From NCBI GenBank assembly GCA_036676395.1, contig JAKFCY010000002.1, positions 1,472,001 through 1,536,000 of the forward strand: a DNA stretch of 64,000 bases, written 5' to 3'. This document shows, in pieces, positions 1 to 64,000 of this stretch. The translations under genes and the position numbers were made by a program. The notes beneath the pieces were generated by a model. That model did not search any database. It worked only from the letters and a program-made list of their open reading frames with translations, and was not told the origin of the DNA. Every line of letters begins with the position of its first letter. The stretch's first letter is position 1. This DNA comes from Bdellovibrio sp. Its GTDB lineage: Bacteria; Bdellovibrionota; Bdellovibrionia; Bdellovibrionales; Bdellovibrionaceae.

Positions 1-1
1 A

Positions 2-178
2 CAGTTTTTTATTCCCTGGGTGTGTAAACAAAATCCAGGAGCCACTAAGGTTCAGTTTGGTCTTATTTTAAATCGCATTCCAAGTCTTGATAAAGTTATT
101 ACTTTAAAAGATACGCCTTATAATGAATTATTAGTCACTGAAGAGTTGAATCAAAATGTTTTTAATTGCAAAAAATAA
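2..178 (+). CDS. 3' end of a gene truncated by the window edge (possible DUF5819/SdpA-like partner of the HTTM protein)
   Basis: Open frame from base 2 (QFFIPWVCKQNPGATKVQF...NVFNCKK) to TAA at 176-178, overlapping the start of the HTTM ORF; family guess from context only. Confidence 0.5.
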   Translation, partial: QFFIPWVCKQNPGATKVQFGLILNRIPSLDKVITLKDTPYNELLVTEELNQNVFNCKK

Positions 179-1103
179 AACTAAAAAATTAAAAACAGTG
201 GTTACTGATTTTTTATTTGCCGAAGGCCATTTTGAACGCCTTGGTGTTTTTCGGTTTTTGCTTTGTGCTGTGATGTTTTACATTGCCTGCTCTCGCCAGT
301 TTAATGTGGATCAGTACGGCCCAGATTCATTGATTCCTGGTGGGCAAGCACTTGATGTGTTCAGTGATTTTTATAAGCCTTATATTAAATTCTTTTTCTG
401 GCCAGATGAGTTTGCTTGGAGCATGCATTTGATTTATATCGTGCTTCTTGGGCTTGCGACATTAGGTTTATCGAGTCGGCCGCTGATGATTTTAACTTGG
501 GTGATCGCTCAAGGTTTTATTCAAAGAAACTTTTCAGTTCTTTTTGGCGCTGATGTGATTGCTACATTATTTTTGTTTTATTTATCTTTTACCCGCTGTA
601 ACGAATATTTTTCGCTGCGCCGATTTTTCTCATCTAAAAAAGTTATTTTCAATCCGAACTCTTGGAGTGACCAGTTAAGCACGATGTTTTTTAGATTATT
701 GCAGTTGCAGCTTTTTACGATTTACGCCTACACAGGCTTTGAAAAGTTAAAGGGGAGCACTTGGTGGGACGGAACCGCGCTTTGGACAGTGTTGGTAAAT
801 CCGCAGTTTACTTCATTTGATTTGTTATTTTTAAAAGATTTTCCAATCTTTTTCGCGGTTGGAACTTTCGTGACTATTATTTTCGAAGTTTATTTTTGGG
901 TCATGGTTTCAATTAAAACCACACGTCCATTATGGCTGTGGTTGGGCGTGCTTTTTCACTTGATGATCGGCGTGCTTTTAGGACTAATGTCGTTCTCGCT
1001 GGTCATGGTCTCGACCTATGTTTTATTCGCTTATCGTTCCAACCTGAGACACTGGCTTGGAAAAGCTATTCCAAAGAAGTTAGAAAAGCTTATAAGCCTT
1101 TAG
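156..1103 (+). CDS. HTTM-domain (SdpB / vitamin K-dependent carboxylase-like) membrane protein
   Basis: Multi-TM protein with family motifs 'QRN...GAD', 'Y..TG.EKL.G.TWWDGTAL', 'E...GVLFHLMIG'; true start may be GTG near 198. Confidence 0.8.
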   Translation: MFLIAKNKTKKLKTVVTDFLFAEGHFERLGVFRFLLCAVMFYIACSRQFNVDQYGPDSLIPGGQALDVFSDFYKPYIKFFFWPDEFAWSMHLIYIVLLGLATLGLSSRPLMILTWVIAQGFIQRNFSVLFGADVIATLFLFYLSFTRCNEYFSLRRFFSSKKVIFNPNSWSDQLSTMFFRLLQLQLFTIYAYTGFEKLKGSTWWDGTALWTVLVNPQFTSFDLLFLKDFPIFFAVGTFVTIIFEVYFWVMVSIKTTRPLWLWLGVLFHLMIGVLLGLMSFSLVMVSTYVLFAYRSNLRHWLGKAIPKKLEKLISL

Positions 1104-1109
1104 AACCTT

Positions 1110-1136
1110 TAAGAAATCAGTAAAAAATGCCGATAA
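1110..1136 (+). promoter_or_regulatory. sigma28 (FliA)-type promoter
   Basis: TAAG-N15-GCCGATAA, close to the FliA consensus TAAA-N15-GCCGATAA, directly upstream of the 1142 ORF. Confidence 0.75.
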
Positions 1137-1141
1137 ATTAA

Positions 1142-2662
1142 GTGATGTTATTACGTCTATCATTGCTATTATTGATGTTTGTTTTTCACGGTTGCACCGG
1201 TGCTGTGAATAATTCGACTCTTCTTTCGCAGTTCAAACCATGTGTTGATGCTGAAAACTGTACAACAAGCACACCAGGAGTCATCGCCGGAGAATTAAGA
1301 ATTTTACCTGATGAAGGTGAAATTTATTCTTCACCCGAGGGCTCAGATTTAGTCGAAATCACAGGCAGTTGTGAAGATTTAGGTCGAAAATCAAATCGTA
1401 TTTTGGTTCAGGTTTATGAAGGTGAAGACGATTCGATAAGTCCAATCATTGATAATTCAATCGGAATAATGTGTCAGGATAATATTTCAACCTCGTCGCT
1501 AGCTTCAAATGGCGGTGCCCCGAAAACCTGTATGTTAATCTCTCAAGGCATCGGGTTAGCTGATGCAGGCCAATCAACATCTCAGTTTCCGCAATGTTTC
1601 AATGGTCGTTTTAGTTTTCAGCTGCGCATGGGCCGTATTATTCGTAATAATACAACGGTAAATGATAAAACTGATGCGACGAATCCACGCACGCGTTATT
1701 TAGTAAAATTAAAATTACGTACAACTGAGGGAATTACTGCTGATTCTGGCGCAAGTACGATGTTTGTGAATCGCGCACTGCAAACCCCAAGTTTTTCGGT
1801 TACAAAAAATAAAGAAAACGATCGTTGTGAAATTAATTTTAACCCGTCGAAGTTTCGCGATTCAAGATATACGCTCTATTCAACATGGACAGGTCCTAGT
1901 TACGCAGCTTCAGGCAGCTTAACGAATTCGATCTCGGGAACAGTTTATGTGGATACATCACCGACATTTCCTGGCCTGGGCAACGGGACTACTATCGAAA
2001 AATTTTATCACTTCGGTGAACCTTTAGATTCATCAATTGGTTTGATGCCGGGGGTAAATTACACTTACCGTATGGAAACCGCAGACTATTCATTCAGAAA
2101 TGTGACAACACCAGCCTTAACAGATTACGAAGTTCAGTTCGGCGGGGTTGTAGGAGCTGTTGAGCGCAGTGCTATTTCTGGAAACGTAAGCTGTAACATG
2201 GACCCAGCTTACGTGCGTGACCGTACCGAGCAAAACCAGGGAGCTGGAACTCCGAATTCATGTCTGTTGTCATTAGCCGGTTATAATACGCGTGGGTACA
2301 ATATTGAATGGCGCGTATCTGATACATCACCGACTTGGATGACAACAAATCCAAACTCAGGATTTCTGATCTCTACAGGTGGAGATTCAAATTGTCGCTC
2401 GCTTCCAACATGTTTTGTTCATGGTGATCGCGGTATTTCGTCGGCCACAACTTTTATTAATGCTGTAGGTGTTGCAACGCCGTTTCAAGCAAATGTTCCA
2501 TATTACTTTGCAGCCCGCCATTACAGAGACACAAACGGCAATAGTCAGTTTGATGCAGGCACAGATCAGATTGTAGGGGATTGGTCTCCAGCGACAACAA
2601 CGACAACAAATTCTTCCGACTACAATCATCGATGCACTTTTAATACATTTCCAGTGCAGTAA
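1142..2662 (+). CDS. Secreted Cys/Ser/Thr-rich lipoprotein of unknown function
   Basis: Hydrophobic N-terminus ending in lipobox-like FHG-C; paired Cys; DTNGNSQFD Ca-binding-like loop near the C-terminus. Confidence 0.75.
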   Translation: MMLLRLSLLLLMFVFHGCTGAVNNSTLLSQFKPCVDAENCTTSTPGVIAGELRILPDEGEIYSSPEGSDLVEITGSCEDLGRKSNRILVQVYEGEDDSISPIIDNSIGIMCQDNISTSSLASNGGAPKTCMLISQGIGLADAGQSTSQFPQCFNGRFSFQLRMGRIIRNNTTVNDKTDATNPRTRYLVKLKLRTTEGITADSGASTMFVNRALQTPSFSVTKNKENDRCEINFNPSKFRDSRYTLYSTWTGPSYAASGSLTNSISGTVYVDTSPTFPGLGNGTTIEKFYHFGEPLDSSIGLMPGVNYTYRMETADYSFRNVTTPALTDYEVQFGGVVGAVERSAISGNVSCNMDPAYVRDRTEQNQGAGTPNSCLLSLAGYNTRGYNIEWRVSDTSPTWMTTNPNSGFLISTGGDSNCRSLPTCFVHGDRGISSATTFINAVGVATPFQANVPYYFAARHYRDTNGNSQFDAGTDQIVGDWSPATTTTTNSSDYNHRCTFNTFPVQ

Positions 2663-2684
2663 TTTTGAAACCCACGTTACACAA

Positions 2685-2722
2685 ATAAAAAAGGCTTACT
2701 GTTTAAAGTAAGCCTTTTTTAT
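2685..2722. terminator. Bidirectional intrinsic terminator
   Basis: AAAAAAGGCTTAC-TGTTTAAA-GTAAGCCTTTTTT between convergent genes. Confidence 0.9.
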
Positions 2723-2745
2723 TTTTCAGAATTTAGATTTTAAAA

Positions 2746-3744
2746 CTAGAAAGTCTCGTCAAACGCTACTTGTCCAGTTACACCATGCTGGTAAGCAGAT
2801 ACACGACGCTCAAAGAAATTCGCAAGCTCTTGCATGTCTTGTAATTCCATGAAAGAGAACGGATTTTTTGTATTGTAACGTTTAGGAATGCTTAACATCT
2901 CTAAACGTTGGTCGGCGATGTATTCTAAGTACTGGCGCATATCAGTTACTGATAGACCTGCAATACCGTGAGTTAAAAGATCTTCAGCAAAAGTCATTTC
3001 GCATTCGATAGCATCTTCTAACATCTGAACAACCATTTCCTGCATTTGTTCATTAAATAAAGCCGGCTCTTCTTTTCTAACTGTATTGATGACTTCCATC
3101 GCGAAAGCCATATGCATGCTCTCATCACGGAATACCCAGTTAGTTCCAGAAGCTAAACCTGCTAATAAACCTTTAGAGCGCAAGAAATAAACGTAAGCAA
3201 AAGCTGCAAAGAAGAATAAACCTTCGATGCAAGTCGCAAAACAGATTAAATTCATAACGAATTTTCTGCGGTCTTCAACTGTTTCTAATTTTTCTAAATC
3301 ATTGATTGAATCAATCCATTTGTAAGCAAATTCAGCTTTCTTTTTGATAGAAGGAATGTTTTCTACCGCAGAAAATGCTTTAGCGCGCTCATCCGGATGT
3401 GGAATATAATTATCTAAAAGAGTTAGATAAAATTGAACGTGCAAGGCTTCTTCATAAAGTTGGCGAGATAAATATAAACGCGCTTCAGGCGAGTTGATAT
3501 GTTTGTAAAGATTTAACACTAAGTTGTTACCAACGATAGAATCACCTGTTGCAAAGAAAGCGACTAATCTGTGGATTAAATGCTTTTCTGAAACTGTCAT
3601 TTTCGAGTGTAAATCAACTAAGTCAGTTGAAAAATCGACTTCTTCAACTGTCCATGTGTTTTTAATACCATTTTTATACATTTCGTAAAAAAGCGGGTAT
3701 TTCATCGGGCGTAATGTTAAATCAAATCCTGGATTTAAAATCAT
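2746..3744 (-). CDS. nrdB: Class I ribonucleotide reductase beta subunit
   Basis: Ferritin-like ligands D (ATGD), EALH plus radical Tyr (EALHVQFY), EG, DESMH; likely start ATG 3744 with AAGGA RBS rather than the TTG at 3804. Confidence 0.97.
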   Translation of the reverse strand: MILNPGFDLTLRPMKYPLFYEMYKNGIKNTWTVEEVDFSTDLVDLHSKMTVSEKHLIHRLVAFFATGDSIVGNNLVLNLYKHINSPEARLYLSRQLYEEALHVQFYLTLLDNYIPHPDERAKAFSAVENIPSIKKKAEFAYKWIDSINDLEKLETVEDRRKFVMNLICFATCIEGLFFFAAFAYVYFLRSKGLLAGLASGTNWVFRDESMHMAFAMEVINTVRKEEPALFNEQMQEMVVQMLEDAIECEMTFAEDLLTHGIAGLSVTDMRQYLEYIADQRLEMLSIPKRYNTKNPFSFMELQDMQELANFFERRVSAYQHGVTGQVAFDETF

Positions 3745-3757
3745 AAAATAGTCCTTT

Positions 3758-6214
3758 TTATTGGCAAGCTTCGCAAGCTTCAGGGTTTTCGATACTGCAA
3801 GCAATCACTTCTGAATCTGAGTATTCTTTTTTCGCTACAACAGGCGCCGCAGTAGCTGCATCCATTGCCGGAATTTCAGTTTTTACAGAATTGTTACCTG
3901 ATGACTTAGTTGTTGTCGTTTTCGCAATTGAAGTCGCTGGACGAGAACGTAAGTAATAAGTTGTTTTGATTCCGCGTTTCCAAGCGTACATGTACATTGA
4001 AGAAAGTTTTCCGATCGTTGGCGATTCAGAGAATAAGTTCAATGATTGTGATTGATCGATAAATGCGCCGCGATCAGCACCCATATCAATTAATGCTTTC
4101 ATCGGAACTTCCCAAACTGTGCGGTAAAGTTCTTGAACGTCAGCTGGAATCGTCGTTAAGCCTTGGATAGATCCTTCGCTTAATTTAATTTCATTACGTA
4201 GATCTTCATTCCAAAGACCGCGTTCTTTTAAGTCTTGAACTAAGTATTTGTTTACTTGCATGAATTCACCAGAAAGTGTTTCACGTTTAAATAAATTAGA
4301 TACTTGTGGCTCAGTCGCTTCGTAACAACCAACGATTGATGCAATTGTTGCTGTTGGCGCAATCGCGATCATTAATGAATTGCGAAGGCCAGTTTTTTTA
4401 ATTTTAGCTTTAAGAGCGTTCCAACGAGTTTCGTCAGTTGGTTTAACATTCCAAAGATCAAATTGTAAAATTCCTTGAGCGGCTTTTGTATCGGCAAATG
4501 CACCGTGAGGTCCGTGAGCTTCAGACAATTCAGCGCTTGAAGTTAAAGCGTTGAAATAAATTTCTTCTTGAATACGCGCAGAAAGTTTCATCGCCTCTGC
4601 AGAATCAAAAGGTAATTTTAACTGAAAGAATGCATCTTGAAGACCCATGATGCCAAGACCTACTGGGCGCCATTTGTGATTTGAATCTTTCGCTGTATCG
4701 ATCGGGTAAAAGTTAATATCAACTACGCGGTCTAAGTATTTAACAGCTGCGCGCACAGTTTTAGCTAATTTATCGAAATCAAATTGGCCATTAACAATGT
4801 GACGGCCTAAGTTTACAGAACCTAAATTACAAACTGCAGTTTCTTTAGCAGAAGTGACTTCTAAAATCTCTGTGCAAAGATTTGATAAGTGAATCACGTT
4901 TTCTGGTTTACCAGTTTGATTCGCCTTCATGTTTGAAGCATCTTTAAATGTCATCCAACCATTGCCAGTTTGCGCTAAAGTCTTCATCATACGAGCGTAT
5001 AAATCGCGCGCTTTAAGTTGTTTAACGTATTGTTTTTTCTCTTCAGCAGCAATGTAAGCTGTTTCGAATTCTGGACCATAAAGATCTACGAAATGAGGCA
5101 CAACACGTGGATCAAATAACGACCACATACCATCAGCTTCAACGCGTTTCATGAATAAATCAGGAACCCAGTTAGCCATGTTTAAGTTATGAGTACGTTT
5201 TTGGTCATCACCGGTGTTGTCACGTAATTCAAGAAATTCTTCAACGTCAGCATGCCATGTCTCTAAGTAAACACACGCAGCCCCTTTACGTTTACCACCT
5301 TGGTTAACCGCAGCTACTGAAGAATCCATAGTTTTTAACCATGGGATAATACCATTAGAGTGACCGTTTGTTCCTTTGATAAGCGACCCGCGTGAACGCA
5401 CGCGAGAGTACGCTACACCGATGCCGCCGGCAAATTTAGATAATAAAGCGATATCACGGTATTTATCATAAATTGCGTTAAGATCATCAGCCGGAGAATC
5501 TAATAAATAACAAGAGCTCATCTGAGGACGAAGAGTTCCCGAGTTAAATAAAGTCGGCGTCGAAGGCATGTAATCATGTGAAGAAATCAATTTATAGAAT
5601 TCAATCGCTTCAACTGGGTTTGTTGAAAGTCCGCAAGCTACACGCATAAAGAAATACTGAGGAGTTTCTAAAACTTGGCGTGAAGTTGGATTTTTTAATA
5701 AATAACGATCATAAACTGTGCGTAATCCGAAATACTCAAAACGATCTGTTTTGTAGTGTTCGATCGCTGCACAAAGTTCGGTTTTGTGAGCCATTACGAA
5801 TTTGTGTGTCGTTTCTGATAAAAGACCGTTTGTGAAACCAAATTGCACAGAATCAGCGAAAGAGCCGATTTTTTGCGATTTAACTTCTTCATCAATATAT
5901 GTAGATAATAAACGAGCCGCTAGGCGAGAGTACTCAGGATCTTCACCGATAAGTAAAGAAGCTGTTTGAATACATAAGTTATCTAATTCTTTAGTCGTAG
6001 CGCCATCATATAGACCGCTAATAGCTTTTGTAGCAACACGTAATGGATCGATCTGTTGTAAGCCTTGAGCGTTACGGCTAACGCGCTCAACGATCTTAGT
6101 AACGTCAACCGGCTCTAATGTGCCGTCACGTTTTTTAACTCGCATCATATGAGAGCCAGTGTTTGCACTGTGGTTAGTATTCATTCCTGCATTCATCGTA
6201 TTATTTGTCGTCAT
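3758..6214 (-). CDS. nrdA: Class I ribonucleotide reductase alpha subunit with N-terminal ATP cone
   Basis: VKKRDG ATP cone, PTLFNSG, SSCY, SNLCTEI, APTATI, KTTYYLR, C-terminal CEACQ. Confidence 0.98.
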   Translation of the reverse strand: MTTNNTMNAGMNTNHSANTGSHMMRVKKRDGTLEPVDVTKIVERVSRNAQGLQQIDPLRVATKAISGLYDGATTKELDNLCIQTASLLIGEDPEYSRLAARLLSTYIDEEVKSQKIGSFADSVQFGFTNGLLSETTHKFVMAHKTELCAAIEHYKTDRFEYFGLRTVYDRYLLKNPTSRQVLETPQYFFMRVACGLSTNPVEAIEFYKLISSHDYMPSTPTLFNSGTLRPQMSSCYLLDSPADDLNAIYDKYRDIALLSKFAGGIGVAYSRVRSRGSLIKGTNGHSNGIIPWLKTMDSSVAAVNQGGKRKGAACVYLETWHADVEEFLELRDNTGDDQKRTHNLNMANWVPDLFMKRVEADGMWSLFDPRVVPHFVDLYGPEFETAYIAAEEKKQYVKQLKARDLYARMMKTLAQTGNGWMTFKDASNMKANQTGKPENVIHLSNLCTEILEVTSAKETAVCNLGSVNLGRHIVNGQFDFDKLAKTVRAAVKYLDRVVDINFYPIDTAKDSNHKWRPVGLGIMGLQDAFFQLKLPFDSAEAMKLSARIQEEIYFNALTSSAELSEAHGPHGAFADTKAAQGILQFDLWNVKPTDETRWNALKAKIKKTGLRNSLMIAIAPTATIASIVGCYEATEPQVSNLFKRETLSGEFMQVNKYLVQDLKERGLWNEDLRNEIKLSEGSIQGLTTIPADVQELYRTVWEVPMKALIDMGADRGAFIDQSQSLNLFSESPTIGKLSSMYMYAWKRGIKTTYYLRSRPATSIAKTTTTKSSGNNSVKTEIPAMDAATAAPVVAKKEYSDSEVIACSIENPEACEACQ

Positions 6215-6398
6215 GACAATTCCCCTCGTTCGTCTTTTAGATCCCCATCCAAAAGACAGTAAACAGCACCCTTTGTTTTTCCCCCTCGGAAAAACAACGA
6301 TTAGATAAGTCTAGTTATAATGTTTCAAGAAAATTTTAGTTGACCGTCCTAGCCAACTTCGCGAACCCCTTCAAGTATAGCTTCGACATGCTGTCAAA

Positions 6399-6414
6399 TC
6401 ACTACATCTAGTGG
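6399..6414. promoter_or_regulatory. NrdR box
   Basis: TCACTACATCTAGTGG matches the NrdR consensus acaCwAtATaTwGtgt, upstream of nrdAB. Confidence 0.75.
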
Positions 6415-6690
6415 TGCAATTCCCAGCCCCATCCTATGGGCCGTGTTTGTTCTTAAAATAAGGTTGATTGAAATTAATCAAACAATCAAACATTTTTCTT
6501 TCTTTTTTTAATTTATTTTTAAAGGTCCTGCCGCAAGTCTAGGCATGCGCAATGCGAAAAGTGAACAAAAACAAAACTTAAGTCGAGGAGTTTTCTCTCT
6601 CGAGAAATGGTGTCAATCGCAAAATTTAGGGTTTTTTTAAGGGGTTGTGTAACGATAAAATTTCAGAATCTTACATGATCTAAAATTTAG

Positions 6691-7683
6691 CTAAATGCGC
6701 TCAACTCTTAAACGCATTTCTTCAAATAAAATGTTGTCATTTTCGTTCTGATTATTCAAATGGCAACCCTGGTAGATTTTTGACTCTCGAAAGCGGTCAA
6801 TAATGTACTGATGTGTTCCCATTTTGTCCGATGTCCATTTAGGTGCGATCAATTCATCCCAGCGGGAAGCAAAAGCTGCTAATCTATGAACCGCGATGCG
6901 CGGGTGAAGGTAAGACATAAATAATTTTACGCGCTCAGTGTATTGTTCGCGTTCGATCGGCGTAAAACGCCCTTCAGCATGCCACTTAGCAAGCTCGGTG
7001 TTTGTTAAGACATGCAGATTGTGAAGTTTGACATTAGTGATCGGCAGATCATTGCAGATTAAAGCCTGTTGTTTGATTTCTTCTTCAGTTTCATTCGGTG
7101 ATCCAATAATTAAATGGATTCCCAGATCAACCGCCGTCGTGTTTGCGATTTTATCAATAGCTTTTAATGAATCGGCCGCTGTATGACCACGCTGCATGAA
7201 CTCTAAGTGATGATCGTAAAAACTCTGAACACCCAGCTCAACAGCTACAAATGATTTTTGGTAGTACTCTTGCCATAGGTTTAACACCGCCGGTGATAAA
7301 CAATCCGGACGGGTGCCTACGACAAAGCCTTTAACAAAAGGGTAAGATAAAGCGGTATCGAAATTTTCACGTAAAGCTGAAACTTTTGTGAAGGTATTTG
7401 TGTAAGCCTGGAAATAAACTAAGAATTTTTTAGAATTATACTCTTCGCCGATTTGAACTTGGTATTTTTCGATTTGTTCGCGTAAACCCATGGTAAAAGA
7501 TTCTTCGCGCGCAGCTGATCCCCAGACATCGCAAAAGCTGCAGGTTTTCATGCCTTTTAAACCCATACGATTAGGGCAGTCATCAACAACCGTCACAGGT
7601 ATTTTGTAAACCTTCTCTCCGAAGATTCTTTTGTAGTGCTCAGCAATACTGTGATAGGGTAGTCCCCGCCAGCCTTTTTCCAT
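6691..7683 (-). CDS. TIGR01212 radical SAM protein (YhcC/YtqA/MnmL family)
   Basis: CPNR...CSFC motif, YFQAYTNT, GTRPDC, ELGVQS, VKLHNLH. Confidence 0.9.
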   Translation of the reverse strand: MEKGWRGLPYHSIAEHYKRIFGEKVYKIPVTVVDDCPNRMGLKGMKTCSFCDVWGSAAREESFTMGLREQIEKYQVQIGEEYNSKKFLVYFQAYTNTFTKVSALRENFDTALSYPFVKGFVVGTRPDCLSPAVLNLWQEYYQKSFVAVELGVQSFYDHHLEFMQRGHTAADSLKAIDKIANTTAVDLGIHLIIGSPNETEEEIKQQALICNDLPITNVKLHNLHVLTNTELAKWHAEGRFTPIEREQYTERVKLFMSYLHPRIAVHRLAAFASRWDELIAPKWTSDKMGTHQYIIDRFRESKIYQGCHLNNQNENDNILFEEMRLRVERI

Positions 7684-7695
7684 AGGGGATTTATA

Positions 7696-8409
7696 GTGGA
7701 TCTAAAATCTTTTGTCATTGAATTAACAGGTGATGGAAGTCCTACATTGCGACTTAAAAAATCCTCGTCTGAAAAGCAGGCTGAATCTATGCATCACTCA
7801 GGCGGGGCCGCCGCTGAAACGCTTTATATCTACTCAGAACCGTTTAAAAAGACCTTGTCTGTCATTAAGCATGAAAATCCATCTATCGGCGTAGTTGGCT
7901 TAGGTTTAGGCTATATCGAACTTTCGATGGCACCATCACTGTCGAAAGCAAAGCTGGTTAGTTTTGAAAAAGACCAAGAGCTTGTAGAAAGTTTTAAATC
8001 CTGGATACATGGCCACGAAAATAAAACCTACGACTTAATTTGTGAAAAGCTTAATGTTGATAAATCATCTGTATTAAAAAAGTTAAATTCCTTAGACTGG
8101 CACTGCGCGGGCGAATTAACCCTTAAAACTAAAACAAGTCATCCATTTAATTTTATCGCTTACGATGCTTTTAGCCAGTTTACCGATGGCCCGTTGTGGA
8201 CCGATGGATTTTTAGATTTTTTTCTTACAAATTTATGCGCAAAAGATTGTGTGTTTGCAACATACGCTTGTACGGGTTTATTAAAACGGGCGCTGCTTAG
8301 AAATAATTTTGTCTTTATCAAACGCCCTGGGTTTACCGGAAAACGCGATGCCACCTTGGCGCTTCGCGGAGAATTTATGTCTCATCAACATCTTTTCCAA
8401 AACGTTTAA
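7696..8409 (+). CDS. MnmC-type (MnmD) SAM-dependent tRNA methyltransferase domain protein
   Basis: TGDGSPTL, ESMHH..GA..E, GLGLGY, YDAFS, ATYA, PGF.GKR motifs. Confidence 0.8.
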   Translation: MDLKSFVIELTGDGSPTLRLKKSSSEKQAESMHHSGGAAAETLYIYSEPFKKTLSVIKHENPSIGVVGLGLGYIELSMAPSLSKAKLVSFEKDQELVESFKSWIHGHENKTYDLICEKLNVDKSSVLKKLNSLDWHCAGELTLKTKTSHPFNFIAYDAFSQFTDGPLWTDGFLDFFLTNLCAKDCVFATYACTGLLKRALLRNNFVFIKRPGFTGKRDATLALRGEFMSHQHLFQNV

Positions 8410-9184
8410 TGTAATCCATAACTAGCGCTTGCATTTCATCATTCAAATTAACGAACTTTAATCCCACATAGCCATCAAGGCCTGCGTAGGTCACTTCAGC
8501 AGTTAATGTTAGCGGAGAATAAAAATGCGGACTTGTTAATTGGCCGTGAATAGTTTCACCTAACTTTAATTCAAAATTATCAGTAATTCCCATACCATTA
8601 TGGCTGATCGTGATCACACGCGCATTGATTTTGCTTCCAGATCCCACTAGTGATCCGCTAAATTGGGCAAGGATTGGAACGCGTTGATTTTCTCTGCGTG
8701 TAAGACCTAAGCGTTGCACGATATCCGGCATTGAATAGATCTCTTTCCATTCTTTTTCTTTTTTATCAAAGATTGAAATCTTCGAGACATCTTCTTGTTT
8801 GGCCGTAAAAGTCGTTAATTCTTCTTTCGTCATTTCGCCTTTATCAACAAAGTCATATTGCACACGAAATTTTTCAACAGTATGAGCTTTAATATCTTCA
8901 ATCACGTCAGTTTTTGAAACGCGCGCAGGCTTATCAAAAATACTTTTTGGCGGCGGTGTGTAGGTAGCCTCTGTTGACGAGGCCATTTGTGCTTGGTTTT
9001 GTGCCGGTGTAGGCGCGTTGGCTTCAGGGTTCCATTTATCAGCGCGAATCCATTCTGAATAACCACGTGACCATAAAAATGTTGTCTGCATCTGATCATT
9101 AAGACTATGCATTTGATCTTTAATTTCTTCAGTCGAAAAAGGACCTTTAATAAAGTTATTAGCGTTAATAAACCATTTATTCAT
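8375..9184 (-). CDS. GYF_2 (DUF4339) plus PilZ domain protein
   Basis: N-terminal W..GPFS...W..G...W; C-terminal RRENQR and TISHNG PilZ motifs, GLKF. Confidence 0.8.
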   Translation of the reverse strand: MNKWFINANNFIKGPFSTEEIKDQMHSLNDQMQTTFLWSRGYSEWIRADKWNPEANAPTPAQNQAQMASSTEATYTPPPKSIFDKPARVSKTDVIEDIKAHTVEKFRVQYDFVDKGEMTKEELTTFTAKQEDVSKISIFDKKEKEWKEIYSMPDIVQRLGLTRRENQRVPILAQFSGSLVGSGSKINARVITISHNGMGITDNFELKLGETIHGQLTSPHFYSPLTLTAEVTYAGLDGYVGLKFVNLNDEMQALVMDYIKRFGKDVDET

Positions 9185-10328
9185 GAACTTCCTCGTTTAA
9201 AAATTTTAAAATCTCATTTTTTTGATTTAAACAATCGCTATGCCCCATTGAAATCAAATTATTGCAGAAGTCACTGTCAAATAAAAGATAACTTAAAAGC
9301 TCACTCGCTTCATCTAAATTACCAAAAGCATTTATCGTCATACGTAAAATACGAGGAATGTGATGAGCTTTAGTGCGCGCAAGTTCGCCGATATCTTGAC
9401 TTGGCGAAATGCAAATCGCCGGAATTTTTTTCAACGTGTTGGCTTTAAAATGGGTGTTGCTCGCAGTGGCTTCGTCGTAAAGATCATTTAATCTTTGAAT
9501 GCGATGAACATCTTGTTCAACTGAATCAAGCATCACAGCATTCAATAACGTATTTAGAATTCTTACCATTGAAGCTTCGTGTATTTCTTTTGAATTTTCT
9601 TTGAGCGGAGCGCCGCCGCTGCTGTTCGCAGATCTAACGCCGATCACCAAAAGTTTATTTGCTCCCATGCGAATCGAAGGGCTGCAGGGTGTACTATTGC
9701 GAACACAGCCATCGCCGTACGGCTCGCCGTTGATTTGAATTGGCGGAAACAACATCGGAATCGCTGAGCTGGCTAAGATGTGTTCTGATGTTAATTGCGA
9801 ATGAACAGCTTTTCTACGGATTTCTTTCCACTTAAGCATCGATTCGTTCACGCGTGAAGCGGTTTGAACAAAACTTACGGCGCTATTTCTAGAATAGTTG
9901 TTCGCCGTAATGATTACGCTATCAAACAATCCTTTTTCTAGGTTTGGCTGCACATTTGAAAAATCGCAATTTTTGTCAATCAGATTTTTAAGTGGTGAAG
10001 TGTCTAATAGAGAGTTAAACGTCTTTTTCTTTCCTAACAATGCGCCCAATCCAAGTGTGTTTAAAGACATAATATCAGCTTTAAACACCTGATCAGTTTT
10101 AATCTTTGCCCAGAGCTGTACTAATTCAACAACGGCTGAGTGAAAATCCTTGGTCGTTGAAGCAAGTTTAGCTGTATTTATTGCGCCGGCACTGGTGCCG
10201 GATAAAATCCGAAATGGAGGGGCAATTTTCTCTTTTTTTAAAATTTCAGAAATCCCCTGAAGAACTCCGACTTGATAGGCTCCGCGGGCACCACCGCCAG
10301 ATAAAACTAAAGCTGTATTATTACTCAT
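9177..10328 (-). CDS. Patatin-like phospholipase
   Basis: LSGGGARG, GTSAG, ASSAIP, DG(C); likely start ATG 10328 (track start 10343). Confidence 0.9.
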   Translation of the reverse strand: MSNNTALVLSGGGARGAYQVGVLQGISEILKKEKIAPPFRILSGTSAGAINTAKLASTTKDFHSAVVELVQLWAKIKTDQVFKADIMSLNTLGLGALLGKKKTFNSLLDTSPLKNLIDKNCDFSNVQPNLEKGLFDSVIITANNYSRNSAVSFVQTASRVNESMLKWKEIRRKAVHSQLTSEHILASSAIPMLFPPIQINGEPYGDGCVRNSTPCSPSIRMGANKLLVIGVRSANSSGGAPLKENSKEIHEASMVRILNTLLNAVMLDSVEQDVHRIQRLNDLYDEATASNTHFKANTLKKIPAICISPSQDIGELARTKAHHIPRILRMTINAFGNLDEASELLSYLLFDSDFCNNLISMGHSDCLNQKNEILKFLNEEVHE

Positions 10329-10416
10329 AGTCCTAGTCTTCACTAGAGATTGGCCATTTGTCAGTAGTCACAAATCAGTGACTAGACTTCGGACCCGTTA
10401 AGCAAGAGATGTCACT

Positions 10417-10509
10417 GTCTCAGAGTGACTCGTAAAATTGAGTGGATTTGCATCATGATGAGACGTTTTCTGTCTCGTTTTAAGAGGGTGGATTGGCATC
10501 TTTGTTGTA
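10417..10509 (+). promoter_or_regulatory. Three GTCTCA-N3-TGAGAC-like palindromes plus a sigma54-like -24/-12 element
   Basis: Palindromes start at 10417, 10450 and 10472; TGGCATCTTTGTTGTA at 10494-10509. Confidence 0.5.
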
Positions 10510-10549
10510 TCTCTAACAAACATAGGTCTTAACGAAAAAGCGAGGTTTT

Positions 10550-11113
10550 ATGAAAAACTTAAACTTAAACAAAACGATTCTCTTATTGTTATTAGCAACA
10601 TTTGCTTTTTCGGGTCTATCTTGCGCAAAAAAAGAATCAAAAATTCGTGGAGCTAAAACAAACCAGCAAGTGATGAATCCTCAAGTTACAAACCAATCAA
10701 TCACTGTCGCCGAAACACAAGATATCAGTTATATGTTAAATTCAGTTTCTATTCCTGAAGCCAACCAAGATGGATCAAATACAGTAACCTCTGAAATCGT
10801 GAGTCGCGCTTCTAACTTTATTCCTATATATACAACCCACACCGAGAACCAAGATTCTTACGGAATTCATGACGATGCTTCTCAAGGCACTAAATTGGAT
10901 ATCCGCGCTCGTTGTATCGGAGCTGCTTGCGAAAAATACGTGCTTTTGGTGACGGTAGTTAAAAATGGGTATGCTTATCATCAAATGGCAGCAATTTCGT
11001 TTAAAGATGATAATTTTTTCTATGTCGAACAAAGAAATTACCGCGTTGCTCAGATGTATAAAAACGTAGATGAAGTGCTGGCGCAAAACGCAAATCTACA
11101 AGCCGGAAACTAA
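10550..11113 (+). CDS. Lipoprotein of unknown function
   Basis: Signal peptide with GLS-C lipobox; GAGG RBS. Confidence 0.8.
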   Translation: MKNLNLNKTILLLLLATFAFSGLSCAKKESKIRGAKTNQQVMNPQVTNQSITVAETQDISYMLNSVSIPEANQDGSNTVTSEIVSRASNFIPIYTTHTENQDSYGIHDDASQGTKLDIRARCIGAACEKYVLLVTVVKNGYAYHQMAAISFKDDNFFYVEQRNYRVAQMYKNVDEVLAQNANLQAGN

Positions 11114-11148
11114 TTGTTCTTCTTAAAATAAATCTATAAGCTCATGGA

Positions 11149-11796
11149 ATGTCTGAATTAATACATTCCATTTTGAATCTTGATCAAACTCTAAATCTTT
11201 GGCTTCAGCTTTACGGATCAGGTGTATATCTGGTTTTGTTTTTAATTATCTTTGCTGAAACAGGTCTGGTCATTATGCCATTCTTGCCAGGCGATTCTTT
11301 GCTATTTGCAGCCGGCGCACTGTGTGCGATTAATCCCGTTGATATAAAAATTGAGTTTTTAATCCCTTTGTTGATCTGTGCATCTTTGATAGGCGATAGT
11401 TTAAACTATTACGTGGGTCTTAAATATGGTCGAAGACTCTTTGAATCTAAACACTCGTTAAGTTTTCTTTTTTCACCAAAGTATCTTCAAGCGACAGAAG
11501 AATTCTATATAAAGAAGGGCTTATGGGCGGTTTCTCTAGCGCGGTTTTTCCCCATCATTAGAACTTTTGCTCCGTTTGTAGCAGGTCTTACGAAAATGCC
11601 TTATAAGGTTTTTGTTAAAATGTCGATTTTAGGATCTATCGCCTGGGTGAGCATTTTTGCTACCGCTGGGTATCTATTTGGCCAAATCCCCTTTGTCCAA
11701 AACAACTTCACAATCCTAGTAATGGGTGTAGTTGGGTTGTCATTGACACCATTTTTAGTGGGTATAATTAAGCGAACATTCGTGAAAAGTTTATAA
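11149..11796 (+). CDS. DedA family membrane protein
   Basis: FAETGLV..PFLPGDSLLFAAG, ARFFPIIRTFAPFVAG. Confidence 0.95.
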   Translation: MSELIHSILNLDQTLNLWLQLYGSGVYLVLFLIIFAETGLVIMPFLPGDSLLFAAGALCAINPVDIKIEFLIPLLICASLIGDSLNYYVGLKYGRRLFESKHSLSFLFSPKYLQATEEFYIKKGLWAVSLARFFPIIRTFAPFVAGLTKMPYKVFVKMSILGSIAWVSIFATAGYLFGQIPFVQNNFTILVMGVVGLSLTPFLVGIIKRTFVKSL

Positions 11797-11852
11797 ACTA
11801 AGCACAATTTATGTTTTTTTCACTAAATTAGAGTTGAATTGACCCCAAATAA

Positions 11853-11868
11853 TGGCACTATCTTTGCG
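11853..11868 (+). promoter_or_regulatory. sigma54 -24/-12 promoter
   Basis: TGGCAC-TATCT-TTGCG, near-perfect RpoN consensus upstream of the 11934 gene. Confidence 0.75.
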
Positions 11869-11933
11869 ATCGACCTATCTAAAAGGCTAGGTCCTAATTT
11901 TAGGAAAATAAACAATACTTAAGGGGGAATTAA

Positions 11934-12965
11934 GTGAAACTAAATCTAATCGCAGCATTATTATTATGCGCATCGGTAGCAACAGCTGCCTCAGAAACAA
12001 CGACAACAACAACGACGACTACAGCAGCTCCGGCTACTGAAGCTCCTGCAAAAGCTGTTAAAAAAGCTAAGAAAAAAGCAGCAGCTAAAAAAGACGAAAA
12101 GAAAGACAGCGCAACAGTAGCTCCAGCGACTACAGCTCCTGCAGCAGCAATCGCTCCAGCAGCGGCTACTTCAACTGCAGCGGCTCCTGCGGTACAAGCT
12201 CCAGCTAAAAAATGGGGTGTAACTTTACTTAACGAAATCGATGCTGACTATGCAGCTGGTAAAGATTTAGGTAATTCAACTCTTACGACAATCAACTACG
12301 TTGCAGCTTCTTATAAAATCACTGCAACTGAAAAAGTTGGCTTACGTCAGTATTACACATATGACTACGATCCTAAATCTGAAAAATCTTTTGAATCTTC
12401 AGACATCAAACAGTCATTCACAGTAGCGACTATCGGTACTAAAATGAAAGGTATCTTAGGTTCTGATGATATCTCTCCAATGTTCTGGTACTACATGCCA
12501 GGCCATACAGCTGAAGAAACTAACTTCGGTAAAGACATGGATAATTTCGCAGGTATCTTACGTATGGATGCTGAATTAAATTACACGTTAAATCCTAAAT
12601 GGTCTGCTTCTTACTACTTAAATCCACGTCAAACTTTAGGTGCGACTGATAAAGAAGCTAACTTTGAAGCGACTTCTCGTTTAATTCACTACGCTAACTT
12701 ATACTACAATGTTTCTGATGAGACTCAAGTATACGCTAACGCAGGTTTTGATCACAAAATGGCTACGGCTAACTTAACATCTACTTCTGATTACTACTTA
12801 TCAGCAGTTGGTTTTTCTACTTCTTTCTTTGGTGGTAAATTAACTTTAAATCCAGAAGTTAACGTTGCAACAGCTTTAAAAACTAAAGGTGCTGCTACTA
12901 AATCTCAAGAATTATACAAAAAAGAAAATATCGCTTACGCTTTCGTAACTGTTATTGCTCTTTAA
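11934..12965 (+). CDS. Putative abundant outer-membrane beta-barrel protein with an Ala/Thr/Pro/Lys-rich N-terminal linker
   Basis: Signal peptide, low-complexity linker, amphipathic Tyr-rich strands, strongly biased codons (GCT/GCA, AAC, TAC), own terminator. Confidence 0.65.
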   Translation: MKLNLIAALLLCASVATAASETTTTTTTTTAAPATEAPAKAVKKAKKKAAAKKDEKKDSATVAPATTAPAAAIAPAAATSTAAAPAVQAPAKKWGVTLLNEIDADYAAGKDLGNSTLTTINYVAASYKITATEKVGLRQYYTYDYDPKSEKSFESSDIKQSFTVATIGTKMKGILGSDDISPMFWYYMPGHTAEETNFGKDMDNFAGILRMDAELNYTLNPKWSASYYLNPRQTLGATDKEANFEATSRLIHYANLYYNVSDETQVYANAGFDHKMATANLTSTSDYYLSAVGFSTSFFGGKLTLNPEVNVATALKTKGAATKSQELYKKENIAYAFVTVIAL

Positions 12966-13016
12966 TTTTAAAATTTTGCCGCAGGCGAATAGCCTAACAA
13001 AATATTAGAATAAACG

Positions 13017-13043
13017 AAAAGCCGGTTGAAAAACCGGCTTTTT
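13017..13043 (+). terminator. Intrinsic terminator
   Basis: AAAAGCCGGTT-GAAA-AACCGGCTTTTT. Confidence 0.9.
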
Positions 13044-13059
13044 GCGTTTTAGATATGTT

Positions 13060-13371
13060 ATGCGCATACGACAAATGGGATTCTCATCAAAGCTTAAAGC
13101 CCATAAGCATCTACTGACTCTTGAAACTTTAAAATTTATCTCTGAATTTATGGAAGACGGTAATGCCCGGGGCGCAGCTCTTCGCATTGGCATTCCTGAA
13201 ACCTATGCTGGTCGCTACGGCCAATGGCTTAAGAAGCACAGCTTTGTAAAACAAGCCATGGAATCAGAATTAGACGACCGCGAACTCTTAAAACTTCGTA
13301 AAGCTCTGAGTGAAATCGATCGTCAGATGCAAGTCTGTAAGGATATTTTAAATCTTGAAGAAATCGAGTAA
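13060..13371 (+). CDS. Small hypothetical protein, possible HTH plus coiled coil
   Basis: ORF; 'NARGAALRIGIPETYA' is HTH-like; start uncertain (ATG 13060 or 13075). Confidence 0.55.
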   Translation: MRIRQMGFSSKLKAHKHLLTLETLKFISEFMEDGNARGAALRIGIPETYAGRYGQWLKKHSFVKQAMESELDDRELLKLRKALSEIDRQMQVCKDILNLEEIE

Positions 13372-13387
13372 GGCCGAAAAGAGTAGA

Positions 13388-13990
13388 TTAGTACTCTTCA
13401 GCGCCATCATCAACTTCGTTAGTTAACGCTTCACCGGCTGGTAAATATGGTAGGGGATCAATTGGTCCGTCAGCTTTTCTGATTTCGAAATGCAAATGCG
13501 GTCCAGAAGATCTGCCTGTGTTACCTAAGGCTCCGATCACATCGCCTTGTTTTACGCGTTGGCCTTCGTAGACAACGATCTTATCTAAATGGCCGTAAAG
13601 CGTAGCCCAGCCATCTTTTTCGACCATAACCATCTTGCCATAGCCCTTAAACTCTTTGCCTGTGTAGATCACCATGCCGTCGTGTGAAGACATAACGGCC
13701 GTTCCACGTTGCGCAGCTAAATCAATGCCTTTGTGTGGGCGTTTGCGCTTACGTGTGACCTTAGGTAAGAATCCGCGCGACATACGAGCTTCTTGAACTG
13801 GCCAGTCAAAAAAGGGCTTTTCTTTAAAGCGTTGGGGTTTGCTTTTTTTAAATGAATTGGTGTCTTTATCAATTTCAACTTTTACTTCTTCGCCATTTTC
13901 GTTTTTAACGGGCGCACTTGTGCAGCCTGATTCAGTAAGTAGAACTAAAGCCGTGATTGATAAAACTAATAAATTGGAAAACTTTTGCAT
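13388..13990 (-). CDS. M23 family peptidoglycan endopeptidase (lipoprotein)
   Basis: [28 protein letters not shown] lipobox. Confidence 0.92.
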
Positions 13991-15228
13991 AGTTCTTTCA
14001 CTTGGTTGTGTATTCTTTGATGTAATTCTGTGTTTTCTGGATTTTTTAAAACTTGAGAAATCCAGCCTGCGATGGTTTTCATTTCGGCTTCTTTCATCCC
14101 ACGCGTTGTTAAAGCCGGTGACCCAATACGGATACCACTTGTTACAAACGGAGAACGAGTTTCATTCGGCACTGTGTTTTTATTTACTGTAATGCCTGCT
14201 AAATCTAAAATGCCTTCAGCCACTTTACCAGTTACCGTGTCTGCCACTTTAGATTGTTTTAAATCGACTAAAATTAAATGATTATCTGTACCGCCGGTGA
14301 CGATATTAAAGCCTTCTGCTTTTAATTCTTCAGCTAAGACGCGGGCATTTTTAATAACATGATCAATGTAGGTTTTAAATTCTGGCTGCAGAGCTTCGCC
14401 AAAGGCGACCGCTTTACCTGCGATCACGTGTTCTAACGGTCCACCTTGAATGCCTGGAAATATTTTTGAATTGATCGTTTTAGCTTTTTCTTCTGAATTA
14501 GTTAGAATTAAACCACCACGAGGACCGCGTAATGTTTTGTGCGTGGTAGATGTTGTGTAATCAGCGAATTCAACAGGTGACTGGTGATGACCGCTGGCAA
14601 CTAGGCCTGCAAAGTGAGCCATATCAACTAATAATTCTGCACCTACTTCATTTGCGATTTCACGAAATTTTGCAAAATCTAAATGTCGTGAATATGCAGA
14701 ATAACCTGCGATAATTAATTTAGGTTTTACTTCGCGAGCTGTAGTGCGAATGGTGTCGTAATTAATTAATCCTGTCGTTGGATCTAATTTGTAGCTTGCG
14801 GCTTTGAAAAGCAGTCCAGAAAAATTAACAGGCGAGCCATGAGTTAAATGCCCACCGTGAGATAAATCCATTCCTAAAATAGTGTCACCAGCTTTTACCG
14901 CAGCCAAGTACACCGCCATATTAGCTTGTGATCCCGCATGGGGTTGGACGTTTGCAAATTTAGAATTAAAAAGTTTTTTCGCACGCTCGATAGCAATTGA
15001 TTCTACACCATCCACGAACTGGCAGCCGCCGTAATAGCGTTTTCCTGGATAACCTTCAGCGTATTTATTTGTAAGAATTGAACCTTGGGCTTTCATCACT
15101 TGAGGTGATGTGTAATTTTCAGAAGCGATCATTTCTAAACCAAACTTTTGGCGCTCGAACTCTTGATCGATCAAATTAAATACATCTGTATCGTTAAAAT
15201 TAGGAAAAACATTAGTAGTAGTGGCCAT
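13966..15228 (-). CDS. glyA: Serine hydroxymethyltransferase
   Basis: [33 protein letters not shown]. Confidence 0.99.
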
Positions 15229-15243
15229 AGATACCTCGCTGTC

Positions 15244-15696
15244 TTAGCAGTATGACGGATTTTCGCCAAGTTTTGCAACTCGCAACGTGTGACGACCTTC
15301 GCTGAATTTTGCTTCCATAAATAGCTTGATCCATTTATTTGCTTGTTCTGTAGTGGTAAAGCGAGAACCCATGCAAATTACATTGGCATTGTTATGTTCT
15401 TTAGCAAGTTTTGCAATTTCATCTGAATGTAAAAGAGCTGCGCGGATATGCTTAAATTTATTTGCACGCATCGCCATGCCCTGGCCTGAGCCACAAACTA
15501 AAATACCGAAAGTATCAGCATCATCGGGTTTAATTTTTTCACATACTTTATTGGCAAAGTCAGGATAGTCTACTGACTCTGTTGTAAACGGACCGAAGTC
15601 TGAAACTTCATAACCTTCAGCTTTTAATTGAGTAACAATAGCGGCTTTTAGGTCGATCGCTGCATGATCGCCTGCAATTAAGATTTTTTTAGTCAT
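15244..15696 (-). CDS. rpiB: Ribose-5-phosphate isomerase B
   Basis: DHA, VDYPD, CGSGQGM, HNNANV, GRH..RV. Confidence 0.97.
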   Translation of the reverse strand: MTKKILIAGDHAAIDLKAAIVTQLKAEGYEVSDFGPFTTESVDYPDFANKVCEKIKPDDADTFGILVCGSGQGMAMRANKFKHIRAALLHSDEIAKLAKEHNNANVICMGSRFTTTEQANKWIKLFMEAKFSEGRHTLRVAKLGENPSYC

Positions 15697-15710
15697 ACGT
15701 TAATCGTATG

Positions 15711-16979
15711 TTATTTTTCGAATTTTGAGAAAACTAAACAGCTGTTTGTCCCACCGAATCCAAAAGAATTATTCATCACATGATTAATTTGACCTTTGCG
15801 CGCCGTGTTCGGAACGTAATCAAGGTCACAATCAGGGCTAACATTCTCTAGATTGATCGTTGGAGCTACTGTTTGCGATACGATAGACTGAATACAAAAC
15901 GCTGATTCTAAAGCTCCTGCAGCCCCTAATAAGTGGCCAGTCATAGACTTCGTTGAAGAAACCCAAACTTTTTTTGCATGATCTTTTAAAATAGACTTAA
16001 CGGCGTTTGATTCAATGGGATCACCCATCGGCGTCGAAGTTCCGTGAGCGTTAATGTAATTCACTTGCTCAGGCTTAATACCAGCATCAGTTAATGCATT
16101 GTTCATCGCTAAGATAAATCCTGCACCATTTGGTTCTGGAGAAGTGATATGGTACGCATCTGATGAGGCGCCATAGCCTGTAATTTCACATAAAATATTG
16201 GCATTGCGTTTTATTGCTGACTCTAAAGATTCAATCACAAAAATTGCGCAACCTTCACCAAGAACAAAACCATCACGGTCTTTATCCCAAGGACGACTGG
16301 CTTTTGTTGGATCATCATTACGAGTTGATAGCGCACGCATATTGCTAAAACCAGCGATCGCTAAAGGACAGATTGTAGATTCTGTACCGCCTGCAACCAT
16401 GGCATCAGCAAGGCCAAAACGAATGTAATTATAAGCTTCGCCGATGGAATGCACACCCGAAGCGCAAGCTGAAGCTATGCTGTAACTTGGACCTTTAAGG
16501 TTATGATTCATCGAGATCCAGCCTGCAGCTAAATTTGTAATTGCCGCCGGAATAAAAAATGGAGACACGCGCGAAGGGCCACGCTCCATCACTTTAGTAT
16601 GTTGTTCTTCGATAATTGGAAGACCGCCCATACCAGATCCGATGATGGCACCCACACGTGGAGCCAAGGCATCAGACACTGTTAATCCTGATTGAGTAAA
16701 TGCCATTTTCGCACAAGCAATCGCGTAATGGATAAAAGTATCCATTTTCTTTTGCTCTTTTTTCTCAATGTAGGTGTCAGGATTAAAATTTTTAACTTCA
16801 CCGCCGAAGCGAACATCGAACTTACTAGTATCAAATTTAGTGATATTAGCGATACCTGAAACGCCGTTAATGGCATTGTTCCAAGTGTCTTCAAGTGAAT
16901 TACCAAGCGGGGAGATGACTCCCATGCCTGTAATTACAACTCTTTGCTGTCCGCCTTTGCGAGTGAAAGAAATAGACAT
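15711..16979 (-). CDS. fabF: 3-oxoacyl-ACP synthase II
   Basis: SACASG, NAHGTST, KSMTGHLLGAAG, NSFGFGG. Confidence 0.98.
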   Translation of the reverse strand: MSISFTRKGGQQRVVITGMGVISPLGNSLEDTWNNAINGVSGIANITKFDTSKFDVRFGGEVKNFNPDTYIEKKEQKKMDTFIHYAIACAKMAFTQSGLTVSDALAPRVGAIIGSGMGGLPIIEEQHTKVMERGPSRVSPFFIPAAITNLAAGWISMNHNLKGPSYSIASACASGVHSIGEAYNYIRFGLADAMVAGGTESTICPLAIAGFSNMRALSTRNDDPTKASRPWDKDRDGFVLGEGCAIFVIESLESAIKRNANILCEITGYGASSDAYHITSPEPNGAGFILAMNNALTDAGIKPEQVNYINAHGTSTPMGDPIESNAVKSILKDHAKKVWVSSTKSMTGHLLGAAGALESAFCIQSIVSQTVAPTINLENVSPDCDLDYVPNTARKGQINHVMNNSFGFGGTNSCLVFSKFEK

Positions 16980-16988
16980 AAAATAGTC

Positions 16989-17225
16989 TTAAGCTTTGCC
17001 TTTAGAAACTAGGTAGCTTTGCACGTCATTAACTGTTTTTAATTTTTCAGCGTCTTCATCAGGAATTTCGATATCGAATTCTTCTTCCATCGCCATAACT
17101 AATTCAACGATATCTAAGCTGTCAGCGCCTAAGTCTTCAATGAATTTTGACTCTAATTTTACTTTCTCAGGATCTACGCCTAATTGATCAACGATGATAT
17201 CTTTTACTTTAGCTTGTACTGCCAT
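16989..17225 (-). CDS. acpP: Acyl carrier protein
   Basis: [14 protein letters not shown]; start ATG 17225 with AGGAG RBS. Confidence 0.98.
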
Positions 17226-17294
17226 GTGGTTCTCCTTGTAGTTCTTGTATCTTTCAAATTTAATTGAATTTAAATTAATATCCAAATTTATGTT

Positions 17295-18035
17295 TTAGTT
17301 TAAATAAAGTCCACCATTTACATGTAACGTCTGACCGGTGATGTATGAAGAGGCATCGCTTAATAAAAATGCTACTGTTTGTGCAACTTCATGGGGTTCG
17401 CCAGCGCGTCCTAAGGGTATTTTTTCTGAGAAATATTTGAGCTGATCCTCACTTAAAGCATTGGTCATATCACTTGAGATATAACCTGGTGCTACCGCGT
17501 TGATACGAATGTTTCTTGAAGCTAATTCAAGCGCTAATGAGCGGGTGAAGCCTTCAAGGCCAGCCTTAGATGCCGCATAGTTTGATTGACCAGCGTTACC
17601 GCTAGAGCCGATGACTGAAGAAATATTAACAACTGATGCGTTTCTAGTTTTTAACAAGTTTTTTGCAAAAGCTTTGCTGACATAAAAAGCACCATAAAGA
17701 TTGGCTTTTAGTACGGCATCAAAGTCTTCATCTTTCATGCGTAGTAATAATTGGTCTTTTGTAATTCCAGCGTTGTTAACAACGCCGTGAATATCGCCAA
17801 AAGCTTCAATAACTTTTGCCGAAGTGGCATCGACTTCTTCTTTAACCGTAACATTCATTTTAAAAGTCAGATGACCTTCACCAGGTAGAGAGCTTAAGAT
17901 GGCCTGCGCTTGCGCTTCAGCGCTAGAATACGTGAACGCGACACGTGCGCCGGCTTCCGCACATTGTTTAACGATAGCTGCGCCAATACCACGGCTTCCA
18001 CCAGTGATAAAAATGTTTTTACCTTTTAAGTTCAC
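17295..18035 (-). CDS. fabG: 3-oxoacyl-ACP reductase
   Basis: [21 protein letters not shown]; fab cluster context. Confidence 0.97.
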
Positions 18036-18095
18036 ATTAACTCCTGAATCTATAACCTGAACGAACTAGAGCTATTGCTCAAGGTTTTTTTACGA

Positions 18096-19067
18096 TTACT
18101 TTTGCGCTGCTTCAATAAGCTTTAAATCGTCCAAGTTTTGTGTTGAAAACACTTCGAATTCAGGATCAATTTTCTTTAATAAGCCCTTTAAAACGCTGCC
18201 ATGACCACACTCAACAAATCGTTTATGACCTGCTTGTTTCATAGCCAACATGCTTTGAGTCCATTTGACCGAGCCAGAAACCTGTTTGATTAGATTTTCT
18301 TTTAAAATTAAAGCGTCAGTTTCAGCTTTTGCATGAAAATTTTGAAAGATTGGAAGCGTTGAATTTTGAAAATTTACGCCATTTAAAAAGGCGCGCATTT
18401 TTTCTTCTGCTGGCTTCATTAAATCACAGTGAAAAGGAGCGGACACAGTCAGTGGAATTAACTTCGCGCGACGAGGTTCTGGTAACCCGTTGGTCGCAAA
18501 AATTTCTGATTTAAAATTATCTTTTAGCCAATTTAAGGCTTTTAAACTTCCACTGATAACGATCTGGCCATCGCAGTTAAAGTTTGCGGCGTTGACCGGT
18601 TTAAATCCTGAGTTTTTTTCTGTCCATTGACATAAGAACATAACTTGCGCTTCGTCTAAACCTAATGTGGCCGTCATTCCACCTTCGCCAACAGGTACAG
18701 CTGATTGCATGTAGTGGCCACGTTTGCGTACAGCGCGAATTGCGTCTGGAAAACTAAATACTGAGCCTTCAACAAATGACGAGTATTCGCCGATTGAGTG
18801 CCCAGCTGTTGCAGAAGACTTAAGGCCGAAAGTCGTTTTCAAAACGCGGGCAGTGGCCACTGAAGTAGTTAAAAGGGCTGGTTGAGTATTTTCTGTTAAA
18901 GCTAGATCTTGTTCAGAGCCTTCAAAACATAATTTTTTTAAATCAATTGATAAAGCGTCACTGGCTTCTTCGTAAGTGTTACGCGCGATTGCGAATTCAT
19001 CGAATAAGAATTTTCCCATTCCTGGGGCTTGGCTTCCTTGTCCTGGAAAAATAAAAGAAAATGACAT
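18096..19067 (-). CDS. fabD: Malonyl-CoA:ACP transacylase
   Basis: FPGQGSQ, TQPAL, GHSIGEY, SAPFH. Confidence 0.97.
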   Translation of the reverse strand: MSFSFIFPGQGSQAPGMGKFLFDEFAIARNTYEEASDALSIDLKKLCFEGSEQDLALTENTQPALLTTSVATARVLKTTFGLKSSATAGHSIGEYSSFVEGSVFSFPDAIRAVRKRGHYMQSAVPVGEGGMTATLGLDEAQVMFLCQWTEKNSGFKPVNAANFNCDGQIVISGSLKALNWLKDNFKSEIFATNGLPEPRRAKLIPLTVSAPFHCDLMKPAEEKMRAFLNGVNFQNSTLPIFQNFHAKAETDALILKENLIKQVSGSVKWTQSMLAMKQAGHKRFVECGHGSVLKGLLKKIDPEFEVFSTQNLDDLKLIEAAQK

Positions 19068-19111
19068 AACAACTCCTTGTTACTGATATTTAATATTTCA
19101 AATATGTAATT

Positions 19112-20113
19112 TTAGAAACGAAGTAATACTGATCCTGAAGTTAAACCAGAACCGAATGCTGTGAGTAGTATTAACTGTCCGCGTTTAAGACGACCATCAC
19201 GATAAGCCATATCAAAGGCAATCGGAACAGACGCTGCAGATGTGTTTCCAGTTTCATGAACTGAAGAAACAATTTTATCCATTGAAAATTCAAATTGATT
19301 TGCAACAGCTTCTGTAATGCGAAGATTAGCTTGATGTGGAACAATCCAGTCAAGATCTGCCGGAGTTTTTCCAGCAGCATCTAAAGCTTCGTGGCAGGCT
19401 GTCGCCATTGTGCGTACTGCATGTTTAAAGATTTCTTTACCCTTCATTTTCATGAAGTGTGCGCCTGAATCCAGAACTTCTTGCGAGAACGGAGTTTTTG
19501 TTCCGCCGGCTTCAAACCATAAAAGTTCGGCGTGCGAACCTTCGGCGTGACAATGACTTGTGATAATTGTGTTTTCATCTGTTGCGCTTGCACGTGATAC
19601 GACCATTGCGCCAGCACCATCGCCAAATAAAATACAAGTTTCGCGGTCTTTATAATTCACTAGACGAGATAAAGTCTCGGCACCAGCGATTAAGATATTT
19701 TTGTAAGTTCCGTTTTTGATAAATTGATCGGCGATATGCATTGCGTACACAAAGCCTGTGCAAGCCGCGCTAATATCAAACGCCATAACATTTTTAGCGC
19801 CTAGCTTAGTTTGCACGATACAAGCTGTACCCGGCATACGATAGTCACCAGAGATAGTAGCTACAATAATTAAATCAATATCTTGAGCGGTAAGATTAGC
19901 GTCTTTAAGGGCGTTTTGTGCAGCCTTAACGACTAGATCCGATGTAGCTTCAGTTGGTGCAGCTACATGGCGGTGAACGATACCTGTTCTTTGAACAACC
20001 CAGTCGTGAGAAGTTTCGACCAATTTTTCAAGGTCGTAATTCGTTAAAACTTTTTCGGGTAGGTATGATCCTACCCCACTGATTCTGGTTTTAAACTGAC
20101 TGGTGATAGACAT
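19112..20113 (-). CDS. fabH: 3-oxoacyl-ACP synthase III
   Basis: AACTGF, LFGDGAGA, PHQAN, GNTSAAS. Confidence 0.97.
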   Translation of the reverse strand: MSITSQFKTRISGVGSYLPEKVLTNYDLEKLVETSHDWVVQRTGIVHRHVAAPTEATSDLVVKAAQNALKDANLTAQDIDLIIVATISGDYRMPGTACIVQTKLGAKNVMAFDISAACTGFVYAMHIADQFIKNGTYKNILIAGAETLSRLVNYKDRETCILFGDGAGAMVVSRASATDENTIITSHCHAEGSHAELLWFEAGGTKTPFSQEVLDSGAHFMKMKGKEIFKHAVRTMATACHEALDAAGKTPADLDWIVPHQANLRITEAVANQFEFSMDKIVSSVHETGNTSAASVPIAFDMAYRDGRLKRGQLILLTAFGSGLTSGSVLLRF

Positions 20114-20129
20114 ATTAGATATCTAAAAA

Positions 20130-20324
20130 CTATTTCTTAGCTTTAGCGGCGCTGATTTGTTTACCTTTATAGTAAAGAGCTCCGTCAGCAGCTTTAAAAG
20201 CGCGGTGAGGACGTACTAATTCTCCAGATTTTTTATCAATTGCCATCGCTGGTAATGCTAATCCATCGTGCGATCTTCTCATGTCACGAACTGATTTCGA
20301 CGTTTTCTTCTTCGGTGTAGGCAT
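20130..20324 (-). CDS. rpmF: 50S ribosomal protein L32 (Cys-free form)
   Basis: [15 protein letters not shown]...PHR...YYKG; position between yceD and fabH. Confidence 0.93.
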
Positions 20325-20399
20325 TTCAAACTCCTAATAAATCATTAATTAATAAATGAAGGTTCTAATTTATGTATGATAGCGCCCCAAAAGGCAATA

Positions 20400-20963
20400 C
20401 TAATTTAATTTAAGCCCTTTGAGTACATTAAAGGCATTGTTCTTTTTTTCGTGTTCAATGGTATTGTCCATTTTTTCATCATAGATAAAGGTGTCTGAAT
20501 CAGCACTTTTAATGGCTGTTTTGCAGGCAGTGTCACCTTTATCATGACGCGGATTGAATGGAATCGAGAACGCCAAAGCTTCATGTAAGAACTCACCAAT
20601 ATCAAACTGCTCGCCGAAATACTCAGAAACACTTGGGCCGTCTTGATTAAGCTCAGAAACATGGTTCGATTTAGAGAATTGGCTATTCTTGATCTCTTCA
20701 GCGCCGGGAATTAAAATTTCATGCACCGAGGCTTGTGCTTTGAAGTGAAAATTTTCACCGCACGTAGAACACAATTCTTCAGTTTCGCTCTTAATAGAGC
20801 CCTTTAGATCGTAATTCTTAGTGTTCAACGGGCGGATAAATACTTGTGCTGTGTATTCTGCCTGACCAATCAGGTCTTCTAAAACTGCGTTTAATTCGCC
20901 GGTTTTACGGTTAAATACATAGTCGCGGCCATCTTCTGGGATTTCGTTTAATTTAATTTTCAT
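20400..20963 (-). CDS. yceD: YceD/DUF177 family protein
   Basis: CSTC motif, 'DIGEFLHEAL..SIP', directly upstream of rpmF. Confidence 0.85.
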   Translation of the reverse strand: MKIKLNEIPEDGRDYVFNRKTGELNAVLEDLIGQAEYTAQVFIRPLNTKNYDLKGSIKSETEELCSTCGENFHFKAQASVHEILIPGAEEIKNSQFSKSNHVSELNQDGPSVSEYFGEQFDIGEFLHEALAFSIPFNPRHDKGDTACKTAIKSADSDTFIYDEKMDNTIEHEKKNNAFNVLKGLKLN

Positions 20964-20989
20964 AATAGTGCAGTCCTTATATCTAATTT

Positions 20990-21610
20990 TTAGTTTCTTT
21001 TCCAGCCATAATTAAAGCTCACACTAATTCGTGGCTCGGCGGTCGTGTTTAATGGAACTTCATGGCGTAACCAGCTTTCAAACATCACCACATCACCTTC
21101 ATCAGGTTTAAGGGTGATAAAGCGCTGGTTGATTAGCTTGGCTTTTAACTTGGGCATTGGCGCATTCATAAAAAAGCCTAAGCGCGGGTCTTCAAACTTA
21201 ATAGGACTTGAGCCTTTTGGCAGCTGTAAATACATTGTACCACTAATAACTGATAACGGGTGTATATGGGCTGTATGTTGCGCCCCCTCAGGCATTACAT
21301 TCACCCAGCATTGGCTTAAATAGAGATCTTTGGCGCTAATCTCAAACTCTAAGGCATTGAGGTAGTTTTTCAGATGGATTTCAAGGGCTTGTTCCAGCTT
21401 TTTAAAGCTAGGCATAACCATATGTAACTTATCAACTGATCCGTAGCTGGTATACCCTGAAACATAATTTTTCTCTGACCACTTGTGACCGGCTTCGTCC
21501 GACGCCAATAGATTTTCGACGTCTTCCAGGAGCTGGTTACCTAAAGAGCGAAAAATCTTGGGGCTTGCCAGGGGCTTATTGTAAATTTGTGTAACGAAGG
21601 CCTGTATCAT
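20990..21610 (-). CDS. TIGR02466 family putative 2OG-Fe(II) oxygenase
   Basis: GYTSY, WVN, H.HP.SVISG..Y, F.DPR, FESWLRHEVP, RISVSFN. Confidence 0.88.
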   Translation of the reverse strand: MIQAFVTQIYNKPLASPKIFRSLGNQLLEDVENLLASDEAGHKWSEKNYVSGYTSYGSVDKLHMVMPSFKKLEQALEIHLKNYLNALEFEISAKDLYLSQCWVNVMPEGAQHTAHIHPLSVISGTMYLQLPKGSSPIKFEDPRLGFFMNAPMPKLKAKLINQRFITLKPDEGDVVMFESWLRHEVPLNTTAEPRISVSFNYGWKRN

Positions 21611-21799
21611 AGAGGCACATATTTACGGTATAACCCCTTAATATGTTAGCCCTTTTTCGCCTATGTAAAATTATTTTACACCCCATAAGAATTCCTAATT
21701 GGTTTTAACCGATCTGAGCCCTTACTTTGTCTTAAGTTGAGATTCAGAAATGGGTCCAACGGTTGCAAAGACATAAGAGTAAGAAAACAAGGAGTTTAT

Positions 21800-22132
21800 A
21801 TGAAAACATTAAAATCTTTAGCTTTAATTTCGATGATGGTTTTAGGATCTCAAGCTTATGCCATTGAAACTGTAGATTTTCGTGACATCATTAAAGAGAA
21901 CTCTCAAGCCCAAACTGACTTACATAAGCAAATCAAAGAAACAGTCGATTCAAGCCGTATCGCCGCGCAAACGTCTGATACAGGGTCTCAAGTGATCGCT
22001 GATAATGCCCAAACAGTTCATGTTAGAACTAAAAAAGACATGTTAACTTTTGCTAAAGAGAAAAAGCACAGCGCCGCATCTCAAAAGCAAAACGATAAAA
22101 GACTTGCACAAGAGTTCCAAGACTTAGAATAA
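21800..22132 (+). CDS. Small secreted protein
   Basis: GGAG RBS, ATG 21800, signal peptide ending AYA; preceded by a palindrome (21729-21743) and GG-N10-GC (21752-21767). Confidence 0.75.
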   Translation: MKTLKSLALISMMVLGSQAYAIETVDFRDIIKENSQAQTDLHKQIKETVDSSRIAAQTSDTGSQVIADNAQTVHVRTKKDMLTFAKEKKHSAASQKQNDKRLAQEFQDLE

Positions 22133-22139
22133 TAAGTGG

Positions 22140-22574
22140 GTGCAAACCCTTAAATTATTCACCCTTATTTTTTTTATTTCAATCTCTGGCTTAGCGGCTG
22201 GTAAAAACAAAAAGCAAATGCAAGTACAGCCAGTTATTCTGGCTGTTTCTTTTGAAGTCTTCGATAAAAACAAACAACTCTTAAATACCTTTTCATTTGA
22301 TGGCGAACAAAAAACTGAAATTGCCGCCGATGTTAAAAATACCGGAAATTTCAAATGTGAATGTTCTGGGCAATTTGAAATCGTCCCTTTAAATGGCCAG
22401 AAATACATAGCCACATTTTTTAATTTCGAATGCGGCGAAAACGATCAAAAAACCAAATCAAAAATCGGTCGGTTATTAATTCCTGTTACCGATTATAAAA
22501 GCTTTTCTAAGACCATCTTTCTTCACAAAAATCAGCCCGAAGTAGTGCTTAAAATTAAAGAACTTACCCTTTAA
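22140..22574 (+). CDS. Secreted hypothetical protein
   Basis: N-terminal hydrophobic signal, 144 aa ORF. Confidence 0.6.
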   Translation: MQTLKLFTLIFFISISGLAAGKNKKQMQVQPVILAVSFEVFDKNKQLLNTFSFDGEQKTEIAADVKNTGNFKCECSGQFEIVPLNGQKYIATFFNFECGENDQKTKSKIGRLLIPVTDYKSFSKTIFLHKNQPEVVLKIKELTL

Positions 22575-22685
22575 TTGGCGCTAAGCGGTAAGCAAAGAGC
22601 GATTATCGGTTGTCATTTCAATCAAATATGACAAAACTATCCCACATTATTATAGAGCTAAAATACTACTAACTAGGAGATTCGC

Positions 22686-23801
22686 TTGGGTACTTTTGAA
22701 ATGATCGCAAAGCACGGAGAACACGAAGAGATTTTATTTTGCCACGATAAAGATGTTGGTCTTAAAGCCATCATTGCAATACACAATACGGCGTTAGGCC
22801 CGGCTCTTGGTGGAACGCGCATGTGGAATTACAAAACTGAAGACGAAGCCTTAACAGACGTATTACGCTTATCTAAAGGTATGACTTACAAAGCTTCAGC
22901 TGCTGGCCTTAACTTAGGCGGCGGTAAAGCCGTTATCATCGGCGATCCTAAAACACAAAAAACTGAAGGTCTATTTCGCGCCTTCGGACATTTCGTTAAT
23001 TCATTAAACGGTAAATACATCACAGCTGAAGATGTTGGTACTGCTGAAAAAGACATGGAATACATTTACATGGAAACTCCTTGGGTGACTGGTATTCCTA
23101 AAGACTTCGGTGGTTCAGGTGATCCATCTCCCTATACAGCTCACGGTGTGCTAATGGGTATCAAAGCAGCGGCTCACGAAAAATTTGGCACTGATGCTTT
23201 AAAAGGAATGCGCATTGCGGTTCAAGGCCTTGGTAACGTTGGTTCTAATTTAGTTAAATACTTAACTGAAGAAGGCGCACAAATTATCGTTTCTGATATT
23301 GACCAAGCTCGTGTAACTAAAATCGTAAATACTTTTGGCGTTAAAGCTGTAAGTACTGATGAAATTTTAGGTGTTGATTGTGACATTCAAGCTCCGTGTG
23401 CAATGGGTGCGATCGTGAATGACCAAACTATTGGTAAATTTAAATGTAAAGTTATCGCCGGCGGAGCAAACAATCAATTAGCTGAACCTCGCCACGGTGA
23501 CCATTTACGTGAATTAGGTATTTTATATGCTCCGGATTACGTTGTTAATGCCGGTGGCCTTATGAACGTATTCGTAGAATTAGAAGGTTATTCTCCAGAC
23601 CGCGCATTTGAAAAAACTCGCAAAGTATATGACAATGTAAAGAAAGTATTTGAAATCGCTAAGCGCGATAATATCGGCACACACACGGCTGCTGATCGCA
23701 TGGCTGAAGAACGTATCCAAACAATTGGTAACCTTAAAAAACGTCATCCGGGCAAATCAGACCGTGCGTTCTCGACTTTAAAAGAAATTAAAAACAGATA
23801 A
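22686..23801 (+). CDS. ldh: Leu/Phe/Val dehydrogenase (leucine dehydrogenase-like)
   Basis: GPALGGTR, GMTYK, GGGKAV, TAEDVG, GLGNVG, GGANNQL; TTG start with AGGAG RBS. Confidence 0.93.
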   Translation: MGTFEMIAKHGEHEEILFCHDKDVGLKAIIAIHNTALGPALGGTRMWNYKTEDEALTDVLRLSKGMTYKASAAGLNLGGGKAVIIGDPKTQKTEGLFRAFGHFVNSLNGKYITAEDVGTAEKDMEYIYMETPWVTGIPKDFGGSGDPSPYTAHGVLMGIKAAAHEKFGTDALKGMRIAVQGLGNVGSNLVKYLTEEGAQIIVSDIDQARVTKIVNTFGVKAVSTDEILGVDCDIQAPCAMGAIVNDQTIGKFKCKVIAGGANNQLAEPRHGDHLRELGILYAPDYVVNAGGLMNVFVELEGYSPDRAFEKTRKVYDNVKKVFEIAKRDNIGTHTAADRMAEERIQTIGNLKKRHPGKSDRAFSTLKEIKNR

Positions 23802-23831
23802 TTTTTACGACATAAGAAAAGAGAGAAGAAA

Positions 23832-24518
23832 ATGGAATTTTTAGAAAAAAATGTAAAAGGAATTTTAGGTATTGCAGGAATAGTTATCGTTGCAGGCCTA
23901 GTTGCTACTTTAGTAAATGCAAACTCAATTAAAAAAGAAAAACAAACGCAAGAAAAGTTTTTCGCAATTGATGCCAAAGTTAAAAAGTACAAAGAAGAAA
24001 AATTTAAAGCTAGTGATAAAACAGCAGACAAAAAAGAAGAAGTTGCTTCGGTTCCTGTTGATGTAGCTCAGTTAAAAACTGAATTAGAGGCTTTTGTTTC
24101 TGAAAACACTGGCTCAGTAGCTGCGCAAATTGCTGGTCTTGAATTAGCTGACCTTTTATCAACTGAAAATAAATCTGCTGAAGCCTTAGCATTACTTCAA
24201 AAAGTTGAAACTAAGACTGATTTATTATCGAATGTTTTAGTTCGTATGAAAATCGCTCAAAGCTTAGCTGATCAAGATAAATGCTCTGAGGCTTTAGTTA
24301 TCTGGAGCAAAGTTTTATCTTCAAAAGCTACCAGCTACTTACATGCAGAAGCAAAAATCAATCAGGCTTTATGTTATAAAAAAATGAATGATTTAGCTAA
24401 GGCTGAAGAGATTTTAAACCAAGTTAAAAACGATAAAACGGATGAAACAGGCCAATCAAATCGTGAAGCTGATAGAATCTTAAGACTAATTCAATTTAAC
24501 AAATCTTTTGGAACATAA
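23832..24518 (+). CDS. Membrane-anchored TPR protein (YfgM-like)
   Basis: N-terminal TM plus TPR-like helices, upstream of a BamB-like gene. Confidence 0.7.
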   Translation: MEFLEKNVKGILGIAGIVIVAGLVATLVNANSIKKEKQTQEKFFAIDAKVKKYKEEKFKASDKTADKKEEVASVPVDVAQLKTELEAFVSENTGSVAAQIAGLELADLLSTENKSAEALALLQKVETKTDLLSNVLVRMKIAQSLADQDKCSEALVIWSKVLSSKATSYLHAEAKINQALCYKKMNDLAKAEEILNQVKNDKTDETGQSNREADRILRLIQFNKSFGT

Positions 24519-24525
24519 TATTTTT

Positions 24526-25668
24526 ATGTCTAAATATGCACTTATCTTTTTGGCTTTCGGTTTTATCGGCTGCCAACATATTGAAAAAAACAACGGTGAA
24601 AAAAAAGATCTAAAGGTGAGTGCCTTCTGGGTTCAGGATACTTTGAAAGAACCTAATGTTGGATATCGTAAGATTAATCGGTTTGCGCCGATTCTTTATA
24701 AAGACCTGATTGTTGTAGCCAACGGCCTTGAAGGTATAGTTGCCTATGATGTTTTAGATAAAACTAAAAAATGGTCTATTGCGATCGATAAAGGGATTGA
24801 ATCAGCAGGAGCCGTGATTAATTCACGTCTTTTTGTTGGTGGCTTAAACGGAATTTTTTATTCTATCGATTTAGATACCGCTAAAATTGTCTGGGAGTTC
24901 GATACACGATCTGAAGTTGTTGCAGAACCCTTAATTAATGATGGTTTTGTGTATTTTTTAAGTGGATCAAACATTTTATACTGCCTAGATGCTACCAATG
25001 GCCGTCAAATCTGGGTGTATAACCGCCAAGATACAGCCACTCAAATGACTGTGCGTGGTGGCGCAAAGCCAGCCATTTCGGGCGGGCAAATTTATCAGGG
25101 GTTTAGCGATGGCTCATTAGTCTCATTAAACGCAAAAACCGGAACTCCGAATTGGGAAGTTTTATTAAATCGTAATACTAAATTTAAAGATATCGATGCC
25201 AGTGCTGTCATTGAAAACGATACGATTTATATCAATAGTTATGATGACAAATTGTACGCAGTTTCAAAATCATCTGGAACTATTCTATGGAAGTCTGAAT
25301 TCGGTGGAGCGACGCCGCCGATCGTTTTTTCTGATCGTTTAGTTTATTCGTCGTCTAAAGGCCATTTAATGGTTGTTACTAAAAAGTCGGGTGAACTGAT
25401 TTGGAAAGTTTCGAACTTAAAAGGCATTGCCACTGAACCTGTTTCACACAAAGGCTTAATCGCTGTCGGCGAATCACAAGGGGCTATTTTATTTTACGAC
25501 CTTATGAACGGACAGCTTAAAGGTAGCTTTGATCCAGGGCGTGGAGTTTTAGGGCGATTAACAACAGATAAAAACAAACGTTTTTATTTTATGTCAGGTG
25601 AAGCCAATGTTTATGGTGTTTTAGTTGAGTACACGAATAAAAATTCGAACTTTTCATTTTTAGAATAG
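24526..25668 (+). CDS. PQQ-like beta-propeller lipoprotein (BamB-like)
   Basis: IG-C lipobox, repeated 'LDA.TG...W' propeller blades. Confidence 0.85.
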   Translation: MSKYALIFLAFGFIGCQHIEKNNGEKKDLKVSAFWVQDTLKEPNVGYRKINRFAPILYKDLIVVANGLEGIVAYDVLDKTKKWSIAIDKGIESAGAVINSRLFVGGLNGIFYSIDLDTAKIVWEFDTRSEVVAEPLINDGFVYFLSGSNILYCLDATNGRQIWVYNRQDTATQMTVRGGAKPAISGGQIYQGFSDGSLVSLNAKTGTPNWEVLLNRNTKFKDIDASAVIENDTIYINSYDDKLYAVSKSSGTILWKSEFGGATPPIVFSDRLVYSSSKGHLMVVTKKSGELIWKVSNLKGIATEPVSHKGLIAVGESQGAILFYDLMNGQLKGSFDPGRGVLGRLTTDKNKRFYFMSGEANVYGVLVEYTNKNSNFSFLE

Positions 25669-25674
25669 GATTAT

Positions 25675-26091
25675 ATGAAACTAGTTTTAGCTCTATTAAT
25701 CATTGGCTCTTTATTTTCATGCTCTACTAGAACATGCAAACCCAATGAAAATCTTGAACAAACTCAAGATGCAGCTGTTCAAAAAAATCTACCTATAGCC
25801 GGCGAGACGAAAATTTCACCAACTACGAATATGACAAATCAAAATAAAAAACTAAAAGTTTACAAGCCAGATGGCTCTGTTCAATGCGAACCAGGCACCG
25901 GAACTTCAGCTGCTGAAATGGCAAAACAGCTTGGTGATATTAAAGTTTATTCTTCTGAAAACAAACATGATGGTTTAATCCGTATTCAAGTCTGCGGTCA
26001 AGCCACTGGCAATTGTAACGTTTTTGAAATTAATGAAGCTGATGCTGCCAAGGCCGAAAAGCTTGGTTTCAAAAAGTGGAAAAGTAACTAA
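25675..26091 (+). CDS. Lipoprotein of unknown function
   Basis: FS-C lipobox; VYKPDGSVQCE...CG..TG domain. Confidence 0.75.
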   Translation: MKLVLALLIIGSLFSCSTRTCKPNENLEQTQDAAVQKNLPIAGETKISPTTNMTNQNKKLKVYKPDGSVQCEPGTGTSAAEMAKQLGDIKVYSSENKHDGLIRIQVCGQATGNCNVFEINEADAAKAEKLGFKKWKSN

Positions 26092-26176
26092 CTAAGCCCG
26101 TTCGCCTAATAGCGTATCATTGTAAAACAATTAGACAGACAAGCCTTACCAGCTCGAATAGGGCGGGGATAGGGCT

Positions 26177-26192
26177 TGGCCCTGGTCTCGCT
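26177..26192 (+). promoter_or_regulatory. sigma54-like promoter
   Basis: TGGCCCTGGTCTCGCT (GG-N10-GC); shares TTGGCCCTGG with the element at 37017. Confidence 0.5.
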
Positions 26193-26230
26193 AATACTCC
26201 TATGGAATATCAATCCATATAGGAGCTATT

Positions 26231-27310
26231 ATGAAGTCTTCACGTTTATTAAAGGCCTTTACCCTAGGTTTTGCTTTAACTATGTCTTCTAATGCATTTG
26301 CAGGCATGGCTCAGCAATTGTTAACTGAAGATATTCAAGGCGCGATTAAGACTTTACCGCGTGAAACGCGTCTTTATCATTATTTTGGAATCAATCTTAA
26401 CGGTAACAAATTAGAAGATACGAATTTAAAAAAAGCTAAAAACCGCTATTCAATGGTGAATGAGCGCGTAAAATACGCGGCTGAAAGTTTTTGGAATTTA
26501 AATGACAACACCACCAGATTAGCTAATGCCGGTCTTGGTTTATACTTAGCGATCGATCCATATGCGTCTTCTCCGGCGGCGGCTCCAGATACAGGAGCTA
26601 ACTTTGGTTCTACAATGATTGAAGTGACTTTCAACGCCGGAACCAAATATTTAGATTTAATGAAAGATGTACCGTTACGCGAAGAAACAATCCAAGCTAT
26701 CGTTACTGAAACCGGAATGAGCCAGGCAGATGCGGCTAAACTTTTATTACCACGTAATGAAGTTAAACCAAACGGAGAAACGGGCGTGGCCCACAAAGGT
26801 TTTGCACGCGATACATTGCAATTTATGGCAGAAAAGCAAAACGTAAATTTTAGAAAATTAGTTTATGCAGTTTACTCACAAGCTGGAATTTCTTTGACTG
26901 AGTATGGCTGGCAAGCAGCGACGACTTCATTTTGTGGATCTACAAATCCTCATCGTTCAGCTTTAGTTTATATCGGCGGACCGCAAACACAAAATGCAAT
27001 CAAATCGGTAACAATGATTTACTGGGCGCCACATTCAGCAGAATTAGATGCTCAAGAATCTGAAGCTTTAGATCGCAATAAAAAACTTTATAGCGTGTTA
27101 CAGCCGTTACGTCCTTTAGAAAAAAGCTATCAGTCAATCGCAGACGATGCTTATAAAGCTAAAAAAGCTGGCGATAAAGCTACGGCAAAACAATTAAGTG
27201 ATCAGTTGCCAGATATTATTTCAAATATCACTGCAACTATTATTTCTACGTATCCAGATCAGGCTGAATTATTAGACCTTCGCTCAAAAACTTTTGAGTG
27301 TATGAAATAA
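26231..27310 (+). CDS. Secreted protein with ADP-ribosyltransferase-like fold motifs
   Basis: Signal peptide (NAFA); LYH strand, GLGLYLAIDP..S motif, FG..MIEVTF..G.KYLDL, later GIS..EY; functional call by motif reading only. Confidence 0.55.
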   Translation: MKSSRLLKAFTLGFALTMSSNAFAGMAQQLLTEDIQGAIKTLPRETRLYHYFGINLNGNKLEDTNLKKAKNRYSMVNERVKYAAESFWNLNDNTTRLANAGLGLYLAIDPYASSPAAAPDTGANFGSTMIEVTFNAGTKYLDLMKDVPLREETIQAIVTETGMSQADAAKLLLPRNEVKPNGETGVAHKGFARDTLQFMAEKQNVNFRKLVYAVYSQAGISLTEYGWQAATTSFCGSTNPHRSALVYIGGPQTQNAIKSVTMIYWAPHSAELDAQESEALDRNKKLYSVLQPLRPLEKSYQSIADDAYKAKKAGDKATAKQLSDQLPDIISNITATIISTYPDQAELLDLRSKTFECMK

Positions 27311-27328
27311 TTCTTGAAGGATCCATTT

Positions 27329-28477
27329 GTGAAAACTCTTTTAGCCACGTTAATTTTATTTTTAGCAGCCGCACAAGCTTTTGCCTGTGATGCTGCTATT
27401 GAAAAATTCTCGCGCGATTGCGGGATGCAAGACCGTATGGCTAAAATTCGTGATGACTATGCGGCAATTGGTATCGATGTTGATGAAATCGGCGAGTACA
27501 AAGTATTACGTTTTATCGATCGTTCTTCTTGGGAAAAAGCTAAATCATTAAAAAAAGCCCCAACCGACATATATGATCCAGCTCCTGCCACTTGGCAAGT
27601 TTGGGAAAAAGGCATTGATTCACTATTTAAAGGCCAACAATTAAAAAATGTTTTATTCGGCCAAATGAATTTAGATCAAAATATTTTTTCACGCATTAAT
27701 ACTGTTTTATTAACTGATGGCATAACAAGTATTAAAGATAAAAACACTTCGCAAAGTAAAAAACCTGGTGAATTTCGTCATTATAGCGATGTTGGCGTTG
27801 GTTGGTGCGCGGGTAATGAAAATGCTAACAACTATCACCAAGGCATTCGCAAATCTGAAGATTCGATGGAACGTTTTCAAAAACGCTGGGAATCCTTAAT
27901 GGGTATTGAATTTCGTGAAATCGTTAAAAATGAAGATGGTCCGAATTGGCGCAGAGCTGATTTACAATCTGGCATGCATATATCTGAAGGAGCAACTTGC
28001 CGTGGTGGCAAAGGTGTTTTCATTGGCTACAGCGATTCTGGCCAAGTAGAAAGACAAATCGATTGGATCCGTATTTTTATTAAATCCAACTTACAAAGCT
28101 ATCAACGTGGCGAACCAAAGCTTGCGCCGGTCGAATTAGCCGCTGTTGTGCAAAAATGGTTTGTCAGCGTTCACCCTTTTGCTGACGGCAACGGCCGTAC
28201 TTCACGCGGTATACAAGAATTAATTATGGCTAATTTTGGGTTACCCTTTGTACCAGGTGGCGACTTACAAAACGATGCTATGGAAGACGTTGATGTTTAT
28301 ATCGAAAATACATATAAAAAGGTAGATTCAATGTTAACTGAACTTGAAATGTGCCTTAATAAACGTGGTGACCGGCTCATTCCAAGAGCTTGTCGCACTA
28401 TTGATGAATTAAATCATCATAGAATTTCTGATGACGAAGTCGAACAACCAGCTCAACAGATCCAAAACGGCGGTTAA
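27329..28477 (+). CDS. Secreted Fic-domain protein (AMPylase)
   Basis: Complete Fic motif HPFADGNGRTSR, PGEFR upstream motif; signal peptide from GTG 27329 ending QAFA. Confidence 0.88.
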   Translation: MKTLLATLILFLAAAQAFACDAAIEKFSRDCGMQDRMAKIRDDYAAIGIDVDEIGEYKVLRFIDRSSWEKAKSLKKAPTDIYDPAPATWQVWEKGIDSLFKGQQLKNVLFGQMNLDQNIFSRINTVLLTDGITSIKDKNTSQSKKPGEFRHYSDVGVGWCAGNENANNYHQGIRKSEDSMERFQKRWESLMGIEFREIVKNEDGPNWRRADLQSGMHISEGATCRGGKGVFIGYSDSGQVERQIDWIRIFIKSNLQSYQRGEPKLAPVELAAVVQKWFVSVHPFADGNGRTSRGIQELIMANFGLPFVPGGDLQNDAMEDVDVYIENTYKKVDSMLTELEMCLNKRGDRLIPRACRTIDELNHHRISDDEVEQPAQQIQNGG

Positions 28478-28526
28478 TCGTATAATCGCCCTAAAGCCTG
28501 GACTGTCGTATTGTGACACATTCCTC

Positions 28527-28554
28527 ATGCAACATAATATAACTTATCAGAAGT
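28527..28554 (-). other. Probable chromosomal dif site (XerCD target)
   Basis: Minus strand ACTTCTGATAA-GTTATA-TTATGTTGCAT: 11-6-11 layout with ATAA/TTAT inner palindrome and XerD-type arm TTATGT; intergenic. Confidence 0.8.
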
Positions 28555-28736
28555 TTATTGTGGTGTTCTAAAGGTATGATTTACAACATAAACAGTATGA
28601 TTTATCTAAGCTAATGCTGCTAAATTCGCAGAATCCTAGTTAATCTTAATAAAAGCCTAACGTGATGTTTTAAATTCATCAGGTTATGACTTCTCCAAGA
28701 CAAAAGTAAGACATCACCAATGGGAGACATTAAATC

Positions 28737-29894
28737 ATGCGCTTAATCTTATCTGTAGCAGCTTTTTTTCTAACAATTCATGCCGAAGCTCAAATAACCT
28801 CAGTCTCTGAAACAACATCCGTTTCAGCGCCATTAGCGACCGCTGAATTTACGCCTTCAAATAAATTTTCTGGAGATTTTAGATATCGTCATCAAGATAC
28901 AAAAGATGCTTCAAAGAAAAACCGCCGCGTTCATAGATTAATGTTACGTGTTGGCCAAGCATTTCAAATTCAATCTGATCTGAAATTCACCTATCGTTTA
29001 ATGACCGGAACAAATAATAACAGCGGAAATACAACCATCGCCGATGGCGGGTCAACACAAGGATCACCAAGATATACCATCGGCTTAGATCAGGCTTATG
29101 TTACTTATTTACCAGAGCAAAACTTAAGTCTTTATCTAGGAAAAATGCCACAGTTTTTTTATAGCGCCGGAAAAAACCAGGTTATTCTTGATCGTGATAT
29201 CACCCCAGAAGGCTTAGGCCTTCAATTTAAAGAGTCTTTCTTAGATAAAAAAATAGATTTGAATTTAAACTTAGCTTCGTTATGGGTGCGTGAAAAATAT
29301 AACTCAACCGCCGGCGAAGACGTTACAGATTCATTTTTAAATGTGGCTCAGGCCACCGTGGGTTACAAAATTAATTCTGACTACTCTACCCACCTTGGGC
29401 TTGGAACTTATACTTTTACAGATGTTAAAGGTTCAGCTCCAAATGATTTAACTATTCAAACAGCACCTGATTTCAAAGGTAATACTACCGATGGTTCAGG
29501 AAAATATCTTAATGAATATGAGATCTTACAAGCAAGCATTGAACTTAAATATGCTAAAGCTGCAAATGAGATTTCTGTATTTTACGAACAATTGAAAAAT
29601 GGCGGAGCCGATTCATTAAACGAAGCTACGATTTTTGGAACTACAATGTCTTATGGTAAATTCAGCTTAAGCGTAATGCGCCAAACTATTGAAAGTGATG
29701 CTGTATTAGCAATTTATGGCAGCGCAGACACAGCCGGCGGACAAACAAATTCACGTGGTAATGTTTATCTTTTTGGTTACAAATTAAATAAAAATGCTGT
29801 GATTAATTATTCACTCTATGACTTCGAAAGAAATGTCGAAACTACCCCGACTGATTACAAGGTTTCGCATATAGATTTAACTGTCGTATTTTAA
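28737..29894 (+). CDS. Putative porin (outer-membrane beta-barrel)
   Basis: Signal peptide, FSGDFRYR, LDQAY, LGKM, LDRDITPEG, C-terminal DLTVVF. Confidence 0.85.
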   Translation: MRLILSVAAFFLTIHAEAQITSVSETTSVSAPLATAEFTPSNKFSGDFRYRHQDTKDASKKNRRVHRLMLRVGQAFQIQSDLKFTYRLMTGTNNNSGNTTIADGGSTQGSPRYTIGLDQAYVTYLPEQNLSLYLGKMPQFFYSAGKNQVILDRDITPEGLGLQFKESFLDKKIDLNLNLASLWVREKYNSTAGEDVTDSFLNVAQATVGYKINSDYSTHLGLGTYTFTDVKGSAPNDLTIQTAPDFKGNTTDGSGKYLNEYEILQASIELKYAKAANEISVFYEQLKNGGADSLNEATIFGTTMSYGKFSLSVMRQTIESDAVLAIYGSADTAGGQTNSRGNVYLFGYKLNKNAVINYSLYDFERNVETTPTDYKVSHIDLTVVF

Positions 29895-30833
29895 AAGTTT
29901 ACGTGTAGCAATCAGCCCAAGCTCATGAGATGACTCAGCACTTTTGCCGTATTTAGGAAAAATCAACAACCCTGGCGCCGGAGATTTAACTTCTTCGCCG
30001 TTAGGGGTGTAGCCCAAGATCTCCCCGTCACTCACCGGCTGAAGATTTACTAGACCCGGAAGCAGCTCAGCACTTTGATTTTGTTTAGTCAGCTGATGCG
30101 TAATTTTAAAATACGGGGTTTCGGCGATAGGTTTTGGCAAAATCAAATTCGCGAAGTTCAAATAAAACAGTTTATCGCGCATCTCGCGAGCCAAGCTTTG
30201 ATCAAAACCGTTCTGACTGATCTCGATCACTAACGTTGAAATCTTTGCGTTACGGGCGAACTCTGAAAGCGTATGCCCATCACGCGAAAAGCCTTTCGCA
30301 TCAAAACAAATGATCGGCCATTCAGTACTTAAGACATGCGCCATTGAAATCATGTATTCATCTTCTGGGGCCACGACAAACGGAGTCAATGTCGCAGCTG
30401 ATGTCTGATGAAGATCGATGATTAGTTTGGGGCGCAGTTTTAGAATTGCTGCTTCGATTTGGCGAGCACGACCGTATTCGTAGGTTTTTGTGATTTCAAT
30501 ATTGATTACACCTTTTGGTTTATCTCCGGCATGAAAACTGCGGTTTAGATCTCGATCAACGAAACGCTCGTTTTTTTCGTAGGCCTTTAGGTTGTTTAGC
30601 AAGACTGCGAATGTAAATGGTGCGCTGATGTTTGATTTAATTACTTTTTCTAGAAATAGATTTACGGTTTGAAGCCCTATGACTTCGTTACCATGCGTAA
30701 GTGCTGTGAATAAGATGTCTGGTGTAGGTGACGTTGTAAAACCATAGGTATCGATTTGACTGTAACCCTGCAATACGCGGAACTGGTTATGCAGGGTTTG
30801 GAATTTGGTTAGTTCGTCGTGGTGTGAGGACAT
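29877..30833 (-). CDS. Succinylglutamate desuccinylase/aspartoacylase (M14) family Zn hydrolase
   Basis: HGNE, DLNRSF, IDLH, LVIE motifs. Confidence 0.85.
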   Translation of the reverse strand: MSSHHDELTKFQTLHNQFRVLQGYSQIDTYGFTTSPTPDILFTALTHGNEVIGLQTVNLFLEKVIKSNISAPFTFAVLLNNLKAYEKNERFVDRDLNRSFHAGDKPKGVINIEITKTYEYGRARQIEAAILKLRPKLIIDLHQTSAATLTPFVVAPEDEYMISMAHVLSTEWPIICFDAKGFSRDGHTLSEFARNAKISTLVIEISQNGFDQSLAREMRDKLFYLNFANLILPKPIAETPYFKITHQLTKQNQSAELLPGLVNLQPVSDGEILGYTPNGEEVKSPAPGLLIFPKYGKSAESSHELGLIATRKLLKYDS

Positions 30834-30842
30834 GACACAATG

Positions 30843-32306
30843 TTAAGCTGCTTTTTGAGCTTCGTCATCATTTTCGCAATCTCTGCATTTAAAAATATAA
30901 TGGCCTTGCGCATTTGTATCTAAAAACATTACTGCGCTAGGATGTTTAGGACATTTTTGATTATCACTGCCTGCTAGACCAGAGTCGTTATCATCCCCAT
31001 CTCTTATTTGAATCTGAGGTGCTGAAATCAATTTAAATATTGAATTTGTATCCTCATCGAAACCTTTTAGATATTTACGACCAACATCTTCTGTCCAAAA
31101 TCCTGCCTCATTTACAATTGATGCCACTTTGTGATCAATTAATATTTGATTTGGCTCACCAATCGAGGTCAGACGACTCGCATATGGCAATGGAACTCCA
31201 ATAGCTGTAAAAGTTTTAAAGTACTTCTGATCACCATAAAAACCTACGTTAGCAAAACCTGTAGAAATACCAACCCGAACTTGTAACTCAGACTTCCAGT
31301 GTTTCATATAAAACGACTTATCATCTTGAATGGCCTGGACTGCTTCTAATGCAGCCATACAAGTACGAGATATAAAATCAGTTCTTGCGATTGGCATATT
31401 CGAAAAGGCTAGAACTCCGTCGCCATGAAACTTATCGATAGTTAAATCATATTTTAGAAAGGTAGTTAGAGTAGTATCTAGAAAGCGCGCTAAAGATAAC
31501 TGCATATCTTTTTCGTCTAGTTTGGTTACTTTATCTGTAGATTTAACAATATCGATAAAAATTGCGCAAATTTCCGCTCTTTTAACATCTTCATCAATAG
31601 AAATCTGACCACCACGAATAGCTTTAATAATTTGAGGCGAAAATTGCGAAGACAATTGATGTAACTTAGTGGCTTCTTCTGTTTTTTTAATGATAACTAA
31701 TTCACGCGATCTCAATTCGTTTTCCAATTCGTTCTTAGCGTGAATCTCACTATTACGAAGCTTTTCATTAAAAAAACGAATAAGGGAACAAATAACAATA
31801 GATCCAACAATGAAAAATAGATTTCCGATAGTGTTCATTTTAAATTGGCCTTTAATTATTTCTACAATAATTAAAGCTAAATAAGGAAAATAAATTCCTG
31901 CCGCTGTTATAAACAAATATTTGCGACGAAATGGAATAAAGGACAGGCCACCTATTGCTATCAGGTTTAAACCAGCATAATAAGAAGTTGATGTGTCATT
32001 GATTCTGAAAATAAGATAATTAATCAAACCAGCAATTGATATTGCGTATACAGTTGCAATGGCTTGTGATTTTCCATAGTCATTTGATTTTCTGATTTGT
32101 CGATTAATTAGAATACAAATTGGAATAATCAAAAGTCGAACACATAGAAACTCAACAGAATTTTCTGCATAGAGCACTATATCCGCAAACCAAAAAACTA
32201 AAAAAAGAGGAACAGCCATCCAATTTGAAATCAGCCGAACAATCGACTGAACTTCAGCATTGTGAACCTGATCTCTCTTTTTGAAGTAGTTCGAGTTTGT
32301 AGTCAT
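30843..32306 (-). CDS. Membrane class III adenylate/guanylate cyclase with PhcS-like TM sensor and C-terminal Zn ribbon
   Basis: About 5-6 TMs including YYAGLNLI; FIDIVKST, DKFHGDG, RVGISTG, ASRL; CPKH...CRDC tail. Confidence 0.88.
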   Translation of the reverse strand: MTTNSNYFKKRDQVHNAEVQSIVRLISNWMAVPLFLVFWFADIVLYAENSVEFLCVRLLIIPICILINRQIRKSNDYGKSQAIATVYAISIAGLINYLIFRINDTSTSYYAGLNLIAIGGLSFIPFRRKYLFITAAGIYFPYLALIIVEIIKGQFKMNTIGNLFFIVGSIVICSLIRFFNEKLRNSEIHAKNELENELRSRELVIIKKTEEATKLHQLSSQFSPQIIKAIRGGQISIDEDVKRAEICAIFIDIVKSTDKVTKLDEKDMQLSLARFLDTTLTTFLKYDLTIDKFHGDGVLAFSNMPIARTDFISRTCMAALEAVQAIQDDKSFYMKHWKSELQVRVGISTGFANVGFYGDQKYFKTFTAIGVPLPYASRLTSIGEPNQILIDHKVASIVNEAGFWTEDVGRKYLKGFDEDTNSIFKLISAPQIQIRDGDDNDSGLAGSDNQKCPKHPSAVMFLDTNAQGHYIFKCRDCENDDEAQKAA

Positions 32307-32309
32307 TAA

Positions 32310-33779
32310 TTATTTTTTCGTCATTACTGCAAAAATATTAACTCCAAGAGGCTCTTGCTCAATAACACAAGTTTTACTTTGTGCTGTAAACATATTTTTC
32401 AAATCTTCTTTAGAACGATAAATTAAAACCCAATCCAATACATACTCCATAAACGGAACACACGGATTCTCTTTACTAAAATTACCGATAATAACGTGAC
32501 CATCTGGCTTAATTGCATTTAGCATTTGATTAGCAGTAGCTTGCGCAACTGGTTCTGTGAAGTAATCAAATAGACCTGCTGAATAAATTAAATCATAATC
32601 TTTTTCTTCTATGCCTTTTCCAATAATATTTCTAATAGCTAAATTTTCATATCTGAATTTGAAACCGGATTGAACCTGTCGATCAATAGTTAACATTTGA
32701 CGTTGAGCATGCTTTAATGACTCTTCATCTTGATCAATGCAGTGAAATTCAATATTTAAGCCATGAAATTCTGGATTATTTCTTACAAATAATTGCTGTT
32801 CCATCGCTGGACCACTGGCTATTGAAAGAATTTTTATTTTCTTTCCAGAACCCTTAGTTTTTACAACTTCTTTAATTTTTTGCTCTAAGTACGCACCACG
32901 ATTTTTAACTGCATTGCCCGCTGGTTCATCAATAAAATATTTATGCATGCATTGATCGAATAATGTCGCGCCAACCATTTCATTGCGGTAAAGATGATTC
33001 ATCATCTCATAATCACCAGCATACCCTCTTGGCTTATTATAAGCTCTACTTGCGAATGGAGCACCATAAACGAACTGTCCTATTTCTTTTCTAATAAAAC
33101 CAGTGCAGATATCATTATCTTCTTTGCTCAAATTCTTTAAATAAACAGGAATATCTTTGTAAACTGCCGGCAAGAACTTTCCTAAATAATCAGACATAGT
33201 ATCGGCTATAGTAAGTCGATATTCTTCATTAGCCTTAGCATCATCCAGTGGTGCAGATTTTTCCAAATTGTCGATCTGTTGCTTTAAATTCAAAAACCAA
33301 TTTTTTAGATCGTAAACAGCCATGCGAAATTTTTCTGGAATTTTTAACGAAGTCATCGTTAGAGTTTCTTGATTGGCAATAATCAGAGAAGCTTCGTTGA
33401 TAGCCTGACATCTTTCTACTTTGAATGGCTCACCTAATGTTTCAAGACCCACTTCATAGCGACCCTCTGCAACTTTGTCGTTACGAATCGGCTTCAATGC
33501 AACAGTTTGAGTTTCTACATTCTTATAAACTAATTTAAATAAATTGGTTACAGAACTTTCCATATATTTACTAAGGTTTTGCGCAGATGCTTCATCTACT
33601 AATACACCACAGCCAAATGAACTTAAATTTGTGACTTCGTAAGACTGATTATTGTGAACGATAAAACATTCTTTCGGATCAACAAACCATCTGTCCTGAC
33701 GGATAATTTTTTTTCTATTGGCGATCTGTTGATCTAGGACTAAAAAGCCTTCTTGTTGTAGTTTGACATTTTGACTCAT
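32310..33779 (-). CDS. PhcB-like SAM-dependent methyltransferase (putative fatty-acid methyl ester signal synthase)
   Basis: KPRGYAGDYEM, SIASGPA, YDLIYSAGLFDY, GNF..NP...MEY.LDW.LIYR, GVNIF; N-terminal PilZ-like 'R...R...NLS..G'. Confidence 0.8.
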   Translation of the reverse strand: MSQNVKLQQEGFLVLDQQIANRKKIIRQDRWFVDPKECFIVHNNQSYEVTNLSSFGCGVLVDEASAQNLSKYMESSVTNLFKLVYKNVETQTVALKPIRNDKVAEGRYEVGLETLGEPFKVERCQAINEASLIIANQETLTMTSLKIPEKFRMAVYDLKNWFLNLKQQIDNLEKSAPLDDAKANEEYRLTIADTMSDYLGKFLPAVYKDIPVYLKNLSKEDNDICTGFIRKEIGQFVYGAPFASRAYNKPRGYAGDYEMMNHLYRNEMVGATLFDQCMHKYFIDEPAGNAVKNRGAYLEQKIKEVVKTKGSGKKIKILSIASGPAMEQQLFVRNNPEFHGLNIEFHCIDQDEESLKHAQRQMLTIDRQVQSGFKFRYENLAIRNIIGKGIEEKDYDLIYSAGLFDYFTEPVAQATANQMLNAIKPDGHVIIGNFSKENPCVPFMEYVLDWVLIYRSKEDLKNMFTAQSKTCVIEQEPLGVNIFAVMTKK

Positions 33780-33803
33780 GATGCCTCCGCAATCTGCTGT
33801 TCT

Positions 33804-33830
33804 TTATCGAGATTTAATTCATCGAATTCA
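33804..33830 (-). promoter_or_regulatory. Possible sigma28-type promoter of the phcB-like operon
   Basis: Minus strand TGAA-N15-CTCGATAA, 24 nt upstream of ATG with GGAGG RBS. Confidence 0.4.
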
Positions 33831-33907
33831 ATAGGGCGAAAGTCTAGAGATATGCAAAACCCATAACATGATTAGGTTTCGTGTTCCAATTAGCTGCAGA
33901 ACAAAGA

Positions 33908-33943
33908 CCGTAACATGTGCCTTTGGCAGACAGCACTTCGCGC
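33908..33943 (-). pseudogene. 36-bp remnant homologous to the radical SAM gene at 36031-36900
   Basis: Encodes REVLSAKGTCYG versus REVLSTKGTCYG (36251-36286); 29/36 nt identical. Confidence 0.75.
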
Positions 33944-34173
33944 ACATCCTGCATTCTCGCTTACACTCCCAACTGATCATAAGTTTTAAATAGGAGATCT
34001 CATCCCGGACTATAGCATTGTGCGGATTTGAGACTCAACATTACAAATCGATTTGATAACAGACCTGGCCACAACAGCAGCCTGAGCACCTTAAGTTACT
34101 TTGCTAGTCTTTTGATATGATAAAAATTTAATTTCAAAACTTCTAGGTATTTCTAATAAAGCAATTAATTGTT

Positions 34174-35889
34174 TTATTTTTTTCGTCCGAACCGTATCAA
34201 AATAGTCGTGCCTTTACCCGGTTCACTATCTATCGATAGTTCTCCTACATTATTTTGTACAAAAGACTTAGCATGAAACAATCCCAAGCCCGATCCTGCT
34301 TTAAGCTTATCTGCTTTACCAAAAGTATATCCACGTCTACCTAGTTGGTTTATTATATCCGCAGATATACCTATACCATTATCCGTAATCTTTATACTAA
34401 GCCCGTTGCTTACATATTCAATTTTAATTTCAATGCTAGGGCTAGATACGCTTTCAACAGCCTCAATTGAATTGTTAATAATATTGGACAACATTCGAAC
34501 AAATTCTACTTCATCCATTTCAAGACTAAGTTTGCCATTAGTCATGTCCACAAAATGAAAATGTATTGCCCTACTTTTTGAGAACTCTATCTTTTTTTCT
34601 TCTATTAAGCGATTAAGTACCGATGAAATCAAAAATTCATGCGTACCTGAATACATACTATTTTTATCCAACAAACTATTCGCTATTCCCGTAATTCGCG
34701 CAGAGGCTTGCATTATCAATTCCGATTTTTCTCCTGATGGATCTTTTGCCAAAGTCGGCACCAGCATGGTTAATACTGACAATGGAGATTTAATATCATG
34801 GGCAATTTGTTCTAAAATATGCTTACGTTCGAGTTCTTTCATAAGCAATTCTTTTTCTTCGTAAATTGCTTTGATATTTTCGTTAACAATAGCTGCCATG
34901 TGAAAAAATACAAATACTGCAGCTAGAGGCACAAGCATGTAGCCATCTATAATGCCAAATATATTTAATAAGTCATTAAATGCAGTAAATACAAAAAATA
35001 ACCCCGAAAAAAACTCTAGATAATTCATCTTTGATGTCTGGATTTTTCGGCCTATCTTAAAAAGAAAGCGTGTAAAAATTAAAATCGCTATCGGCATTGG
35101 GAACATAGTCCCAAATTGCACGACATCTGGCGACGTACCAAAACACAAGAATAAAAAAGCGATAATTAAAAAACCAAGATATACTTGAAATAATCGATTA
35201 CTAATATATTTTCTATCTTTGAAAAAATAAAAATAAGCCGTCGCCCCGATCCAAAGGCATACATCAGCCGTTTTATGTGCATGAAGCATACTCAACTGAA
35301 TTTGGAATCGATTATTAACAACCAAAATAGAATATCCAATAAAAGCAAGACCACCCAAGATCAAAACTACCAAGTATTTCTGATGAATCTTTCCTGCAAA
35401 TAAAAATATTGCTAAACACAAAAGTATAGCAATATTTACTACAATTGCTATATTTAGGTAAACGTCGAAAAAACTATTAATGGCCGCTTGCGTGCCAGAT
35501 TTTAAATTTGGAAATGATTTGTTTTTAGCAAAAAATTGAGAGTATGAAACTACTGTCCATTTGATTGATTGAATATTTTTAAGATACTTACAATCTAAAC
35601 TAGGTCGTTCATAAAAAGCTGAAGCAACCTTAAAGGACGCATCACCAGTTTCAATTACAAGTCGATCATCGAGCCAAATACTATGAACGCCATGAATCAC
35701 TTGCGGAAAAACAATACTCAAATCATCATTACATAATTTAGAAATTGAATCAGAGGTAGCAGAGTAAACCCAGGAATTATTTTCATGTACCCATTGTTTT
35801 TGCACAGTCCATTGAGCTGAAGCCGACATATCAGTCGCTGCGAAAAAACTCGAAAGCCCAACAAGAATTGAAACTGCTAACTCAAGCAT
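34174..35889 (-). CDS. Orphan sensor histidine kinase (periplasmic domain plus about 7 TMs)
   Basis: AHDIKSPL H-box, NIINNSIEA, DNGIGI, GSGLGL, GKGT. Confidence 0.93.
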   Translation of the reverse strand: MLELAVSILVGLSSFFAATDMSASAQWTVQKQWVHENNSWVYSATSDSISKLCNDDLSIVFPQVIHGVHSIWLDDRLVIETGDASFKVASAFYERPSLDCKYLKNIQSIKWTVVSYSQFFAKNKSFPNLKSGTQAAINSFFDVYLNIAIVVNIAILLCLAIFLFAGKIHQKYLVVLILGGLAFIGYSILVVNNRFQIQLSMLHAHKTADVCLWIGATAYFYFFKDRKYISNRLFQVYLGFLIIAFLFLCFGTSPDVVQFGTMFPMPIAILIFTRFLFKIGRKIQTSKMNYLEFFSGLFFVFTAFNDLLNIFGIIDGYMLVPLAAVFVFFHMAAIVNENIKAIYEEKELLMKELERKHILEQIAHDIKSPLSVLTMLVPTLAKDPSGEKSELIMQASARITGIANSLLDKNSMYSGTHEFLISSVLNRLIEEKKIEFSKSRAIHFHFVDMTNGKLSLEMDEVEFVRMLSNIINNSIEAVESVSSPSIEIKIEYVSNGLSIKITDNGIGISADIINQLGRRGYTFGKADKLKAGSGLGLFHAKSFVQNNVGELSIDSEPGKGTTILIRFGRKK

Positions 35890-36030
35890 ATCATTTTAAA
35901 TCTATTTTTAAATAAAGAGCTCTTATTGCCACAACATACACTCGATTAGTTTAGCAAAAAAAACAATTAAGATTTACCAATAAATTGTTTAGTTCACGAC
36001 CAACATCCAAGGTCAATTCATACCTTATAA

Positions 36031-36900
36031 TTACGATCCAAACCGCTCCACATACTGACATTTCTGACAAAGCTCTTCCAACAGCTCCCCACGCTCAAAA
36101 CCTGTTTTAATTTTTTGGGCGCGCTCTGTTTTCATGATGTCTTTCAAAGAAGCTCCATCAGCCACAGAACCCAACTTAAGCAATGCTTCTTTATCCAAAC
36201 AGCACGGCACCACGTCGCCATTAGCATGAATAGCTAACTGTTTTCTCATGCCGTAACAAGTACCCTTAGTAGATAGCACTTCACGCTTTAATGTAGGCCA
36301 TTCGAATTCAGTATCAAAGTGAAGATATAACTTATCTTTAACCTTCTTAGATTTCTGCACACGCACGTCAACATTTTCGTTTAAGCTCACTCCGAAACGC
36401 TTCTCGACTAAATCATAAACTTGCAGGTTTTGATCTAACTGTGCGTTTACAGAAGCTAAATTCCAAAGACGCAGATTAATATAATAAGAATTTTTCTTTT
36501 CCAAAGACTGTTCGCAAAAGTCTAAGATCGGAGATAAGTACTGCTCTAAGGTCTGGCGCGAAGTATTGGCAAAATATGAGTGCACAGAAAAATTAATTTG
36601 TTCTAAATGTTTCCAATTTAAAATCGTATCGATGTGGCGTTTGATCAAAGTGCCATTCGTTGTTAAGAAAATTTTTAATTCTAACTCATCACAGACTTTA
36701 ACAATTTCAGCGAACTGGGCGTGACCTAAGGGTTCTCCCATTAAATGCAGGCAAACTTGTTTCGCCAAAGGCTTTGCCTGGATAGCATAGTTACGAAAAT
36801 TTTCGACAGAAATCACTTTTTTTTCGCGCACGACTTCAGGGCAGAAGCTGCACTGTAAATTACAAATATTACTGATTTCTATATAGATACGCTCGAACAT
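36031..36900 (-). CDS. Radical SAM protein with SPASM/twitch domain
   Basis: CNLQCSFC, GEP, TTNG, CYG...GDVVPCC...CQKC. Confidence 0.92.
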   Translation of the reverse strand: MFERIYIEISNICNLQCSFCPEVVREKKVISVENFRNYAIQAKPLAKQVCLHLMGEPLGHAQFAEIVKVCDELELKIFLTTNGTLIKRHIDTILNWKHLEQINFSVHSYFANTSRQTLEQYLSPILDFCEQSLEKKNSYYINLRLWNLASVNAQLDQNLQVYDLVEKRFGVSLNENVDVRVQKSKKVKDKLYLHFDTEFEWPTLKREVLSTKGTCYGMRKQLAIHANGDVVPCCLDKEALLKLGSVADGASLKDIMKTERAQKIKTGFERGELLEELCQKCQYVERFGS

Positions 36901-37016
36901 GAGGCCCAGAAATTAGTCTAAGTTACTGCCCATGATCAATCTATTTATCGGTGACTAACAAATAAACAGAGTCGCTCAAACCATCTCGGATATAGAGTAG
37001 CTTGCACCTGAAGATT

Positions 37017-37032
37017 TGGCCCTGGGCCTGCA
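37017..37032 (+). promoter_or_regulatory. sigma54-like promoter
   Basis: TGGCCCTGGGCCTGCA (GG-N10-GC). Confidence 0.55.
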
Positions 37033-37055
37033 ATTAAATGCGGTAGAGGTAACAA

Positions 37056-38210
37056 ATGCTTAAGCGTATCACAATGAGACAATGCCTTTTAATTTTAGTG
37101 ATCTTTCTAACTGCTGGCTTAAATGCGTTTGCGGGCGACTCTGAAGTGCAAATTTCTGAGCAACTTGATATTAATCCAAACGACTATGTTGTCGAAAGCC
37201 CGGCTGAAGTTAATTCTAAAATTAAAGCCACTGCGCACAAGGATAAAAATAACTATTCTGTAAAAGTTGATTTACCAAATTCATCATTTGTTATCGCGCA
37301 CCCAACTGCAGAACAAATGGAATTTTATCGCGATTTATCTGACGCCGATAAAGTTAAATTTCACGAAAAAAGAATGATCGGATTAAATACTTTAGCCAAA
37401 GCACTTACATCGATCAAAAAAGGTTTAGGTATTGGTTCATACGTTAAAGACAAAGTGATGTTCTGGAAACACAAGCAAGGCCAAGTCAGCATGACTGAAC
37501 GTGGTGACCATGTTGTTGAAGGCATTCTTCGTTCATTTGATGCTAAAGCTTGGGAATCAGCACCGATCTTTGCCGACTTAAAAGAAATTGGCTTTACCGG
37601 TACAGGTCAAATCGTAGCCGCTCTTGGAACTAACAAGCGTATTGATATTCACAAAGAAATCGCGCATAAAAAAATTGATGTTGTGGTTCCAGAAGTTAAA
37701 TCCGGTGGAGCTATCGGTATTGGATTTACGGTCGGGGTAAATTTCGAACAAAGATCAGTCGTATTTCAATTATTCAACGCCAACGAACAGCTTAAAGAAG
37801 TTTACTTGCCGTTATTTTATTTGGCCGGAAACGTAAAAGCCGGAATGTATCTTTCAAGCTCTACGCAAAAACTTTATAGCTCACAAAAAGGCGAGGGCTT
37901 CTACCCGTTTGCAGCCCCGGGGTATTCAGAATCTGCACCTGGCAAAAAATCATTTGGCGGAACAATGGCTTTTGGTATCCCGACTTCGCCGATCGACGCC
38001 GGTCTTACTTTTAAAACAAACATGCAAGAGCAAAGCTATTTAAAAATTCGTATCTCGCCATTTACTTGGAAGTTTATCGGAATAAGTGTAAAAAACCCGA
38101 TGGGAATTATTAAAATCGCGGTTAAAAATATACCAGCACTATTTCTTGAATTTAAAAAAATTTATCAACAGTTCTATTATGCAAGATCTTGTAAAGGTTT
38201 GTATATCTAG
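37056..38210 (+). CDS. Secreted hypothetical protein
   Basis: Signal peptide ending NAFA; Gly-rich beta-strand region; C-terminus ARSCKGLYI. Confidence 0.75.
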   Translation: MLKRITMRQCLLILVIFLTAGLNAFAGDSEVQISEQLDINPNDYVVESPAEVNSKIKATAHKDKNNYSVKVDLPNSSFVIAHPTAEQMEFYRDLSDADKVKFHEKRMIGLNTLAKALTSIKKGLGIGSYVKDKVMFWKHKQGQVSMTERGDHVVEGILRSFDAKAWESAPIFADLKEIGFTGTGQIVAALGTNKRIDIHKEIAHKKIDVVVPEVKSGGAIGIGFTVGVNFEQRSVVFQLFNANEQLKEVYLPLFYLAGNVKAGMYLSSSTQKLYSSQKGEGFYPFAAPGYSESAPGKKSFGGTMAFGIPTSPIDAGLTFKTNMQEQSYLKIRISPFTWKFIGISVKNPMGIIKIAVKNIPALFLEFKKIYQQFYYARSCKGLYI

Positions 38211-38986
38211 CCCTTAGTAAGCGGAAAAAACGAGACCATAAGTTCATACACATGGTCTTTGTTTTGGCTTTTCTTTTCTAACTCATCAGCGAGGGTGCGG
38301 GTAAACTGCGTGATTTTTTTCTTGGCCTCATCCACTAATGTAGAATCAATCGCTACGGTTAAGGTCATATTTGCTCTTTGTGAATTTGGAATATCATGCA
38401 TAGCCTGCATAGCTTTAGCACCAAACTGCGTAATCGATTGTCTTAAGGCCGTGATATAAGATGCATGATCATCTGAAACAATTCTTAATCCAGGTGTTCC
38501 ATTGCCAGATTTTACTAATTGACCACCTTCAGTTTTATTCAAAAAACCAAGAGTTATTAATCTTTCAACGGCTAATTTTGCTTCGTCGACACTGATTCCA
38601 AGTTTGGTGCTGATCCAAGCAGCCTCTGGCTGAAAATCCGCAAGCAAAGTTAATTCGACGATGGTGATATTGTACCAATTTTGAATTAATTTAAATTCTT
38701 CGTGATGAACTTTTACATCTTGCATGCTCTCAAAATGTTTTATGCCATCAGAGCTTTTTACATATTCGCGGTAAGAAATTAACTCAGGTTCGACAAGCCC
38801 CACAGAAGGCGCTAAGCGATCTAACATTTTTAAAGTGATCGGAACCTTTTTTCGAAGAATTTTAGATAATAGAGATGGTTCGATATTAAGATCACGGGCA
38901 AAAGCCCGTAAAGAGTAACTTGAATTTGTGGATTGTCGTCTTAATAACTCGCTATTCAGAAATGTCGAAAAATTAGCATCATGCAT
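38207..38986 (-). CDS. TIGR02147/DUF4423 family HTH protein
   Basis: YSLRAFARDL.I.PS.LS N-terminal HTH, WY..I.EL, VYEL.VSFFPLT C-terminus. Confidence 0.85.
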   Translation of the reverse strand: MHDANFSTFLNSELLRRQSTNSSYSLRAFARDLNIEPSLLSKILRKKVPITLKMLDRLAPSVGLVEPELISYREYVKSSDGIKHFESMQDVKVHHEEFKLIQNWYNITIVELTLLADFQPEAAWISTKLGISVDEAKLAVERLITLGFLNKTEGGQLVKSGNGTPGLRIVSDDHASYITALRQSITQFGAKAMQAMHDIPNSQRANMTLTVAIDSTLVDEAKKKITQFTRTLADELEKKSQNKDHVYELMVSFFPLTKG

Positions 38987-39152
38987 AAAACAACTATATT
39001 AAATTAGATTTTATTCAAACAAGCTAATTCTTGTGTCGAAATCAAAAAACACACGGTTTTAAGACCATTTAGTGTTCCAAAATCCTTTTCCTGCTTTTTG
39101 GCGTTGGAACGCTAACCGCAGTAACCCTTCGTAACCGAAAGCATCCGTTGAC

Positions 39153-40088
39153 CTAAACCTTCTTCAAATAACTCGCATTACTTTTCACTGGTCGCGACTT
39201 TAAATACTGCCCCGTCGTCGCAAGCGACGCATGCCCAAGAGTAGTTTGCACGACATGAATATCAGCTCCGTTTTCCAAAGCATGAATCGCCGAAGTGTGC
39301 CTGAACCAATGGGGTGATGGGGTTTTTCCGCCCGGCACCTTAATGCCTCCGAGTAAAGTCGCTTTTTTCACGATCTTGAAGATCGTAATTCGCGAAAGCG
39401 GAGCCCCTTCATAATTAAAGATGTAAGCATTAGGTTCTAACTGCGTTTTTTTAATGTACTTTTTAATCTCTTTCCATAAATACGTGCCCGTTAAAACCGT
39501 ACGTATCTTACTCCCCTTGCCAATCACTGTTAGATAAGCGCCTTGAGTATTACGCTTTTGCGTTGAAACCGAAAAGTCTTTAACCTTTATAGTTGATAGT
39601 TCACTTACCCGCAGGCCGGTGAAATACAAAATCTGCAGAATCAAGCGGTCGCGAGGGCTTTGAACTTTCTGAGTCATACGCTTGATCTGTTCGATGGATA
39701 GAACTTTATAATGAAAACTTTCAGTGACTTTTTCTTGTCTGACGACCTTAACTGGACTGCGCGGAATGTAGCCGACGTTTTCTAGATACTGAAATAGCGA
39801 AGATAAACAATTACGATGTAAATTACGTGTTGAAGCAGAGACCTTATCTTTCTTGCGCAGATATAACGTCACCAAAGCCGGCGTGATCTGTTTTAATCCT
39901 AAATGCCAATTGAATGTTAAAAAGTCTCTAATAATGCGCACATAGGTCTTTTTCGTGCGTTCTGAGAAATGGCCTTGATTTAACCACGCCCAAATCTGAA
40001 TTGATTCTTCAGACTGCAAATAGGTCGATAACTGCGATTTATCCGAGAAAAAATTGTTATCATTTAAAACGACTAAGCCCTGCTTCAT
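39153..40088 (-). CDS. Tyrosine recombinase (integrase/resolvase)
   Basis: SAM-like N-domain (SERTKKTY), catalytic R (TGLRVSE), K (GKGSK), HWFRH, LGH, Y (TGQY) all intact. Confidence 0.95.
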   Translation of the reverse strand: MKQGLVVLNDNNFFSDKSQLSTYLQSEESIQIWAWLNQGHFSERTKKTYVRIIRDFLTFNWHLGLKQITPALVTLYLRKKDKVSASTRNLHRNCLSSLFQYLENVGYIPRSPVKVVRQEKVTESFHYKVLSIEQIKRMTQKVQSPRDRLILQILYFTGLRVSELSTIKVKDFSVSTQKRNTQGAYLTVIGKGSKIRTVLTGTYLWKEIKKYIKKTQLEPNAYIFNYEGAPLSRITIFKIVKKATLLGGIKVPGGKTPSPHWFRHTSAIHALENGADIHVVQTTLGHASLATTGQYLKSRPVKSNASYLKKV

Positions 40089-40375
40089 TGAAAATCCATT
40101 TCTAATGATAAGATTTGGTAATTAACTTCGGGTTTAACGCGGTTACGCCCATCTGATTTGGTCTTTTTCAAACTCACCAACCCCTTTTGCGCCAGAAAAT
40201 TGACCTCTTTTTGAATGTAAGGCTGAGACTTTTGCAGCGTGTTTGCGAGCTCATAAACCGACTCTGGCTTTAAGCTTTTTATCTGCCAAAGCAGCTCTAG
40301 GCGCTGCTTTGAAAGCCCTGCGAATAAATCGATAAAATCCTGCATTTTCTTGACCTTAATCAACATTTTTTTCAT
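40085..40375 (-). CDS. Small winged-HTH regulator
   Basis: RLELL..I...PESVYELA..L.KS...I..EV..L...GLV; overlaps the recombinase start (ATGA). Confidence 0.8.
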   Translation of the reverse strand: MKKMLIKVKKMQDFIDLFAGLSKQRLELLWQIKSLKPESVYELANTLQKSQPYIQKEVNFLAQKGLVSLKKTKSDGRNRVKPEVNYQILSLEMDFQ

Positions 40376-40412
40376 ATACTTAATTTTATCATATATTACT
40401 TAAAATGCAATA

Positions 40413-40440
40413 CGTTAACAAAACTAAACTTATGTTAACC
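40413..40440. other. Second dif/res-like recombination site
   Basis: CGTTAACAAAA-CTAAAC-TTATGTTAACC: 11-6-11 inverted repeat (9/11 symmetric), XerD-like arm. Confidence 0.6.
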
Positions 40441-40505
40441 ATTGATTTTTTGAATTTGGATTTTAAGGCTTGATTTTAAAGTGGAAGTTTTGGAAGATTA
40501 GACCC

Positions 40506-40988
40506 ATGAGAAACAACATCACTGACTTTACTTATCCGATCATCTTCAAGCACATTCATGGTTTTTTAACGGTTTCGGTTCCAGACTTGGGAATTGACGC
40601 CAAGGTTGCTGTTCCGAACGATTTTTTTCAGACAAAAAAACTAGAGGAAAATAAAGAAATTATTTGGCAGATATTTTCACAAGTTATGAAAGACTCGGTG
40701 TCACATCTTGAAACTAAGAAATGGATACCTAACGCGTCGCAAATCAAAACTCAGCTCAAAACCGCAGAGAAAGACTATAGCCTTCCTGAATTTTGCCGGG
40801 CCGTTCAAAAACATATAACAGTCAGCGAAAACACTTTGCGCCGAGAGATCTCAAAAGGAAAGATTATTTGCTATACTACTGAAGGCGGACACAGACGAAT
40901 TCCAGAATCAGAACTGCAACGCTATATTAAAAGTTCTCTAAATAATACCGCGGGCTCAAATCCCCCGGAACAGGACGGTCACTTATGA
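40506..40988 (+). CDS. Excisionase-like (HTH_17/MerR-type) DNA-binding protein with HicB-like N-terminus
   Basis: VSENTLRR...G.I..Y.T.GGHRRIP; N-terminal 'YPIIF...TVSVPDL'. Confidence 0.75.
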   Translation: MRNNITDFTYPIIFKHIHGFLTVSVPDLGIDAKVAVPNDFFQTKKLEENKEIIWQIFSQVMKDSVSHLETKKWIPNASQIKTQLKTAEKDYSLPEFCRAVQKHITVSENTLRREISKGKIICYTTEGGHRRIPESELQRYIKSSLNNTAGSNPPEQDGHL

Positions 40989-41533
40989 AAAACATCTTAC
41001 TTGCATTTTTATCTCTTCAATTAATTAGCATGGCAGCTTTGGCAGAAACCGCGTACCTAGGTGGAGGCTGTTTCTGGGGTGTTCAGGATTTACTGCGTAA
41101 GCAGCCAGGGGTTACAGCAACCGAAGTAGGTTACATGGGTGGCGAAGAAGCTAAAGCTAACTATGAACTTGTTAAAACCGGAAAAACCGAATTTGCCGAA
41201 ACTGTGAAGATTGATTTTGACCCAAAGAAAACATCTTATGAAAAACTGTTATTATACTTTTTCAAGATTCACGATCCAACTACGATGAATCAACAAGGTA
41301 ATGATAAAGGCCGCCAATACCGAAGCGTGATCTTCTACACAACAGACAAACAGCGAACAACCGCTCAGGATATGATTGCGAAAATTAATAAATCCAAAGC
41401 TTGGAAAAAACCGATCGTTACCGAAGTTGTACCGAGCTCACGCTGGATTAAAGCTGAAGATTATCATCAAGATTATTTAGTGAAAAATCCGGCAGGATAT
41501 ACCTGCCATTTTGAGCGGAAAATTGAATTTTAG
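40985..41533 (+). CDS. msrA: Peptide methionine sulfoxide reductase A (with signal peptide)
   Basis: GGCFWG, GY.GG, HDPT..N.QGND.G.QYRS, AEDYHQDYL. Confidence 0.96.
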   Translation: MKNILLAFLSLQLISMAALAETAYLGGGCFWGVQDLLRKQPGVTATEVGYMGGEEAKANYELVKTGKTEFAETVKIDFDPKKTSYEKLLLYFFKIHDPTTMNQQGNDKGRQYRSVIFYTTDKQRTTAQDMIAKINKSKAWKKPIVTEVVPSSRWIKAEDYHQDYLVKNPAGYTCHFERKIEF

Positions 41534-41547
41534 ATAGTTCTATTAGT

Positions 41548-42900
41548 TTAGTAAGAATTTTTCGGAAAATAAAAAGTTCTACTTGCGGGAAAAGTGGTCG
41601 CAAAACTTTGCCATGGAATTTCGCTGTTATCCAACACAAAGTTATCTAAATCGCGAGCCTGATTACAAGAAACCCCCGATAAGCCCGGACAATCAGTTGG
41701 CGCAGATCCTGACTCATCAGCACCAACTGGAGAAGATACTCCGGTACTCATGTAAGTTTCTAGCGCAGCAACAGTATCCCATTCTTGAACTTTCATTCGA
41801 ATACGATAATTCGTCTCAAAAGCCTCATCTAAACAATCAAACAAATAGTCTGCATTCCCTGATCGAACTGGCGTACCAGAACGATCACTAATCGGCGTGA
41901 TAAAATAAGGATTCACCGAGGTTGTTCCTGAAAGTGCCGCATAACCGGCATGCGTATGTGTCCCGACTGTAAAAAAGTTAGCTACGACAAAATTTTCCTG
42001 AGCACCGTTTACAGATTTACTTACATCCTTAACGGTGTAAATTTTAGTACGTTTTTTATCTGGAGTCATTTTCTCTATTAAAGAAGAAGGATAGCCATTT
42101 TGGTCGTAAGTTTCCCAACTAGTTTTACCAGGCCCACCTATACATGAAGCCACATTACCTCCCCATGATTTACCGCGCTCGTCAGTAGGTGTTGTTCCAT
42201 CAGGAGTAACAACAGTAGTTCGCAAACGGTATTTGCCAAAACAGCAATTTTGGCCACCGTCTTCATCAGAAGTATCGTATTTACATTTAACACTAACTTC
42301 TTCTGCAAAATCGAATTCAATATCATTCCAAGAAGTCGGAGGAGTCGGAGTCGTGCAGCTTACTGGTGTACTGCCATCTACAGAACATAAAGAACTAGTC
42401 ACTGTGCCACTGGCATCTTTAACTACACTAACAACAACATCGGTTGGCCCAGTACCTACTTCATAATTGTAATACCAGTAAGGATATGTTTCGATGTATT
42501 TACATTGATTCACAGGCACATTGTATTGAAATTTTATTCCACTAAAAAACAATGATAATTCACCGATCTCAACCACGCATGTTAAATCATTTATTAATGA
42601 TGAACTTGTGAATGAACATTTCTGAGAATACGCGCCGGCAACGCTTGAAAAATTTGTATAATCAACTGTATCCGGAACTGTGACGAATATGTTTCCTTCA
42701 TCATAGCCTGCTGGAATTGTAGCGTTCTCTTCTTCTTCCTCGGTCGTAGGCTCAGATGAAGTCGGCGTTGGATCTACTGTTGTTGTGCCTGAAGTTGTCG
42801 TACTAGCCAAAGTACTTTGGTTTCCTCCGCAGGAAGTAAAAAATAATCCTGCGAAACTTAATAAGACAATTGCTTGTACAACTTTTAAAGATCCATTCAT
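41548..42900 (-). CDS. Cys/Ser/Thr-rich lipoprotein of unknown function
   Basis: ATG 42900 with GGAGG RBS; FTS-C lipobox, Thr/Glu linker, many Cys. Confidence 0.75.
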   Translation of the reverse strand: MNGSLKVVQAIVLLSFAGLFFTSCGGNQSTLASTTTSGTTTVDPTPTSSEPTTEEEEENATIPAGYDEGNIFVTVPDTVDYTNFSSVAGAYSQKCSFTSSSLINDLTCVVEIGELSLFFSGIKFQYNVPVNQCKYIETYPYWYYNYEVGTGPTDVVVSVVKDASGTVTSSLCSVDGSTPVSCTTPTPPTSWNDIEFDFAEEVSVKCKYDTSDEDGGQNCCFGKYRLRTTVVTPDGTTPTDERGKSWGGNVASCIGGPGKTSWETYDQNGYPSSLIEKMTPDKKRTKIYTVKDVSKSVNGAQENFVVANFFTVGTHTHAGYAALSGTTSVNPYFITPISDRSGTPVRSGNADYLFDCLDEAFETNYRIRMKVQEWDTVAALETYMSTGVSSPVGADESGSAPTDCPGLSGVSCNQARDLDNFVLDNSEIPWQSFATTFPASRTFYFPKNSY

Positions 42901-43011
42901 AGATCCTCCAACCATTTTTTGATTACGGACAAGTTCATGCGGTTTATGCATACTCTATTATCGTAACAATAATGATCAGAGGCGTCCCCTAGACTTGTAT
43001 CAATCTAGACA

Positions 43012-45909
43012 TTAGTCTTTCAATGCGGGAGTGATATCAAAAGCTTCGTTTTTGCCATTACGCAAGACTAAGATCTTGGTCTTCACGTCTGGCTTAACCG
43101 ACTGTAGCGTGTAGACATAATCGTAGATGTTTTCAATCTTAGTTTGATCAAAACCGGTGATCACATCACCCGAAACCAGGCCTGCTTTTTCAGCCGGAGA
43201 GTTTTTCGCAACGCCAGTGATACGCACGCCCTTAACGCCTTCTTGCGAGTAATCAGGAATTGTTCCTAAGAAAATTCTAAAACTTCGGCCTTCTAATTGT
43301 TTGCCAGAATTACTTTCGACTTTTTCGTATTTCAAAATGTCTTTATCAGTTTTTGCAATGGCATCACCGAAATACTGAACCACAGTGATTGTATCTTTTA
43401 GCCCTGAGTAATTTAGAGTTTCTGGCTTATCCAGCGGCGTATGATATTCATTATGCGCACCTGTGAAAAATGATATTGACGGCACACCGGCTAAATAAAT
43501 CGACATAGAATCTGTTGGCAAATACGGATCAGAAGTTAAGTTTAAGGCAACACCTGTTTTAATCGATGAAGCTTCAGCTAATGCACGAAAACCTTCGGCC
43601 GAACCCACGCCTTGAATATTTAAATTATCGCGCAAGCGACCGATCATATCCATATTAAGGCCTGCGGCGAACACATCACTCATCTTTTTATATTTTTTCA
43701 CAAAGTGGTGCGAACCAAGAACACCGATTTCTTCGCCAGACCAAACCGCGAAATATAGCGGGCGCTTAAGTTCTTTTTTTTGTGTTGAATAAGAGTGGGC
43801 TAATTCTAAAACACCGGCAACACCTGATGCATTATCATCTGCGCCGTAATGGATTTTATCTTTGTGTTTACTAGTTGCTAATGAAGAGCCCGGAAGCCCT
43901 AAACCCAAATGATCACCATGAGCGCCCACTAAAATCGCTTTTGCTTTTTTAGAAGTCGCAGGATCGAGGCGAGCAATCACATTGCGGCCAGTTGATTTAT
44001 TAGTTAATAAATCAATAGTTGCCGAAAAATATTGAGAAGTTAGATTAAAGCCAACAACCGAATCATAGCTATCATATTTTGTTTTTACTTGATCATAACT
44101 AGTTAAGTCTTTGTTACCTGAAGTGTTTTTTAAAAGTTTTTCAAAGACTGCCGTCGTGATTTTTACAATCGGAAGTTGTGAATCAGATAAACTGCCGGCA
44201 AATTTTAAATCGCTGATCTTGTTTTTATCTTTTGTTTCTTCAACCAAAATTACACCAAATGCACCGGCATTTTTGGCCACCGTAATCTTATGTTGCATCC
44301 GCGAGAATGATAATAAGTATGTGTGTTTCGAGAATTCTTTCTTAGCAGGCTTTGGCGCTTCGTCTAAAATGACAACCCATTTACCTTTAACATCTAAATC
44401 TTTATACGAATCAAACCCTGAAAATTCGCTATGTGCAGGGGCTTTAATCCCAAACCCTGCAAACACAATCGGAGCCGCGTTAAACGCACCCGTCTTAGAA
44501 TATGAAATCAACTGATAGTCTTCGTTTAATTTTAAACTTTGTTCGAAACGACCTTTAAATTCAGCTCTGTTTTTTTCACCAGCTGTTACGCCTGAAATAA
44601 ACTCGAACGTCTGAATAAAATTTTTGCCATCGGCCGGAACCAAGCCCCATGATTTAAATAAATCGGCGATTTTTTGCGTGTAAACTTTTTCTTCTTCAGA
44701 GCCAGTAAAACGGCCTTTAAATTCTTCGCTCGCTAAATAAGAAACGATCGCCTTAGTGTCTTGTTCTCGAATTTCAGGCTTAAGATCAGTAAGTGTAGCC
44801 GCAGGTTTTGCTTTCGCTTCTGATAACCCTAATAGCTTTCTAGCCTTTACATCATCCCAATCAGCGATGTAAATCTGGCTTTCGCCTTTTTCATTTTTAT
44901 GTGACCACGTGATTTTTTTGGCATCCGGTGAAAAAGTCGCAAGACCATCAAAACCCTCAGCAAAAGTTACGCGCTTTGGTTCTTTTAAGCCTTCGGCATC
45001 CACAATAAATAATTCGAAATTAGAATACCCACCTACTGTCGTATTAAAAATAATGTAATCCCCGCTTGGATGAAAAAATGGAGCCCAAGACATCGAATTT
45101 AAACGTGTGATTTGTTTTTGGTTTTTGCCATCAACATCCATCGTAAAAATTTCAGCCGAGGCACCTGATTCAGAAAATCGGCGCCAAGTGATTTTTTTAC
45201 CATCAGCAGAAAAGAAAGGCCCACCGTCATAACCAGAACTTGTGGTTAAACGTTTTACATCACTGCCATCGGCTTTCATGATGTAGATTTCCATAAAGTA
45301 CGATGGATCTTGTTTAAACTTTTTATCTTCTTCTGCAGTTAATTTGTGATCATAAGCGATGCGATTCGACGCAAACGCGATGTACTGACCATCCGGAGAA
45401 TAAGAACCTTCCGCATCGTAACCTAATTCTTTAGTTAAACGCTTTTGATTTTTACCTTCAAGGTTTGATTCAAAAATATCAAAATGTTCGTCAAAGCTCC
45501 ATGAATAGCGGCCTTTAACAGGGTTTGCACGCAAGGCTAACTCTTCTTTAACTTTTGCCGGAATCTGTTTATCTAAGTGAGTTGATGACCACATCACTTT
45601 TTGCATATTCGGATGAACCCAGCCACAAGTGGTTTTACCTTGCCCCGGAGAAAGCCTTTGCACACTTCCCGATTCAAGATCCATGATAAACATCTGGTAA
45701 AAAGGGTTACCCGGTTCACGCTCTGACTGAAACACCATTTTTTTGCCATCAGCACTAAAATAGCCCTCGCCCGATTTTGGCCCAACGAAAGTAATTTGTT
45801 TGGCGTTTTGAATCAGCTTTGGATCTTCACTCAATGCATCCGCGCCTAAATAAATAACCGCAGCTAATGGTAAAATTGAAATTCTAATTAAACTTTTTAA
45901 ATTCTTCAT
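43012..45909 (-). CDS. M28 peptidase with TolB-like PD40 propeller, PA and PDZ domains
   Basis: Repeated PD40 (FSADG), GAHGDH, GADDNASG, SGEEIG, NMDMIG, YHTP.D, PDZ (SPAEKAGL..GDVI). Confidence 0.93.
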   Translation of the reverse strand: MKNLKSLIRISILPLAAVIYLGADALSEDPKLIQNAKQITFVGPKSGEGYFSADGKKMVFQSEREPGNPFYQMFIMDLESGSVQRLSPGQGKTTCGWVHPNMQKVMWSSTHLDKQIPAKVKEELALRANPVKGRYSWSFDEHFDIFESNLEGKNQKRLTKELGYDAEGSYSPDGQYIAFASNRIAYDHKLTAEEDKKFKQDPSYFMEIYIMKADGSDVKRLTTSSGYDGGPFFSADGKKITWRRFSESGASAEIFTMDVDGKNQKQITRLNSMSWAPFFHPSGDYIIFNTTVGGYSNFELFIVDAEGLKEPKRVTFAEGFDGLATFSPDAKKITWSHKNEKGESQIYIADWDDVKARKLLGLSEAKAKPAATLTDLKPEIREQDTKAIVSYLASEEFKGRFTGSEEEKVYTQKIADLFKSWGLVPADGKNFIQTFEFISGVTAGEKNRAEFKGRFEQSLKLNEDYQLISYSKTGAFNAAPIVFAGFGIKAPAHSEFSGFDSYKDLDVKGKWVVILDEAPKPAKKEFSKHTYLLSFSRMQHKITVAKNAGAFGVILVEETKDKNKISDLKFAGSLSDSQLPIVKITTAVFEKLLKNTSGNKDLTSYDQVKTKYDSYDSVVGFNLTSQYFSATIDLLTNKSTGRNVIARLDPATSKKAKAILVGAHGDHLGLGLPGSSLATSKHKDKIHYGADDNASGVAGVLELAHSYSTQKKELKRPLYFAVWSGEEIGVLGSHHFVKKYKKMSDVFAAGLNMDMIGRLRDNLNIQGVGSAEGFRALAEASSIKTGVALNLTSDPYLPTDSMSIYLAGVPSISFFTGAHNEYHTPLDKPETLNYSGLKDTITVVQYFGDAIAKTDKDILKYEKVESNSGKQLEGRSFRIFLGTIPDYSQEGVKGVRITGVAKNSPAEKAGLVSGDVITGFDQTKIENIYDYVYTLQSVKPDVKTKILVLRNGKNEAFDITPALKD

Positions 45910-45954
45910 ATAAACTGTAATCCTTAAGGTATATAAAAACTTAAAAGGAATTTT

Positions 45955-46500
45955 ATGAATTGGGTATTACTTTGTGTCTCTTTATTTATTTTCAGCTGCC
46001 AAAACCAACCACTGGCTGCCGACAAGAAACCTGCTTCAATTAAAAGCTATGTCTCTTTAGATCTTGCATACCCTGAATATCAACAAACTCTCAATAAGCT
46101 TGATGCATTTTTAAGCACTAAGCTTATCAACCGCGGCGAAGCCCATATTACGGTGATCACCCCACCTGAATTTACAAAAATAACAGCCAAGGTTTCACCC
46201 GAAACCATTCACCAAGAATGGGAAGAGTGGAAAACAAAAACTTTCAAAAAAGTGTGTTTAGGCGAAGGCAGTTTAAAAGAAAAAAACCAAGTTTTAAAAA
46301 CCTATTACGTGGTCGTTGAAGCACCTGAATTATTAGCGTTTCGTGAATATCTAAAAAACAAATACGCCGTCGTTGATTTTAAGGCTAACGTGTTTTACCC
46401 GCATATCACGCTTGGTTTTACCGAAAAAGATTTGCACTTTGAACAAGGCGTAATTAAAGATCTGAAATCTTGTCCTAAGAAATTACAGCACCTTTTATAA
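45955..46500 (+). CDS. 2H phosphoesterase family lipoprotein
   Basis: FS-C lipobox; two HxT motifs (HITV, HITL). Confidence 0.8.
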   Translation: MNWVLLCVSLFIFSCQNQPLAADKKPASIKSYVSLDLAYPEYQQTLNKLDAFLSTKLINRGEAHITVITPPEFTKITAKVSPETIHQEWEEWKTKTFKKVCLGEGSLKEKNQVLKTYYVVVEAPELLAFREYLKNKYAVVDFKANVFYPHITLGFTEKDLHFEQGVIKDLKSCPKKLQHLL

Positions 46501-47612
46501 TGAAAGTCTGTGATTTAGCTTCGACATGCCCGGGCTGTTCATTATGGGGCATAGCTTATACCGAACAATTGACGCAAAAAACTAAGCGTCTGCAAGATTT
46601 ATTTCTTGGGCACCTAAGCCCGCAACAAATCAAAACTCACTCTGCAGGGGAACATTCAATGCGTGAGCGTTTTGATTTTATTATTAAAGATAAAAAAGTT
46701 GGGCTGATCGACAAAGATAGAAATTTTATCCCAATTAGCGAATGTTTACAGCTTACTCCCAAATTACAGCACGCTTTAGATTTGCTAACTAAAACTGACT
46801 TCAATATTCGCATCGGCACAATCAGGCTACGCGCCTCAAGCCGTGGACAAGTACAAAAGTTCGGACTGTGGCTTGATTTTGCCAATAACGATATTAAAAA
46901 CCTATTAGTTGAAAAAACTATTTTAAAAAAACTATCTGAAAACTTTTTTATCGAAGTCGGACAAAAAAAGAAATGTCTGGATGAATCGACATTTGATAAA
47001 GAGCAAATCAAATTAGCTGATCCCAAAATGCAGCCTTGGTTTCACACTTATAATTATAAAACTAAAACTCCCATAGATCTAAACTGCGCTGTCAGTAGTT
47101 TCACCCAACCATCGGCTGCCACGGCAAAGCTAATGACTGATATCATCGCCGACTGGATGATAGAGCCCGCCCAAAATGTTTGGGAGTTCGGCTGCGGCAT
47201 CGGTCAATATACTTTTTCATTATTAAGCTTAGAACACAAAGTGAATGTTTTTGAAAACGATGAATTCGCCTTAGAGTGCGTAAAACAAACTGCGATACAT
47301 AATCATTTACTTAAAAGTTTAACAATACACAGTGGCGACTTTCAAAGACCACAAAATCTAAAAGTCAGCGAAAAACCAGATGTGGTCTTAGTTAATCCAC
47401 CAAAATCCGGATTAAAAAGTTTTACCCAAAACGTGATCGCAGCTGAACCGAAAAAAATAATCTATGTTTCTTGTTATCCAGAATCCCTAAGAGCTGATAG
47501 TGAAATATTTTTGCAGGCAAACTATAAAATCATCAATGCACATATTGTTGATCAATTTCCGCAGACAAATCATTTTGAAGTTGTGATGTTATTTGAGAGA
47601 GTAAATATTTAA
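46500..47612 (+). CDS. TrmA/RlmD-family RNA m5U methyltransferase
   Basis: CPGC, SFTQ, FGCGIG, NPPKSG, IYVSC, DQFPQT.HFE. Confidence 0.88.
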   Translation: MKVCDLASTCPGCSLWGIAYTEQLTQKTKRLQDLFLGHLSPQQIKTHSAGEHSMRERFDFIIKDKKVGLIDKDRNFIPISECLQLTPKLQHALDLLTKTDFNIRIGTIRLRASSRGQVQKFGLWLDFANNDIKNLLVEKTILKKLSENFFIEVGQKKKCLDESTFDKEQIKLADPKMQPWFHTYNYKTKTPIDLNCAVSSFTQPSAATAKLMTDIIADWMIEPAQNVWEFGCGIGQYTFSLLSLEHKVNVFENDEFALECVKQTAIHNHLLKSLTIHSGDFQRPQNLKVSEKPDVVLVNPPKSGLKSFTQNVIAAEPKKIIYVSCYPESLRADSEIFLQANYKIINAHIVDQFPQTNHFEVVMLFERVNI

Positions 47613-48179
47613 GCCAGTAATCCGGCCTGCGATATCTTTTTTTACTAATAAAGATAGGAGCGGTAAAGTAATAATTCCTGTCAATAAAGTCATGGTCGTG
47701 CGAATAACCACGCGGGCTAAATAAGATCTTTTGACGCGTTCATGAGGCTGGCCTAAACGCAAAGCACAGGTGTGCTCACCGAGAGAAGCTCCGGTTAAAG
47801 TGCGACTTGCGATAAAATACATCCACCCGCAGAAAGTAAAAAAAACTAAAAACGTCATCAACACATTTTCATGCGACAATGTAAAACCTAAAGTTTGTTT
47901 TAAACCCAGTTTAAGCAGCACTGACAAACACAACATAAAAAAACAACTCATAGCCGCAATCACTAATGTGTCGATCGTTGCGGCTAACCACATCCAAATT
48001 GATAAGCGAAAGCCTGTTCGTTTTTGCGGACCGCCTAAAAAACCAAGATCGAAATCAACCGCATTGTAATTACTACGAAAAAGTGGAGACTTTATTAAAT
48101 CTCCACTCGTACCAGAGTCTTTTTTAGGAACTCTGGTTTTTTCTATTTCGTTACGTGATCGATCTTTTTCAATAATCAT
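47589..48179 (-). CDS. RDD family membrane protein
   Basis: AATID, G.SLG...LR, R...., D..G pattern; TAATG overlap with the upstream gene. Confidence 0.7.
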   Translation of the reverse strand: MIIEKDRSRNEIEKTRVPKKDSGTSGDLIKSPLFRSNYNAVDFDLGFLGGPQKRTGFRLSIWMWLAATIDTLVIAAMSCFFMLCLSVLLKLGLKQTLGFTLSHENVLMTFLVFFTFCGWMYFIASRTLTGASLGEHTCALRLGQPHERVKRSYLARVVIRTTMTLLTGIITLPLLSLLVKKDIAGRITGLNIYSLK

Positions 48180-50272
48180 TAACGAGTCGTATCCACTGGT
48201 TTAGTCGTTGTGCCTGTAGCAGGTTGTTCTGGGCAATTAATTGGATTTGCGACTTGCGATCCATCCCAACAAGTGTAATTCGCTGTTGCCGGACAATTTG
48301 CCAAATCACTAACTTGCGTCACACCATCAGCACAAATATAAAGTGTGGTTGATGTCGAAGTCGTTTCACATAAACATGAAGACGCATTTGTCATTGATTG
48401 TCCCGGAGGGCAAGCCGGACATCCACACGCACCACTTGAAAGCAACGCTTGAGGAGGAGTACAAGTCTGACCGCATGGAGGAATGGTTCCGTTAGGACAT
48501 GCATCCGCTGCAGGATTTAATTTTGGTTTTTTAACCTGGAAGAAAATTTTCCAAGCGGCATAAAGTGCCACGCCACCTAATACCCACGGAGCGATTTTTT
48601 TAACACCACCCCAAAGTTTCGAGAAGAAACCTGGTTTGTCTTTATCGTCATTACCGCCGCCTGGTCCTTTACATTCACCGACTTTTACGCCGTCATGCTC
48701 TGAGCCCGGTCCACAAACTTTACCGTCAGTACATTCAGGATCACATGTCCACTCACCCCCTGGCGTTACAGGGTCTACAACTGGAGTAGTTCCTGACACT
48801 GGAGGAGTTGGAGGCTGTGGAGTTACAGCACACGCCGAACCTGGGTTAACCGCCGGACCTGATGGACAAGCACAAGTTAATGTAGCTTCATCAACTTTAC
48901 CGCCATCTTTACAGCCTGGATTTTTTTCTAAGTAAGCGGCTACGAATAAGAAACGTTTATGTAACTGGTCACAAGCGCCCCAGAATTCGCGGTCATACTG
49001 AGTTTCAGCTGCTGCCGCCGCACAATCATTACGGGCCGCCGTGATTGTTGAATCAAATTGTGATTGGATTTCTTGAAGTTTTGCTAAAAGTTCAGCTGTG
49101 ATATTTCCTTTTTGGAAAGCATCGCGCATTTCAGGTGATCCATTTAACATACTGTCTAAGTATTTTTTTGTGTTCGCAATTGCTGCAGGATCTTGTAAAG
49201 CTTTTGCTTTATTAGATTCTAAAATTCCCTGGTAACGGCTTGCATCTTTTGCCGCTGCTGCTGCAGGTAGCGGAAGTTCTACTGAAGTTAAAGGCATTTT
49301 AGCATCACAACCTTTGTTGTAATGTGTTGCAGTTTGTAATTCTGATGAATTACTCAAGCAAAATTGTTTACCTGAACCATCAAATCCATAAATTGTCGGA
49401 TTACATGGAAAATTACAACCCGCTACTTTTGCACCAGCTGGGTATTGACAGCGTTTACCAGCCCCGTAAGAACCGATATAACCGGCCACAACACATTTCG
49501 TGTCGGCAGCCTGTGCCTCATCAAGCATGGCAAAAAAGTTGTTCCATTTGTCTAATGAGGAAGTCTTTTTACCTTTTTTAACAACTGTTTTTGCATCAAG
49601 AACGTCTTGTGCACCAGACCAAAGCATTCTCATGTTCATCATAAACTGAGCACGTTGAATCGGCGTCATTTTTTTCCAAAGATCTTTTGTGATTTTTGGC
49701 AAACCTGAAAACTTAGCCGGTGGAATAACCTTCTTCACCGCTACGGTTTTTTTCATAGTCTTAGGAGATGTTAAAGCATCGCCATAACCTTTTCTATGTG
49801 AAGCATCACCAAAATAAAGCTTGGCAAACATATCATCAAAATTGGCGATATCTTCTTCAGTTAAATTTGTATTATCAAATTTAACAAATTTTTCTGGCTC
49901 GCCTAAAAATTGAATATTACTTAATTGATCTTTACCACTGATTCGCATGGTAGCGATAGTTTCGCCTTTTGAGTTTTTACTAGAACCCACAATAAATTGC
50001 GGCATTGGTTCATCTTTGAAACGAACCAATAATTGTTCAACCATTTTTTGAACACGTGGTGGGTAATATTCTTTATTTTTTTTATAGAATTCACCAAACG
50101 TCATTGATTTGTTTAAACCAAGCTGTTGAACAATTTGTTCTAGCTGAGCTTTTGACATTTGTTCTTGGTTGGCTTGAGCTTGTTTACCCAGAGCCACTGG
50201 CGAGAACACCAGGGTGGCTAAAGAAACTGTCACCAACAAACCATTTATTTTTTTTAAAATCATGTTCATCAT
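48179..50272 (-). CDS. Large secreted Cys-rich protein, paralogue B
   Basis: Signal peptide (FSPVALG), Cys-rich core, late hydrophobic helix, Cys/Pro-rich tail; clearly similar to 50291-52387. Confidence 0.85.
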   Translation of the reverse strand: MMNMILKKINGLLVTVSLATLVFSPVALGKQAQANQEQMSKAQLEQIVQQLGLNKSMTFGEFYKKNKEYYPPRVQKMVEQLLVRFKDEPMPQFIVGSSKNSKGETIATMRISGKDQLSNIQFLGEPEKFVKFDNTNLTEEDIANFDDMFAKLYFGDASHRKGYGDALTSPKTMKKTVAVKKVIPPAKFSGLPKITKDLWKKMTPIQRAQFMMNMRMLWSGAQDVLDAKTVVKKGKKTSSLDKWNNFFAMLDEAQAADTKCVVAGYIGSYGAGKRCQYPAGAKVAGCNFPCNPTIYGFDGSGKQFCLSNSSELQTATHYNKGCDAKMPLTSVELPLPAAAAAKDASRYQGILESNKAKALQDPAAIANTKKYLDSMLNGSPEMRDAFQKGNITAELLAKLQEIQSQFDSTITAARNDCAAAAAETQYDREFWGACDQLHKRFLFVAAYLEKNPGCKDGGKVDEATLTCACPSGPAVNPGSACAVTPQPPTPPVSGTTPVVDPVTPGGEWTCDPECTDGKVCGPGSEHDGVKVGECKGPGGGNDDKDKPGFFSKLWGGVKKIAPWVLGGVALYAAWKIFFQVKKPKLNPAADACPNGTIPPCGQTCTPPQALLSSGACGCPACPPGQSMTNASSCLCETTSTSTTLYICADGVTQVSDLANCPATANYTCWDGSQVANPINCPEQPATGTTTKPVDTTR

Positions 50273-50290
50273 AAATTATCCTCTAATATT

Positions 50291-52387
50291 CTAGTTTGCT
50301 GTTGGCACGCCGCCGTTACAATCGCCATCTGGACAATTGTTACCAGTTCCGCCTTCAGAGACCGGAGGGCAAGTTGCTGGTGGGTAAACCGAAGTTCCAT
50401 TTTGACAAATTGTCGGTGCCGGGCAAGTTGACGGGCCTGGTGGCGTGTAGAATGGCGTTACGCCATCCGGACATACGCCTTGCTGAACAACTGTATCACA
50501 CTGACAAGTACTTAAGTTATAAACCTGTTGGCCCGGCGTACACGCATTTGCAGACGGACACGCACACACATTATTTTCAAGAACTTTTGGCGCTAGACAA
50601 ATTGGTGGCTGAACAACCGGGTCACAAGCACATGTCGTTGGATTTTGCGCCGTATTCACCGGACAAGTCGTCTGACAACCTTGCGGCGGAGGAGGCACTA
50701 CTGGTTTATCTTTTTTCTTTTTCTTAAATAAGAAATATAATAACGCAGCTCCACCGATAATACCGGCACCGATTAACCATGGTTTCCAGTTAAAGCCAGA
50801 TCCGCATTTTTTATCTTCACCTTTTGGCTCTTTACCATCTTCACAAATACATGAACCTTCTTTTTCGATGGTTTCGCCCGTACATTTCAATGGTTCAGTA
50901 GCAACTTCAGTGGTTCCGCTGCTTACTTCAGCTGGTTGTACAGGAGCAACAACAGCTACACATTGCGCACCTGGAACTGCTTCGCCGCCACCATCACAAG
51001 GACATTTAAGCGTCTCTGGATTTACAGATTTATTTTCAGGACAACCTGGTTTTTTCGTTAACACTTCAGCAACGAATAAGAAACGTTTGTGCAATTGGTC
51101 ACACGCGCCCCAGAAATTTTTATCGTATTGGTCTTTTTCAACAGCTGCCGAGGCACAATCTGCACGAGCTGCTGAGATTGTCGAGTCAAACTGTGATTGA
51201 ATCTCTTGAAGTTTTTTTAACAAATCTTCAGTGATATTTCCGCTTTCAAAAGCATTTTTCATATCAGGAGTACCTGAAAGCATACTTGCTAGATATTTTC
51301 TTGTATTTTCAATGACTGCCGGGTCTTTTAAAGCTTCAGCTTTATTTTCTTCTAAGATACCTTGGTAGCGACTAGCATCTTTTTTAGCAGAAGCTAATTT
51401 CGGCAATGACAACTCAACAGCAGTTAAAGGCATTTTAGCGTCACAGCCTTTATTGTAGTGAGTCGCTGTTTGTAATTCAGTTTCATTAGTTAAACAGAAT
51501 TGTTTACCACCATCGCCAAAGCCATAAATCGTCGGATTACACGGAAAATTACAACCCGTTGATTTTGCGCCAGTTGGGTATTTACATTTTTTATCAGCTC
51601 CGTAAGTGCCAATGTAGCCCGCAACCACACACTTAGTGCCTACAGCAAAAGCTTCGGCTTCACCATTTAACATAGCAAAAAACATATTCCATTTTTCTAA
51701 AGAGGAAGTTTTTTTGCCTTTTTGCGGAATAGCCTTCTTAGTATTTGTCTCTTTTGCATTTAACACATCTTCTGCGCCTGAATGAAGAAGTCGCAAGCCA
51801 ATCATAAATTGAGCACGTTGTGTAGACGTCATTTTTTTCCACATTTCACGCGTAATTTTTGGTGTACCCGTGAAAGTGCTCTTCGTCGCTTTAATTACGT
51901 TCTTATCGTGTTCTTTTTTGATTTTGATATCTGAAGCCATAAGACGCTTCATCGCCGGCGTAATCAACATCACATCGTTTTCAGTCAGAACCACATTGTT
52001 CAATTTGGCAAATTTTGCCTTTTCACCAAAGATCTGCAAATTATATGATTTGCCTTTTTCACTAATGGTCATAGTAGGGATTTTTTCACCCGTAGAACTA
52101 ACAGATTCTTTTAATGTGAATTCAGGCATTAACTCGTTCGGTGCTGACATTAAATAACGTTCAACATCGTTGTAAACCTGACCAGAATACAAATGTTTGG
52201 TTTTATTCCAAAACTCTTTATAAGTGATGCGCTTATTTAATTGCGTCTCAGACATGAAAGCTTCGATTTGTTTTTTTAATGTTTCTTGCGATTCAATCCC
52301 CAGAGCAACTGGTGAAAAAATCATAGTTAGAACTGAGCCTGTTGCAGCTAGCAGTCTAATAACATTTCTCATAAATCTTGAGTTCAT
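50291..52387 (-). CDS. Large secreted Cys-rich protein, paralogue A
   Basis: Start ATG 52387 with AGGAG RBS; same architecture as 48179-50272. Confidence 0.85.
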   Translation of the reverse strand: MNSRFMRNVIRLLAATGSVLTMIFSPVALGIESQETLKKQIEAFMSETQLNKRITYKEFWNKTKHLYSGQVYNDVERYLMSAPNELMPEFTLKESVSSTGEKIPTMTISEKGKSYNLQIFGEKAKFAKLNNVVLTENDVMLITPAMKRLMASDIKIKKEHDKNVIKATKSTFTGTPKITREMWKKMTSTQRAQFMIGLRLLHSGAEDVLNAKETNTKKAIPQKGKKTSSLEKWNMFFAMLNGEAEAFAVGTKCVVAGYIGTYGADKKCKYPTGAKSTGCNFPCNPTIYGFGDGGKQFCLTNETELQTATHYNKGCDAKMPLTAVELSLPKLASAKKDASRYQGILEENKAEALKDPAVIENTRKYLASMLSGTPDMKNAFESGNITEDLLKKLQEIQSQFDSTISAARADCASAAVEKDQYDKNFWGACDQLHKRFLFVAEVLTKKPGCPENKSVNPETLKCPCDGGGEAVPGAQCVAVVAPVQPAEVSSGTTEVATEPLKCTGETIEKEGSCICEDGKEPKGEDKKCGSGFNWKPWLIGAGIIGGAALLYFLFKKKKKDKPVVPPPPQGCQTTCPVNTAQNPTTCACDPVVQPPICLAPKVLENNVCACPSANACTPGQQVYNLSTCQCDTVVQQGVCPDGVTPFYTPPGPSTCPAPTICQNGTSVYPPATCPPVSEGGTGNNCPDGDCNGGVPTAN

Positions 52388-52444
52388 GACGTCTCCTGTT
52401 TTTAATCCTTGAAAGTATCTCAAAAAAGTCCGTTTTATATTCAA

Positions 52445-52516
52445 TACAAATACAGTCCCATATCGGTGTCTCATTTTAAAAACTTAAATCATTATGTTAC
52501 GATCAAAATGAGACAC
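52445..52516 (-). promoter_or_regulatory. Palindrome pair plus sigma54-like element upstream of the Cys-rich operon
   Basis: GTGTCTCATTTT (52466) and AAAATGAGACAC (52505) form an inverted repeat; minus strand TGGGACTGTATTTGTA at 52445-52460. Confidence 0.5.
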
Positions 52517-52523
52517 TTTAGAG

Positions 52524-53030
52524 CTATTTTTTACGGCGTTCAGAATCGCGAACATCAGTTCGGCGATCATCACTTTGGTCTGTAGAAGTCCACTTCATGC
52601 GGCGATCGATATAAGGGAATTTGAAGTAAAATGCGATCACTAGAACGCCTAAAGTCGTTACCACCGCTAAAATCGAGAAAATCTTAAGAAAGTGGGGTTC
52701 AATTGAATTCGGATCGGCCTGAAAAAGTCTAATGGCATTGATTCCCAAAACCAGGACTAAGGTAATAATAGCCACTGTCCAAGAAAGCTTATGCTGGATA
52801 AATAATAAAACACCTGTAAACATCAAAAGCCCAAGCCAAACCCAGTCAAATGTTGAAATGGTTTTTAATAAGGCGATAAAAATAGGTGGCTCATACCAAT
52901 TTGTTAAGCCAGAACCTAAAAAGCTTATTAGGATATTTCCCAAGGGGGCCAAGATGAACATGATGGCCATGGCATAAACGCCGAGAGGTTTTTGAAGACT
53001 CGTTGCTGATTCATCCGGTGTATTATTCAT
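52524..53030 (-). CDS. 4-TM membrane protein
   Basis: Four hydrophobic segments; C-terminal DRR repeats. Confidence 0.75.
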   Translation of the reverse strand: MNNTPDESATSLQKPLGVYAMAIMFILAPLGNILISFLGSGLTNWYEPPIFIALLKTISTFDWVWLGLLMFTGVLLFIQHKLSWTVAIITLVLVLGINAIRLFQADPNSIEPHFLKIFSILAVVTTLGVLVIAFYFKFPYIDRRMKWTSTDQSDDRRTDVRDSERRKK

Positions 53031-53120
53031 GCCTATAGCATAAACAGTAAGTCTATTTTTGAATACCAGAATGTTATAAAAGGTCTAGTTTCTGCAGGGG
53101 TTTTAGGCTATAAAAATCCT

Positions 53121-54155
53121 ATGCCTACACTGACTTTTCCCACTTCTTTATACAACCTTTTAGATGTCGAACTTTATGTGGTTCTTGGCATCCTTTGTTT
53201 TGGTACGTTTTTATTTTACAAATCGTTTTTAAAGCGCGCCTCACAGGTTCGCCATCAAAATATCCAGAACCACCTAAAAGTGATCAACCGTCATTTTTTT
53301 GGTTTAACTTTCTTACTTGTTGTTTTTCTTTTATTACGCGATCAAATCAATGCTTCGGTCTTAGTAAAAAAATTAACTCCCTATGTGGCAACAATGACTT
53401 ACCTAGCCGGAGTAATCCTGTTTGTACGCGTTTGCCGCCTTAATGTACTGATGTATCTTTTCTTAGGCTCAATGACCGCCGGGGTTCCATTACTTTTGGT
53501 GAATATTTTTTCTTTGATCTTATTCGTCAGCATCAGCATTTGGTCGGCGTCACATTTATTTGGTGTGCAAGTGGCTCCGCTATTAGCGACATCAGCGGCC
53601 CTTTCAGTTATTCTGGGTCTTGCTTTACAAGACACTTTAGGAAATTTATTTGCCGGCATTTCTTTGCAAGTTGATAAAACTTTTGAAATCGGCGATTGGC
53701 TAGAAGTTCAAAATGGTTCATGCAAAGTCGTTGGCCAAGTTAAAGAGCTTACCTGGAGATCAACAATTTTAGTTGGCTGGTCAGACGAAATCATCACCCT
53801 GCCTAACAAAGTTATGGCCTCATCACAGGTTTCAAATTTCTCACCACCCGACGCACCGATCTTACGCCGCCAGGTTTTTCGCATTCCACATTCACAAAAT
53901 GCCTATGCCGCTAAAGATCTTTTAGAAAGAGCTGTATCGCAAATTGCTGATGTGCGCGCGATTCCTTCGCCATTAGCGTTTATCTCTGAGATCAACGAAA
54001 ACTGGACTGAAATTAAAGTGGCCTATTTCATTGATTCTTACGGCAGACAATTTCTAATCGGCGATAAAGTGTACGCCTTAGGCCAAGATACTCTTTTACA
54101 AAATGGCTTTAAATTAGCTCACCAAGTGTTTGAGGTAAAAAATGAAGCCCGTTAA
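53121..54155 (+). CDS. Small-conductance mechanosensitive channel (MscS family)
   Basis: GLALQDTLGNLFAGI, F.IGDW, G.V.E.TWRST, LPN. Confidence 0.93.
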   Translation: MPTLTFPTSLYNLLDVELYVVLGILCFGTFLFYKSFLKRASQVRHQNIQNHLKVINRHFFGLTFLLVVFLLLRDQINASVLVKKLTPYVATMTYLAGVILFVRVCRLNVLMYLFLGSMTAGVPLLLVNIFSLILFVSISIWSASHLFGVQVAPLLATSAALSVILGLALQDTLGNLFAGISLQVDKTFEIGDWLEVQNGSCKVVGQVKELTWRSTILVGWSDEIITLPNKVMASSQVSNFSPPDAPILRRQVFRIPHSQNAYAAKDLLERAVSQIADVRAIPSPLAFISEINENWTEIKVAYFIDSYGRQFLIGDKVYALGQDTLLQNGFKLAHQVFEVKNEAR

Positions 54156-54915
54156 TCGCGATCACCCGTTAGCTGTAAAAATTAGAAAACAGATCACTCA
54201 AGCCTTAAGCGATTATAAAATGATTGCTGATGGCGACAAGGTTATGGTTTGTGTATCTGGCGGTAAAGACTCATCCATTCTAACTATTTTATTAGAAGAA
54301 ATTAGAAAACGCGCTGAGATTGAATTTACATTAAGTGCAGTGCTTTTAGATCAAAAACAACCTGGCTTTGACGTTGCGGCATTTAAAACGTGGATTGAAT
54401 CTGAGGGTATCGAATTTCACATGATCGAAAAAGATACTTATTCTGTCGTTAAAGAAAAAGTAACTAATGGTGTTTATTGTTCGCTATGTTCGAAAATGCG
54501 CCGAGCGATTTTATACGATTACGCTCACGCTAATAACTATTCAAAAATGGCGCTTGGCCATCACCGCACAGATTTAATTGAAACCACGATGTTAAACATG
54601 TTCTACACAGGAAATGTTTCTACGATGCCTGCAAAACTGCGCTCTGACGATGGCAGAAATATCGTTCTTCGCCCGATGATGTATGTAGCAGAAACTGATC
54701 TAATTCAATTAGCGACTGATTGGGGATTTCCGGTGATTCCTTGTAATTTGTGCGGATCACAAGAAGGCATGAAACGCAAAAAAATGAAAAAACTAATCAC
54801 CGAATTAGAAAAAGATATTCCTAATTTAAGTGCTAGCTTTATCACGGCTTTACAAAACGTTAAGCCAAGTCATATGCTGGATAAGAATCTGTATAATTTC
54901 GAGGAGCTACCGTGA
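54142..54915 (+). CDS. ttcA: tRNA 2-thiocytidine(32) synthetase
   Basis: SGGKDS PP-loop, LDQKQPGF, CSLCS, GHH, PCNLCGSQ. Confidence 0.95.
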   Translation: MKPVNRDHPLAVKIRKQITQALSDYKMIADGDKVMVCVSGGKDSSILTILLEEIRKRAEIEFTLSAVLLDQKQPGFDVAAFKTWIESEGIEFHMIEKDTYSVVKEKVTNGVYCSLCSKMRRAILYDYAHANNYSKMALGHHRTDLIETTMLNMFYTGNVSTMPAKLRSDDGRNIVLRPMMYVAETDLIQLATDWGFPVIPCNLCGSQEGMKRKKMKKLITELEKDIPNLSASFITALQNVKPSHMLDKNLYNFEELP

Positions 54916-56228
54916 TCGGAAAAAAGTTTTTAGATTTAAAAGAAAAAGCGTTACATAATAAATCCTTAGAAATACCTACGCGAATTGAAAATCTTAAAAA
55001 ACTTTTAACTTGGATCGAAAGAAACGAAACCGAAATTAAAAAAGCTCTTGGTTTAGATTTTCAAAAATCGGAATTTGAAACTCAGACCACAGAAATCGGC
55101 GTAGTAAAAACTGAAATCAAATATTTCATTAAAAATTTAAAAGCTTGGGCCAAACCTGAACACGTAAAAACACCAATGACTTTATTTGGTCACACAAGCA
55201 CAATTCATTACGAACCAAAAGGCGTGGTTTTGATTATAGCGCCATGGAATTACCCTTTCCAGCTAACGATCAATCCTTTAATTCCAGCGCTTGCAGCTGG
55301 CAATACCGTCGTTATCAAGCCCAGCGAACTTACGCCGCATACAAGTAAACTCATTCATCAAATGGTGAACGAAGTTTTTGCAAGCGATGAAGTGATTTGC
55401 GAACTGGGTGGTAAAGAAAAAACTGAAGAGTTACTTACTTATGATTTTGATCATGTGTTTTTCACGGGCTCTACACCAGTTGGCCGCATTATCGCACAAG
55501 CTTGTGCTAAAAAGCTAATTCCCTATACTTTAGAATTAGGCGGAAAATCTCCAACAATCATTGACGAAACCGCAGACATCAACGATGCGGCCGAAAAAGT
55601 TTACTGGGGTAAATTTTTAAACCGCGGCCAAACTTGTGTCGCTCCAGATTATATTTTGATTCATCGTACAAAAAAAGATGAGTTTATCGAAAAGTTTAAA
55701 CAACTTGAAAAAACAAATTCAGAAAAGCCTACGGGATTTGTAAATAACCAACATCAAGACCGCGTAACGAAGCTAACTGGCAATAATACTGATTTTAAAA
55801 CCACAACCTGCCAACTTATTGATTCACCAGATTTAAATTCAGATATCATGAAAAATGAAATCTTTGGCCCCATCGCCCCGATTATTGCTTTTGACACGCT
55901 AGCTGACGCTTATAAAATCATGGCGCTAAACCCCTATCCATTAGCGCTATATATTTTTTCAAATTCAAAAACAAATATTCAAGATATCTTAAATAAAACT
56001 CAATCTGGTGGCGTTGCGATTAATAACGTGATCGTGCATCTTGCAAATCACTATTTACCATTCGGCGGTATTCGCACCAGCGGCATTGGCACTTACCACG
56101 GTCATTTTGGCTTTTTAGAATTTTCACACAGACGTTCAGTGATTGAACAAAAGTTTTTATCTAAAACTATGCGTTTTGTTTTTCCGCCGTACACTGATTT
56201 TAAAAAGAAATTAATGCAAAAGCTTTAG
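54912..56228 (+). CDS. Aldehyde dehydrogenase (ALDH3/fatty aldehyde type)
   Basis: PWNYP, KPSE, FTGS, LELGGKSP, GQTCVAPDY, EIFGP. Confidence 0.95.
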   Translation: MIGKKFLDLKEKALHNKSLEIPTRIENLKKLLTWIERNETEIKKALGLDFQKSEFETQTTEIGVVKTEIKYFIKNLKAWAKPEHVKTPMTLFGHTSTIHYEPKGVVLIIAPWNYPFQLTINPLIPALAAGNTVVIKPSELTPHTSKLIHQMVNEVFASDEVICELGGKEKTEELLTYDFDHVFFTGSTPVGRIIAQACAKKLIPYTLELGGKSPTIIDETADINDAAEKVYWGKFLNRGQTCVAPDYILIHRTKKDEFIEKFKQLEKTNSEKPTGFVNNQHQDRVTKLTGNNTDFKTTTCQLIDSPDLNSDIMKNEIFGPIAPIIAFDTLADAYKIMALNPYPLALYIFSNSKTNIQDILNKTQSGGVAINNVIVHLANHYLPFGGIRTSGIGTYHGHFGFLEFSHRRSVIEQKFLSKTMRFVFPPYTDFKKKLMQKL

Positions 56229-56629
56229 AACTTTTCTGTTCGCATTTTTTTGATATCAGATTTTTTAGTTTTACTATCGAGACGTCTTCGCACCGAAGAT
56301 TTAGTAGGTTTAGTTTTGACGCGTTTTTTAGGAACATAAAGCGCTTTTTCTAAAAGATGAGATAAATTTTCAATCGCTGTATCTTTATTAGATTTTTGAT
56401 CACGCTGTTCTTCACTGCGTACTGTGACGAACTGACCCTGCACTAAACGATGCGCTAAGTTTTTAAATAAAAGTGATTTTTGCGAATCCGGAATTTTTAG
56501 CAATAAAATATTAAGCTTTGCGATCACCGCAGAATTAGTTTTATTCACGTGCTGTCCACCAGCACCCGATGATCTGGTTACAGAGAATTCAACTGCATCT
56601 AGAATTGTATCTAAGCTAATTTGAGCCAT
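56225..56629 (-). CDS. arfB: Alternative ribosome rescue factor B
   Basis: RSSGAGGQHVNK, basic tail KKR..TKPTKSS.RRRL. Confidence 0.95.
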   Translation of the reverse strand: MAQISLDTILDAVEFSVTRSSGAGGQHVNKTNSAVIAKLNILLLKIPDSQKSLLFKNLAHRLVQGQFVTVRSEEQRDQKSNKDTAIENLSHLLEKALYVPKKRVKTKPTKSSVRRRLDSKTKKSDIKKMRTEKF

Positions 56630-56631
56630 AA

Positions 56632-57306
56632 CTATCCATGTGTATGCGGCATTAATACTTCGACCACATAAACCATTAAAGAAAGAATAAGCAACATAAT
56701 TCCAAAGATCAATTTTTCATTATTTTCTAACCAGTGAAGTTTAACTTTAGCTGCACCAAAATACATAATCGTCATAAAGATTGTCATGGCAAGCAGTGTC
56801 CCTACACCCAGCACGGCGGATAACACTGCAAAACCCGTCCAACCTAGTGGCCATGCCGACACGTACACGGGTAAAAAAGATTCACACGGCGAAAAAGTTA
56901 ATAACGATAATAAACTTAAAACCGCCCAGCCATCGCTGGCCGTTTTTTTGTAGTCATGGTGATGCGGGTTTGTGTCGTCGCAGTGTGAATGTTTATGCCC
57001 GCGAAAATGTTGAATAATATTATAAGCCCCGAATAAAAATACAGCTGCAGCGGCGATAAAAATAAAAATCTGTTCTGCGCTTTCGCTGATTTTTACACCG
57101 AACCAAACGACTAATGCTCCTAAAAGGGTCGTTGTTAAAACATGCCCAAGACCTGCGATCATTAAAATTGAGAAGGTTTTTTTATAGCTCCATTTTTGGG
57201 TACGTGATGCGAGCACAAAAGGCAGCCAGTGCGTAGGTAATGATGCGTGTAAAACGGCGACTGTTAATCCAGTCAGGATAGCGGGTAAATACTCGAATGA
57301 AAGCAT
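56632..57306 (-). CDS. His-rich membrane protein, putative Ni/Co transporter-like
   Basis: HASLPTHWLP, GHV, His-rich loop, SPCE; likely start ATG 57306. Confidence 0.65.
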   Translation of the reverse strand: MLSFEYLPAILTGLTVAVLHASLPTHWLPFVLASRTQKWSYKKTFSILMIAGLGHVLTTTLLGALVVWFGVKISESAEQIFIFIAAAAVFLFGAYNIIQHFRGHKHSHCDDTNPHHHDYKKTASDGWAVLSLLSLLTFSPCESFLPVYVSAWPLGWTGFAVLSAVLGVGTLLAMTIFMTIMYFGAAKVKLHWLENNEKLIFGIMLLILSLMVYVVEVLMPHTHG

Positions 57307-57398
57307 AGGGTTAGGTGATACCCCATGCGTAAAGCTTAACGCAAGCTGGGACTTGACCTTATCGTTAAAAAGGTTATTATTTACACGCACCAAATAAG

Positions 57399-57474
57399 GC
57401 AGACTTAGCTCAGTTGGTAGAGTACTTGCATGACATGCAAGGTGTCACAGGTTCAAGTCCTGTAGTCTGCACCA
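57399..57474 (+). tRNA. tRNA-Val(GAC)
   Basis: GCAGACT/AGTCTGC acceptor stem, CTTGC-ATGACAT-GCAAG anticodon arm, GTTCAAG T-loop, encoded CCA; TTGACC...TATTAT upstream. Confidence 0.97.
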
Positions 57475-57477
57475 ATT

Positions 57478-57882
57478 TTAAATTTCCACCCGCTCTAAAG
57501 TCGAAAACTCAGGCGCTTGCTCGTCAGTGTTCTGCGCCGGAAATAATTTAAGCCATTCTTTCGATGAATCATGAAATTCAATGCGTACAGAAAAATAATT
57601 TCCTGCGATCGAATCATGCTTTTTCCACATGGCAGCTTTTTTAATTTTTTTTGCAGCCAGACGCTCTTCTTTGTCGTGAATTTCTAATAAAGCTTTGCGA
57701 GCTAACTTACCGCCTACGGTATCATAACCCCGGTTGGCGGGTTTATGTTCTAAATCGCTATCACAGATCCTTGAAAGCTCGGCAAAGGATTCTCCTTGGC
57801 CATAACTATCAGTAGCCGCGTAGAACGTTAAAGCCTCTATGGCTATTTTTAATTGAGCTTCAAGATCTTGGATCTTGTCCAT
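57478..57882 (-). CDS. Hypothetical protein
   Basis: 134 aa ORF abutting the tRNA 3' end. Confidence 0.6.
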   Translation of the reverse strand: MDKIQDLEAQLKIAIEALTFYAATDSYGQGESFAELSRICDSDLEHKPANRGYDTVGGKLARKALLEIHDKEERLAAKKIKKAAMWKKHDSIAGNYFSVRIEFHDSSKEWLKLFPAQNTDEQAPEFSTLERVEI

Positions 57883-58128
57883 TTATGGTTTATCGGCCTT
57901 AGGTTTTTTTTCCATTACGCCACGGTTTTTAATAATCAGGCCATTTAAAAAATTACGTAAAAGCTGATCACCGCATTCTTGATAATTCGGGTGATTTTCA
58001 TCGCGAAAAATAGCCGATAGTTCTGATTTTGAAATTTCGTAATCAACGTTCTTTAGACATTCGATGATGTCGGTATCACGAAAAGATAAAGCCACACGCA
58101 ATTTTTTGAAGATATCGTTATTTGTCAT
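57883..58128 (-). CDS. DUF1456 family protein
   Basis: MTNNDI.KKLR.AL...SKSELSA.FR......Y.ECGDQLLRNFLNGLI. Confidence 0.9.
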   Translation of the reverse strand: MTNNDIFKKLRVALSFRDTDIIECLKNVDYEISKSELSAIFRDENHPNYQECGDQLLRNFLNGLIIKNRGVMEKKPKADKP

Positions 58129-58169
58129 AGGGGTAGTCTTAAAGCAAAATACCCCTTAAAAGCAATGCC

Positions 58170-59108
58170 TTAATTTCTTTTGATAAAATCAATAACCGCC
58201 ATATGAACCTGATCAGCGACTTGGCTTACTGATTCGGCCATAAGTTGGTGGGGCACATGGCCTGGACGATAATAAGTTCTTAGTTCTAAATCAGAAAAGT
58301 TTTTTTTCAGCACCTTGATCTGGCTATGGGGATCTGAAACCCAGTCTTCCATAGATATAATTGCGTTTACAGGAACTTCAATCTGTTTTGCCAATTTTCG
58401 ATCTCTGTTTACTTTACCTAAATCAATAACTTCAAACATTGATAAAATCGGTGCCGTTTGTAGATAAGTATCAGGCGTGTCTACAATAACTCGCGCATCC
58501 GCTACCGGAACATGCTCTAAAACCCAACCCAATTCGATTTCGCGAACTCCAGAAGTTTTGGCTGCTTGTAGAGCGATATTAAATTCAGGATGGTTCTGAA
58601 AAAAAGCTGAAATTAAAGTGACTGACGCAATTTTTTTATCTTCTGGATGAGTCGTTATATAATCATGAATGATCGTGGCACCTGTCGAAAACCCAACTAA
58701 ATGAATTTTTGAAAAACATTTTTCTGCGCGTTTGATTTCACGAACATTCCAGCGAAGCCAGTGATCTTTATTGTAAAAATTTGCAACTTTTGCGGTCGCA
58801 CCATAACCCGGAATCAATCCTGAATACACCGAATAGCCTGCACGATTCAGCATATCTGCCACTGATTTTAATTCGTTCGGGTTACCCAAAAAACCATGAA
58901 TCAGAAAAACTAATTCATTTTTTTTACCTTTAGTGGCATAGCCTTTGGCTTTGTCAGTTAGATTTGAAAATTTCAGATCTAACAATCGATACTGCAGTTC
59001 ACGTGACTCCATCAGCGATTCTGTGCGCTCTTCGAAGGTTTCCCAACAAGAATCGGCATGAGCAGTTACAGTTAAAAATACCGTGATAAATAAGATAAAG
59101 TTTTTCAT
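58170..59108 (-). CDS. Secreted alpha/beta hydrolase (carboxylesterase/lipase-like)
   Basis: Signal peptide, LIHGF, GFSTG nucleophile elbow, D and H. Confidence 0.85.
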   Translation of the reverse strand: MKNFILFITVFLTVTAHADSCWETFEERTESLMESRELQYRLLDLKFSNLTDKAKGYATKGKKNELVFLIHGFLGNPNELKSVADMLNRAGYSVYSGLIPGYGATAKVANFYNKDHWLRWNVREIKRAEKCFSKIHLVGFSTGATIIHDYITTHPEDKKIASVTLISAFFQNHPEFNIALQAAKTSGVREIELGWVLEHVPVADARVIVDTPDTYLQTAPILSMFEVIDLGKVNRDRKLAKQIEVPVNAIISMEDWVSDPHSQIKVLKKNFSDLELRTYYRPGHVPHQLMAESVSQVADQVHMAVIDFIKRN

Positions 59109-59186
59109 TCAAGTTTTATGTTACCCACATAATCATGTCTTTTTCAAACTCGACATTGTGTGGTCTTGGTGTTAATCTAGCTGCCT

Positions 59187-59906
59187 ATGATTAAGGCTAA
59201 AACCAATGTCCAACTACTTCAAGCCCGACCTTTTACATTATCTCTAAGTTCTGGATTTTTCGGCTTTTTTGCTCATGCCGGGTTTATTCAGGCCTTAGAA
59301 GAAAAAAGTTTAAAACCAAAACTCCTTGTTGGAAGTAGCGCCGGAGCCCTAGCAGCTGCCTGTTATGCGAGCGGCTTTACCGCAAAAGATATGGCCAAAG
59401 AATTTACTCGTATTAAAAAATCTGATTTCTGGGATGTAGGTTTTGGTTTTGGCATAGTTCGCGGCGAAAAGCTTGAAAAACTATGTGCTCAGTTTATGGC
59501 CTCTGACTTCTCTGAAGTTACAACACCGCTGCAAATATCAGCTTTTGATGTCTTTGCTTTAAAAACTAAAACGCTTATGACTGGTTCTGTAGCTAAAGCC
59601 GTACGTGCATCGTGCGCTGTGCCTGGCTTATTTCATCCCGTGTGTATTGATAAGCGCACCTATCTTGATGGTGGCGTCGCTGACAAAATGGGCTTATCTG
59701 GCGTATCTCGTGAAGACTTTGTCTTATGCCACAGCTTGGGCAGCACGAATGGCTTTGAATCTGCGCGTGTGAACCGAAAACATTATAAAAATTTAATGCA
59801 ATTCGAATTAATGAATATTCCCCGCTCTGGCCCAGATCATCTGCATGTTGGCCCAGAAATTATCGCTGAAGCTTACAAGCAAACTAAAACCTGGCTTGAG
59901 TCTTAG
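59187..59906 (+). CDS. Patatin-like phospholipase
   Basis: LSSGFFG..AH.G, GSSAG, ASCAVPG, DGG. Confidence 0.9.
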   Translation: MIKAKTNVQLLQARPFTLSLSSGFFGFFAHAGFIQALEEKSLKPKLLVGSSAGALAAACYASGFTAKDMAKEFTRIKKSDFWDVGFGFGIVRGEKLEKLCAQFMASDFSEVTTPLQISAFDVFALKTKTLMTGSVAKAVRASCAVPGLFHPVCIDKRTYLDGGVADKMGLSGVSREDFVLCHSLGSTNGFESARVNRKHYKNLMQFELMNIPRSGPDHLHVGPEIIAEAYKQTKTWLES

Positions 59907-59971
59907 GCTTAGCGTTCTTGTTAACGTAATAATAATTTGACTCCGCAATAGCGTGCGACTTCAATTGGGGC

Positions 59972-61042
59972 ATGAAAAAAATATTTTCGTGTCTTGTTTT
60001 TAGCTTATCGCTACCAGCACTTCTTAATGCTAAACCCTTAGTGTTGGGTCATCGCGGAGCTTGTGGTTACCGCCCTGAGCACACTCTGGCTTCATATCAA
60101 TTAGCCATTGATATGGGAGCTGACTACATCGAACCAGATCTCGTAAGTACAAAAGATGGAGTCTTAATTGCCCGTCATGAAAATGAAATTTCTGAGACCA
60201 CTGATGTGTCTGTGAAATTTCCAGATCGTAAAACCACAAAAACTATTGATGGTAAAGCCATCACCGGTTGGTTTACTGAAGACTTCACTTTAAAAGAAAT
60301 TAAAACATTGCGTGCAAAAGAGCGTTTGGTATTTCGCGATCATTCATTTGATGGCCAATTTGAAATTCCAACCTTTAAAGAAGTAATTGAACTTGCTAAA
60401 AGCCAAGGTAAAAAACTTAAAAAAACTATCGGTCTATACCCAGAAACAAAACACCCGACGTATTTTCAAAGTATTAAACTTTCTCTAGAAGAGCCTTTAG
60501 CTAAAGAATTAAAAGCGGCTGGATTAAATAAAAAATCATCGGCTGTATTTATTCAGTCTTTTGAATTAGGCAATCTTAAAAAACTAAAAGATTTAACGAA
60601 AAATAAGTTGGTCTTTTTAATCGACGATCCAGAAGTCGTGCCTGCGGATTTTCAAGCGAGCGGCGATAAACGCACTTATCTTCAGTTAATGACGCCAGAA
60701 GGTTTAAAAGAAATTAAAAAAACAGCTGATGGCATTGGCCCCTACAAACGTTACATTTTACCGACAAAAATAGTGACCGGTAAAAATGGTGAAAAAACTG
60801 AAGAAAAACTTTCACCAACACCCCTTATTAAAATGGCTCACGCTGTGGGGTTATTAGTGCATCCCTACACCTTCAGAAGCGAAGAAAAATATTTACTAAA
60901 AGAGTACAACAATGACCCGCAAGCAGAATATTTAGAATTTTTTGCTCTAGGTGTTGATGGCTTGTTTTCAGACTTTGCTGATCAAGCCGTACGTGCCCGC
61001 GAAACTTATTTAAAATCTTTAACAAAAAAAGAAACGAGATAA
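59972..61042 (+). CDS. glpQ: Periplasmic glycerophosphodiester phosphodiesterase
   Basis: GHRGA.GY.PEHTL, IEPDLV.TKDG, HE, ETKHP, QSFE, HPYTFR. Confidence 0.93.
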   Translation: MKKIFSCLVFSLSLPALLNAKPLVLGHRGACGYRPEHTLASYQLAIDMGADYIEPDLVSTKDGVLIARHENEISETTDVSVKFPDRKTTKTIDGKAITGWFTEDFTLKEIKTLRAKERLVFRDHSFDGQFEIPTFKEVIELAKSQGKKLKKTIGLYPETKHPTYFQSIKLSLEEPLAKELKAAGLNKKSSAVFIQSFELGNLKKLKDLTKNKLVFLIDDPEVVPADFQASGDKRTYLQLMTPEGLKEIKKTADGIGPYKRYILPTKIVTGKNGEKTEEKLSPTPLIKMAHAVGLLVHPYTFRSEEKYLLKEYNNDPQAEYLEFFALGVDGLFSDFADQAVRARETYLKSLTKKETR

Positions 61043-61044
61043 TT

Positions 61045-62037
61045 ATGAAAAGAATTATGTTACTAGCTGTAATGGCATTACTTCCTTTTTCTTGCACAAA
61101 AAAAGAAGAAAAAACAAAAGTGTGGATTTACACTTCGCTTTACAAAGACACAATTGCAGATATCCAACCAAAGTTAGCCGCAGCTTTTCCAGATGTGGAT
61201 GTGCAATTTTATCAAGCGGGTTCAGAAGAAGTAGCCGCTAAAGTTCAGGCTGAAAACTTAGCCGGAAAAATCCAGGCCGATATTTTAATTTCTTCTGATC
61301 GTTTTTGGTATGAAGATATGGCAAGTCAGCAAAAACTGGTGGCTTACAAACCAGCTCATTCAGACAAAGTTCAGGATTTTTTCAAACACCCTGAAAACTT
61401 TTATACGACTTTAAGCTTTCCGGTCATGGTCATTGCGTACAATTCTGAAGCCGTCAGTGAAAAAGAGGCTCCAAAAACTTTCAAAGAACTGGCTGATGCA
61501 AAATGGAAAGACAAAGTTTCTACAGGCAGCCCATTAGCTTCTGGCACAAACTTTACCACAGTGGCTTTCTTAGCAAAAAAATATGGCTGGGATTACTTTA
61601 CGCAATTACGTAAAAATAACGTGATTTCTGAAGGTGGAAACTCAGGTGTTGTGCGCAGATTACAAAGCAAAGAACGCCCGGTAGGAGTAGTACTTTTAGA
61701 GAACATTTTACGACTAACTACAACTGATGCCCGTATTAAATTTATCATTCCAACTGATGGCGCAGTTATTCAATCTAACGTATTAGCCTTAGTCAAAAAA
61801 GATGGCGATCAAGAAAAAGCTAAAAAAATTGCTGACTGGATGTTTGGACCTGAAGGCCAAGCGGCGATGGCAAGATCATTCATGTACCCATCGGTTGCAG
61901 GAAATGCAGCACCTGCAGGAGCTCCAGAGTTTACTAAGCTCATGGAAACAGCTCTTCCATGGACACGCGAATTTATCACTGAGACAATGAAAACTCGCGA
62001 AGAAATCAAAGATAAATTCGCAAAAATTATTTTCTAA
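61045..62037 (+). CDS. ABC transporter substrate-binding lipoprotein (AfuA/FbpA-like family)
   Basis: FS-C lipobox, IYTS, GS.E, IAYN, P..SGT. Confidence 0.85.
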   Translation: MKRIMLLAVMALLPFSCTKKEEKTKVWIYTSLYKDTIADIQPKLAAAFPDVDVQFYQAGSEEVAAKVQAENLAGKIQADILISSDRFWYEDMASQQKLVAYKPAHSDKVQDFFKHPENFYTTLSFPVMVIAYNSEAVSEKEAPKTFKELADAKWKDKVSTGSPLASGTNFTTVAFLAKKYGWDYFTQLRKNNVISEGGNSGVVRRLQSKERPVGVVLLENILRLTTTDARIKFIIPTDGAVIQSNVLALVKKDGDQEKAKKIADWMFGPEGQAAMARSFMYPSVAGNAAPAGAPEFTKLMETALPWTREFITETMKTREEIKDKFAKIIF

Positions 62038-62039
62038 TT

Positions 62040-63668
62040 GTGCTAAAAAAATTAGTTTACGGCTTATGTTTAGTTTTGCTTGCGGCGCTTTTCTTAAGCC
62101 CGCAGGTCTACTTATATCTAATTCCTAAACTTTCTGATTTTACGGCAGTTATCGTTAATGAAAACACCATCAAAGCGATTAAAAATACGTTCATTGTTTC
62201 ATTAACCGTAGCTATCTTGTGTTTAGCGATAGGTTTACCGCTGGCGTGGTTATTAACTCGGACGAACTTACCGTTTAAAAATTTCTTTCGATCAGGATTT
62301 TGTCTACCCTATGCAATTCCGCCCTTTGTTGGCGCGATTGGCTGGATCATTTTAGCAAATCCAACCAGTGGCGTTCTAAACCAATGGCTTGGATTAAACT
62401 TAAATATTTATTCTTATGCGGGTCTTATTTGGGTTGAAACCAGTTTTCTGTTCACTTTTGTGCTCCTCACCGCTTTAACTGTTTTAGATCAGATGGATTC
62501 ATCATTAGAAGAAGCCGCAAGATTATCGGGTGCCAATGGCTTACGCGTATTTATTGATATCGCTTTACCACTGCTTCGTCCGGCGATCTTAAGTGGTTTT
62601 TTACTCTCATTTCTGGCAACGGCTGCAAGCTTTGGCGTGCCAGCGTTGATTGGCGGCCCTGCAAGAATTTATTTAATGACGACCCAGATTTATACTTACC
62701 AGCGCATGGGCACAGCGAATGGCTTACAAATGAGTATCGCTGTATCGGTCATTCTAGGTATCGCGACACTGATTTTACTTTACGGCACGCAGTTATTTTT
62801 TAGTGGCAACAAGAACTATACTGTCGGAGGTAAAACATCTAGACCTTCACTTGTTCCGCTGAATATCTGGAAGCTACCGCTAACGGTATTTTTGTCGATT
62901 TTATTTTTTATCATTTTTATTTTACCGCTATCTGGTGTTTTATTATCAGCCCTGAGTGCTGTTCAAGGCTCATGGAGTTTATCCGGCCTAACCTTAAATA
63001 ATTTTAACCGTGTGTTATTTGAAACCGAAGAAACGGCTCGCGCCATCAGGCAGTCTTTATTTTTAGGTTTCACCAGTGCTTTAATTTGCACGGCCTTTGC
63101 TTTTATTTTTAATTATTTTATCTATAGAACATCATGGTTCGGCAGAACTTTTGCGAGCGTGATCGCTAGTATGCCGTTCTCTACGCCGGGCACAGTCTTA
63201 GCTTTGGCGTTTATCCTATCATTTAGCCAAGGTTTTTTTGGTGTTGGGCCTTCATTGTACAACACGCTATTTCTAATTTTACTTGCCTATATTGTTAAAT
63301 ATATGAGTTTAAGCCTTAAAACTGTTGGCGATGGCTATCAACAAATCCACCCCTCATTAGAAGAAGCCGCGCGCATTTCTGGTGCTCATTGGTGGACCAT
63401 CATGCGCACGATCTATTTACCCCTTTTAAAAACTGCTCTTATCGCATCAATGTTTTTAGTATTTATGCCCGTTTTAAGTGAACTGACGATGACTATACTA
63501 CTAACAGGGCCGGGCTTAGAGACCATCGGTACGCTTATTTTTTCGCTGCAAGAGTATTCTGATATGGGCGGCGGTGGTGCTTCGGTCTTATCAATTATCG
63601 TTGTAGTTTTTATTTTAATATTAAATTTTAGTTTAAAGTTTCTATCAAAGGGTCGGTACGGGCTATGA
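62040..63668 (+). CDS. ABC transporter permease (FbpB/AfuB-type, double domain)
   Basis: Two EAA motifs ([20 protein letters not shown]). Confidence 0.92.
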
Positions 63669-64000
63669 GTAAAGTGGTTTTTGAAAATGTCGGTAAAAAG
63701 TATTTAGCTAACTGGGCTGTAAAAGATATTAATCTAACTATTGAAAATGGCGAATTTGTTAGCTTTCTTGGGCCTTCTGGCTGCGGCAAAACCACGACCT
63801 TAAGAATGATCGCCGGCTTAGAAGAAAACTCTCACGGAAAAATTTTATTTGATACCGATATTGTGTCTGATCCCGCCAACAAAAGTTTTATGTTACCCGA
63901 AAAACGTAATGTCGGAATGGTTTTTCAATCTTATGCCGTATGGCCTCATATGAATGTTTTTGAAAATGTGGCCTATCCCTTAAAACTTAAAAAATTAAGT
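63665..64000 (+). CDS. ABC transporter ATP-binding protein (partial, runs off the window)
   Basis: ATG 63665; [19 protein letters not shown]alker [14 protein letters not shown]. Confidence 0.93.

Follow-up and report, generated by a model that had tools for sequence, protein, structure and literature searches.

Pathogens classically direct Fic and ADP-ribosyltransferase (ART) enzymes against their hosts as toxins, delivering them through specialised injection systems. For AnkX of Legionella, IbpA of Histophilus, and effectors of the AvrB/AvrAC type, the target cell is eukaryotic and the export route is type III, type IV, or two-partner secretion; the group transferred by AnkX is phosphocholine, and its motif is a variant one. 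FICD (HYPE), a class II AMPylase/deAMPylase, is located in the ER lumen, and MbcT, NatT, Xre-RES, and ParT are ART-superfamily toxins of toxin-antitoxin systems. ATP and NAD+, the substrates of Fic and ART enzymes, are cytoplasmic. To our knowledge, little has been established about how predatory bacteria disable their prey beyond the use of hydrolytic enzymes, and a literature search at the level of titles and abstract openings returned no paper tying Bdellovibrio or other predatory bacteria to Fic/AMPylation or to ART enzymes in the sense considered here.

In the window (the whole 64,000-nt stretch of Bdellovibrio sp. DNA analyzed), two genes lie next to each other in the same orientation, as the original prediction had described. 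Gene 1 (26231-27310, + strand) is an ORF of 359 aa from an unannotated family, with a predicted signal peptide and an ART-like domain. Gene 2 (27314/27329-28477, + strand) encodes a Fic-domain protein of 387 aa when started at TTG 27314 or of 382 aa when started at GTG 27329, which leaves a gap of 3-18 nt between the two genes. The GTG start is more likely, because homologues begin with MKTLL or MKKLL and a GAAGGA sequence sits at 27316-27321. Two antisense ORFs (26446-26796 and 27381-27880) were set aside as spurious shadow ORFs of genes 1 and 2. When clusters were looked up, "hypothetical protein" was the sole name returned. Three short contigs from one soil metatranscriptome, 95-97% alike, map on both genes; this is a weak hint of their transcription, with DNA carry-over as another possible source.

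A sigma54-like -24/-12 element, TGGCCC-N5-TCGCT (26177..26192, + strand), is positioned 39 nt 5' of the gene 1 ATG. It shows GG-N10-GC spacing and resembles TGGCAC-N5-TTGCW at the proper distance, and its core, TGGCC..GG..TCGC, is unchanged in 5/5 aligned relatives; a scan of the upstream region of gene 1 for a sigma70-like site found none. Further upstream, about 40 nt before the -24 element begins, a second block (26113..26137, + strand) is almost invariant in all five aligned upstream regions, while its flanks diverge. This block may be a site for an activator (enhancer-binding protein). We infer that the pair forms an operon and depends on sigma54. At the other end of the pair, a 25-nt dif-like site, a putative Xer target, is found 51 nt 3' of the Fic stop codon (28528..28552, + strand). 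The block is identical in 5/5 loci (the window and L001-L004) and has a single copy in the 3.4-Mb genome at <=3 mismatches, compared with 0 for the reversed control. The GC skew of the window speaks neither for nor against a terminus, since it tracks gene orientation; no clean switch of sign was seen at 28.5 kb. The sigma54-like element of the original prediction was thus recovered, as was a dif-like site where that prediction had placed dif, directly beside the pair.

The product of gene 2 is a genuine member of the Fic family. Against Pfam Fic PF02661 it scores 33.6 bits (cut-off 24, E 7e-8), and the same domain is present in 109/109 of its homologues. The complete Fic motif proposed for this gene is indeed there: HPFADGNGRTSR, residues 287-298 (H287 to R298), matches HxFx(D/E)GNGRxxR throughout, and the motif is likewise complete in 53/53 aligned relatives, with H, F, D, G, N, G, R, and R invariant. 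A profile search of the PDB recovered FICD at 1e-12. The predicted model (pLDDT 92) has the all-helical Fic core fold and matched 122 chains at Z >= 8, among them FICD (Z 16.6, 223 residues aligned), AnkX (Z 16.4, 252 residues aligned), BT_2513 of Bacteroides (Z 16.0), AvrB (Z 13.8), and IbpA Fic2 (Z 12.0). NCBIfam gave a weak XopAC/AvrAC match (36 bits versus a cut-off of 450). Among database records carrying a name, the family was labelled Bdellovibrionota only.

The likeness to FICD and BT_2513 covers a Fic fold of ~220 residues (rmsd 3.5-3.7) and includes the canonical motif. Sequence identity to these two proteins is 18-20%, however, and gene 2 lacks the TPR domain and a conserved inhibitory helix; unlike them, it has three pairs of conserved Cys and a predicted Sec signal. 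FICD acts outside the cytosol, as gene 2 would. With AnkX, IbpA Fic2, and the AvrB/AvrAC-type effectors, gene 2 would share the character of an exported Fic protein without a brake motif, but here the signal is of the Sec type only and the presumed target is bacterial. Its motif is canonical, whereas that of AnkX is a variant.

In the auto-inhibited Fic classes I-III, an inhibitory helix is carried either by the Fic chain itself or by a small partner protein, and no such helix was found at either place. The canonical (S/T)xxxE(G/N) motif is present in at most 3/53 Fic relatives at any single aligned position, and was seen on the partner in 1/27 gene-1 relatives. Nor was any antitoxin-like gene found; the original prediction had reported both the missing helix and the missing antitoxin gene. 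A helix in the N-terminal part of the Fic protein that bears E61-Y62 is near-invariant (E61 in 51/53) and could act as a non-canonical brake.

Both proteins look exported by a Sec-type route, in line with the signal peptides initially assigned to them. A crude hydropathy rule for signal peptides made for this analysis (threshold 1.8) is passed by 49/53 Fic relatives, by 21/27 close relatives of gene 1, and by 67/73 of its wider relatives. Gene 1 of the window, whose N-terminus reads MKSSRLLK-hydrophobic-AFA/G, falls just under the threshold (1.69 versus 1.8), and the predicted signal peptide of gene 2 ends in AFA/CD. The conserved Cys pairs fit the export of both proteins. The number of conserved cysteines is even in both families: C235 and C357 are present in 27/27 gene-1 relatives, and the Fic family has three conserved pairs, with C25 (52/53), C36 (53/53), C347 (52/53), and C360 (52/53) among the conserved residues. 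For the A-x-A-C-D sequence of the Fic protein, we favour cleavage by signal peptidase I and a C25-C36 disulfide over a lipoprotein, because the Ala residues fit the -3/-1 pattern and C36 is paired; lipidation of C25 is possible.

Sequence searches with gene 1 gave no match in Pfam, NCBIfam, PADLOC, or PDB sequence families, and nothing in PHROGs beyond one PHROG at E 0.078. Profile searches against PDB sequences produced chance-level hits only (4lid, E 1.1; frequenin, E 0.071). When 73 members of the gene-1 family were run against Pfam at E <= 10, 47 families were returned, each from one member, with no ART family among the 25 of these 47 that were listed; for 19 longer or odd members, Pfam returned none above threshold, and Fic fusions were absent. 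Homology at the profile level to a curated ART family was not found among these 25 listed Pfam families, nor in PDB, NCBIfam, or PADLOC. Membership in the RES domain family (PF08808) was considered and rejected: against an alignment built from 21 Bdellovibrionota RES proteins, hhalign gave a probability of 2.35% over 58 columns, although in its alignment the G-x-Y-x-A strand of gene 1 did fall opposite its RES counterpart, and PF08808 had no match in the window's own genome. The gene-1 family comprises 117 clusters at 50% identity.

AlphaFold gave a model of gene 1 with pLDDT 83. The protein divides into a predicted signal peptide (residues 1-24), a globular domain of ART-like character (~26-270), and, at the C-terminus, a helical hairpin (274-353), which is probably tied to the domain via C235-C357. 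All non-helical structural matches spanning residues ~26-292 were ART-superfamily domains: MbcT (Z 6.7, 151 of 183 aligned), Xre-RES (Z 6.1), ParT and NatT (Z 6.0 each), and the diphtheria toxin C domain, on whose residues 7-187 the model superimposes with residues 35-292 (Z 5.9). With Z 5.9-6.7 and Foldseek E > 1e-2, these domain-covering matches score in the middle range only, and according to the tool's own notes a Z under 8 can reflect a common arrangement. Foldseek probabilities were 0.66-0.95. The sole Foldseek PDB match at E <= 1e-3 was 9k3a_B, a cyanophage A4 pre-ejectosome protein (E 8.4e-4; VIA Z 5.5, 150 aligned), and those BFVD matches that carry names are ART-PolyVal. Among protein-language-model neighbours of residues 26-275, all named ones belong to the ART clan, with scores <0.9: the nearest cluster, the ExoA catalytic domain (Exotox-A_cataly), reached 0.88 for the domain and 0.80 for the whole protein, and DUF3990, PARP/DarT, Arr, Tox-ART-HYD1, and ART-PolyVal were also returned. 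Matches to the helical hairpin (PspA, ESCRT-III, and designed bundles, residues 274-355), which dominated the VIA wide search, were discounted as generic coiled-coil resemblance. The proposal of an ART fold, which was to be checked with AlphaFold and Foldseek, is thus supported in that the structural matches to the domain and its named language-model neighbours are exclusively ART; the middling scores and the missing profile link weigh on the other side.

The sequence pattern on which that proposal was founded, LYH...GxGLYxAxD..S...FG, is real: the motifs LYH, GLGLYLAIDP..S, and FG..MIEV are present and conserved, and the conserved strand motifs sit where the ART core bears its His and Tyr. 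A catalytic Glu had been described as not obvious, but candidates exist in E224 or E131. H50, Y105, and E224 are our candidate catalytic residues; they map to predicted strands in the ART order (strand 1 for His, strand 2 for Tyr, and a later one for Glu). The 27 close relatives share H50, Y105, and E131 without exception, and their conservation of E224 is 90% or more. Over the 73 wider relatives, Y105 is kept in 73/73, position 50 is His in 50/73, and position 224 is Glu in 50/73; the only invariant residues are Y105, G126, and C235. Several distant Fic-linked ART-like members lack the Glu in our alignment.

The RES/ParT toxins are the best matches that cover the domain (Z 6.0-6.7, 129-163 residues aligned). 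In contrast to them, gene 1 appears to be exported, is about twice as long, has the C-terminal helical hairpin and the conserved Cys pair, and is accompanied neither by a cytoplasmic antitoxin nor by profile similarity to the RES alignment. The candidate His, Tyr, and Glu of gene 1 follow the strand order of the diphtheria toxin/exotoxin A group, and the match to diphtheria toxin extends over the whole C domain; H50 falls roughly at the position of the diphtheria toxin catalytic His (His21), if the start of the alignment is ungapped. However, no sequence homology to this group was detected, ~75 extra residues separate the two halves of the domain, a receptor or translocation domain is missing, and conservation of the Glu does not extend to the wider ART-like relatives. 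The likeness to phage proteins (ART-PolyVal and 9k3a_B, by BFVD and Foldseek) comes with low TM-scores (0.2-0.3), and ART-PolyVal domains, unlike gene 1, are embedded in virion proteins of >1000 aa. We consider it about an even call that gene 1 represents a Bdellovibrionota-restricted, previously unannotated branch of the ART superfamily, as part of the joint explanation given below.

We surveyed 201 Bdellovibrionota genomes, calling this Fic family at E <= 1e-20. The Fic family was found in 10 genomes and the ART-like family in 28. In 7 of the 10 Fic-bearing genomes, a Fic match and an ART-like match are ~1.3 kb apart at most, and the pair is adjacent in 5/6 genome loci, with the order reversed in one. 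One to three ART-like genes stand beside one Fic; arrays of the forms A3-Fic-Fic, A3-A3-Fic, and Fic-A3-A3-A3 were seen, and order, orientation, and copy number vary. Adjacency recurs in distant families within the phylum. This phylum-wide recurrence of the ART-like and Fic pairing is a new finding, and its persistence in varied arrangements argues for a functional link. The two families also occur separately: 21/28 genomes with ART-like genes, including 5 genomes of one genus, lack this Fic family, and Fic paralogues are found without ART-like genes. Prediction of a complex between the mature Fic and mature gene-1 proteins ended with a score of 0.00 and the verdict "no answer," a result that is neutral on binding.

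The best explanation, which we judge to have roughly an even chance of being correct, is that sigma54 drives a two-gene operon for two Sec-exported, disulfide-stabilised proteins that would cooperate outside the predator's cytoplasm. Gene 2 would be a Fic nucleotidyl-transferase, constitutively competent and most probably an AMPylase; it has the canonical catalytic motif and lacks a canonical inhibitory glutamate helix. Gene 1, which in this subfamily retains an H-Y-E-like set (H50, Y105, and E224), would probably use NAD+ as a transferase or glycohydrolase. Both proteins look exported, yet their substrates ATP and NAD+ belong to the cytoplasm; the site of action would therefore most likely be prey-derived, either the prey cytoplasm or a leaky prey compartment during attack. 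The predator could be protected by export in an unfolded state and by a need for periplasmic disulfide formation. A predation toxin cassette is thus a plausible reading of the pair, in which we infer the toxic nature of the proteins, their entry into prey, and self-protection through export, together with the catalytic activities, target, and delivery. In a more specific and rather tentative form of this explanation, the pair would be a hitherto unrecognised, Sec-dependent two-enzyme weapon of the Bdellovibrionota, made up of a disulfide-locked ART-like enzyme from a new family that uses NAD+ and an uninhibited Fic AMPylase, which are co-regulated by sigma54, jointly hit prey proteins, and become active only upon meeting prey ATP and NAD+. 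In this form they would be the first nucleotide-transfer toxins linked to bacterial predation.

A serious, if doubtful, rival is that gene 1 encodes an ART-fold protein without catalytic activity that acts as a partner of the exported Fic protein (a regulator, an inhibitor or immunity factor, a chaperone, or a targeting subunit), which would leave Fic as the sole enzyme. It is serious because the His and Glu are patchy in the wider ART-like family. Moreover, the tight and recurrent adjacency, with 3-18 nt between the genes and one to three ART-like copies per Fic, resembles partner or immunity arrays, and the Fic protein, in which the canonical inhibitory motif is missing, might have to be restrained from outside. 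Yet that motif is not conserved in gene 1 either, and H50, Y105, E131, and E224 are all kept in the window's subfamily. The many genomes that contain ART-like genes but not this Fic also point to a Fic-independent role of the ART-like family.

It is unlikely, in our view, that both proteins modify envelope or periplasmic proteins of the predator itself, in a housekeeping or signalling function, and are not prey-directed toxins. In variants of this scenario, nucleotides leaked from prey might be used, or Fic might move another group or remove a modification. Several observations agree with it: the signals are of the Sec type only, with no recognisable translocation domain and no injection system beside the genes; the nearest Fic fold is that of an extracytoplasmic enzyme, FICD, and the phosphocholine transferase AnkX matches as well as FICD does; and the pair is flanked by envelope genes, with bamB upstream and a porin downstream. 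However, we know of no ATP or NAD+ in the periplasm, and the occurrence of the families in 10/201 and 28/201 genomes, with tandem duplication and variable arrays, looks accessory and effector-like and not housekeeping.

It is quite improbable that the genes are neighbours without any relation to each other, and that the ART-like model reflects a fortuitous likeness in an alpha/beta protein of some different function. The low structural scores (Z <8), the lack of ART profile homology, and the poor hhalign result with RES would be expected in this case, but adjacency repeats in distant families in differing orders and orientations, all domain-covering structural matches and named language-model neighbours are from the ART superfamily, and the conserved strand motifs coincide with the His and Tyr places of the ART core. 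Finally, a cytoplasmic class-I-like Fic toxin-antitoxin pair in which the upstream gene neutralises Fic, suggested by an arrangement of two genes in which the Fic follows its partner and has no inhibitory motif of its own, is disfavoured as highly improbable by the export-type N-termini and conserved Cys pairs of both proteins, by an upstream protein of 359 aa that is no small antitoxin and lacks the inhibitory motif, and by the reversed or convergent gene order in other genomes.

The system is open to direct testing by standard assays in an organism that is not a pathogen. If two exported enzymes indeed cooperate against prey, the question arises how Sec-exported proteins reach cytoplasmic co-substrates. 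The ART superfamily would gain a new branch, and the phylum-restricted family of exported, brake-less Fic proteins would extend nucleotide-transfer toxins to bacterial predation.

The two genes are adjacent and co-oriented on the forward strand, as ORF calling confirmed, in a 3.4 Mb genome (99% complete) in which the window corresponds to G000:C2:1472001-1536000; the nearest named relatives of the window are Pseudobdellovibrio and Bdellovibrionota records. Gene 1 (26231-27310) begins with ATG just downstream of an AGGAG sequence and encodes 359 amino acids. The longest ORF of gene 2 (27314-28477) encodes 387 amino acids from a TTG codon, and the collection's gene call for the Fic protein (P0027, 387 aa) takes this longer form. 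Because homologues start with MKTLL or MKKLL and a GAAGGA box is present at 27316-27321, we favor GTG 27329 as the probable true start, which would give a 382-aa product beginning 18 nt past the gene 1 stop codon. Upstream of gene 1 lies bamB (Pfam PQQ_2, E = 3e-47), and between them is a lipoprotein-like ORF of 138 aa (25675-26091) with an LFSC lipobox. This ORF has no match in Pfam or NCBIfam; it is also found in four related loci (L001-L004) and is missing from L005 and L006, where the pair is more distantly related. A porin gene (Porin_5, E = 2e-17) follows gene 2.

The sigma54-like element of the original prediction, TGGCCC-N5-TCGCT at 26177-26192, has the right GG-N10-GC spacing, and its core is invariant in all five aligned relatives. 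About 40 nt 5' of the -24 element, a conserved block of ∼25 nt (26113-26137), nearly invariant in 5/5 relatives, is a possible target of an enhancer-binding protein. No activator gene was identified, and no sigma70-like site was found in the region upstream of gene 1. Three contigs of one soil metatranscriptome (151-242 nt, 95-97% alike) fall on both genes, which hints weakly that a relative transcribes them, with DNA carry-over as a possible alternative. Beyond gene 2, a 25-nt block at 28528-28552 is invariant in five of five loci with diverging flanks and single-copy in the genome at ≤3 mismatches. In a relative with a complete genome, the locus maps to about 52% of chromosome length. The block and this position together fit the dif site that had been placed beside the pair, although GC skew across the window was uninformative on the terminus. 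Gene content on either side of it differs among relatives: LysR-type and small secreted genes occupy the place of the Fic gene at L001, and extra genes lie past the site at L003. Such variation points to a plasticity zone or to insertions that exploit Xer.

That gene 2 encodes a Fic enzyme is nearly certain. The protein scores 33.6 bits against Pfam Fic (cut-off 24), and a 53-sequence profile (the window protein and 52 of its 109 homologues) matched FICD chains among PDB sequences at 1e-12. Its AlphaFold model (pLDDT 92, pTM 0.89) aligned with FICD (Z 16.6, 223 residues aligned, rmsd 3.7), AnkX (Z 16.4, 252 aligned), and BT_2513 (Z 16.0), with AvrB, SoFic, IbpA Fic2, and Bep/VbhT proteins scoring lower. 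Residues 287-298, HPFADGNGRTSR, fit HxFx(D/E)GNGRxxR, and the motif is complete in all 53 aligned relatives. The canonical inhibitory (S/T)xxxE(G/N) occurs in at most three of the 53 at any single aligned position, in agreement with the predicted lack of an inhibitory helix. An N-terminal helix with near-invariant E61-Y62...R66...R70 (Glu in 51/53) superposes on the FICD region ahead of the core and is a candidate for an inhibitory role.

Gene 1 had no match in Pfam, NCBIfam, PADLOC, PHROGs, or PDB sequences. It has 26 close homologues (32-97% identity), and searching 1.84 billion representatives with a family profile gave 117 clusters at E ≤ 1e-3, 73 at ≤ 1e-10, and 57 at ≤ 1e-30. The AlphaFold model (pLDDT 83, pTM 0.80) begins with a signal helix, followed by an alpha/beta domain (∼26-270) and then a long hairpin of helices (274-353). 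Foldseek returned weak PDB matches to MbcT (probability 0.87), 6kyf (0.95; an anti-CRISPR ADP-ribosyltransferase, ART), NatT (0.72), the diphtheria toxin C domain (0.66), an insecticidal-protein catalytic domain, and Xre-RES; the sole match at E ≤ 1e-3 was a cyanophage pre-ejectosome protein. In an exhaustive structure search (VIA), the hairpin drew generic helical matches (Z 6-7.5), and the globular domain was covered only by MbcT (Z 6.7, rmsd 4.8, 151/183 aligned, model residues 26-289) and Xre-RES (Z 6.1, 131/144 aligned). A second look added ParT and NatT (both Z 6.0, ParT with 129/159 aligned), diphtheria toxin at Z 5.9 with 146 residues aligned between model 35-292 and toxin 7-187, and, at Z 5.5, the cyanophage protein. 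The named BFVD structure matches are ART-PolyVal domains. In a language-model atlas, whose scores are leads by the tool's own calibration, Exotox-A_cataly ranked top (0.80 for the whole protein, 0.88 for residues 26-275), and the other named neighbors, DUF3990, PARP/DarT, Arr-ms, Tox-ART-HYD1, and ART-PolyVal, all belong to the ART clan. Since these individually weak lines agree on the same superfamily, the predicted ART fold is probable. The domain profile, however, failed against 21 RES proteins (hhalign probability 2.35%), so we file gene 1 under neither RES nor any curated ART family; it is the founding member of an unannotated family bordering the ART superfamily. The ART-like domain is also C-terminal in longer proteins, P0218, P0224, and P0238 (about 935 aa) and P0215, P0219, P0222, P0227, and P0237 (485-548 aa), whose N-terminal 200-630 residues have no Pfam family.

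Among 27 close relatives, Y49-H50, N99-A-G-x-G-x-Y105-x-A-x-D109-P110..S113, F125-G126, E131, and Y225 are invariant, and E224 is at least 90% conserved. The model strands follow the ART order, with H50 on 46-52, Y105 on 104-107, and E224 on 220-229. Given the alignment start (35 on 7), H50 would lie about where the toxin has its catalytic His (His21). A catalytic Glu had been called not obvious; candidates do exist, E224 in the TEYGW strand or, alternatively, E131, but both are patchy in the wider family. In that alignment (n = 73: the window protein and 72 of the 117 clusters, omitting fragments, fused forms, and the weakest matches) only Y105, G126, and C235 are invariant, position 50 is His in 50 and otherwise Ser, Asn, or Thr, and Glu is found at 224 in 50 and at 131 in 43. 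We joined 11 further ORFs from seven fetched loci to the alignment, in which their placement is uncertain: the 10 adjoining a Fic gene keep Tyr in 10, His in six, and Glu in one, and the eleventh, from the Fic-less locus L038, keeps His and Glu. These counts speak against a universal enzymatic role. For the window protein we put catalytic activity at slightly under even chances; the main rival, in which a non-catalytic gene 1 product serves Fic as partner or brake, seems unlikely.

Export of both proteins is very likely. We applied a crude rule of our own (10-residue hydropathy ≥ 1.8 within the first 45 residues, K/R before, small-x-small after), which 49/53 Fic relatives, 21/27 close gene 1 relatives, and 67/73 wider ones satisfy. 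Window gene 1 narrowly misses the cut (1.69 versus 1.8), although its N terminus is typical of a signal: three basic residues, then an apolar stretch of 15, then AFA/G. The Fic signal ends A-x-A-C-D almost universally (53 aligned). C25-D26 (window 27386-27391), a +1 Cys followed by Asp, allows two readings: a lipobox together with a signal for retention in the inner membrane, or signal peptidase I cleavage with a C25-C36 disulfide. Conserved cysteines are even in number in both families: C25 (52 of 53), C36 (53), C165 (38), C229 (33), C347 (52), and C360 (52) in Fic, and C235 and C357 in gene 1 (27/27 close relatives; 73 and 72 of 73 wider ones). This would be expected of proteins that fold in an oxidizing compartment. 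The Fic protein represents a new subfamily within a known kind, putatively exported and disulfide-bearing.

The gene 1 profile found six genome loci, and a Fic of the gene 2 family adjoins in five; L005 has the pair in reverse order and in different surroundings, and at L001 other genes stand where Fic would be. We surveyed 201 Bdellovibrionota genomes (ART-like, E ≤ 1e-5; Fic family, E ≤ 1e-20), with ART-like matches in 28 and Fic matches in 10. Fic and ART-like matches are at most ∼1.3 kb apart in seven of the 10 (G000, the window's own genome, and G156, G007, G113, G114, G141, and G182, the last with two loci); of the others, G076 is fragmented with matches on separate contigs, and G090 and G127 have no ART-like match. 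The fetched regions hold arrays of ART-like (A3) and Fic ORFs, A3-Fic-Fic (L040), A3-A3-Fic (L041), and Fic-A3-A3-A3 (L042), convergent pairs (L039, L043), and a pair with one gene between (L044); N termini are signal-like throughout the seven inspected regions. L040 (G182:C12:57000-65000) has two 477-aa Fic genes in tandem, L042 (G114:C180:3000-9000) has three tandem ART-like genes with cysteine-rich N termini, and some Fic copies carry Lys instead of the motif Asp (HPFEKGNGR, HPFNKGNGR). Because the neighborhood is kept despite changed order, orientation, and copy number, the two families are probably functionally linked. The link is not obligate: 21 of the 28 ART-like genomes, including five of one genus, have no Fic match at E ≤ 1e-20, L038 being the inspected example. 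G000 itself encodes two additional Fic paralogues, also exported, with 48% and 39% identity and no ART-like neighbor, at L008 (G000:C2:2397515-2401531) and L009 (G000:C3:351195-355244); 7 nt beyond one of them lies a gene for a secreted protein of 384 aa whose family is unknown, and the other adjoins a patatin-like gene.

In the literature outside subscription journals, searches on predatory bacteria, AMPylation, ADP-ribosylation, and periplasmic Fic proteins found no work coupling the two families. We give even odds to a model in which a sigma54-controlled operon would supply two exported proteins acting jointly outside the predator cytoplasm: an uninhibited Fic nucleotidyl-transferase and an ART-superfamily protein that, in the window's subfamily, probably still uses NAD+. 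That both proteins instead modify the predator's own envelope, the second rival, is improbable; since both co-substrates are cytoplasmic, the likeliest site of action would be the prey. The producer would be protected by export in unfolded form and disulfide-dependent folding, and the pair may, more tentatively, be toxic to prey.

Follow-up and report, generated by a model that had tools for sequence, protein, structure and literature searches.

The 64,000-nucleotide stretch of Bdellovibrio sp. DNA analysed here (the window) raises the question of whether a Phc-type signal synthase and its receptor stand side by side with the receptor's histidine-kinase core replaced by a nucleotide cyclase. 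The carrier of this pair, a PhcB-like methyltransferase and a sensor-cyclase, is a soil Bdellovibrio-like predator. A preliminary description of the locus had claimed a trio of tightly packed genes on the minus strand, and the ORF list reproduced it in all particulars: three minus-strand ORFs with the coordinates that had been given (Table 1), gaps of 3 bp between genes 1 and 2 (32307-32309) and 9 bp between genes 2 and 3 (30834-30842), and every quoted motif, namely KPRGYAGDYEM (residues 249-259), YSAGLFDY (399-406), MEYVLDWVLIYR (444-455) and GVNIF in gene 1 and YYAGLNLI (109-116) in gene 2. The domain identities proposed for the three products (methyltransferase, class III cyclase, and AstE/aspartoacylase-family hydrolase) likewise agree with the Pfam calls.

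Table 1. Features of the methyltransferase/sensor-cyclase locus, in window positions
Feature	Positions	Strand	Basis
Gene 1, PhcB-like SAM-dependent methyltransferase, 489 aa, first of the module	32310..33779	-	ORF, BLASTP
Gene 1, N-terminal beta-barrel of PilZ-like fold with RxxR and NxSxxG, residues 30-115	33435..33692	-	AlphaFold models
Gene 1, helical middle region with invariant K-P-x-G-Y-A-G-D, residues 121-310	32850..33419	-	Predicted secondary structure, alignment
Gene 1, Rossmann-type methyltransferase core, residues 315-487	32319..32837	-	Sub-threshold Pfam, Foldseek
Gene 2, sensor-cyclase, 487 aa (6TM PhcS-type sensor, helical linker, class III cyclase, C-terminal zinc ribbon)	30843..32306	-	
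Gene 2, PhcS-type six-helix sensor domain, residues 12-202	31701..32273	-	hhalign, HMM, hydrophobicity
Gene 2, class III nucleotide cyclase catalytic domain, adenylate-type (Lys292/Thr367), residues 244-416	31059..31577	-	PF00211
Gene 2, C-terminal zinc-ribbon-like CxxH...CxxC, residues 452-477	30876..30953	-	Conserved Cys
Gene 3, AstE/aspartoacylase-family zinc hydrolase, 318 aa	29877..30833	-	PF24827
Upstream intergenic region, 394 bp	33780..34173		Inferred promoter region of the operon

The likeness of gene 1 to PhcB, which had been put forward in the preliminary description, was borne out by BLASTP against PhcB-like methyltransferases of Ralstonia sp. R-29 (E = 6e-41, 26% identity over 352 aa, with the alignment running from residue 145 onward) and Paraburkholderia (E = 1e-36). 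The Ralstonia target heads an operon encoding, in order, the methyltransferase, a HisKA/HATPase kinase, a REC-HisKA-HATPase protein and a REC protein, and this order agrees with the phcBSRQ description in the excerpted text of PMC10653808. This observation is further strengthened by searches of the whole genomes of Ralstonia, C. necator and P. xenovorans, where gene 1 found exactly one match per genome (E up to 0.001), and that sole match was, in each of the three Burkholderiales genomes, the gene heading the phcBS-like operon. An alignment of 36 Bdellovibrionota and Burkholderiales methyltransferases holds 20 invariant columns, and several relatives of gene 1 carry the KEGG phcB label in JGI naming. 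By these comparisons, gene 1 is a true PhcB homologue. PhcB-type products are methyl 3-hydroxypalmitate or methyl 3-hydroxymyristate; because identity to PhcB is only 26%, the substrate and product of the window enzyme may differ from 3-OH fatty-acid methyl esters.

In front of its methyltransferase parts, gene 1 carries a predicted beta-barrel that was modelled by AlphaFold with pLDDT values of 90.9 and 86.0. The top Foldseek rows for this barrel are mostly PilZ domains, with query TM-scores of 0.4-0.54 and none reaching E 0.001, and the PilZ rows comprise MotI (3.4e-3), BcsA, PlzA, PA0012, VCA0042, MrkH, MapZ, Alg44, and YcgR. The sequence NLSSFG fits the NxSxxG motif, while the arginine motif RQDR reads RxxR, not the RxxxR of PilZ, and Pfam PilZ (PF07238) gave no match to residues 1-190 of gene 1 at E up to 1. 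Both motifs are kept in the Bdellovibrionota copies and lost in Burkholderiales PhcB. In the catalytic core, the Pfam families Methyltransf_12, Methyltransf_31, Methyltransf_25, and CheR all fall just under their cut-offs, with class I methyltransferase matches at residues 316-447, and the best Foldseek matches are 3ocj and polyketide synthase (PKS) C- and O-methyltransferases. The CheR match (PF01739, E = 9.9e-5, 22.3 bits against a 27-bit cut-off) would suit a protein methyltransferase that acts on the sensor-cyclase itself, much as chemoreceptors are modified by CheR, with no small-molecule signal, as would the sole PDB sequence match, which is a CheR (E = 0.25), and the known binding of the PilZ protein MapZ to CheR1 (PDB 5xly, which is among the barrel Foldseek rows). 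We regard such a role as very improbable, given that the homology to PhcB is far stronger (E = 6e-41), that the fold matches are PKS and natural-product methyltransferases, and that PhcB is described in excerpts of PMC10653808 as a small-molecule signal synthase.

The transmembrane region of gene 2 was compared directly with PhcS, its PhcS likeness having also been proposed in the preliminary description. Residues 21 to 181 contain six hydrophobic segments, and an hhalign comparison of 37 cyclase N-termini with 74 PhcS-like N-termini gave a probability of 99.6 (E = 9.5e-24), with residues 12-202 aligned end to end with 12-198; reversed controls reached probabilities of 0.7 and 0.3, both <1%. 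A sensor HMM built from 30 domains gave a single significant match in each of the Ralstonia, Cupriavidus, and Paraburkholderia genomes (E = 3.8e-22, 5.0e-21, and 3.5e-20), and this sole match per Burkholderiales genome of 6-9.7 Mb was the gene right after phcB, so the proposed likeness held. No second significant match to the HMM appeared in the C. necator or P. xenovorans genome, either of which may or may not encode an alpha-hydroxyketone receptor of the LqsS or CqsS type. Judged by profile comparison, the six-helix N-terminus is a PhcS-type sensor domain. Kinases carry this domain too: among the best 150 cluster representatives, 86 are of cyclase type, 39 of kinase type, and 1 of both. Besides cyclases, the carriers include plain kinases, hybrid kinases, and a Ser/Thr kinase. 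Pfam MASE2, MASE7, and MASE8 gave no match to the window sensor at E up to 1. A language-model atlas lists MASE-type clusters as look-alikes of this sensor.

Behind the sensor, Pfam finds Guanylate_cyc only (PF00211, residues 244-416, E = 2.3e-13, 50.6 bits against a 21.9-bit gathering cut-off) and no HisKA/HATPase_c core, whereas the Ralstonia and Paraburkholderia counterparts carry HisKA and HATPase_c. Gene 2 is therefore a carrier of the PhcS sensor domain and not a PhcS-family kinase; where the kinase core would stand, it has a class III cyclase whose substrate residues are of adenylate type. Among solved structures, P. aeruginosa CyaB (3r5g, E = 1.7e-15), a membrane-sensor class IIIb adenylate cyclase, is closest to the catalytic domain; the Lys/Thr substrate pair and both metal-binding Asp residues align, and the membrane part of CyaB is a MASE2 domain. 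Five of six catalytic residues are kept in the window cyclase (Asp252, Asp296, Lys292, Thr367, and Arg378), and a census of 37 family members found both metal Asp residues and the Arg in 37/37, Lys292 in 31/37, and Thr367 in 35/37. Unlike CyaB, which has the transition-state Asn, the window protein carries Pro at position 374, a substitution shared by 16 of the 36 relatives examined, each of them from the same clade as the window protein, so its activity may be low or altered. This substitution, together with a phosphate-binding G-F-T motif that reads K-S-T, raises an alternative in which the cyclase of the window lineage is catalytically weak or dead and the protein either works as a scaffold or a receptor or depends on a partner. 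We consider this improbable because the other five catalytic positions are intact, because full-length identity of 43-51% among the Pro374 members argues for continued selection on the domain, and because Asn is retained at this position in 18 of the 37 members.

The arrangement of genes 1 and 2 was then followed across related genomes. Methyltransferase and cyclase are paired in 36 of 40 Bdellovibrionota loci examined, with the cyclase following the methyltransferase in tandem in 34 and two more loci divergent with one gene between, and the sensor match adjoins the methyltransferase match in 41 of 46 genomes with a sensor. The paired genes are separated by short gaps or overlap, and their flanking genes otherwise differ; recurrence in 36/40 loci with otherwise different neighbours places the arrangement far beyond chance. 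The pair is spread over many families of Bdellovibrionota, a phylum with named, isolate-labelled Bdellovibrio, and in Burkholderiales a PhcS-like kinase stands beside a phcB-like gene in 78 of 80 loci. The linkage proposed for the whole triplet thus stood for the pair and failed for the hydrolase, which lies beside the pair in none of the 40 related loci (tblastn, E 1e-5) and has a match of any kind in only 3 of 41 family genomes. The hydrolase itself is recognized by Pfam (AstE_AspA_cat, PF24827, E = 1.7e-18), and aspartoacylase structures match it at E = 3e-4 with the HxxE and later His aligned. It is probably co-transcribed with the pair in the window genome. The compounds cleaved by its family are N-acyl amino acids rather than methyl esters, which, with its absence from related loci, speaks against the role in signal processing once suggested for it; by gene neighborhood, it is a local passenger of this genome's operon and no conserved module member. 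Downstream of the window pair, PhcR and PhcQ genes are absent, with the hydrolase and then a convergent porin in their place, and no conserved receiver gene was found around the pair in the 40 related loci.

A link to lipids, in keeping with a Phc-type signal, comes from the PKS C- and O-methyltransferases closest in fold to gene 1 and from the gene neighborhoods: in 22 of the 40 loci a gene of the fatty-acid desaturase family is found no more than 8 kb away, and in 7 of 22 distant loci such a gene stands immediately next to the pair. The methyltransferase is kept with no sensor homologue found by the query used in three genomes (G217, G256, and G268), the sensor is present only as a 204-aa fragment in another (G121), and five genomes have sensor homologues and no methyltransferase match. 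From the receptor-less genomes, the enzyme can be retained where the receptor is missing, and a metabolic role would suit this too. Under such a role, sensing would be cell-autonomous: the methyltransferase, often with a desaturase-family enzyme, would modify an endogenous membrane lipid or fatty acid, and the sensor would detect that lipid in the membrane of the producing cell and set cAMP accordingly, with no cell-to-cell signal. The recurrence of desaturase-family genes beside the pair is consistent with this, as are three genomes with the methyltransferase directly before a desaturase and no cyclase, and the very short sensor loops, because of which any ligand must be met inside the membrane. 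Membrane domains of other adenylate cyclases have, moreover, been reported as lipid receptors in excerpts of PMC11606603 and PMC12505454. We hold purely internal lipid sensing to be somewhat unlikely, in that the closest characterized system, PhcB/PhcS, employs a diffusible signal according to excerpts of PMC10653808. Sequence alone does not separate the lipid-status reading from the cell-to-cell reading.

The reading we favor, to which we assign a probability of roughly 55%, is that genes 1 and 2 form a Phc-type signal-synthase/receptor pair in which the output of the receptor has been exchanged, with a cyclase in place of the histidine-kinase core, making the sensor-cyclase a natural candidate for a lipid-signal-gated adenylate cyclase. 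The homologies, domain architecture, and conserved pairing are observed; in the mechanism proposed from them, the gene 1 enzyme with its PilZ-like head would most likely methylate a carboxylate derived from a fatty acid, yielding a hydrophobic signal of the methyl-ester type. This signal would be bound by the six-helix sensor of gene 2, whose counterpart in Ralstonia and Cupriavidus receives signals of this class, in a regulatory direction that may be either positive or negative. A helical linker of about 60 residues connects the sensor to the class IIIb adenylate cyclase, so that ligand occupancy would register as a direct change in cAMP synthesis, with no need of PhcR or PhcQ. This cAMP would in turn be read by cNMP-binding proteins of the genome, in which 8 such matches were found, and the signal would presumably act between cells. 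We advance only tentatively, at rather less than even odds, the fuller proposal of a natural, self-contained autoinducer-to-cAMP circuit in which a lipid methyl ester is produced by a PhcB-like enzyme, whose PilZ-like head may place it under c-di-GMP control, meets the six-helix anchor within the membrane, and switches cAMP directly.

3-Hydroxy fatty acids are components of lipid A, and in a predator the substrate of this circuit could be the 3-hydroxy fatty acids of prey lipid A, so that both prey and kin would be reported. A stricter version would have the pair sense or convert foreign lipids, for example with the methyltransferase turning 3-hydroxy fatty acids from prey lipid A into the ester perceived by the sensor, and report prey and not kin density. 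The naming of relatives as Bdellovibrio gives this a context, and Phc signals are 3-OH fatty-acid methyl esters in the excerpted text of PMC10653808; the presence of the module in many families of the phylum, by comparison, makes a prey-only function distinctly improbable.

Among known systems, the proposed exchanged-output pair shares with phcBSRQ the order of a methyltransferase followed by a six-helix sensor protein, with both parts homologous, and the common motifs KPxGYAGDY, AGLFDY, and WxLIYR in the enzyme and YYAGL and FNE..R in the sensor. It differs in that the window sensor sits on a class III cyclase and not on HisKA/HATPase, in that PhcR (REC plus kinase-like) and PhcQ (REC) are missing, and in that the enzyme, at about 26% identity, keeps the PilZ-like RxxR/NxSxxG N-domain that Burkholderiales PhcB lacks. 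The host phylum is Bdellovibrionota, whereas excerpts of PMC10653808 report that, of the Pseudomonadota surveyed, only Betaproteobacteria have the phc cluster. On the cyclase side, an engineered CqsS(6TM)-Rv1625c chimera (Beltz et al., eLife 2016, PMC4821796, in excerpt) likewise has a quorum-sensing receptor of six helices and minimal loops attached straight to a class III cyclase, whose cAMP synthesis is regulated by the autoinducer CAI-1. That chimera is man-made, CqsS-type, and class IIIa, while the window protein is natural, PhcS-type, and class IIIb CyaB-like and, unlike the chimera, is encoded with a candidate signal synthase; the cyclase-anchor survey, as excerpted from PMC4821796, lists no PhcS-like cluster. 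The six-helix anchors of Rv1625c and mammalian membrane adenylate cyclases, reported as lipid receptors in excerpts of PMC11606603, PMC12505454, and PMC12414865, resemble the present case in concept, as hexahelical receptors whose aliphatic lipid ligands adjust the activity of a class III cyclase; their ligands were found biochemically, whereas here a neighboring gene points to the origin of the candidate ligand.

What six-helix cyclase anchors sense has so far been approached through engineered receptor-cyclase chimeras (PMC4821796) and biochemical ligand hunts (PMC11606603, PMC12505454, PMC12414865), as these sources present them in excerpt. The window instead offers a natural fusion, in which the sensing part of an established receptor for lipid quorum signals is attached to a cyclase and encoded beside a homologue of that receptor's signal synthase, and this adjacency makes a candidate ligand predictable and the hypothesis directly testable. 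If true, the pair would provide the first case in nature of a quorum-sensing receptor acting through a cyclase and the first bacterial membrane cyclase whose anchor ligand is predictable from a neighboring gene, and would extend Phc-type signaling beyond Betaproteobacteria. It would also tie lipid signaling into the networks of cAMP and c-di-GMP in predatory bacteria, and the PhcS-type sensor, given its occurrence on cyclases and on several kinds of kinase, would be a portable input domain.

Two smaller features complete the locus. The intergenic region upstream of gene 1, likely the operon promoter region from its position, contains two promoter-like sites on the minus strand (34038-34009 and 34003-33976), and the promoter-like total in this region is not above that of shuffled sequence. 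The zinc-ribbon-like stretch at the C-terminus of gene 2 matches no Pfam family; Cys452 and Cys474 are present in 35 of the 37 family members and Cys477 in 32.

Homology, domain architecture and conserved pairing identify genes 1 and 2 of the Bdellovibrio window as a linked PhcB-like methyltransferase and sensor-cyclase. The preliminary description had grouped them with a hydrolase, gene 3, in one tightly packed cluster, and the three minus-strand ORFs, their coordinates and every quoted motif were all found in the window, with gaps of 3 bp and 9 bp between the ORFs. A convergent porin gene lies downstream and overlaps the end of the hydrolase gene. A promoter and terminator scan of the locus gave a richness no higher than in shuffles. 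The features of the locus, its proteins and the related loci are collected in the table. Upstream of the module lie a histidine kinase gene and a radical SAM/SPASM gene, neither of which is kept beside the pair in 40 related loci fetched from Bdellovibrionota (L031-L070). The host genome measures 3.4 Mb and is 99% complete, and the nearest named relatives of gene 1 are found in Bdellovibrio species at 50-54% identity.

Features of the module, its surroundings and the related loci (window coordinates unless a residue, locus or genome is named; residue counts refer to a census of 37 family members).
Feature	Position	Strand	Description
Gene 1	32310-33779	minus	ORF, 489 aa; class I methyltransferase models just below threshold, residues 316-447 (Pfam)
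Gene 1 N-terminal beta-barrel	residues 30-115		AlphaFold model
Gene 1 long helical region	residues 121-310		AlphaFold model
Gene 1 Rossmann core	residues 315-487		AlphaFold model
Gene 2	30843-32306	minus	ORF, 487 aa; Guanylate_cyc above threshold, residues 244-416 (Pfam)
Gene 2 metal-binding	Asp252, Asp296		37/37 each
Gene 2 substrate	Lys292		31/37
Gene 2 substrate	Thr367		35/37
Gene 2 transition-state Asn	position 374 (codon 31185-31187)		Asn 18, Pro 17, His 1, Ser 1 of 37
Gene 2 transition state	Arg378		37/37
Gene 2 C-terminal CxxC/H...CxxC	within 30843-30953 (cyclase C-terminus)		zinc-ribbon-like; in 35/37 sensor-cyclases (window, L031-L070)
Gene 3	29877-30833	minus	ORF, 318 aa; matches AstE_AspA_cat (Pfam)
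Terminator-like site	29851-29835		single site, beyond the hydrolase
Histidine kinase	34174-35889	minus	571 aa, multi-helix, unrelated; upstream of gene 1, beyond a 394-bp gap
Radical SAM/SPASM protein	36031-36900	minus	small, 289 aa; upstream of the module
Fic/DOC gene	27314-28477	plus	
Gene adjoining Fic/DOC	26231-27310		
L045 ORF after methyltransferase	G121:C14:730417-730953		204 aa; sensor residues 11-189
Tandem sensor-domain genes	G144:C1:104055-106345		two ORFs, 481 aa and 475 aa
Desaturase family, flanking pair	L057:5601-6410		PF00487
Desaturase family, flanking pair	L058:9409-10452		PF00487
Desaturase family, flanking pair	L059:9721-10599		PF00487
Desaturase family, flanking pair	L060:3771-4646		PF00487
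Desaturase family, flanking pair	L061:7025-7846		PF00487
Desaturase family, flanking pair	L062:9074-9961		PF00487
Desaturase family, flanking pair	L070:4856-5839		PF00487

The reading of gene 1 as PhcB-like was borne out by searches among Burkholderiales. A tblastn search against plasmids located a locus on Paraburkholderia graminis pPHS1_P with the order methyltransferase (468 aa), kinase (445 aa), response regulator, response regulator, and a scan of genome contigs seeded with the Paraburkholderia protein and Bdellovibrionota homologues recovered at least 595 relatives. The best 80 of these were kept; being the best matches to the first seed (Paraburkholderia), they do not convey the full range of the family, and all belong to Burkholderiales or unclassified proteobacterial MAGs, including six Ralstonia, several Cupriavidus necator and P. 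xenovorans LB400. The operon of Ralstonia sp. R-29 encodes the methyltransferase (464 aa), a HisKA/HATPase kinase (447 aa), a REC-HisKA-HATPase protein (384 aa) and a REC protein (339 aa), a layout that agrees with phcBSRQ as given in the available text of PMC10653808. The gene 1 protein matched the Ralstonia enzyme at E 6e-41 (26% over 352 residues) and the Paraburkholderia enzyme at E 1e-36, and its sole match in each of the whole genomes of Ralstonia, C. necator and P. xenovorans was the phcB-like gene. The motifs quoted for gene 1 sit within conserved blocks of the methyltransferase alignments, and the KEGG phcB label carried by several of its relatives in JGI is an automatic annotation.

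The AlphaFold model of gene 1 (pLDDT 90.9) falls into three parts. In structure searches it most resembles 3ocj and PKS C-/O-methyltransferases, so that the predicted fold would suit a substrate of acyl or lipid type better than a protein. That gene 1 is instead a CheR-like protein methyltransferase is a weakly supported alternative; a PDB sequence search returned only a CheR, at E 0.25. Neither Pfam nor NCBIfam assigned a family to the N-terminus, and the look-alike lead from the protein atlas was a cluster with 20% PilZ. When folded alone, the N-terminal barrel reached a pLDDT of 86 and its top Foldseek rows were mostly PilZ domains; within it, the motifs R-x-x-R and N-x-S-x-x-G are conserved in the Bdellovibrionota copies and both lost in Burkholderiales PhcB. 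Since Foldseek gave no match at E 0.001 and the Pfam PilZ model did not match the N-terminus, control of the enzyme by c-di-GMP is treated as a lead and not as a finding.

The sensor region of gene 2 comprises six hydrophobic segments with short loops between them (residues 21-181), to which neither Pfam nor NCBIfam assigned a family and for which the protein atlas offered MASE2/7/8 as look-alike leads. In pairwise BLASTP, gene 2 matched the Paraburkholderia PhcS-like kinase at E 6e-5, with residues 42-197 falling on 42-197 and YYAGLNL aligning with FYAGLTL, and the Ralstonia kinase at E 0.005; as a single sequence against three Burkholderiales genomes, the window sensor gave one weak match (E 0.09) to the correct gene. 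When the profile of 37 cyclase N-termini was set against that of 74 PhcS-like N-termini, the alignment reached a probability of 99.6% and E 9.5e-24 (columns 12-202 on 12-198), against 0.7% and 0.3% for reversed-profile controls. Likewise, an HMM built from 30 sensor domains and run over six frames of the three genomes found one significant match in each (E 3.8e-22, 5.0e-21 and 3.5e-20), always the gene directly after the phcB-like gene, with the next match at E 0.73. The profile comparison with PhcS-like sequences and the single HMM match per genome beside phcB thus indicate that the sensor is specifically of PhcS type, as the preliminary description had proposed.

A search with gene 2 residues 1-235 (full library, E up to 0.001) recovered only 270 cluster representatives, and a census of the best 150 counted 86 of cyclase type, 39 of kinase type and one combining the two; the remaining 24 were short or of another kind. 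Pfam architectures were obtained for 70 of the 150, chosen in favour of unusual lengths, so that their cyclase-to-kinase ratio of 28:40 is not a frequency; they included plain kinases of about 415-455 aa and, at about 700 aa, hybrid kinases that also carry REC and Hpt. The cluster look-up gave ten kinase-type relatives generic names only, and an NCBIfam scan of 13 named their kinase cores only. A rough FastTree, quickly built on 167 sensor domains and with long branches, needed 10 changes between cyclase and kinase output, of which well-supported branches force at least 4, and suggests repeated exchange of outputs on this sensor. Sensor fusions among the representatives (P0145, P0196, P0210 and P0254) include a 794-aa protein in which the sensor lies behind a Ser/Thr protein kinase, an 879-aa protein of kinase-REC-cyclase layout, a 1246-aa hybrid kinase with the sensor behind an alpha/beta hydrolase and a kinase-REC-SpoIIE phosphatase protein (948 aa).

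The best solved relative of the gene 2 cyclase is P. aeruginosa CyaB (E 1.7e-15), and the residues Lys292 and Thr367 form the adenylate-type pair. Pro374 occurs in the window and 16 relatives, all from the clade to which the window belongs, with Asn in 18 more distant members; the ancestral sensor-cyclase thus held the full catalytic set. In the window lineage, the kinetics may be altered at Pro374, and a cyclase that is weakened or non-catalytic in this clade is a rival reading. Helix 6 is connected to the catalytic domain by some 60 residues of helical linker, with no HAMP or PAS between sensor and cyclase. Most sensor-cyclases, including the two that lack the zinc-ribbon-like element, end in K/S-A-A/S, which resembles a C-terminal protease-recognition tail. 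The host genome holds four class III cyclase matches and eight cNMP-binding matches, and from the latter it follows that receivers of cAMP exist there.

Of 301 sampled genomes from the phylum, 48 carry the methyltransferase and 46 the sensor. Linkage was surveyed around the 40 top-ranking methyltransferase matches from genomes other than the window's, taking in 8 kb to each side, and the proposed association of the two core genes held: 34 of the 40 loci have the two in tandem with the methyltransferase first, and in two (L058, L062) the cyclase is divergent with one desaturase-family gene in between. Spacing is short or overlapping in many of the loci. In L045 the methyltransferase is followed only by a short sensor ORF, which is a cyclase gene cut short or else a free-standing sensor, and three loci (L046-L048) have no cyclase or sensor. 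Seven further methyltransferase matches lie outside these loci; by coordinates, six have a sensor match within 200 bp, and the seventh comes from a genome that is 75% complete, where its contig is short. Flanks of the pair vary outside the closely related genus, which argues that the pairing does not reflect inherited synteny alone. The methyltransferase of one genome (G144) is followed by two tandem sensor-domain genes, and three others (G201, G208, G267) carry extra sensor copies apart from any methyltransferase match.

The hydrolase, which had been suggested to process or destroy the signal, does not belong to the conserved module: it is absent from all 40 related loci and present in 3 of 41 family genomes, the window's own counted. 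In 22 of the 40 loci the 8-kb flanks contain a gene of the fatty-acid-desaturase family (PF00487; in NCBIfam, weakly DesA-family or GntB-like). Among the more distant loci, also 22 in number, 7 have such a gene adjoining the pair, and in the three cyclase-less genomes it stands directly 3' of the methyltransferase; the window's genome has three desaturase matches, all far from the module. This desaturase link, together with the genomes that hold the methyltransferase without the sensor, favours a rival explanation in which the module senses lipid status inside the producer cell in a cell-autonomous manner.

In the best-supported reading, the PhcB-like enzyme would produce a hydrophobic methylated lipid, the six-helix PhcS-type domain would bind and detect it within the membrane, and the helical linker would relay the signal to a class III adenylate cyclase dimer, raising or lowering its activity and possibly serving communication between cells. 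Such an arrangement would provide a one-protein route to cAMP in place of the PhcS-PhcR/PhcQ phosphorelay. Alternatively, the module could sense prey-derived hydroxy fatty acids. Compared with phcBSRQ, the window pair has the synthase-sensor logic in common but a different output, and lacks PhcR and PhcQ; gene 2 as a PhcS kinase was rejected, its output being a cyclase instead. As far as described in the available text of PMC4821796, the engineered CqsS-Rv1625c chimera has a natural counterpart, on another receptor type, in the window sensor-cyclase, which differs from it in having a candidate synthase as neighbour. Within the Pseudomonadota surveyed, the phc cluster is restricted to Betaproteobacteria according to the available text of PMC10653808, and literature searches on Bdellovibrio, PhcB and adenylate cyclase/cAMP gave no description of this pair among the matches listed.

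DNA near-identical to window 29700-34200 occurs in metagenome runs on soil and groundwater that stem from at least two studies (shares 1.00, 1.00, 0.94 and 0.78), with no RNA run among the sequencing runs listed; the two runs with a share of 1.00 may be the source of the window DNA. Further along the window, a Fic/DOC protein of 387 aa (PF02661, E 7e-8) has a signal-peptide-like N-terminus, and its gene is adjoined by that of a secreted-looking 359-aa protein without annotation.
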